From contig SXRG01000025.1 in NCBI GenBank assembly GCA_005793645.1, positions 1 to 31,780 on the forward strand: a stretch of 31,780 bases of DNA. The letters are read 5' to 3'. The position numbers and the translations under genes were made by a program. Shown piece by piece: positions 1 to 31,780 of this stretch. The stretch comes from Burkholderiales bacterium (GTDB lineage Bacteria; Pseudomonadota; Gammaproteobacteria; Burkholderiales; Thiobacillaceae). Position 1 is the first letter of the stretch; every line of letters starts with the position of its first letter. Under the pieces are notes generated by a model. That model saw only the letters and a program-made list of their open reading frames with translations. It searched no databases and was not told the DNA's origin.

Positions 1-129
1 AGCAGCTCTTCCCCTTGGCGCTGCTCGTCACACCGAACATCCATGAGGCGCAGCAATTGTCCGGCATCGAGATCAAGACCCTCGCGGACGCGCGCCGCGC
101 CGCCAAAATCATCCACGGGTTCGGCTGCA
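1..129 (+). CDS. thiD: Internal fragment of hydroxymethylpyrimidine/phosphomethylpyrimidine kinase; open at the window start and broken at about 129
   Basis: Frame from nt 3 reads [21 protein letters not shown]...[10 protein letters not shown], which contains the ThiD/PfkB-type TPNxxEA motif. Similarity stops before the expected ..KGGH segment. Confidence 0.8.
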
Positions 130-402
130 CAGGTATTCGCCCTCATACACTGTATTGGCGCGAAACATCGGGAACACAAAATCGCGCACAAATTCTTCAC
201 GCAGATCATCAATAAAGATCTGCTCTGACTTGATTCCAAACTTTAAAGCCTTGGCACGAGCCGGTTCCAGTTCCTCCCCCTGACCCAGGTCAGCGGTGAA
301 AGTCACCACCTCGCATTGGTAGGTATCCTGCAACCACTTGAGAATGACCGAGGTATCCAGACCACCCGAATAGGCAAGTACCACTTTTTTGATATCTGAC
401 AT
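130..402 (-). CDS. argG: Argininosuccinate synthase, N-terminal ~91 aa only (truncated)
   Basis: [18 protein letters not shown]...[10 protein letters not shown] is the ArgG N-terminus. It breaks off where LGTSIARP is expected. ATG at 402. Confidence 0.95.
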
Positions 403-424
403 ATTTGTTCTCGTATTTACAGCG

Positions 425-877
425 TTATTTGAGTCGATAGCCAGCATGGCAGGCCACGCAGGCGCCTGTCACCGACTCCAACGCATTGTAGGCGGCTGCA
501 CGGTCACCCTTGCGCGCAATCCCGGCAAACTCGCTAGCCGATGTATGCATACCGATGCCAATGGCCCGCATGCCATCTGGCATGAAACGTCCGGGGCCTT
601 TGCCCTGAGTACGGGCGGCATGTTTTCCCATCGAGCTGAGACCCATATCGGCTTCGGCCACATCGGCGGATTCTTTTAGTTTTCCGGCATTGAGCAGAAC
701 CAATACTTCGTTTAATGCTGCCAGGTGATGCACCATGTCTTCACGCATCAGGCTGCGTTGCAGTGTCGGCATCTCAACCTCCTGACGCGCGTCATGAGGG
801 GAAACGGGGCCGCTTGCAAAAACGGGGACCGTAAATCCTGCCAACAAAGTCACTATCGAGCAATAACGCCAATTCAT
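425..877 (-). CDS. Periplasmic mono-heme cytochrome c, cytochrome c'-like (class II)
   Basis: N-terminal signal-like segment and a single CxxCH at the extreme C-terminus (CVACHAGYR). AGGAGA RBS upstream. Confidence 0.75.
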
Positions 878-906
878 CGATATCTCCTAAATAGTCTTCG
901 AAAAGT

Positions 907-1827
907 TTAATTCTCAATCCGCCCAAGCAGGAGGTATTCCATCAATGCCTTCTGCACATGCAGGCGGTTAGCCGCCTCTTCCCAGACCACCGACTGCGGG
1001 CCATCAATCACGGCGGCCTCAACCTCTTCACCCCGATGCGCCGGCAGACAATGCATGAATACAGCCTCTGCGCCAGCCACTACCATCATTTCTGGATCCA
1101 CACACCAATCGGCGAAGGCCTTTTTGCGAGCTTCGTTTTCGGCCTCGAAACCCATCGAAGTCCACACATCGGTGGTAACCAGATCGGCCCCGCGACACGC
1201 GTCCATCGGGTCGGCAAAAGATTCAAAATGATCCGTGCCAAACAACCCGGCGCGCTCCGGCTCCACCTCGTAGCCCGGCGGGGTCGAAACATGAACATTG
1301 AAGTCGAGGATCTCGGCAGCCTGTAGCCAGGTATTGCACATATTGTTGGAGTCACCGATCCAGGCCACGGTCTTGCCCTGAATGGGGCCGCGCTGCTCAA
1401 TGTAGGTATAGATATCGGCGAGGATCTGACAGGGGTGATACTCGTTGGTCAGGCCATTGATGACCGGCACGCGCGAGTGAGCCGCAAAGCGCTCGATGAT
1501 CTCCTGCTCGAAGGTGCGGATCATCACAATATCCACCATGCGCGAGATTACCTCAGCCGCATCCTCGACCGGCTCACCACGGCCCAATTGGGTATCACGT
1601 GTGTTGAGGTAGATTGCCGAACCACCCAACTGGTGCATACCGGCCTCGAAAGACAGGCGTGTGCGGGTAGAACTCTTCTCGAAAATCATCGCTAGTGTTC
1701 GATCAGCCAGCGGATGATAGGGTTCATAACGCTTAAAACGATCCTTGATCACGCGGGTACGATCGAACAAGTAATCCAGTTCGACGCGGGATAGATCCTT
1801 AAATTGCAGTAAATGGCGCAGTTCCAT
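907..1827 (-). CDS. argF: Ornithine carbamoyltransferase
   Basis: STRTR carbamoyl-phosphate motif, HPCQ and HCLP motifs. Confidence 0.97.
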   Translation of the reverse strand: MELRHLLQFKDLSRVELDYLFDRTRVIKDRFKRYEPYHPLADRTLAMIFEKSSTRTRLSFEAGMHQLGGSAIYLNTRDTQLGRGEPVEDAAEVISRMVDIVMIRTFEQEIIERFAAHSRVPVINGLTNEYHPCQILADIYTYIEQRGPIQGKTVAWIGDSNNMCNTWLQAAEILDFNVHVSTPPGYEVEPERAGLFGTDHFESFADPMDACRGADLVTTDVWTSMGFEAENEARKKAFADWCVDPEMMVVAGAEAVFMHCLPAHRGEEVEAAVIDGPQSVVWEEAANRLHVQKALMEYLLLGRIEN

Positions 1828-1856
1828 GCTAGCAACCTTACTCGTAAAGGAATGTT

Positions 1857-3029
1857 TTACGCGAGAAAGGCGCGAACCAAACGCGCTAACCGCTCAACCA
1901 GGAGATCAGCCTCGGCGTCGGACAGGATGAGCGGCGGCAGCAGGCGGATGACGCTGTCAGCGGTGACATTGATGATGAGCTGTTCTTGGTCACGGGCGAT
2001 GGCCACCAACTCGGCACAAGGATGCTCTAACTCGATGCCAATCATCAAACCTTGACCCCGGATGTTGCGAATACCCGCCACACCTTGCAACGCCACCTGC
2101 ATTCCGCCCTTGATGCGCTCGCCTAGCGCTGTGGCGCGCGCCAGCAGTTGCCCGTCAGTTATCACCGCCAGCGTAGTCAACGCCGCGCGACAGGCCAGCG
2201 GGTTTCCGCCAAAGGTCGTGCCGTGCTTGCCTGCCGTGAACACCTCGGCCGCCACGCCACGCGCCAGCGATGCGCCTATCGGAACGCCAGAGCCCAGGCC
2301 CTTGGCCAAGGACAGAACATCCGGCCGAATGTCACTGTACTGGAAGGCAAACCATTGACCGGTGCGGCCAATGCCGGTCTGTACCTCGTCAAGCATCAGC
2401 AACCAGCCATGCTGATCGCAAATGCGGCGCAATTCGCGCAGATAGCTCGGCTTTGGGATGTGCACGCCGCCCTCACCCTGAATCGGTTCAACCAGGATGG
2501 CGACCACCGATTTATTGTGGGCGGCAACCTGTTCAACCGCCTCAACATCGTCAAAGGGTACGCGCAAAAAGCCTTGCACCAAGGGTTCAAACCCGGCCTG
2601 CACCTTGCGGTTTCCAGTCGCCGTCAGTGTCGCCAACGTGCGGCCATGGAACGATTTTTCCATCACGATGATATGCGGCGAATCAATGCCCTTGTTGTGA
2701 CCGTAAAGCCGCGCCAGCTTGATCGCAGCCTCGTTCGCCTCTGCGCCCGAATTACAAAAGAAAGCGCGATCCATGCCAGCCAAGGCGCATAAGCGATCCG
2801 CCAGTTCGGATTGCTCCCGGATCTCGTACAGGTTGGAGGTGTGGATCAGACGCCCAGCCTGCTCGCACAGGGCACGCGTCAACTGGGGATGGGCATGACC
2901 CAAACCGTTTACGGCAATACCGGCCAGCGCATCCAGATAGCGCTGCCCATCTTCGGCAACCAGCCAAGCACCTTCACCATGGGTAAATGCAATCGGCTGG
3001 CGTGCGTAAGTCTGCATGAGATGGTCTGA
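1857..3029 (-). CDS. argD: Acetylornithine aminotransferase
   Basis: Class III PLP aminotransferase motifs (FHGRT, DEVQTG, LAKGLGSG, HGTTFGGNP). Directly upstream of argF. Start taken at MSDHLM. Confidence 0.93.
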   Translation of the reverse strand, partial: SDHLMQTYARQPIAFTHGEGAWLVAEDGQRYLDALAGIAVNGLGHAHPQLTRALCEQAGRLIHTSNLYEIREQSELADRLCALAGMDRAFFCNSGAEANEAAIKLARLYGHNKGIDSPHIIVMEKSFHGRTLATLTATGNRKVQAGFEPLVQGFLRVPFDDVEAVEQVAAHNKSVVAILVEPIQGEGGVHIPKPSYLRELRRICDQHGWLLMLDEVQTGIGRTGQWFAFQYSDIRPDVLSLAKGLGSGVPIGASLARGVAAEVFTAGKHGTTFGGNPLACRAALTTLAVITDGQLLARATALGERIKGGMQVALQGVAGIRNIRGQGLMIGIELEHPCAELVAIARDQEQLIINVTADSVIRLLPPLILSDAEADLLVERLARLVRAFLA

Positions 3030-3152
3030 CATAATGCTTCTAACCTTCATACCCCGAAAAACAGGGTTTTTTGTGAATGTTTAACTATACCATTGATCAA
3101 TGGGGGTAAATAAACCTCACCTTCAAACAACAGAAACTTGGCCACTGCCATG

Positions 3153-3175
3153 TTATCCACGAATCCTGTGGATAA
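3153..3175. promoter_or_regulatory. Oppositely oriented pair of DnaA boxes
   Basis: TTATCCACG (3153-3161, 1 mismatch to TTATCCACA) and TGTGGATAA (3167-3175, perfect reverse complement), 5 nt apart. Confidence 0.6.
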
Positions 3176-3272
3176 CTCTGTGCAATTACCGCACGGAACT
3201 CACAAAAATGGCATCAATGCTGGGCTCTTTCAGCGCTGCCCTGTTTTTAATCAAATCACGGATGCCGTTAAA

Positions 3273-3285
3273 AATCAATAGGTTA
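3273..3285 (+). promoter_or_regulatory. IHF consensus site
   Basis: AATCAATAGGTTA matches WATCAANNNNTTR exactly, within an AT-rich intergenic tract. Confidence 0.5.
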
Positions 3286-3359
3286 TATTATATCCATTAA
3301 AAAACATGGGATTAGCATCGCCTTTGTGTCACTACAGTACATATGATGCATAAAACAGC

Positions 3360-5726
3360 TCACGCCATCCCAATACAATCATTTTTATGATCCCGTTGAC
3401 AGCCGGATGAATGCCAATAACGACGCCGCTCATCGCGCCACAAACGGACAAAACTTCCCTCCGGCAAGAAGTCCAGACGAATCGCGCCTACCTGATCGGT
3501 CCGCCAGATCCGGCTACCAACATCACGATATCGGCCCAATGCCTCTGAATGCGGGTGGCCGAAGGCGTTGTTGCGACCCACCGAAAGGATGGCCTGAGAC
3601 GGGCGTACAGCCGCAATCCACCGCTCGGACGAGGAAGAGCGACTGCCATGATGTGCAACCAACAAGGCTGTACTGGGCAAATGTTCGCGCCGATTTTCTA
3701 GCATTTCCAGTTCACCCAGGCGTTCAATATCAGCCACCAGCAAGACACTACCCCAAGCCGACTCGGCCTTAACCACACAACTTCGATCGTTATTAGAGAA
3801 GTAGGGATTGTCAGCCCAATGCATCGGCGGGTGAAGAACCTCAAAGCGGACACTATCCCATTGCCATGTCTGCCCGGCCACACAGCGCACCTGACGTGAT
3901 CCAGCCTGGGGCTGCCCATACAGTGACCATACCGGCCGGAAAGAGGCCTCGATGCTTGCCGCACCACCACTGTGATCCGAATCCGCATGCGAAACGATTA
4001 GACCATCCAGTCGTCGAACCCCCATCGCCCAGAGGCGCGGCGCAACGATCCTCTGTCCTGCATCGCTACTTTCAAAGGCCGGCCCCGTATCAAACAGCAG
4101 CGTGTGCCGCGCCGTCGAGACCACCACTGCCAGTCCCTGCCCTACATCCAGGGTATCAACCCGCAATACCCCATTGGCCGGACGGTCATCCGTGGGCCAG
4201 AGTAACGGTAGCAACAGAACCAAGCCCAGAAAACGGCGCGGAAACGCCCCTGGCAGTATCAGATATATCAACCCAATCGCCGCCAGAAACAGGGCCTGGC
4301 CACCGGCCTCTCCGACATGCCAAACCGGTTGTGGCCAGGCTGCCAAGATCTCTAAACCCCACATCACGGCCGCAATCACGCTATGCGTCAGCGTTGCCAG
4401 CCCGTCCCAGGGTAGCAATGCCGAAAGCATCGCCAGCGGAACAACCAAAAAGCTAATCACCGGGATAGCGAAGGTGTTGGCCAACGGGGAGACCAGAGAA
4501 AACTCGTGAAACAGCATCAAAAGCAACGGCAACAAGGCCAAACTGGCCACCCACTGGGTCAAGGCCCAGGACCGCCAAAAACGCGGTGGACGCAGGCGTC
4601 CCGCACCGGCATAAAAAAGCGCCGCCACAGCCATGAATGAGAGCCAGAAACCAGCCGAAAGGGCCGCCCAAGGGTCAATCAAGACAACAATGGCCAACGC
4701 AGCCGCCAGAACACGCGAAGGCGAATGCGCCATACTCAACCAAACGCCGATTACCATAACCGCAATCATGTAAAGCGTACGCTGTGCCGGGATACCAAAC
4801 CCGGACAACAGGGTATAGGCCATCGCCAGCAGCAAGCCTGCGATGGCCGCCGCCTTGACGGCCGGCACGCGCAACATCAGCCAGGTAACCTGCCGCCAGA
4901 TGGCGTACACCAATGCATAAATGAGTCCGGACAGCAGCGTGATATGCAGGCCAGAGATACTCATCAGATGGGTTACCCCGGTCATCCGGAACAATCGCCA
5001 CTGCGCATCGGAGATTGCGTTCTGATCGCCTACCGCCAGTGCGATGGCAACCCCGGCATACGGCATCGCCCTGCCTTCTGCATCCGTCAAGCGCTTCAGC
5101 ATTCCCTCGCGCAAGCGGTGACGAAGTGCATCAACATAAGCACGCAAATCTGAGGGACAGTTATTAAAAAATTCTATCGGCCCGGTCGCCGTCGCAAATC
5201 CACGGATACCCCGCTCAAACAACCAACCCTCTATATCCGCGACCCCGGGATTCTGGCTGGCATGCGGGGGGCGGACGCGCAAATCGAGACGCAAACAATC
5301 ACCTCCCCTAGGTGGCGTCGCTAACCACTTGCTTGCAGACATAACTTGCAGGCGTTGCGGCAAAACCCCATTCTCATCCTGCACAACACGCAAGACAAAG
5401 CGCCAACCATAGGCCGTTGCCTGAGGCAGCCCCTCAACGAGGCCAGTGGCCGGGGTACTGAGCCCATCCCAGAGGGGATCAACGCGATCCGCCAGGCGCA
5501 GGTCCGCACGCCAGGCCGCGTAATAAAAACCGGTTGCGAGGGCAATGAGTCCCAAACCACCCCAGCGGAGCACAGCCCAATAACCAGTAGATGGCCAGAG
5601 CCTCAAGCCGTAATGCCAAGCCAGAAGCGCCAGCGGGGCCCACCACAACGGGGCGAAGAACGGCAAAACGGCCTGCGTCTGTAGCCATGCCGCACCCACC
5701 GTGAAACAGATAATTAGCCAACGCAT
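3360..5726 (-). CDS. comEC: DNA internalization competence protein ComEC/Rec2
   Basis: Multi-TM core with HLMSISGLH and RTLYM motifs. C-terminal metallo-beta-lactamase domain (DVGQG, SHADSDH, HHGS, FGHP). Start taken at MRWLII. Confidence 0.95.
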   Translation of the reverse strand: MRWLIICFTVGAAWLQTQAVLPFFAPLWWAPLALLAWHYGLRLWPSTGYWAVLRWGGLGLIALATGFYYAAWRADLRLADRVDPLWDGLSTPATGLVEGLPQATAYGWRFVLRVVQDENGVLPQRLQVMSASKWLATPPRGGDCLRLDLRVRPPHASQNPGVADIEGWLFERGIRGFATATGPIEFFNNCPSDLRAYVDALRHRLREGMLKRLTDAEGRAMPYAGVAIALAVGDQNAISDAQWRLFRMTGVTHLMSISGLHITLLSGLIYALVYAIWRQVTWLMLRVPAVKAAAIAGLLLAMAYTLLSGFGIPAQRTLYMIAVMVIGVWLSMAHSPSRVLAAALAIVVLIDPWAALSAGFWLSFMAVAALFYAGAGRLRPPRFWRSWALTQWVASLALLPLLLMLFHEFSLVSPLANTFAIPVISFLVVPLAMLSALLPWDGLATLTHSVIAAVMWGLEILAAWPQPVWHVGEAGGQALFLAAIGLIYLILPGAFPRRFLGLVLLLPLLWPTDDRPANGVLRVDTLDVGQGLAVVVSTARHTLLFDTGPAFESSDAGQRIVAPRLWAMGVRRLDGLIVSHADSDHSGGAASIEASFRPVWSLYGQPQAGSRQVRCVAGQTWQWDSVRFEVLHPPMHWADNPYFSNNDRSCVVKAESAWGSVLLVADIERLGELEMLENRREHLPSTALLVAHHGSRSSSSERWIAAVRPSQAILSVGRNNAFGHPHSEALGRYRDVGSRIWRTDQVGAIRLDFLPEGSFVRLWRDERRRYWHSSGCQRDHKNDCIGMA

Positions 5727-5787
5727 CGGCGAGCCTGCCCAAAAGTTCGGACTACAATGCACCACAAGGTCACCATAGTCCACCACC

Positions 5788-6336
5788 ATGCCACGCAAGC
5801 ATTTCCGTAAATATCTCCCCGATCACGCCACAATTCGCGATCACCGCCATCTACGCTGGGCCGGATCGTGGTTGAAGCAACCCAACCTTTGGCACCTGAA
5901 TCGTGCTTCGGTAGCCGGAGGCGTCGCAGTCGGCATGATCGGCGCTCTGGTTCCTGGCCCGGTTCAGATGCTTTCCGCTGCGTTCCTTGCCCTCATTTTT
6001 CGTGTCAACCTGCCGGTCGCCGTAGCCACTACCCTACTCTCCAACCCATTAACATGGCCCTTCATTATCATCACTGCACTCTTCATCGGAGAGTTCTTGC
6101 TCGGCACAGAGGCCACCACCCCGTCAATAAACATGGAATTTAACTGGAGCGACTGGAGCACCTTCCTGCCTGAATTCTGGCACTGGTTGCTAAGTCTGGG
6201 GGAGACCTTTTTACTCGGCGAGATCATCCTCGCCGGGATTCTCGCCGTCCTTGGCTATGTAGCAGTCCGCATCGGCTGGCGTCTCTACCTGCTGGCCTAC
6301 CTCAAGCGCCGCCGCCTACGGAACAAGGATCATTAA
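5788..6336 (+). CDS. DUF2062-family membrane protein
   Basis: LWHLNRASVAGGVAVG...NLPVA...SNPLT pattern. Usual neighbour of lolCD/comEC. Confidence 0.85.
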   Translation: MPRKHFRKYLPDHATIRDHRHLRWAGSWLKQPNLWHLNRASVAGGVAVGMIGALVPGPVQMLSAAFLALIFRVNLPVAVATTLLSNPLTWPFIIITALFIGEFLLGTEATTPSINMEFNWSDWSTFLPEFWHWLLSLGETFLLGEIILAGILAVLGYVAVRIGWRLYLLAYLKRRRLRNKDH

Positions 6337-7221
6337 TCAAGGTCTCTCGGAAGGCACGCTGACCGGGTAACCATTGGTCAGCGCCGTGAGAAAAACCTCC
6401 AAGTCGTTATAAGCCTGGCTACCCGGCTTAAGGGCGTTAAATCCTAAGTCCAAGCTACACTGTGCAAAGCGCACTTGCAGGGAAGTAATGCCAAAACGGT
6501 CGCGATAGACCGGATAATGAGCCACATCTCCATATGGCGAGGTTACTACCGTGGCACGCAAGGACTGGCCAATACGACCCACATGGCAGGAGGCACAAGA
6601 CATGTTGTTGCGGCCGACCTTCTGGTGAAAAAGACGCTCGCCTCGCCGCCAGGATTCGCGCAAGGGGCCTGAACTCACATCAATTTTAATGGGCATACCC
6701 AAGCTATGAGATGCCACATAAATAGATACGGCACTGTTGTCATAACTACCGTTTTGTAAGACTTCACCTTCCAATTTAGCGCAATGCTCAATCACCTCTT
6801 CCAGCCCGACCACCCGACCAAGATCTGTGCGAAAAGCTGGATAATGGGTCCGCAAGCCGCGCAGGCTCGTCTCGTATGGCCCGTTAAAGCGATACATGAC
6901 CAGGCAATTCTTGAAGGTTCCCGAGCGGTTCAACTTGTTAAATAAGGTCAGCCCGCGATCCAGCGCCAGATGTCCGGCATGCATTTCCTTGTTGAATGGA
7001 TAATCGAGGTGCTTCCAGTTCAGTTTCCAACTCTGATCTGGGCTTCCGGCCAGGCGCATGTCCAGGTTCTTCGGGTCTTTCCAGTAACGATAGGTCCCTG
7101 TCAGATGATCATCGCCAGAAACATGCGGCAGAAAAGGCTCTGCCGATGTGTATTCCTTGTGTGGTTCATCCGCCCAGGCTGGCAGCAAAAACAGGGCCAG
7201 CATGATAATCAGGATACGCAT
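6337..7221 (-). CDS. soxA: SoxA-like thiosulfate:SoxY sulfurtransferase cytochrome (mono-heme type)
   Basis: Signal peptide, one CxxCH (CASCH), YPVYR, RFAQC (active-site Arg and Cys), and C-terminal NG..V..PSxRP. The first heme site is reduced to lone cysteines (FKNC, IEHC). Confidence 0.85.
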   Translation of the reverse strand: MRILIIMLALFLLPAWADEPHKEYTSAEPFLPHVSGDDHLTGTYRYWKDPKNLDMRLAGSPDQSWKLNWKHLDYPFNKEMHAGHLALDRGLTLFNKLNRSGTFKNCLVMYRFNGPYETSLRGLRTHYPAFRTDLGRVVGLEEVIEHCAKLEGEVLQNGSYDNSAVSIYVASHSLGMPIKIDVSSGPLRESWRRGERLFHQKVGRNNMSCASCHVGRIGQSLRATVVTSPYGDVAHYPVYRDRFGITSLQVRFAQCSLDLGFNALKPGSQAYNDLEVFLTALTNGYPVSVPSERP

Positions 7222-7224
7222 GGC

Positions 7225-7752
7225 TCACTCCAGACTTTGTAGGTAGGCCACGAGATCACGAATCTCTTGGTCAGACAGGATGCCCAAAGGGCCAAAAGGG
7301 GGCATTACAGCGCGCGGCGCGGTAATGCGCACATCAAAGATTTGCTGATAGAGATTCGCATCCGTGTGGCGACGCTGCTTGTAATGATGGAGTGAAGCCC
7401 CAAAGGTACCCGGCCACTCCTCACCGGGGATTTCATGGCAGGTCACGCAATTACCGCGCCAAGGGTCCATTGCGATAACCCGTCCGCGCGCCGCATCGCC
7501 CCGCAACGGGGCCACATAATGAGCCATCTGTGGACTTGGGATAGTCCGCGTCTCATCTTTGCAGAGGGTTGGCCACTGCGAAAAATCTATAAAGTGAGGA
7601 ACCCAGTGCAACTGACCACTGTCGACAACCACCTTCGGTGCCAGAGTTTTGATCGATCTCATTGGATCCACCATCTCTTCCCTGTCCTGTGAGTAGCCAA
7701 GGGGGCTCCCACATATCCACACCACTAAAACGCTCCACCATAGCCTGTGCAT
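7225..7752 (-). CDS. soxX: SoxX-like cytochrome c
   Basis: GDAARG...GNCVTCH...MPPFG...LSDQEIRDLVAYL pattern. Lies 3 nt upstream of soxA. Confidence 0.85.
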   Translation of the reverse strand: MHRLWWSVLVVWICGSPLGYSQDREEMVDPMRSIKTLAPKVVVDSGQLHWVPHFIDFSQWPTLCKDETRTIPSPQMAHYVAPLRGDAARGRVIAMDPWRGNCVTCHEIPGEEWPGTFGASLHHYKQRRHTDANLYQQIFDVRITAPRAVMPPFGPLGILSDQEIRDLVAYLQSLE

Positions 7753-7830
7753 ACACCATTCTCCATCTATTATTCGGATATCAATAATCCTCTTTATTGG
7801 AACGAGTCTAACACCACAACCGAGCGGTCG

Positions 7831-8523
7831 TCATCTGTCATCTGATCTGATCAGTGTGCCGTCCTGAAGCGTCAGGATATGCTGCATGCGTCCGGCCAGC
7901 ACCGGATCATGCGTGACCACCAACAAAGCGATCTGGTGCTGCTGGCTCACATTTAGCAACAGATCCTGGATATGCCCCGCTGTGTGGCGATCCAGGTTAC
8001 CAGTCGGTTCATCCATCAGCATGCAGGCCGGTCGCACCACCAAAGCACGAGCAATCGCAGCGCGTTGGCGCTCGCCACCCGACAGTTCGCTAGGGCGATG
8101 CATCAGCCGATGTCCAAGCCCCACCTCTTCCAGGGCGGCGGCGGCCAGGACCTCAGCTTCAGCCCGAGGCACCCGGCGCAGAAGAATCGGCATGGCCACA
8201 TTCTCAAGGGCTGTAAATTCAGGCAGGAGGTGGTGAAATTGGTACACAAAGCCCAAACTACCGTTGCGTAAGGCACAGCGTTCGCGTTCACCAATATTGG
8301 CCAAATCCTGGCCATTCAGCATTACTTGTCCGGCATCTGGACGATCCAAACCACCCAGGATATGCATCAGCGTACTCTTGCCGGAACCTGATGCACCCAT
8401 AATCGCCACCTGCTCGCCTACGCTAATAGCGAGATCAACCCCTACCAATACAGGCACTTCGATGCTGCCTAACCTGTAACCTTTACAAATCCCCTGACAG
8501 GCCAAGACGATGTGTTCATTCAT
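7831..8523 (-). CDS. lolD: Lipoprotein-releasing ABC transporter ATP-binding subunit
   Basis: Walker [37 protein letters not shown]. Follows lolC/E. Confidence 0.95.
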
Positions 8524-9772
8524 AACGCAATGCCTCCGCCGGATGGACACGCGAGGCGCGCCAACTCGGATACAGCGTTGCCAAAAAAGATAACAACAAA
8601 GACACTCCGCCCACCCAAAGCACATCGCCGAGGACTAGTTTGGACGGTAACTCAGAGATGTAATAGACATCCGCCGGGAAGAGATCCTGCCCAAGGATGC
8701 GCTCAACAAACGGCACCACGACCTCAATATTAAGTGCCAGCAGAACGCCCAGCGACACGCCACTCAGTGTGCCAATCACACCAATCAGTGTGCCCTGTAC
8801 CATGAAGACCTGCATCACTGAGGCGGGCAGCATCCCCAATGTACGCAGAATGGCGATGTCGGCTCGTTTGTCCTGCACGGCCATCACCAGGGTCGAAACA
8901 ATATTAAAAGCGGCCACCGCCACAATCAGGGACAAGATGATGAACATCATGCGTTTCTCGATCTGGACAGCACGAAAGAAATTGGCGTGGCTCTGTGTCC
9001 AGTCCGTTACGGCATATTCGCTGTTAAGGGTATTGACCAAGGTCCGCCGCACCTGCGGCGCCGCGTCCATATCGACCAACTTCAGGCGCAATCCCGAAAC
9101 CGCTTCACCCGTACGCAACAGCTTGGCCGCATCGTCAATATGAAGAAAGGCCAGGCCGGCATCATATTCATACATCCCCGCTTCGAACACGCCCACCACG
9201 GTGAACTGCTTCATGCGTGGCACCATACCAGCCGGAGTCACCACGCCCTGCGGAACGACCAGGGTCAGCCGGTCACCCCGAAAAACCCCCAATGCCCGCG
9301 CCAGCTCCGCACCGAGGACAATATTAAATTCGCCGGCGCGCAAGTCCTCAAATCGGCCTGACTTCATCCGCGACGGCACCTCATCGACCTGTCCTTCCCT
9401 GTCTGGCAAAACCCCGCGCAGCATCACCCCACGCGTCTCGCCACCGGCAGCCAGAAGACCCTGACCACTGATATAAGGTGCCGACCCGATGATGGTGGGT
9501 TGCTGCCGCACCCTGGCATCCAGCACTGACCACGCATCAAGACGGCCATCGTGACCCGTCATTTCGATATGCGCCGCTACACCAAGGATGCGATTACGCA
9601 ATTCATCCTGAAATCCGTTCATCACCGACATCACCACGATCAGCGCCATCACACCCAAGGCAATGCCTGCCATGGAGACAACCGAGATGAAGGAAATGAA
9701 ATGATTACGGCGTTTGGCTCGCGTATATCGCAAGCCAATCCATAGTTCAAAGGGCCAACCCGACAAGCTCAT
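8516..9772 (-). CDS. lolC: Lipoprotein-releasing ABC transporter permease LolC/E
   Basis: [16 protein letters not shown]...[18 protein letters not shown]-terminal PAEALRYE. Confidence 0.95.
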
Positions 9773-9864
9773 ACAAAGGCCACTGTGTAATGAAAAGAAA
9801 AACGAACAAAAGTCATAGGCCACCATTGTAACGATCCTCCGCCTTGCCGTACGATTCACATACA

Positions 9865-9906
9865 TTGATGGGCATCAATCGATACATCCTTTGTTTTCGA
9901 TAGAAT
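9865..9906 (+). promoter_or_regulatory. Class II FNR/Anr/Dnr-type promoter: perfect box plus -10 hexamer
   Basis: TTGAT-gggc-ATCAA at 9865-9878 (centre 9871.5) and TAGAAT at 9901-9906. This places the box at -41.5 for a transcription start at about 9913, 30 nt before the ATG at 9943. Confidence 0.8.
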
Positions 9907-9942
9907 CAAAGACTACTCTCATCCTCTTATCAAGAATCTGCC

Positions 9943-11106
9943 ATGCCATCCGGTCCCCGCGAAATAACCACCCATTTCCGCCCCATCCCGCTAGATGTTC
10001 CAGATGGCATGAAACCCAACGAGTTTTTCAACAGCGCAGAAAACCTCAATGACCTGATCTACAACAATGGCCTGCTGCAGAATCCGGAAGGCCTCCTGCT
10101 TTATCGCAAGGCCATTGGCCACAGCAATCTGTTCGATGCCTCAATCATCTATAACACCTCGCAGTCCGTGCTTGACCCCCTAGGCCGACCCGTACGGCGC
10201 ACTCAGGTCCCCAAGTCCGTGAAGAATGTCTGGAACCGCATGAACCAGATCCTCTTCGATTACATGCTGGAATGCTACCCAGATCCAGAAAAGCACCTTG
10301 TTCTGGCCGGCGAAGCCAGTCTCGACGCTACCTGGCCACTCACTTCTCCCGGAGTGCCTTCAATCCGCATGTTGCACAACCACTTTATCGTCTTCGACAA
10401 AGAGGAACTGCGGGCCGCGCCGCTGGCCGACGCGGCCAACCCTAACCTGACTGACGGCGGCCAGCACTCGTTATTTCAAGCCAATATGCGCGACCTCTAT
10501 CGCGCCTTCTTCGCCGGACTGGACCTTTCCATCCTGCAACCCTGCCAATCCGGCTCCTGTCGCATCGCCCTCACAGGCTATCCGCAAGGTCTGCCAAGCT
10601 GGGAGATTCAAGGTGGTGAAACAGCCCTCCGGGACCCGCGTTTCTGGAAGGAATATGACACCCTGCTCAAGGGTTTCATCGACTTCTACCGCAGTTTTTT
10701 TAGCCAAGTCTCAACCCGCAACGCACCCCTGCCAAATGACCTGAACTTTCCGCAACTGGTCGAGGACAAGCTCCAGTTCAACAACGACTTCCTCAAAACG
10801 GCGAAGATGGTGCGCGACCGTTGTATCAAGGACGCCAAATACGCCAATGCAATTCGCTGGCAACCCGCCTTCAAACAACTCATCTACCGCAATGATGCCG
10901 GCAATCTGATCGTTACCATCAGTCAAAACTCCATTGGTAACGCCATCACCGAACTGCTCGGCGTCGTCGTCAAACGGATACCAGATGCCGAAGCCTATGC
11001 CCGGGCCGAGCCAGCCCTAATCGAGAAACTCCTCACCGTGCGCCAACGCCTGATTGAAGCCGACCTTGGCGAAGGAATTGCCACTCCATCCTGGGCCGCC
11101 GTGTGA
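9943..11106 (+). CDS. Uncharacterised 387-aa soluble protein with a HIT-like HxH motif
   Basis: Long ORF with normal codon use and no obvious TM segment or signal peptide. Contains PSIRMLHNHFIV. Family not recognised. Confidence 0.85.
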   Translation: MPSGPREITTHFRPIPLDVPDGMKPNEFFNSAENLNDLIYNNGLLQNPEGLLLYRKAIGHSNLFDASIIYNTSQSVLDPLGRPVRRTQVPKSVKNVWNRMNQILFDYMLECYPDPEKHLVLAGEASLDATWPLTSPGVPSIRMLHNHFIVFDKEELRAAPLADAANPNLTDGGQHSLFQANMRDLYRAFFAGLDLSILQPCQSGSCRIALTGYPQGLPSWEIQGGETALRDPRFWKEYDTLLKGFIDFYRSFFSQVSTRNAPLPNDLNFPQLVEDKLQFNNDFLKTAKMVRDRCIKDAKYANAIRWQPAFKQLIYRNDAGNLIVTISQNSIGNAITELLGVVVKRIPDAEAYARAEPALIEKLLTVRQRLIEADLGEGIATPSWAAV

Positions 11107-11645
11107 AAGGATTCCTTGCCCGTCTACTGGACAACAAACCAGAGGCTGCACCACCCCCAAACGCCGCCCAATCTGCCACCAAAGACGGGTTCACAACAGC
11201 GGGCGGGGTCTGGTATTTTGCCAACCCTATTCATCTCGAGGCCCGCATGGAACATCTGGTCCCTAGCGCTGATATTTCGGCCCACCTCGACGCAAACACA
11301 TGGCAGCAACTTGAATCCCTACTGAATACCCATTTCAATAGTGAGGAATTGCGTTTTTTCCTGACCCTGAACCCGACCCCGCAACTTTACCTGCGCGTTA
11401 CTACGCCTTTCGCCCTGACCCCTCTACCCGTCAGCGCAATTCTCGGCCGCCCCATTGCCAGTCACTGGCCCTCGGAGACCGAAGCACGACCTCTAATCAG
11501 GCCCCTCGCACGACTGCTCAACGAGATCCAAATGCTGCTCCATGAACAACCGTTCAACGAAGCGCGTGAGGCGCGTGGCGAGCCACCTATCAACGGCCTA
11601 TGGCTCTGGGATATTCCCGCTCTCCCCGCAGGGTTTAAACTCTAG
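11103..11645 (+). CDS. Shortened homolog of the 'phosphoglycerate-mutase-like/RpfE-type' hypothetical protein
   Basis: ANPIHL and LLNEIQMLLHEQPFNEAREARGEPPINGLWLW motifs. GTGA overlap with the upstream gene. Only 180 aa. Confidence 0.55.
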   Translation: MKGFLARLLDNKPEAAPPPNAAQSATKDGFTTAGGVWYFANPIHLEARMEHLVPSADISAHLDANTWQQLESLLNTHFNSEELRFFLTLNPTPQLYLRVTTPFALTPLPVSAILGRPIASHWPSETEARPLIRPLARLLNEIQMLLHEQPFNEAREARGEPPINGLWLWDIPALPAGFKL

Positions 11646-12404
11646 GGCCATTGCCAGCCGCCCTTCACTTCGCAGCCGAATCCGCGCCAAACGATAATCG
11701 GGGTACAGAGCCTCAACCTCGCGCCAAAAAGCGGGCGAATGGTTGTGTTGACGCAGATGCGCCAGTTCGTGGCAGATCACATAATCGATCAGATCTTCGG
11801 ACATCATCACCAACCGCCAGTTCAAGCCCATCCGCCCTTGTGCCGACAGGCTACCCCAGCGCGTCCGCGCAGCGAACACGCGCAAAGGTGGGGCCACCAC
11901 ACCCATGCGTGCGGCCTGTAGCACTAGGCGGGCAGACAAGACCTCTATCGCCTGACTGCGATACCAATCATGTACGCGACCTGGCACATCCACCCAGGCT
12001 CCAGACACTTTCAGGTTGTTCGCCACCAGACACGGCATAATCAGGCTATCTTCCCGCCAATCCAGGGTCAGCGACCGACCCAACCAGGGGATCGTCATTC
12101 CGTTGCTCCAGACGCGATGCCGCTGCGCAACAGCTTTCAGGCGTTCACGCAACCAAGGCAAATAATGGAGAACAAAATCCTCCACCGCGCTCAAAGGGGT
12201 GTGCTGCGGGGCCTGCACCACGATGTGCCCTGTTTCCTGCACCTGCAATGCAAGGGTACGGCGGGCACTACTGCGCTTCAAATGATAGCGGAGTACGGCC
12301 CCGCCTGTATTCAGGGTACCAATCGACTCACGCCGAACCGTGATTCGCGGCCCTGTGCGCAATGGCACCTTCAATCGCTTCAACCAATCCGACAGCATGA
12401 GCAT
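11598..12404 (-). CDS. M48/YgjP (SprT-like) zinc metalloprotein
   Basis: RTRWGS..., LNWRL..., YVICHELAHL...NHSPAFW (HEXXH). Confidence 0.88.
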   Translation of the reverse strand: MLMLSDWLKRLKVPLRTGPRITVRRESIGTLNTGGAVLRYHLKRSSARRTLALQVQETGHIVVQAPQHTPLSAVEDFVLHYLPWLRERLKAVAQRHRVWSNGMTIPWLGRSLTLDWREDSLIMPCLVANNLKVSGAWVDVPGRVHDWYRSQAIEVLSARLVLQAARMGVVAPPLRVFAARTRWGSLSAQGRMGLNWRLVMMSEDLIDYVICHELAHLRQHNHSPAFWREVEALYPDYRLARIRLRSEGRLAMALEFKPCGESGNIPEP

Positions 12405-12437
12405 CCAAACACGGCTCCAGGCACAAGATTACAAAAT

Positions 12438-12466
12438 TTGACAAAGACACAATGAGGATCTAGCTT
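12438..12466 (+). promoter_or_regulatory. Putative sigma70 promoter for the DUF3330 gene
   Basis: TTGACA (12438-12443), a 17-nt spacer, then TAGCTT (12461-12466). Confidence 0.45.
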
Positions 12467-12527
12467 TGTTGACAGGAGTCGAGAGGTTGTCATTGATCTT
12501 TTCGGTTCCCCAGATGAGGAGATTGTC

Positions 12528-12725
12528 ATGGCACCCAAACCGGAACCTGTCGAACAGATCGCGTGCGCATTGTGCATGAAGGAAATCCCGAGATCCGAAG
12601 CCACTGTAGCCGAGGCGACAGATTATCTACTCTATTTCTGTGGTCTGGACTGTTACGATATTTGGCAGAAAGTACCGCACGAGGACATCGCCCTACCCGC
12701 CCAGTCAACCCATTCAACGCAGTAG
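12528..12725 (+). CDS. DUF3330-family small Cys-rich (TRASH/YHS-like) protein
   Basis: CALCMKEIP...AEATDYLLYFCGLDCY pattern. GAGGAG RBS. Confidence 0.8.
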   Translation: MAPKPEPVEQIACALCMKEIPRSEATVAEATDYLLYFCGLDCYDIWQKVPHEDIALPAQSTHSTQ

Positions 12726-13460
12726 TCAACGCGGCGGTGATAATGTGGCCATTTGGGCCTCGATCCATGCCTCCACCTCGGCATTGATCTCGGCGGGTTT
12801 ACGCCCGATTGTAGCGATGGGTGCACCAATACGCACCGTGATCTCTCCCGCCTGCTTTACCAGCGCGTTTTTTTTCCAACATTCGCCAGCATTGTGGGCC
12901 ACCGGCACCACCGGTACACCTGCTTTGCAGGCCAGCCAAGCGCCACCCACCTGATAATTACCGCGCTCGCCCGGGGCGATGCGTGTCCCCTCCGGGAAAA
13001 CAACCACCCAAAAACCGGCCGCCAGTCGCGCCTGCCCCTGTTCTACGAGCTGCTTGAGGGCCTCGCGTCCCGCACCCCGGTTGATCGCAACCGGACTAAA
13101 CGCCGCCAGGCCCCAGCCAAAAAACGGAATGCGGAGTAATTCACGCTTGAGGACAAACGATAAGGGCGGAAAAATCTGCTGAAAAGCAATCGTTTCCCAA
13201 GCCGACTGATGCTTGGAGAGGATCACAACCGGCTCTGCCGGAATTCCATCCGCCCGAAGGGGTAGGTTTTCCAGCCCTTCTACGCGATAGCGTATGCCCA
13301 GCACCCACCCTGTCAAGGCCATAACCACGGTACTCCAGGTGCGGATCAAGCGATAACGCGTCAGGCGCGGAAAACTAAAGGTGAGAAGCCCCAGTAACCC
13401 ATACGGCAGGGTCAACAGTGTTTGTAGCAACAAAAACAGGATAGAGCGTAATCCGTTCAT
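12726..13460 (-). CDS. plsC: 1-acyl-sn-glycerol-3-phosphate acyltransferase
   Basis: KHQSAWET (HxxxxE variant), FVLKRELL, FPEGTR, VPVAHN. Confidence 0.92.
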   Translation of the reverse strand: MNGLRSILFLLLQTLLTLPYGLLGLLTFSFPRLTRYRLIRTWSTVVMALTGWVLGIRYRVEGLENLPLRADGIPAEPVVILSKHQSAWETIAFQQIFPPLSFVLKRELLRIPFFGWGLAAFSPVAINRGAGREALKQLVEQGQARLAAGFWVVVFPEGTRIAPGERGNYQVGGAWLACKAGVPVVPVAHNAGECWKKNALVKQAGEITVRIGAPIATIGRKPAEINAEVEAWIEAQMATLSPPR

Positions 13461-13471
13461 CTGGCGAACTT

Positions 13472-13798
13472 TCAGGTAATGGATCTCTCGGCAGGGATCT
13501 CCTGCACCAAGACAAACGGGGCGGCCACCACGGCCCAGAAATGCGCACCCGTCGAAGACCAGACCTGTGCCTCTTCCATACTCACTGAGGCCACCTGTCG
13601 CGCCGTCATCCAGTCCTGTAGCGTCAATGCCTCGTCACGCGCAACACAACACGCCACAGCAACCAGATCCAGACCCGCATCGACGCGAATCAAGACACCA
13701 CGCGCAAAGGCACGCTCCAGTTCACCCCAAGAAACCCGTCCCGTCTGGGCGTTGAACAGTGTCTCGAGATCAGCATCCTGAATGACAGGCTCCATCAT
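13472..13798 (-). CDS. DUF2288-family protein
   Basis: WGELERAFARG...LDLVAVA...WAVVAAPFVLVQE pattern. Confidence 0.8.
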   Translation of the reverse strand: MMEPVIQDADLETLFNAQTGRVSWGELERAFARGVLIRVDAGLDLVAVACCVARDEALTLQDWMTARQVASVSMEEAQVWSSTGAHFWAVVAAPFVLVQEIPAERSIT

Positions 13799-14376
13799 GA
13801 GCCACTCCTCGGCGCGTAAGGGACAGCCTGATCCCAAAGACGCTCCCAATCCGAACGGTAACGGAGGGCGATCTCGGGCTGATTCCAAATAACCATAACA
13901 TTTTCCGCATTCCGCTCAGCCGCCGCACGGCTGTAATTGAAGCTACCCAATTCCACGGAATGGCCGTCAATCACCAGATATTTGTTGTGCTGAATGGCAT
14001 GCTTTTCGTCGATGCGCACGCCAATACCCTGATTGGCGAGAAAGGTAGCGGCGCTGTAACGCTCACTGCGTTGACTCTTGTCGAGGACTGCACGAACCTG
14101 AACCCCCTTTTTATGGGCGGTCAGCAAGGCTTGAGCGATCGGTTTGCTAGTAAAAGAATAGGCCGCCACTAGGATGTCCTGCTGCGCAGCACCAATAGCG
14201 CGAATGACCAATGCCTCCGCCCCACCATCGGGTGAAAAGCCGATCTCAACCTGCCCGGTCAAAGGGATGGATCGAGTATCAGGGGCCAGAAAGAGTGATG
14301 TCGGAAAGATCCCGCTGAACACACCACCCAAAGCCATCGCCGCACCAATAAACAGGGAAAACAAGGTCTTTGTCAT
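13795..14376 (-). CDS. Single-HKD phospholipase D superfamily protein (Nuc/Zucchini-like); start may be 14385
   Basis: FSP..G, AAYSFTS, HNKYLVID (HxKxxxxD), GSFNYS, NAEN. N-terminal hydrophobic segment. Confidence 0.88.
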   Translation of the reverse strand: MTKTLFSLFIGAAMALGGVFSGIFPTSLFLAPDTRSIPLTGQVEIGFSPDGGAEALVIRAIGAAQQDILVAAYSFTSKPIAQALLTAHKKGVQVRAVLDKSQRSERYSAATFLANQGIGVRIDEKHAIQHNKYLVIDGHSVELGSFNYSRAAAERNAENVMVIWNQPEIALRYRSDWERLWDQAVPYAPRSGS

Positions 14377-14505
14377 AGGTTCCATTGTCCCGTTTTTTGC
14401 CTCGCTGTGCATCCATGACCGCCACGCAGCGAATCTGGCACAATGAGCATCCCTGTGTATTGAACTAATCTGACTCAATCCAGCCAACCCAGCATGGAGA
14501 TCCCC

Positions 14506-14964
14506 ATGAAACGATTCACTTTATACCTTGCCACCCTGTTCCTGCTCGCCGGATGTAACAGTCTGCCCGTCATCGACGGCCAGAAGGAAGATGTCGACGC
14601 CATCCGCAAACAGTTATTGGGCGAAATGCCACTGCCTTTAGGGGCAAAGATCGATAATGATGCCTCCCTAATCCTAGGCAGCGGCGAAAATTGGACCGGT
14701 CGCGTCGTTCTCAGTATCCCGCTGGGATCTGCGGAGGTCTTCAATTCCATTCGCGAACAATTTCAGGCCAGTGGCTGGGCCTTACTCTCCTCGGTGAAGG
14801 CTAAAAACAGTATCTTGGTCCTGACCCGCCAGGAACGCACCATCACCCTGGAAATCAGCGAAAGTGGCAGCCTCAGCAACAGCAGCCGGGTCCTGCTATC
14901 CGTCGCGCCGCGCAACAACGCGCTACCCTCGCCGCGCCGACCCGATCCTAGTCCCCGCCCATGA
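14506..14964 (+). CDS. Hypothetical lipoprotein
   Basis: MKRFTLYLATLFLLAGC lipobox, GGAG RBS, ATGA overlap with the next gene. Confidence 0.8.
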   Translation: MKRFTLYLATLFLLAGCNSLPVIDGQKEDVDAIRKQLLGEMPLPLGAKIDNDASLILGSGENWTGRVVLSIPLGSAEVFNSIREQFQASGWALLSSVKAKNSILVLTRQERTITLEISESGSLSNSSRVLLSVAPRNNALPSPRRPDPSPRP

Positions 14965-16217
14965 CACCTGAACTGCTTGCCCCGGCCGGTTCATTGGCCA
15001 TGCTAAACACCGCCCTAGCCTTCGGCGCTACTGCCATTTACGCCGGCCAACCGCGTTACAGCCTGCGTGTGCGCAACAACGATTTTGGCGACCTGCCCGT
15101 ACTGGCTGAAGGTATACACCGCGCCCATGCCGTCGGAGCGGCCTTTTATCTTGTCTCCAACATCGTTCCACACGGTGCCAAACTCAAAACCTTCCTTGAC
15201 GACATGGCCCCCGCCATTGCCTTGGAGCCCGATGCGCTAATCATGTCCGATCCCGGTTTAATCATGAAAGTGCGCGAGACCTGGCCCGAGGTTCCGATCC
15301 ATCTTTCGGTCCAGGCCAACACCGTCAATGCAGCCAGCGTCCGCTTCTGGCAGGGAATCGGCCTGTCGCGTGTCATTTTATCGCGTGAACTGTCGCTGGA
15401 CGAAATCTCCGAGATCCGCCAAGACTGTCCCGACATGGAACTGGAGGTATTCATCCATGGTGCCTTGTGCATCGCCTATTCCGGCCGCTGCCTGCTCTCA
15501 GGTTACCTCAACCACCGCGATGCCAACCAAGGAAGCTGCACCAACGCCTGCCGCTGGGATTTTAAACCGCAACCGGCCCGTATCGATGCCGCTGGCGACA
15601 CTTGGGTTATCGAAGAAAAAGAACGCCGCAACGGAGCCTTCAATGTCATCGAAGAAGACACCCATGGCACCTACATTTTCAACTCCAAGGACCTGCGCGC
15701 CATCGAACATGTACAACGATTGATCGCGATCGGTGTCGACTCGCTCAAGATCGAAGGCCGCACCAAGTCACCCTATTATGTGGCGCGGACCACGCAGGCC
15801 TACCGCCAGGCTATCGACGATGCCATCGCCGGACGCAGTCTGAATCCGGCCCTTCTCGGCCAACTTGATGGACTGGCCAATCGGGGCTATACGGACGGTT
15901 TTTTCAAACGTCACACCCCGGCCGATTATCAAAACTATCTAAACGGCCATTCCGAGTCAGGCCGTAGCCGCTATGTTGCCGATGTCATCGACTACGACGC
16001 GGCGCGAGGTCTATGCAAAGTGTATTCAAAGAACCGCTTTGCACTCGGCGACCGACTTGAAGTAATTCAGCCCGAAGGCGTCCGCGAACACCGACTGAAC
16101 CGCATCGAGAATATCCACGGACAACCCCTGGACCTCATTCCGGGTGGAGATCATCACGCCTGGATTGATCTACCTGCCGACAGTGTAGGGGCCTTTATCG
16201 CGCGTTTCACCGCCTGA
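14961..16217 (+). CDS. trhP: U32-family tRNA 5-hydroxyuridine modification protein (YegQ/TrhP)
   Basis: ELLAPAG, RYSLRVRNN, HLSVQAN, HGALCIAYSGRC...CTNACR, KIEGRTKS. Confidence 0.9.
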   Translation: MTPELLAPAGSLAMLNTALAFGATAIYAGQPRYSLRVRNNDFGDLPVLAEGIHRAHAVGAAFYLVSNIVPHGAKLKTFLDDMAPAIALEPDALIMSDPGLIMKVRETWPEVPIHLSVQANTVNAASVRFWQGIGLSRVILSRELSLDEISEIRQDCPDMELEVFIHGALCIAYSGRCLLSGYLNHRDANQGSCTNACRWDFKPQPARIDAAGDTWVIEEKERRNGAFNVIEEDTHGTYIFNSKDLRAIEHVQRLIAIGVDSLKIEGRTKSPYYVARTTQAYRQAIDDAIAGRSLNPALLGQLDGLANRGYTDGFFKRHTPADYQNYLNGHSESGRSRYVADVIDYDAARGLCKVYSKNRFALGDRLEVIQPEGVREHRLNRIENIHGQPLDLIPGGDHHAWIDLPADSVGAFIARFTA

Positions 16218-16224
16218 GCCTGAT

Positions 16225-16252
16225 AAAAAACCGCCGGCGAACCGGCGGTTTT
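16225..16252. terminator. Bidirectional intrinsic terminator between the convergent trhP and rhodanese genes
   Basis: AAAAAA-CCGCCGG-cgaa-CCGGCGG-TTTT: perfect GC stem with A/T tracts on both sides. Confidence 0.9.
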
Positions 16253-16274
16253 GAATGACCACGAAAACATCGGA

Positions 16275-17477
16275 CTACTTCTTCTCAACAATCTTTGCAC
16301 TTCCATCCTTCTTGAAGTCAATGTCAGCGTTAAGAAACCAGGTCTTCAGTTCAGAACGCAACAACTTGGCCATGTCGTGTGCCTCGCCACCACGCCCACC
16401 CGCACCGCAGAAGAAAACGATAGGTTTATCTGCCGGCAGAGTGTCCATGCGTTTTTCTAGGGTATTGATCGGTACATTGCTCGCCCCTTTAATGCTTCCG
16501 GCGGCAAATTCATGCGGGTCACGCACATCGATCAGGCGCATACTGTCCGGCTCGGTAGCAAGCAATTTCTCAAAGGCGCTCACCTGAAGAGAACCCGGTT
16601 CCTTGCCCGCAATAAAGCTCGTCACAGCTGCCACCGGGGCAACCACGACAGCCGCAGCCGAAGCTACAGGCGCAACCGGTACAGCTGCGACAGTCGGCCC
16701 GGCACCATAAGCGGCCACCCATCCCGGATAGCCTTCCGGCACGATCTTCACCGCCTTGTAGCCAAGTGCCACAGCCTTCTCCGCCGAATGAGAACTCAGC
16801 ACACAGGACATCCCCTCACAGTAGAAATAAAGGGGTATGGTCTTGTCAGCCGGCAACTTGTCGACCATCTTGTCGAAGGCGCTGTCCGGGATACTAATGG
16901 CACTGGGAATATGCCCCTTGTCGTACTTGCGCTCCTTGGGCCGCGAATCAACCAACAGCATAGGAACCTTGTCGTCTATCTGTTTCTTGATGAAGGCCAC
17001 GCTAACGGCACCCATATTACCCTTAGCAATCCAGTCCGGATAACCCGCAGCATAGACCTTCACATTCGTATAACCCCGCTTTTCCGCCTTGAAGGCCGAA
17101 TTGTGACTGAGCACGCATTTCTCTCCTTCACAATAAAAGATCAGCAAGGTGCCCTTATCAGCCGGCAACAGGTCAGCCATCTTCTCAAAGGCGCTATCCG
17201 GGATATTGACAGCCGTCGGGATATGCCCAGGATCAAACTTACGACCAGCCGGGCGTGAATCGATAATCATGACCCCTTGTGGTTTAGGCAGAACAGCGTA
17301 CTTGGCAACGAACGCCATATCTACAAGGCTATGAAATTTCACCATAACTGGCTCAGCGGCCACGGCTGCCGCCGATGTCTCAACCGCCGGCTTTGCCGCT
17401 ACCGGAGAGGTCTTGGTTGGGGACGAACAGCCCATGGCCATTGCCAACACCAAAGCACTCAACAAAAACCGTTTCAT
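16275..17477 (-). CDS. Lipoprotein with three rhodanese (sulfurtransferase) domains
   Basis: Lipobox-like LAMAMGC. Domains carry D(S/V)R and GHIP/GSIK motifs with active loops FYCEGEKC, FYCEGMSC and FFCGAGGRG. The AAGGAG RBS favours the 17477 start over 17492. Confidence 0.9.
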   Translation of the reverse strand: MKRFLLSALVLAMAMGCSSPTKTSPVAAKPAVETSAAAVAAEPVMVKFHSLVDMAFVAKYAVLPKPQGVMIIDSRPAGRKFDPGHIPTAVNIPDSAFEKMADLLPADKGTLLIFYCEGEKCVLSHNSAFKAEKRGYTNVKVYAAGYPDWIAKGNMGAVSVAFIKKQIDDKVPMLLVDSRPKERKYDKGHIPSAISIPDSAFDKMVDKLPADKTIPLYFYCEGMSCVLSSHSAEKAVALGYKAVKIVPEGYPGWVAAYGAGPTVAAVPVAPVASAAAVVVAPVAAVTSFIAGKEPGSLQVSAFEKLLATEPDSMRLIDVRDPHEFAAGSIKGASNVPINTLEKRMDTLPADKPIVFFCGAGGRGGEAHDMAKLLRSELKTWFLNADIDFKKDGSAKIVEKK

Positions 17478-17488
17478 GACAGTCTCCT

Positions 17489-18721
17489 TCATAGTAAGGT
17501 AAAGCGTTCAGTAGATTCGTTGTATCGCAACCAGAGGTACCAGACCATCAGGATCGCGAAGCTGATGGCCAACGGCCAGCCCCAACCACCCAGCATGTCT
17601 GGCAAATAGGTTTGGGCGCCCAGGGCCGTGAATTCAAGGCCATCAATATTGACATCCGTGACCATCAGGCCGCTGTGCTTGAGCAGTGCACTGGACACCG
17701 AGCCGCCCCAAGCAAAGAAGAACCCAGCCACCCATAGCTTGAGATGTCCTTCACCCATCCGCCACAGCGAGCCAGAGGCGCAACCGCCGGCAAACACCAT
17801 ACCAATACCGAAAATCAGACCACCGGACAATGAACCAACCCAGAAGGTGGGCGGGATCCCCAGATAGGGATCAATCACCTTGGCCGCAAACAGCAACGCC
17901 GCAAGGGGCATGGCGACCGCGAGGGCTACGATGATTGCCTTGGTCATCTCGGTCTCGGCCGTCATAAAAGGTTCCCGGAAGGCACGGGCAAAACAAAGAC
18001 GGGAGCGGTGCATGATGAAACCCAGGGCGAAACCCGCCGGGATCAGGATGGCGCGACCACGCAGTTTCTCGTCCGAGCTATCGTACCAATTCACCGTCCA
18101 GGCCAACAACAAGGCCAGCAGGAGTAGCGCGGCCCAAGGCATGAACCGTAGGACGGAAGCAGAGAACGGCATTGGGCGTGGGGCAGACATCCCCCATTCG
18201 ATATTTTCCAAGGTCCAGAGCAAGGCCTTCAATCCTATGGCCGCACCCAGTAGCAAACCAAACCACATGGCCCAGCCAGCTGGCGAGGCATGTACGAGTG
18301 GAGTAAAAAACCCCCCCGTCGTACACCCCCCCGCCAGGGCCGCACCCAACCCCATGGCCGTCCCACCCAAGGCCGCCCATACATACTCCAGAGGCGGCGG
18401 ACGATGAATGGCAAATTGACGCGAGATCATGGCAGCCGTGAAGGCTCCCAACACCAAGGTCATGTTCATCAGGGCCATGCGGTGCATCAGCGGCGTATCC
18501 AGTTCTGGCTTGATGCCCAGCAACGGACCAAGCCCAATGAGATTATTGAACCAATCCCCGAACAGCTTCATCCCACCGAAGATGCCCCAGAACAGGCCCG
18601 CCATCATAAGACCAAGCACAACTAGCACCATGAGAATAGCCCCGATATAGGGCGACCAAGGTTCTACCAGAACTTGTTGAAAATCCTCACGCAGCCCACG
18701 CACCCAAGCTCTATCACCCAT
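17489..18721 (-). CDS. YeeE/YedE-family sulfur-compound (thiosulfate) transporter
   Basis: Multi-TM protein with exactly three Cys, in GGCTTG, RSRLCF and GGCASG motifs. Confidence 0.92.
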   Translation of the reverse strand: MGDRAWVRGLREDFQQVLVEPWSPYIGAILMVLVVLGLMMAGLFWGIFGGMKLFGDWFNNLIGLGPLLGIKPELDTPLMHRMALMNMTLVLGAFTAAMISRQFAIHRPPPLEYVWAALGGTAMGLGAALAGGCTTGGFFTPLVHASPAGWAMWFGLLLGAAIGLKALLWTLENIEWGMSAPRPMPFSASVLRFMPWAALLLLALLLAWTVNWYDSSDEKLRGRAILIPAGFALGFIMHRSRLCFARAFREPFMTAETEMTKAIIVALAVAMPLAALLFAAKVIDPYLGIPPTFWVGSLSGGLIFGIGMVFAGGCASGSLWRMGEGHLKLWVAGFFFAWGGSVSSALLKHSGLMVTDVNIDGLEFTALGAQTYLPDMLGGWGWPLAISFAILMVWYLWLRYNESTERFTLL

Positions 18722-18756
18722 ATAACATCTCTCCTCAGAGAAAAATGCAACGCGTG

Positions 18757-19146
18757 TTAACTGCAGCGTGCCGGGGCATCACCGTCCTTGGCCCCTTTCT
18801 GCAAAAATTCCTTAACATCCTCGGCCAAGTCGGCCTCAGGCACATCTGAAAACTTTGCCGCAGCCTTATTGGTGGCCTTGATGCTGTCGCGGAACTTGCT
18901 GCTGAAATAAAACTTCACCGCATCCTTACCCTTAGCATGCTTGTCGGCCTGAAAATAAGCCGTCCATTCAGCCTTGGATTTCACGCTCGGAGAAATAGCC
19001 CCACCCGCTTTCTCGGTGTGACACTGGGTGCACACCATCCGGTAATAGACACGACCCCGCTTCCAATCCGCATCAGCCTGGGCCAGCGCAGGAAACAAGG
19101 TCACAGAGACCAGAGAACCCACCATCAATATCGAACGCATCTTCAT
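18757..19146 (-). CDS. Small periplasmic mono-heme cytochrome c
   Basis: Sec signal peptide (AQA), CTQCH, AGGAG RBS, C-terminal ...PARCS. Confidence 0.88.
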   Translation of the reverse strand: MKMRSILMVGSLVSVTLFPALAQADADWKRGRVYYRMVCTQCHTEKAGGAISPSVKSKAEWTAYFQADKHAKGKDAVKFYFSSKFRDSIKATNKAAAKFSDVPEADLAEDVKEFLQKGAKDGDAPARCS

Positions 19147-19221
19147 GATTTAACTCCTATAAAGGTTAAACACTGTTTTACACTAAATATTTAATTGAAC
19201 GTTGTAGTTTGGTCCAAGTGC

Positions 19222-19821
19222 TTAATCCACTTCTTCCCAACCGGTGATCATGGCCTTGATATGGGCCGTGGGGGTATGACCCGCCGTGGTCAGGTAGACA
19301 TGGGCAATCAGGAAAATGAGCATCATGAAGGCCGCCGCCGCATGTAAGAAGGCTACCCACTCCAGACTGAGATAGGCATCCCAGCCCCAGACAATCCACT
19401 GGTCATAGAACAGGTAAAACCAACCACTGACCCAGAGCATCGGGCCAACCATAAGCAGGACCCATAGATATGCCAGGCGTTGCAGTGGGTTGTGCTTCTT
19501 GAGTTGCGTGGCCTTGAACGGGTGCGGGGCATTTTTGAAAATACCAATTGCATAGTACTTGGCCATCGCGTCAACCTTTTGCAGCGTCGGGATATATTGC
19601 TTCCATTCGCCCGTTGTGAAGTGCCAGAAAATGGCAAATGTCCATAAACCCACTAAGGTCCACGCCGCTATCGTATGGACATCCACCGCGTCCGCAAAAC
19701 CTACAAGCGTATAGCTCCCGTGAACCTCAAACCCCGTCACTAGCATGGTGATGATGAGCAGGGCCTGAGACCAGTGCCAGAAACGCTCGAACCGCTTGAA
19801 TACATAAATCTTTTCGCCCAT
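19222..19821 (-). CDS. Di-heme cytochrome b subunit (PhsC/hydrogenase cytochrome b-like)
   Basis: RFWHW, VDVHT, HNPLQRLAY, FLHA and IAHVYL His-bearing TM helices. AGGAG RBS. Confidence 0.88.
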   Translation of the reverse strand: MGEKIYVFKRFERFWHWSQALLIITMLVTGFEVHGSYTLVGFADAVDVHTIAAWTLVGLWTFAIFWHFTTGEWKQYIPTLQKVDAMAKYYAIGIFKNAPHPFKATQLKKHNPLQRLAYLWVLLMVGPMLWVSGWFYLFYDQWIVWGWDAYLSLEWVAFLHAAAAFMMLIFLIAHVYLTTAGHTPTAHIKAMITGWEEVD

Positions 19822-19831
19822 TTTTGACTCC

Positions 19832-21418
19832 TTAATGATGCCCGGCAGCGGGGTTCTTACGCGCCACATAAATTCGAATGGCACCGTGAATCAGAACGCC
19901 CATTAGGGTGGCAGCTGCTGCGAGCCACCCAAGCAAGTCCAGCCAGGGATTGGCACGGCGACCCGGCATGTAGATGCCTTCCACCTTGTCCAGACGCCCC
20001 ACCCCGGTTTGCGGCTGGTGACATTGCGCACAGGTCAACGCATCTTTCTTCGGTGCCACCATGTGCGTAATCGGCCAGGACATCTCGGTACTGATGAACT
20101 CATATTTACCCGAATATGGCGCGCCAGTAGCCTGCATCCCAGCCGTTAACGCCTTGCTCCAGTCAAAGTTGTCCCAGAAACCCGTGCCGCGATCGCCCGC
20201 CGTATGGGGTACCAAGAGGGTCTGGTTGATCGGATCGTAAGGCTGCTTGCCACGGAAGATCTTGACCGGCCAGATCATCGACTTTCCGTCCGTATGGGAA
20301 CCCTCAAAACGATTGATCTGAGTCGGTTTCTCTCCCTTGACCACCTTGTCGCCGAGCAGTGTGTATTTCACCTGGCCATTGAACCAAATGTATTCAGGGA
20401 CAATATTCTCACCCACTACGAAATCTCCCTTACGCGAGTCGTAGATCACATGACCGTGTGCATCTTTCTTCGTGATAGGCTTCCCTTCTGGACTCAACTT
20501 GCCAGCCGTCGACCAATCCCATGACATTTTTGTTGCAACACCACCACGGGCAACGGTCGGGATATGGCAGGTTTGGCAGGCAATCTTGTTGGCGTGGGTG
20601 TTAAGCCGCGCATTCTTGTGTGGCCGGCTGTTGTGACAGGACTGGCAAGTGGCCGGATTAGCGTCCGCCCTCCCTCGAATATGCTTCTCCTTGTCCATCG
20701 CCATGGGGGCGTAGCGACTCCCCGCCACTTTGTGACCGCTGGTCTTATGACAGGTCGCGCAAGTGAAATCCAGCCCAGCCGCATCCATGTGGACATCCAC
20801 ATGGGGCTCGGGCGCCGCCAGCGAACTGTCCATATCTCCGTGCTTGACGCCGTCGCCGCCACCACCGCTAAAGTGGCAAGCACCACAATTATCGCGACTA
20901 CTCTTGCCAACTTTTTGGGCGACTACATTCAGATCCACCGCTTTGATCATCTTGCCCGAGCCTTTTGGAAACTCCATATCCTGATAGGCCGGGTGCCCTG
21001 CCTTGCCGGGCGCCTTGCGATATTTACCCGTTGTATCGTGACAAACCAGACAATCAACATTGTCTTGCTTGCTGAAGTCAAAATTGGCTGAATCCCAGCC
21101 ATAACCCGCATGGCATGAGGTACAAAAGGCCAGATTTGGAGTCGTAGCAATACAGAAATTGTTCAACACGGTCTTCTTGCCAAGTCGCTGGCCATTGGCA
21201 GGGTTGGTGTACTCCCAAGTCCAGTGACTGGTATGCATGACCTGAGTGGAGGCCTCGGTATGACAGGCCAAACAGGCCTTGGTGACCTCAGGACCCGACT
21301 TGAACGGTTTTTTCAACTGTTCGAATTTACTGTGGTCTGCCGTTCCGGCCATTACGGCCCCGACCGACAACCATCCTGACAAAACCCAGAACCACGCGCG
21401 CTTCGTTATAAAAGACAT
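19832..21418 (-). CDS. otr: Octaheme tetrathionate-reductase-family cytochrome c with a C-terminal membrane anchor
   Basis: Eight CxxCH motifs (CLACH, CTSCH, CLVCH, CGACH, CATCH, CQSCH, CQTCH, CAQCH). OTR signatures HWTW, GKxxxxNNFC and GGGDGVKHGD. Sec signal peptide and a C-terminal hydrophobic helix. Confidence 0.92.
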   Translation of the reverse strand: MSFITKRAWFWVLSGWLSVGAVMAGTADHSKFEQLKKPFKSGPEVTKACLACHTEASTQVMHTSHWTWEYTNPANGQRLGKKTVLNNFCIATTPNLAFCTSCHAGYGWDSANFDFSKQDNVDCLVCHDTTGKYRKAPGKAGHPAYQDMEFPKGSGKMIKAVDLNVVAQKVGKSSRDNCGACHFSGGGGDGVKHGDMDSSLAAPEPHVDVHMDAAGLDFTCATCHKTSGHKVAGSRYAPMAMDKEKHIRGRADANPATCQSCHNSRPHKNARLNTHANKIACQTCHIPTVARGGVATKMSWDWSTAGKLSPEGKPITKKDAHGHVIYDSRKGDFVVGENIVPEYIWFNGQVKYTLLGDKVVKGEKPTQINRFEGSHTDGKSMIWPVKIFRGKQPYDPINQTLLVPHTAGDRGTGFWDNFDWSKALTAGMQATGAPYSGKYEFISTEMSWPITHMVAPKKDALTCAQCHQPQTGVGRLDKVEGIYMPGRRANPWLDLLGWLAAAATLMGVLIHGAIRIYVARKNPAAGHH

Positions 21419-21499
21419 AGTAACCCCGCACAAAAAATCTATACGCGATATTAGAATCTATTAAGCGCATTACAAAATCAAAAAATATTATGCGCACCA

Positions 21500-22411
21500 T
21501 CAAAGCCAAGCCGCACCACGCACCCCACTGCTATCCCCATATTTCGGTGGAATCAATCGCGTACGCACACAGTCTGAAAAAACATACTGTTCCCATAGCG
21601 TTGGCACCCACTCATAGAGGTGCGCAAGATTCGACACCCCACCACCAAGAACAATGCAATCAGGATCAATAATATTGATCACATGGGCCAGGCTACGCGC
21701 CAAACGATCGGCGTGACGCGTCAAAGTAGCGGTGCAGGCCACATCTCCCGCCTTCATCCTTTCGACGAGAATCTCAACACTCAAAGAAAAACCCGTAGCA
21801 CGCTGGTGATCAGCAGCGAGACCGGGTCCCGATAGCCAGGTTTCGATGCAACCGGCCTTACCGCAATAACACGCGGGTCCTGGATTCTCGTCGACATTAG
21901 ACCAAGGGAGTGGATTGTGACCCCACTCGCCGGCAATGGCATTGGGGCCATTCAACACCTGCCCGCGCACCGCAATGCCACCGCCGACCCCGGTCCCCAG
22001 AATCACCCCAAATACACACTCGGCCCCGGCCGCAGCCCCATCAGTTGCCTCAGACAACACAAAACAGTTGGCGTCGTTGGCGATCTGCACCGGCCTTTGC
22101 AGACGGGCCTCGATGTCCTCGCGCAAAGGCTGTCCATTCAGACAGGTTGAGTTGGAGTTACGCAATCGCCCGGTCGTCGGGGATATTGCCCCTGGCGTGC
22201 CAACTCCAACCCGACCTCGCCCACCCAGCGCCGTTTCAGCCGCAAGAACCAACCCCACGATGGCCTCGATCGTCCCGGCATAGTCGCCCTGCGGGGTAGC
22301 AACCCGTTGCCGCCAGTGTTCAGTGCCCTGATGATCTAACGCAATCAGTTCAATCTTGGTGCCTCCCAGATCGACACCCAAGCGCCAAGTTTCTGTTCGT
22401 CCGTTTTTCAT
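21500..22411 (-). CDS. mak: ROK-family sugar kinase (fructokinase-like)
   Basis: GVDLGGTKIE, NDANC, GTGVGGG, GEWGH, CYCGKAGCIE zinc motif, SSGVRGAAWL. Confidence 0.88.
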   Translation of the reverse strand: MKNGRTETWRLGVDLGGTKIELIALDHQGTEHWRQRVATPQGDYAGTIEAIVGLVLAAETALGGRGRVGVGTPGAISPTTGRLRNSNSTCLNGQPLREDIEARLQRPVQIANDANCFVLSEATDGAAAGAECVFGVILGTGVGGGIAVRGQVLNGPNAIAGEWGHNPLPWSNVDENPGPACYCGKAGCIETWLSGPGLAADHQRATGFSLSVEILVERMKAGDVACTATLTRHADRLARSLAHVINIIDPDCIVLGGGVSNLAHLYEWVPTLWEQYVFSDCVRTRLIPPKYGDSSGVRGAAWL

Positions 22412-22519
22412 ACGCAAGATAATAGCGTGCCTGACACCGGTCAGGCGCCACCCTGCCAATCTACCCCATTCGAGACATGCCAATGCTATCCTTGTCACAT
22501 AGTGTATTTGGACCCCGAC

Positions 22520-22933
22520 ATGACCCAAACTCCCCGCAACGAACTTGAAATCCTGCTCACCGCCGTCCATTCTGGCGAGGTAAGCCCCGAGGCCTTTGTC
22601 ACCCGCCTGCTCGATCTACAAGTTTTCATGCCCGTCAAAGACGAAAAACACAAGATCGCTGGTTTTCAGACATCCACCCGAGCCGAACCCCTGATCGTCA
22701 AGGTTGAAGAAGATCAAAAGGTCATGATTCTGTTCACAGCCCCCGAGCGTGCCAAGGCCTTTCTGACCCAGTTTCCAGGCTACAGTGGAGGCCTTCTGAC
22801 CGAATTCGCCTGGGTCCTGCGCCGCATGGCCAAGGACATGGGAATTGCCCTGAATCCTGGCGATAAGATGGGATTCGACTTTGACGCCGAAATGATCGCC
22901 ATGATGGCCAGCCTGTTGCCCGAAGAACAATGA
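22520..22933 (+). CDS. SseB N-terminal-domain family protein
   Basis: NELE.LL..., V..P..., FT..ERA..F..., GIALNPG pattern. Confidence 0.7.
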   Translation: MTQTPRNELEILLTAVHSGEVSPEAFVTRLLDLQVFMPVKDEKHKIAGFQTSTRAEPLIVKVEEDQKVMILFTAPERAKAFLTQFPGYSGGLLTEFAWVLRRMAKDMGIALNPGDKMGFDFDAEMIAMMASLLPEEQ

Positions 22934-23502
22934 CCCATTTGCATACTTTCCCCCGGCCAGATATTGAGGCCGACCCGCGCCGGGTGGGCACCCCGTATTC
23001 GACCGAATACAACCGCTATGACGAAGGTGCCCGCTACCTGTACAACCAGGGCGCCCACGAACTGACCTTATTCTGGCCCCAACCTACAGCCCACGAAATC
23101 AATGGGTTCCGCCTCCAACCCATCGAGATCGCCCTCTATAGCGATGCGGCCCTGGCCGTGTTGCTCTACCGTATCGACGGTATCTGCGAGTGGTCGGATG
23201 TCAGCTTTCATGTCCAGCGCAACCCCGAAAGCCAACGCGAGCTACCACAGGAACCGACCGGAGAGCGCGCCCGCCTGCGTCTCTTCCTGGTCAATTGCGA
23301 TACCGGTCTCATTAGCGCCCGCCGTTTGGTCTCACTTGACAAGGTCATGACCCAAGCCCTGCGCCATGTCATGCACGAACAAGCCCAAAGCCGCTTCGAC
23401 CCGCTGCACTATGACCTTGCCCTGCAACAGATTCACGCCCGCTTCCCGGATTCCGACGCCCTGCTCAAGGTCGCCGAATTCCAGGAAATGACCCTCGGCT
23501 GA
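22930..23502 (+). CDS. Hypothetical protein (190 aa)
   Basis: Intact ORF, translationally coupled at both ends (ATGA and TGATG overlaps). No recognised motif. Confidence 0.75.
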   Translation: MTHLHTFPRPDIEADPRRVGTPYSTEYNRYDEGARYLYNQGAHELTLFWPQPTAHEINGFRLQPIEIALYSDAALAVLLYRIDGICEWSDVSFHVQRNPESQRELPQEPTGERARLRLFLVNCDTGLISARRLVSLDKVMTQALRHVMHEQAQSRFDPLHYDLALQQIHARFPDSDALLKVAEFQEMTLG

Positions 23503-24893
23503 TGCCTGACCTCTCTACTTCCCTTGCCAACCTGGAAACGACGCTCGGCCCCGAGCGCATTTTTACGGACCTGGCCACACGAAACCTCTACGCCAGCGAC
23601 GAAACGCCACATCAGTGCATCCCGCAAGCGGTCTGCTTTCCACGCTCTCATGACGAAGTGCTCCTCCTGGTACGCTGGGCATACACGAATAGCATCGCGC
23701 TGACCCCGCGCGGCGCCGGCTCTGGTAATGTCGGTGGCGCCCTACCTGCCCCCGACAGCCTCGTGGTCAGTTTTGAGTGCATGACGCGAGTCCTGGAATT
23801 TGACCCAGACAACCGCTTGATGGTGGTCGAAGCCGGAATCATCACCGACGAAGTAGATCGACTCGCGCGCAGCGCCGGTCTCATGTACGCGCCCGATCCC
23901 GGCTCCGGTGCCTATTGCAGGATCGGCGGCAACCTGGCGATGAACGCCGCCGGGCCGCGCTGCGTCAAGTACGGTGCCACCCGCGACCATATCCTGGGGC
24001 TACGCGCCATCACCGGCGATGGCCGCGAGATTCGCACCGGCAGCCGCACCAGCAAATATGCTACCGGCTACGACCTCACCCGACTATTGATTGGCTCGGA
24101 AGGCACCCTGGCCCTAATCACCGAGGCCACCCTGAAACTGATCCCTGCGCCCGAGGCCGTCGCTACCTTGCGCCTGTGTTACACCAGCACCCGAGCAGCC
24201 TGCGAGGCAGTGATCCGCGTCATGCGTCAGCCCATCGTGCCCTGCGCCCTGGAGTTCATGGATGCCCGTTCCATTGATGCCCTGCACGCCTATGGCGATG
24301 TCCAGGATCTACCCGCTGGCACCCAGGCCGTTCTGATGGTAGAGGCCGATGGCGATACCCACACCCTGCCCGACCAGTTGACTTCACTGGTCCGTGCCCT
24401 TGAAGGCCCAGGATTAATCGAAAGCCAAAGCGGCTTTTCAAAAGATGAAATCCAGCATCTGTGGACCGCCCGAAAATCGCTGTCACACGCCGTCAAGCGC
24501 ATTGCCCCGCGCAAGATCAATGAAGATGTCGTAGTGCCCGTCTCGCAGCTCGCCGATCTGGTCGATGCCATCGACCGTCTGGGTCACCGCTGGGCAGTAC
24601 CGCTAGTCGCCTTCGGCCACGCTGGCAATGGCAATCTGCATGTCAACCTGATGGTACACGCAGACAACACCGACGAGATGGCTCGCGCAGCGGCCTGCCG
24701 GTGTGAATTGGTCGAAACCGTATTGGCCATGCACGGCAGCCTGTCCGGCGAACACGGCATCGGCAGTGAAAAGCGGCACTTCCTACCGCTGGAGATCGAG
24801 CCCAACACCCTAGCCCTAATGCGTCAGATCAAGGCCCAGTTTGACCCTGCCGGAATACTCAATCCCGGCAAAAAGTTACCGCCCACTCCCTGA
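23502..24893 (+). CDS. FAD-linked oxidase, GlcD/D-2-hydroxyacid dehydrogenase family
   Basis: PRGAGSG..GG, PDP.S...IGGN...NA.GP, GSEGTL, FGHAGNGNLHVN, SGEHGIG, DPAGILNPGK. Confidence 0.9.
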   Translation: MPDLSTSLANLETTLGPERIFTDLATRNLYASDETPHQCIPQAVCFPRSHDEVLLLVRWAYTNSIALTPRGAGSGNVGGALPAPDSLVVSFECMTRVLEFDPDNRLMVVEAGIITDEVDRLARSAGLMYAPDPGSGAYCRIGGNLAMNAAGPRCVKYGATRDHILGLRAITGDGREIRTGSRTSKYATGYDLTRLLIGSEGTLALITEATLKLIPAPEAVATLRLCYTSTRAACEAVIRVMRQPIVPCALEFMDARSIDALHAYGDVQDLPAGTQAVLMVEADGDTHTLPDQLTSLVRALEGPGLIESQSGFSKDEIQHLWTARKSLSHAVKRIAPRKINEDVVVPVSQLADLVDAIDRLGHRWAVPLVAFGHAGNGNLHVNLMVHADNTDEMARAAACRCELVETVLAMHGSLSGEHGIGSEKRHFLPLEIEPNTLALMRQIKAQFDPAGILNPGKKLPPTP

Positions 24894-24968
24894 TCCCGGT
24901 ATCAGACTCTTAACGCTCAACATAATCTCGGCATAACGGCATTCATCACACCAGCCCGTGATGTCCAA

Positions 24969-26965
<1,997 letters not shown>

Positions 26966-26976
<11 letters not shown>

Positions 26977-27355
26977 GGGCACCGTGTGTGCGCTCAAACC
27001 TCTCCTGGCATACAATGCAACGCCGGGCACCCGGATTGATCACCAATCGGGCTACTGGAATCCCCACACCGCAATCCTCACAGAGACCGAATTCCGCATC
27101 CTCCAAACGCTGGAGGCCAGACTCCAGTTCATGCAACTCCTTTAGCTCCAGATCCAGGCGTGCTGCCGCGAGATCACCCAGCGTCACCGCCAGCGCCTCA
27201 TCTGAACTATCACCGCCATGTTTCCCCAGCAAGGTGGAAAACTGCGTCTCACCCGCAGCCGCCTCAGCGGCAAGAATCTCATCCAGCAAGGCCGCACGAC
27301 GCGCCCGCAACGCAGCGCCTACGCGACCCCGTTCTTCTTCTGTCAGATACTTCAT
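26966..27355 (-). CDS. TraR/DksA-family C4 zinc-finger protein
   Basis: Coiled-coil region with DSSDEA (DxxDxA) and CEDC...CIVC. Confidence 0.88.
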
Positions 27356-27410
27356 GAAATCACTCCAAAAATCACGATTACCACGACCGCTAGGCTAAAA
27401 TGCGCATCCT

Positions 27411-27486
27411 GCCTCCGTAGCTCAGTGGATAGAGCATCCCCCTCCTAAGGGGAGGGTCACACGTTCGATTCGTGTCGGGGGCGCCA
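27411..27486 (+). tRNA. tRNA-Arg (anticodon CCT), encoded CCA
   Basis: Cloverleaf folded by hand: acceptor GCCTCCG/CGGGGGC, D stem GCTC/GAGC, anticodon stem TCCCC/GGGGA with loop CT-CCT-AA, T arm ACACG-TTCGATT-CGTGT. Confidence 0.97.
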
Positions 27487-27532
27487 GCCATACGACCTTG
27501 AACGGCCACGCCGCATCAAGATCCATTGTAGT

Positions 27533-28558
27533 TCAACCCTGACGAGCCGCCAGCGCATCCAGCGTGCTACGCGCCGCGCCACTGGCGAGGACCGTTTGTG
27601 CAGCCAGCACGCCTTCAGCCAAACTGCCCGTCCTCCCACTAACATATACGGCTGCGCCCGCGTTAAGGGCCACGATATCGCGCGCCGGACCAGGTTGGTT
27701 GTCTAGCGCCGCCAACAACATGGCCCTCGATTCTTCAACGCTGTTCACCCCCAGTTTTTCGGACGCAATGCGTGCCAGGCCAAAATCCTCAGGATTTAGG
27801 GTGTACTCACTAATCTGGCCGTTCTTCAATTCGGCCACATAAGTCGCAGCGCCCAGGCTGATCTCATCTAACCCATCATCTGCATGGACGACCAGTACAT
27901 GATGGCTGCCCAGCTCACGCAACACCTCAGCCAGCAAACGCGTATAAGTACGGTCAAACACGCCTAATACCTGATTCGGCGCACCGGCCGGGTTGGTCAT
28001 TGGGCCAAGTAGATTAAATAGGGTACGCACACCCAATTCGCGACGCACCGGCGCGGCGTGTTTCATGGCACTGTGATGATTGGGCGCAAACATAAAACCG
28101 ACACCAATCTCGCGCACTGCCTGCGCCACGGCCTCGGGCGACAGGTTGACATTAACGCCCAGCGCCTCCAACACATCGGCACTACCCGATTTGGATGACA
28201 CCGAGCGGCCGCCGTGTTTAGCCACCTTTGCACCGGCCGCCGCAGCGACAAAGGCCGCCGCCGTCGATACGTTAAAGGTGTGTGCACCATCACCGCCAGT
28301 GCCACAGGTATCGACCAAATTCTCTGTCGCAGCAAGCGGAACCTTGGTAGAAAGTTCACGCATAACAGTCGCTGCGGCGGCCAGTTCAGTCACCGTCTCG
28401 CCCTTGCAACGCAGGGCCACTACGGCACCGGCGATCTGCGCCGGGGTCAATTCCCCGGTCATGATGGCACGCATCAAGTCGAGCATCTCCTCGCGTGACA
28501 AATCGGCTCGAGCGATCAATTTAGACAACAAAGCCGGATAGTTCATGGTTTTTGTCAT
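27533..28558 (-). CDS. trpD: Anthranilate phosphoribosyltransferase
   Basis: [44 protein letters not shown]. Confidence 0.97.
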
Positions 28559-29127
28559 CTCGTTTGCTCCAGAAAGTTACGCAACAGATCATGACCGTGT
28601 TCAGTCAAGATGGACTCGGGATGAAACTGAACCCCCTCTACGGCCAAGGTCTTGTGGCGTACGCCCATGATCTCGCCATCGGCCGTCCAGGCAGTGATTT
28701 CCAGACACTCCGGCAAGGTTTCCTTCTCAATCACCAGCGAGTGGTAGCGTGTCGCCGTGAATGGGTTGGGTAGACCACGGAACACACCCATGTTGTGATG
28801 CTGAATCGGCGAGGTCTTGCCGTGCATCAGTTGTTTGGCATGGACGATGTGCCCACCAAACGCCTGGCCGATGCTCTGATGCCCCAGGCATACGCCCAAG
28901 AGCGGAATCTTTCCAGCCAGCGCGCGAATCAGCGGCACCGAAATGCCCGCCTCGTTGGGCGTACACGGCCCCGGCGAGATCACCACGCGATCCGGCGCAC
29001 GGGCGATCACCTCATTGACCGTCACCTCGTCGTTACGCACCACCTCAACCTCACAGCCGAGCTCACCAAAATACTGCACAAGGTTGTAGGTAAAGGACTC
29101 GTAGTTGTCGAGCATCAAGAGCTTCAT
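28555..29127 (-). CDS. trpG: Anthranilate synthase component II (glutamine amidotransferase)
   Basis: SPGPC, GVCLGHQ, TRYHSL, QFHPES. Lies between trpE and trpD. Confidence 0.95.
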
Positions 29128-30611
29128 ACGCCCGCCTCACTCGTCAGCGCCAGTTCCGCAGCGCGCACCACGGCCCGAGCCTTGTTACGGGTTTCCTGCC
29201 ATTCGTTTTCGGGTACAGAGTCGGCAACAATGCCGGCACCGGCCTGAACATACAGTGTGTTGTCCTTGATGATGGCCGTGCGGATGGCAATGGCGACATC
29301 CATATCACCGTTAAAACCCAGATAACCTACCGCACCGGCGTAGATGCCGCGTTTCGTGGGTTCTAGTTGATCAATGATCTCCATCGCCCGAATCTTGGGC
29401 GCACCAGAGACGGTTCCGGCGGGGAAGGTAGCGCGCAGCACGGCCATAGCATTGAGACCCGCCTTCAAGCGGCCTTCAACATTGGAGACGATGTGCATGA
29501 CATGCGAGTAGCGCTCAACCGACATATTTTCGGTAACATGCACGGAACCCACCTCGGCCACGCGACCCGTGTCGTTACGCCCCAAGTCCATCAACTGAAC
29601 ATGCTCAGCGCGTTCCTTAGGGTCGGCCAGAAGTTCTTGTTCCAGACGAATATCGTCTTCACGAGTGATGCCACGCGGACGCGTGCCCGCGATGGGGCGC
29701 ACGGTAACACACTTGCTCCCTCCCTCGTCTTCCTCCAGTCGCACCAGAATCTCCGGGCTGGAACCGACAATCTGAAAACCGCCCATATCGTAATAGAACA
29801 TATAGGGTGAGGGATTAAGGCTGCGCAGGCTGCGGTACAGCGACAGCGGATGGCCATGAAACGGCCGACTCATGCGCTGTGAAAGCACCACCTGCATGAT
29901 GTCGCCGTCGAGGATGTAACGCTTGGCACGATCCACTGCCGCCTTGAAACTCGCCTCACCAAACTCGGACACCGCATCATGTGCCTCACCACGCACCGGC
30001 GCGGGGGCATGGGCGGGCTTGTTCAGTTGCGCGGCCAAGTCATTGAGGCGCGCCTGGGCATTCAGCCAAGCATCCGGCTCCATCGGATCAGCATAGACAA
30101 TCAGAGTCAACTGACCGGACAAGTTGTCGATCACGGCCAGCTCGTCGGACAACAATAGCAGGATATCAGGCGTGCCGATGGCATCAGGCTTACTCGCCTG
30201 CGCCAGTTTCTTCTCAATATAGCGTACCGTGTCGTAGCCGAAGTAGCCCGACAAACCACCCGGAAAGCGCGGCAGTCCGGGCACGGATGCCACCTTGAAA
30301 CGGGCCATGTAGCCTTCAATAAAGGCCAGCGGATCGACCGCGCTGGTCTGCTCCACTGCCACACCATCCGTCTCGACACTGACGAAATGACCATGCACCC
30401 GCAACACCGTACGCGCCGGTAGACCAATGAAGGAATAGCGCCCAAAACGCTCCCCACCCACTACGGATTCAAGCAGATAGGAATACGGTTTGTTACCAAG
30501 TTTTAAGTACAACGAAAGCGGCGTATCAAGGTCGGACGGCAAGCGTCGCACCACCGGGATACGGCTATAGCCCTCGCGAGCCAATTGGTTGAATTTTTCT
30601 TCGTTGAACAT
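29124..30611 (-). CDS. trpE: Anthranilate synthase component I
   Basis: [53 protein letters not shown]. Confidence 0.97.
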
Positions 30612-30619
30612 TCAGCGTG

Positions 30620-31300
30620 CTATTTTCTGGTCAGCATCTCCGCTGCTGCCACTAGACTAGGCACCACGGCATCCAGATCCAGTTCATCCACTGGCCGACC
30701 TCGGTTATAACCATACGGCACGCAAAACACCGGGCAACCGGCCGCACGCGCAGCCTGAGTATCATTAAGCGAGTCACCAATCAGCAGTAACTCAGCGGGT
30801 TCTACGCCAAACGCCTGGGCGGCATGCAACAACGGCAAGGGATCAGGTTTTTTCTTGGGCAGTGAATCGCCGGACACCACAATATCGAAATACGACAGCA
30901 ACCCGGTATCACGCAACAGCGGCAGGGTGAACTGCTCGGCCTTGTTAGTCACACAGGCAAGCTTGAAACCCTGATGTTGCAACTTTTGCAAACCTTCCAC
31001 CACACCCGGAAACGGCCGACTCTTGCGCGACACATGCGCGCCGTAATGCTTCTGATAGATCGCCAGCGCCCGCGCACCCAGCTCGGGCTCTGGCTCAGTG
31101 TGAAGGTCGCGGGTCAGGCAGCGCTTGACAAGACGCGACACGCCATTGCCAATATAGGTCTTGATCTCATCCAGATCCAGCACTGGCAGCCCCAACTCCT
31201 GCAGCATGGCGTGAGCGGCATCGGCCAGATCCGGCGCGGTGTCGAGCAATGTGCCGTCAAGATCGATCATGACGGCACGAACCGCGAGGGGAAAATTCAT
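30620..31300 (-). CDS. gph: Phosphoglycolate phosphatase (HAD family)
   Basis: DLDGTL.DT, VTNK, KKPDP, IGDS.ND, YGYN. Located in the rpe-gph-trpE block. Confidence 0.95.
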   Translation of the reverse strand: MNFPLAVRAVMIDLDGTLLDTAPDLADAAHAMLQELGLPVLDLDEIKTYIGNGVSRLVKRCLTRDLHTEPEPELGARALAIYQKHYGAHVSRKSRPFPGVVEGLQKLQHQGFKLACVTNKAEQFTLPLLRDTGLLSYFDIVVSGDSLPKKKPDPLPLLHAAQAFGVEPAELLLIGDSLNDTQAARAAGCPVFCVPYGYNRGRPVDELDLDAVVPSLVAAAEMLTRK

Positions 31301-31780
31301 CAGACTTTGCTCAACTCGGCGCGCATGGCAGCCACGATGCTGTCATAGTGGTGTGCATCCGTGTCCTTGCGGGCACCGAAGATGGCCGAGCCGGCAACAA
31401 AGGTATCGACACCCGAACGCGCCACCTCGGCGATATTGGCCGGGCCCACGCCACCATCAATCTCTAGACGGCAGGCATGACCACCAGCATTGATCATCGC
31501 GCGGACCTTCTTCGCTTTTTCCAACACATAAGGGATAAACTTCTGACCGCCAAAGCCGGGGTTGACCGACATCAGCAACACCATGTCGAGCTTGGGCAGG
31601 GTGTATTCCAGAATGTCCAGCGGAGTGGCCGGATTAAACACCAAGCCGGCCTTACAGCCGCTTTCCTTAATCAGACCGATGGTGCGATCAATGTGCTCGG
31701 AGGCTTCCGGATGGAATGTGATGTAGGTGGCGCCGGCCTTGGCGAAGTCGGGGATGATACGATCGACCGGCTTACCATCA
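31300..31780 (-). CDS. rpe: Ribulose-phosphate 3-epimerase, 5'-partial (runs off the window end)
   Basis: [49 protein letters not shown] overlap with gph. Confidence 0.95.

Follow-up and report, generated by a model that had tools for sequence, protein, structure and literature searches.

What reaction is carried out by an octaheme cytochrome whose gene lies among genes for sulfur transfer and transport? The window, which is the whole 31,780-nt stretch of DNA analysed, contains a cluster for an OTR-family cytochrome, a cytochrome b (cytb), a cytochrome c (cytc), a YeeE-family channel and a rhodanese. The favoured reading, which is given about an even chance of being right, is that the window encodes a membrane-bound OTR-cytb complex that would use quinol to reduce S-S bonds in periplasmic sulfur adducts, which may be held on proteins; the rhodanese would transfer the sulfur and YeeE would import it. 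The genes and flanking elements are as follows.

16225-16252, no single strand: bidirectional intrinsic terminator (7-bp G+C stem, TTCG loop, T6 run, flanking A4 run)
16275-17477, minus strand: periplasmic triple rhodanese, 400 aa from the likely start 17477 or 405 aa from 17492 (PF00581, three stretches)
17489-18721, minus strand: YeeE/TsuA-family membrane channel, 410 aa (PF04143, 165 bits)
18757-19146, minus strand: periplasmic monoheme cytc of an unnamed family, 129 aa (one CxxCH, weak Pfam matches only)
19147-19221, minus strand: cytb-cytc spacer, 75 nt, AT-rich by sequence
19222-19821, minus strand: four-His cytb of di-heme type, 199 aa, in the PhsC/FdnI/HyaC fold family (PF01292, 85 bits)
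19832-21418, minus strand: OTR-family octaheme cytochrome c, 528 aa (TIGR04315, PF11783)
21419-21499, minus strand: region between a ROK-family gene and OTR, 81 nt, AT-rich by sequence

The initial annotation described five co-oriented genes with short gaps ending at a strong terminator, and this layout holds. The ORFs for OTR, cytb, cytc, YeeE and rhodanese (16275-21418) are all open on the minus strand, their families are matched by profile search, and the gaps are 10, 75, 35 and 11 nt given the rhodanese start at 17477. An AAGGAG Shine-Dalgarno is located 7 nt 5' of the ATG at this start, and each of the four genes downstream of OTR is preceded by a Shine-Dalgarno. The terminator is real by its stem, loop and T6 sequence and by folding against shuffles; the hairpin folds at -20.1 kcal/mol (z = -3.1), which is equalled by 0 of 200 shuffles, and it was not picked up by a consensus scan. 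Because of the flanking A4 run it is able to act both ways, and the cluster has it in common with a peptidase-U32 gene that runs in from the other side and ends at 16217. The region upstream of OTR presumably holds the promoter; a sigma-70 consensus scan gave no match there and no FNR-type box was found. The 75-nt spacer is a possible internal promoter since cytc, YeeE and rhodanese (the trio) form a separate convergent unit in other genomes; the sigma-70 consensus scan of the spacer also gave no match.

The OTR protein carries a signal peptide and, near its C-terminus, a transmembrane helix, and it contains eight CxxCH motifs. It scores 631.5 bits against TIGR04315 (cut-off 375) and also matches PF11783. 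Residues 33-471 align with Shewanella OTR (SO_4144, PDB 1SP3) over 439 residues with E = 2.8e-114. Three features are located in this gene.

21176-21178, minus strand: codon of Lys81, which aligns with Lys56 of 1SP3
21152-21154, minus strand: codon of Cys89, which aligns with Cys64 of 1SP3
19865-19951, minus strand: C-terminal transmembrane helix, residues ~490-518, with conserved His511 (complex model and conservation)

The K-x7-C spacing that the initial annotation matched to the Shewanella enzyme is therefore borne out by the alignment. Cys64 of that enzyme is reportedly part of the active-site pocket in the structure described in 2004. Among 58 homologues conservation is at least 95% for K81, C89, K192 and H193 and at least 80% for the tail-helix H511, and comparison with Shewanella OTR finds the GGGDxVKHGD pocket motif retained. 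It is strongly supported that the Lys-ligated catalytic heme and adjacent Cys of the Shewanella enzyme are kept. The heme-2 site of Shewanella OTR includes Lys56 and C74xxC77H78 (PMC3769277); by alignment, Lys81 is the counterpart of Lys56, the axial ligand at this catalytic heme. The crystallised Shewanella protein is soluble and has 443 residues, whereas in the window's protein a conserved His lies in an additional C-terminal membrane helix, and its cytb partner is obligate.

The cytb is the predicted membrane partner of OTR and contains the putative site of quinol/quinone exchange. Its four His are at least 95% conserved among 52 homologues. It scores 122 bits against the PhsC model NF011582 (cut-off 204) and falls under the PhsC, hydrogenase and Fdn equivalog cut-offs. 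The likeness to the PF01292 membrane anchors PhsC, FdnI (formate dehydrogenase-N) and HyaC/HydC lies in four conserved His, a number that could ligate two b-hemes, and FdnH and hydrogenase small subunits also give one C-terminal helix, as OTR does. Unlike in those enzymes, the partner of cytb is a multiheme c-type cytochrome and not the iron-sulfur subunit of a molybdo- or NiFe-enzyme. A cytb gene is directly 3' of OTR in 30 of the 31 OTR loci sampled class-wide, and in some genomes the two genes are naturally fused, giving OTR::cytb proteins of 736 and 777 aa. The sole locus of the 31 without cytb downstream is a 4.4-kb contig. The model of the OTR-cytb complex has an ipSAE of 0.73 (three runs), while the best of three controls has 0.00; 55 of 80 solved complexes and 3 of 110 mismatched pairs attain that mark. 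The modelled interface consists of the heme-8 motif and the OTR tail helix, with OTR residues 483-518 contacting cytb residues 33-46 and 139-179. The quinone link claimed at first is thus upheld by gene order, natural fusions and a complex model that passes its controls. Given the membrane helix gained by OTR and its four-His cytb partner, the eight c-hemes would be wired to the quinone pool, and a membrane-bound complex tied to this pool is strongly supported.

Two known types of sulfur-compound reductase are comparable to this complex. The octaheme sulfite reductase MccA/SirA with MccCD/SirCD is also a periplasmic octaheme enzyme with dedicated membrane subunits to the quinone pool, but it belongs to another octaheme family and has another membrane module, of the NrfD/iron-sulfur type; we know of no accessory Cys-relay proteins for it. 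The Psr system of Wolinella with its periplasmic rhodanese Sud, as well as Ttr and Phs, resembles the logic proposed for the cluster, a quinol-linked periplasmic sulfur-compound reductase with a periplasmic sulfurtransferase. Those are molybdoenzymes, whereas the cluster has no molybdopterin or iron-sulfur subunit and its catalytic subunit is a heme enzyme.

The YeeE protein shares its fold family and three relay cysteines with the thiosulfate importer TsuA-TsuB (YeeE-YeeD; PDB 6LEO, 8J4C). The cysteines C133, C243 and C314 are all kept and are conserved in 27 homologues. Residues 229-406 align with chain residues 8-186 of Spirochaeta YeeE (6LEO) and residues 46-159 with 214-319; the halves are in swapped order, which makes the protein a circular permutant of the solved one. 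It also differs from TsuA-TsuB in its neighbours, which are a periplasmic rhodanese and a cytc instead of a TusA-like YeeD/TsuB gene. The NCBIfam scores for TsuA (115 bits) and YedE/FdhT (103 bits) are far under the family cut-offs, and in the TsuA-TsuB comparison scores of 115 and 76 bits stand against cut-offs of 400 and 645. The rhodanese has C-x-G-x-x-C loops in domains 1 and 2 and a classical C-x-x-G-x-R loop in domain 3, and C121, C126 and C362 show conservation of 95% or more in the homologue alignment. Its N-terminal part scores 111 bits (cut-off 805) against the rhodanese part of the selenoprotein TsoB, which has a UxxxxU motif. The membrane tether originally assigned to the rhodanese stands for the host genus and one other locus, which have a lipobox, but homologues elsewhere have a plain signal peptide.

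The cytc was initially called a small cytochrome c. It is small, with one CxxCH in 129 aa, but it does not look like a plain carrier: no Met is conserved, and the penultimate residue is an invariant Cys.

18763-18765, minus strand: codon of Cys128, the penultimate residue of cytc (invariant in the alignment and in the listed homologues)

In the family alignment C39, C42, H43, H70 and C128 are invariant, as is a DKH motif, and the tail reads GAKDGDxPAxC[SQN]. Among the database matches listed, the penultimate Cys is kept in 120 of 120 homologues and a Met after the heme motif is absent in 56 of 120. A search of NCBIfam gave no match and a PDB fold search gave nothing with E < 1; the AlphaFold2 model has a pLDDT of 81 as a whole and of 63 in its last block. 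Cys128 is a candidate sulfur-carrying arm or sixth heme ligand, and it could merely ligate the heme. The protein is comparable to SoxYZ (GGCGG swinging arm) and to the His/Cys hemes of SoxXA and TsdA in having a Cys on a flexible tail, a small periplasmic form and a gene beside a sulfur redox enzyme. In contrast to SoxY, it is a monoheme cytochrome with no similarity in sequence or fold. A cytc without a conserved Met whose penultimate Cys sits on a tail modelled with low confidence is a new observation, as is the DUF302 protein beside the second OTR described below.

The fixed five-gene module of the initial annotation did not survive comparison among genomes. The cluster consists of two units, a core of OTR and cytb and an optional trio whose order and content vary. 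In 25 YeeE-seeded loci the trio adjoins OTR-cytb in co-linear, tandem or convergent order, the convergent arrangement being that of L035, L037, L046 and L047. The order is cytc-rhodanese-OTR-cytb in Dechloromonas and cytc-YeeE-OTR-cytb in Sulfuricaulis, and an OTR of 41% identity sits in the order rhodanese-rhodanese-YeeE-cytc-OTR. Trio-linked OTRs are mostly in one 15-row tree clade (support 100/99). Of 401 genomes sampled in the order, 10 have the cytc family; each of these has an OTR, and in 9 the gene is within 3 kb of OTR (Fisher p = 2e-12 with shared ancestry ignored). The co-conservation is far beyond chance. The trio is also present without a detectable OTR in one genome, of unstated completeness.

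The claimed sulfur link is supported by the accessory genes, which stay with OTR through several orders; in other lineages SoxYZ, other rhodaneses or a DUF302 protein with a Cys tail take their place or accompany them. A second OTR-cytb pair in the same genome adjoins an unrelated DUF302 protein, encoded upstream of OTR, with a Gly-rich-Cys C-terminus shared by all 14 aligned members. Every full-length member with this C-terminus among the sampled genomes of the order (17 of 17) is encoded directly upstream of OTR, and both Cys-tailed families are absent from 13 of the 32 sampled genomes with an OTR. One OTR::cytb fusion is followed by genes for a SoxY paralogue and SoxZ, and SoxYZ adjoins another distant OTR-cytb. 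In lucinid-symbiont genomes otr is adjacent to a divergent soxY (PMC11237559). A literature search found no description of an OTR-cytb-cytc-YeeE-rhodanese module, in line with the original remark that no functional characterisation was known; the gene set is conserved and apparently undescribed. The link of a Cys-tailed cytc to OTR gives a testable clue to the cellular role of a long-debated enzyme.

In the favoured reading, electrons from quinol would enter at the two b-hemes, reach heme 8 and move through the chain of c-hemes as far as heme 2, where an S-S bond adjoining a sulfonate or sulfane sulfur would be cleaved reductively. The substrate may be free tetrathionate or a protein-bound analogue of it, a thiosulfonate or persulfide on a cysteine, and the carrier could be the tail Cys of cytc or a Cys of the rhodanese. 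The rhodanese domains may load, shuttle or unload sulfur, and the Cys-relay channel of YeeE would bring thiosulfate or sulfane sulfur to the cytoplasm, where this Sox- and Dsr-containing autotroph could oxidise or assimilate it. The host is a freshwater sulfur-oxidising autotroph; its genome encodes SoxB, DsrAB, RuBisCO and a NarG fragment, and SoxY and SoxC were not found in the 78%-complete assembly.

A simpler possibility, along the lines of the initial annotation, is that OTR-cytb is a Mo-free quinol:tetrathionate (or polythionate) reductase acting on free anions only, with cytc as an ordinary electron carrier, YeeE and rhodanese salvaging thiosulfate, and no protein-bound intermediate. 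All of the co-conservation data agree with this, as do the homology of YeeE to a thiosulfate importer with its three Cys and the tetrathionate reductase activity cited for the Shewanella enzyme in PMC11237559. It is nevertheless unlikely, since it does not explain a cytc with no Met ligand and an invariant penultimate Cys, or why the unrelated DUF302-GGC and SoxY proteins occupy the same position beside other OTR-cytb pairs.

The electrons could also flow in the opposite direction. OTR-cytb would then be a sulfur-compound:quinone oxidoreductase that passes electrons from low-potential periplasmic sulfide, polysulfide, sulfite or carrier-bound sulfane to quinone and generates proton-motive force, with the trio feeding substrate. 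The architecture, in which a four-His cytb joins a periplasmic redox subunit bearing a helix at its C-terminus, is like that of formate dehydrogenase-N and hydrogenase. Formate dehydrogenase-N and uptake hydrogenases both use quinone as electron acceptor and generate proton-motive force. By analogy with FdnI and HyaC, the quinone site of a di-heme cytb would be on the cytoplasmic side, so electron flow from quinol to the periplasm would spend proton-motive force; this arrangement would fit the substrate-oxidising direction at least as well, and the host is a sulfur oxidiser. A Lys-ligated catalytic heme, however, is a hallmark of reductive enzymes (NrfA, OTR), and the midpoint potential of the thiosulfate/tetrathionate couple is too positive for ubiquinone reduction. 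OTR is also not known to have the Tyr cross-link of oxidative octaheme enzymes. The oxidative direction is considered rather improbable.

A role in which OTR-cytb reduces nitrite, hydroxylamine or NO for detoxification or respiration, with the nearby sulfur genes functionally separate, is very unlikely. Shewanella OTR acts on nitrite and hydroxylamine in vitro (cited in PMC11237559), the host has the NarG fragment, and OTR-cytb is found in denitrifiers such as Dechloromonas and Azoarcus. Against this, within the order sample the Cys-tailed cytc and DUF302-GGC families are confined to genomes with an OTR and are nearly always encoded beside it, and among the annotated neighbour clusters no nitrogen-cycle gene recurs beside OTR.

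Selenite and tellurite react with thiols much like tetrathionate. A module handling these or like oxyanions, with YeeE acting as a YedE selenium protein, would suit the closeness of the YedE/FdhT score to the TsuA score, the rhodanese likeness to TsoB, the TehA/SLAC1-type channels that adjoin some plain OTR-cytb pairs and the selenoproteins among TIGR04315 members (PMC13188914), but it is highly improbable because the YedE/FdhT, TsuA and TsoB scores are all far under their family cut-offs, other lineages have genuine Sox carriers as partner proteins and the host oxidises sulfur.

The pair formed by an octaheme tetrathionate reductase-family cytochrome c (OTR) and the four-His cytochrome b encoded directly 3' of it (cytb) is linked genetically to sulfur carriers that work through cysteine, to sulfurtransferases and to a sulfur channel. 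Translation of the window gives five head-to-tail ORFs on the minus strand at 16275-21418:

19832-21418, minus strand: OTR, 528 aa, TIGR04315 at 631.5 bits (cut-off 375; 631.8 bits in the genome search)
19222-19821, minus strand: cytb, 199 aa, PF01292 at 85.4 bits (cut-off 30.1); the top NCBIfam match, PhsC at 122 bits, is under its cut-off
18757-19146, minus strand: monoheme cytochrome c (cytc), 129 aa, weak Pfam matches only and no NCBIfam family
17489-18721, minus strand: YeeE, a Sulf_transp channel, 410 aa, PF04143; the TsuA and YedE models are far under their cut-offs
16275-17492, minus strand: triple rhodanese, 405 aa, PF00581 in three domains

The start of the rhodanese is most likely 17477, and with this start the gaps of 10, 75, 35 and 11 nt reported in the initial annotation are reproduced. 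All four genes downstream of OTR are preceded by a Shine-Dalgarno sequence of their own. The cluster was also said to end at a strong terminator, and folding agrees, giving at 16225-16252 a hairpin that has a 7-bp G+C stem and a T6 run (-20.1 kcal/mol, z = -3.1); a consensus terminator scan did not pick up this hairpin. A sigma-70 consensus scan of 15800-22000 gave no promoter match, and no FNR-type box was found upstream of OTR. The sole perfect TTGAT-N4-ATCAA (FNR-type) box in the window is at 9865-9878, upstream of an unrelated plus-strand gene. Housekeeping genes lie on either side of the cluster (U32 peptidase, PLD-like protein, ROK kinase, SseB and FAD-linked oxidase). At 6337-7752 on the minus strand, a SoxA/TsdA-type cytochrome (PF21342) adjoins a small class I cytochrome c; this gene pair is probably soxXA, with no other sox gene of the window close by. 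No RNA run was found among the public sequencing runs matching the cluster or the OTR gene alone. The only matches are two freshwater DNA metagenome runs, which may be the source sample.

The OTR translation contains eight CxxCH motifs, all of which are conserved in 58 homologues. It aligns to the Shewanella OTR (PDB 1SP3) with E = 2.8e-114, which pairs Lys81 with Lys56, C99xxC102H103 with C74xxC77H78 and Cys89 with Cys64. In the Shewanella enzyme Lys56 and C74xxC77H78 belong to the heme-2 site, with Lys56, a lysine distant from it in the sequence, ligating the catalytic heme 2 (PMC3769277). Lys81 is the predicted counterpart of Lys56 and would therefore be the ligand of catalytic heme 2. Lys81, Cys89, the heme-2 motif and GGGDxVKHGD are at least 95% conserved among the 58 homologues. 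Cys64 reportedly lies in the active-site pocket, and further pocket residues are placed by alignment. Unlike the crystallised Shewanella OTR, which is soluble and anchor-free, the window protein has about 55 additional residues at its C-terminus, among them a hydrophobic helix, and a His in this helix is at least 80% conserved in the same homologues. A crystal structure of OTR has reportedly been available since 2004, and we know of no agreed physiological role for the enzyme. Metagenome surveys routinely score it as 'tetrathionate (or nitrite) reduction', and the only literature found on OTR is annotation in genome surveys.

The four His of cytb are at least 95% conserved, which is enough for two b-hemes. 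OTR occurs in 28 of the 401 genomes of a class-wide sample, from which 32 loci were fetched, 31 of them matching OTR at 44% identity or more. The cytb gene lies directly downstream of OTR in 30 of these 31 loci, the exception being a 4.4-kb contig. Single-protein OTR::cytb fusions of 736 and 777 residues are found in two other genomes. A model of the OTR-cytb complex gave an ipSAE of 0.73 in all three runs versus 0.00 for the best of three controls; 55 of 80 solved complexes score as high as 0.73, as do 3 of 110 mismatched pairs. In the modelled interface the heme-8 motif (463-468) and tail helix (483-518) of OTR contact cytb at residues 33-46 and 139-179. The model supports binding of OTR to cytb, with the proviso that it may draw on remembered Fdn or hydrogenase architectures. 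The quinone link proposed for the cluster is supported by the downstream cytb, the natural fusions and a complex model above controls, which indicate that OTR in many Proteobacteria is part of a quinone-linked membrane complex. The cytb is not PhsC (NF011582, 121.9 bits against a cut-off of 204), and genes for PhsA and PhsB are not in the cluster. Membership in the Ttr/Phs/Psr molybdoenzymes is likewise rejected, since none of the five proteins matches a molybdopterin or four-cluster iron-sulfur family; the likeness to these systems is functional only.

The remaining three genes (cytc, YeeE and rhodanese, here the trio) are an accessory unit tied to OTR. A YeeE-seeded search returned 25 loci, which come from Sulfuricellaceae, Rhodocyclaceae and other Proteobacteria; in them cytc precedes YeeE, rhodanese mostly follows it and OTR-cytb is a neighbour. 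The genes are arranged co-linearly as in the window, tandem with OTR downstream, or convergent. Dechloromonas has cytc-rhodanese-OTR-cytb, Sulfuricaulis has cytc-YeeE-OTR-cytb, and a metagenome OTR with 41% identity is preceded by rhodanese-rhodanese-YeeE-cytc. A sample of 401 genomes of the order contains 32 with OTR and 10 with the cytc family. All 10 cytc-positive genomes have OTR; in 9 it is within 3 kb of cytc, and the tenth is at a contig end (Fisher p = 2e-12, for genomes that are related and hence not independent). Two trio loci (L041 and L042) have no adjacent OTR; OTR was found at another site in one of the two genomes and not at all in the other. In a maximum-likelihood tree most trio-linked OTRs group in a single 15-row clade (support 100/99), whose apparent exceptions are loci cut off by contig ends. 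The proposed five-gene module is therefore upheld in that its families co-occur with OTR, but gene order and content vary and OTR-cytb alone is the fixed unit. In several relatives (L045 and L030/L032/L033) two paralogous OTR-cytb pairs flank the trio in a single locus, whereas the two pairs of the window's genome are on different contigs.

The cytc carries a signal peptide and a single CxxCH; DKH is invariant, and there is no conserved Met. Its tail reads GAKDGDxPAxC[SQN], in which the penultimate Cys is invariant. This Cys is present in all 120 database homologues listed, and 56 have no Met after the heme motif. An AlphaFold2 model of the protein (pLDDT 81) is confident overall except for the signal peptide and tail. 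In a sequence profile search of the PDB the matches were to class I cytochromes and covered no more than the N-terminal part around the heme motif (best E = 0.0017), and Foldseek gave no PDB match below E = 1. The cytc thus has no fold neighbour in the PDB, and Cys128 and His70 are both candidates for the sixth heme ligand. The cytc has no match to SoxY, a carrier with a C-terminal GGCGG arm, and resembles it only in having a Cys close to its C-terminal end.

The YeeE (PF04143, 165 bits) has relay residues C133, C243 and C314 that are conserved and align with the Cys of Spirochaeta YeeE (PDB 6LEO). It is a circular permutation of that protein, its C-terminal half corresponding to the 6LEO N-terminal half and vice versa. 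It scores 114.5 bits against a cut-off of 400 and 76.4 against 645 for TsuA, and is also under the cut-off for YedE. In contrast to TsuA/TsuB systems, the cluster has no TusA-like TsuB/YeeD gene. The rhodanese matches PF00581 over three stretches (150.8 bits total). Two domains have a C-x-G-x-x-C loop, with C121/C126 in domain 1 and the equivalent pair in domain 2, and the third has a classical catalytic loop with C362 in CxxGxR. By alignment, the C-x-G-x-x-C pattern corresponds to UxxxxU in the selenoprotein TsoB. The protein is not TsoB itself (NF045694, 110.8 bits against a cut-off of 805), as only the N-terminal rhodanese part matches; in contrast to the TsoB rhodanese/DsbD fusion it has Cys instead of Sec and the DsbD domain is absent. 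All rhodanese homologues have export signals. The description of this protein as a membrane-tethered sulfurtransferase fits the window's genus, where a lipobox is present, but elsewhere a lipobox occurs only in one other locus. The window cluster is the betaproteobacterial form of the OTR-YeeE-rhodanese partnership: its YeeE is permuted but not split, its rhodanese stands as a protein by itself, and it is the cytochrome that bears the Cys tail.

The window's genome has a second OTR-cytb pair on contig C118 (locus L014; OTR 3912-5558, cytb 3301-3900). Its OTR is 69% and its cytb 91% identical to the window counterparts, and the trio is absent there. A DUF302 gene (L014:5598-6152, 184 aa) lies 40 nt upstream of this OTR and encodes a protein with an N-terminal membrane anchor, a Pro/Gly-rich tail and a terminal Cys, which follows a Gly-rich run in all 14 aligned members. 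A full-length member occurs in 17 genomes of the order sample, all of them OTR-positive and all with the gene directly upstream of OTR. On the co-occurrence counts of the cytc and DUF302 families with OTR, chance adjacency is rejected. Of the 32 OTR-positive genomes of this sample, 19 carry one or both Cys-tailed families. A gammaproteobacterial locus (L077:7481-11769) encodes a rhodanese, the 736-aa OTR::cytb fusion, a SoxY paralogue ending in GGAGGCG, and SoxZ; the 777-aa fusion is at L083:6001-8334. Another distant OTR-cytb adjoins SoxY, SoxZ, a SoxB-like gene and DsbD, and a survey of lucinid symbionts includes a divergent soxY adjoining otr (PMC11237559). If such proteins serve OTR as sulfur carriers, at least three unrelated ones appear to have been recruited: the Met-free cytc with its penultimate Cys, the anchored DUF302 protein with its Gly-rich-Cys end, and SoxY paralogues. 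Neither Cys-tailed family was seen in a distant OTR clade of 19 rows, which has scattered candidates only, and one distant context (P0308) is on a contig too short to inform. Just upstream of a distant-clade OTR, L065:8288-8752 encodes an exported 154-aa monoheme cytochrome c with a penultimate Cys (...FCN), which may be a further independent Cys-tailed partner.

The simplest account of the cluster is as follows. OTR-cytb would link the quinone pool with a heme site in the periplasm that acts on S-S bonds, its partners would be cysteine-based carriers and sulfurtransferases, and YeeE would import the product for a cytoplasmic Dsr pathway or for assimilation. The reductive direction is favoured by the Lys-ligated heme and redox potentials. 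Operation of OTR-cytb in the oxidative direction would fit the Fdn- or hydrogenase-like membrane anchor, but the same heme ligation and potentials speak for reduction. Reduction of nitrite or hydroxylamine by OTR-cytb and selenium handling by the module are minor rivals.

It is possible, if rather doubtful, that the natural substrate of OTR-cytb complexes is sulfur on the terminal Cys of a dedicated carrier protein and not a free anion. This would make OTR an S-S oxidoreductase that is coupled to quinone, depends on carriers, and unloads or remodels protein-bound thiosulfonate or polysulfide, and the product would pass to the rhodanese and YeeE for import. In chemical terms tetrathionate is the free analogue of a cysteine S-thiosulfonate; what OTR does in vitro is therefore compatible with a substrate that is free or held on a carrier. 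If OTR does act on carriers, the debate over what the family does would be settled, a missing periplasm-to-cytoplasm sulfur route in Sox-plus-Dsr oxidisers would be supplied, and sulfur respiration and oxidation would gain a branch that uses heme and no molybdenum. Action on carriers would also explain the two OTR-cytb copies in a streamlined lake sulfur oxidiser (1.3 Mb, 78% complete). The initial view that the module is uncharacterised stands, as no literature description was found of the module, the cytc family or the DUF302-Cys protein. The genetic link of OTR-cytb to these partners turns a vague OTR annotation into specific testable questions on loaded Cys-tailed partners and YeeE import.

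The window is contig C122 of its assembly, which is 1.3 Mb and 78% complete, compared with 2.3-3.9 Mb for family relatives, and keeps both OTR-cytb copies despite this size. SoxB, DsrAB, RuBisCO, a NarG fragment and SoxXA-like genes are present. SoxC and SoxY were not found in the 78%-complete assembly, whose incompleteness means that their absence is not proven. The organism is therefore an autotrophic sulfur oxidiser with a small genome. The nearest relatives are betaproteobacterial genomes from lake and groundwater, Sulfuricellaceae among them. A near-identical locus (CAMDCO010000016.1, YeeE 96% identical) is in a public MAG labelled Bordetella parapertussis, a label that looks wrong for a lake sulfur-oxidiser genome. 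OTR-cytb pairs that have no Cys-tailed partner (L019:8276-8668, L063:7784-8749, L020:8559-9050 and relatives) have other recurrent neighbours, namely DUF6858 (130 aa), a SLAC1/TehA-type anion channel, a NifX-like protein, AhpC/TSA-type redoxins and sigma-54 activators.
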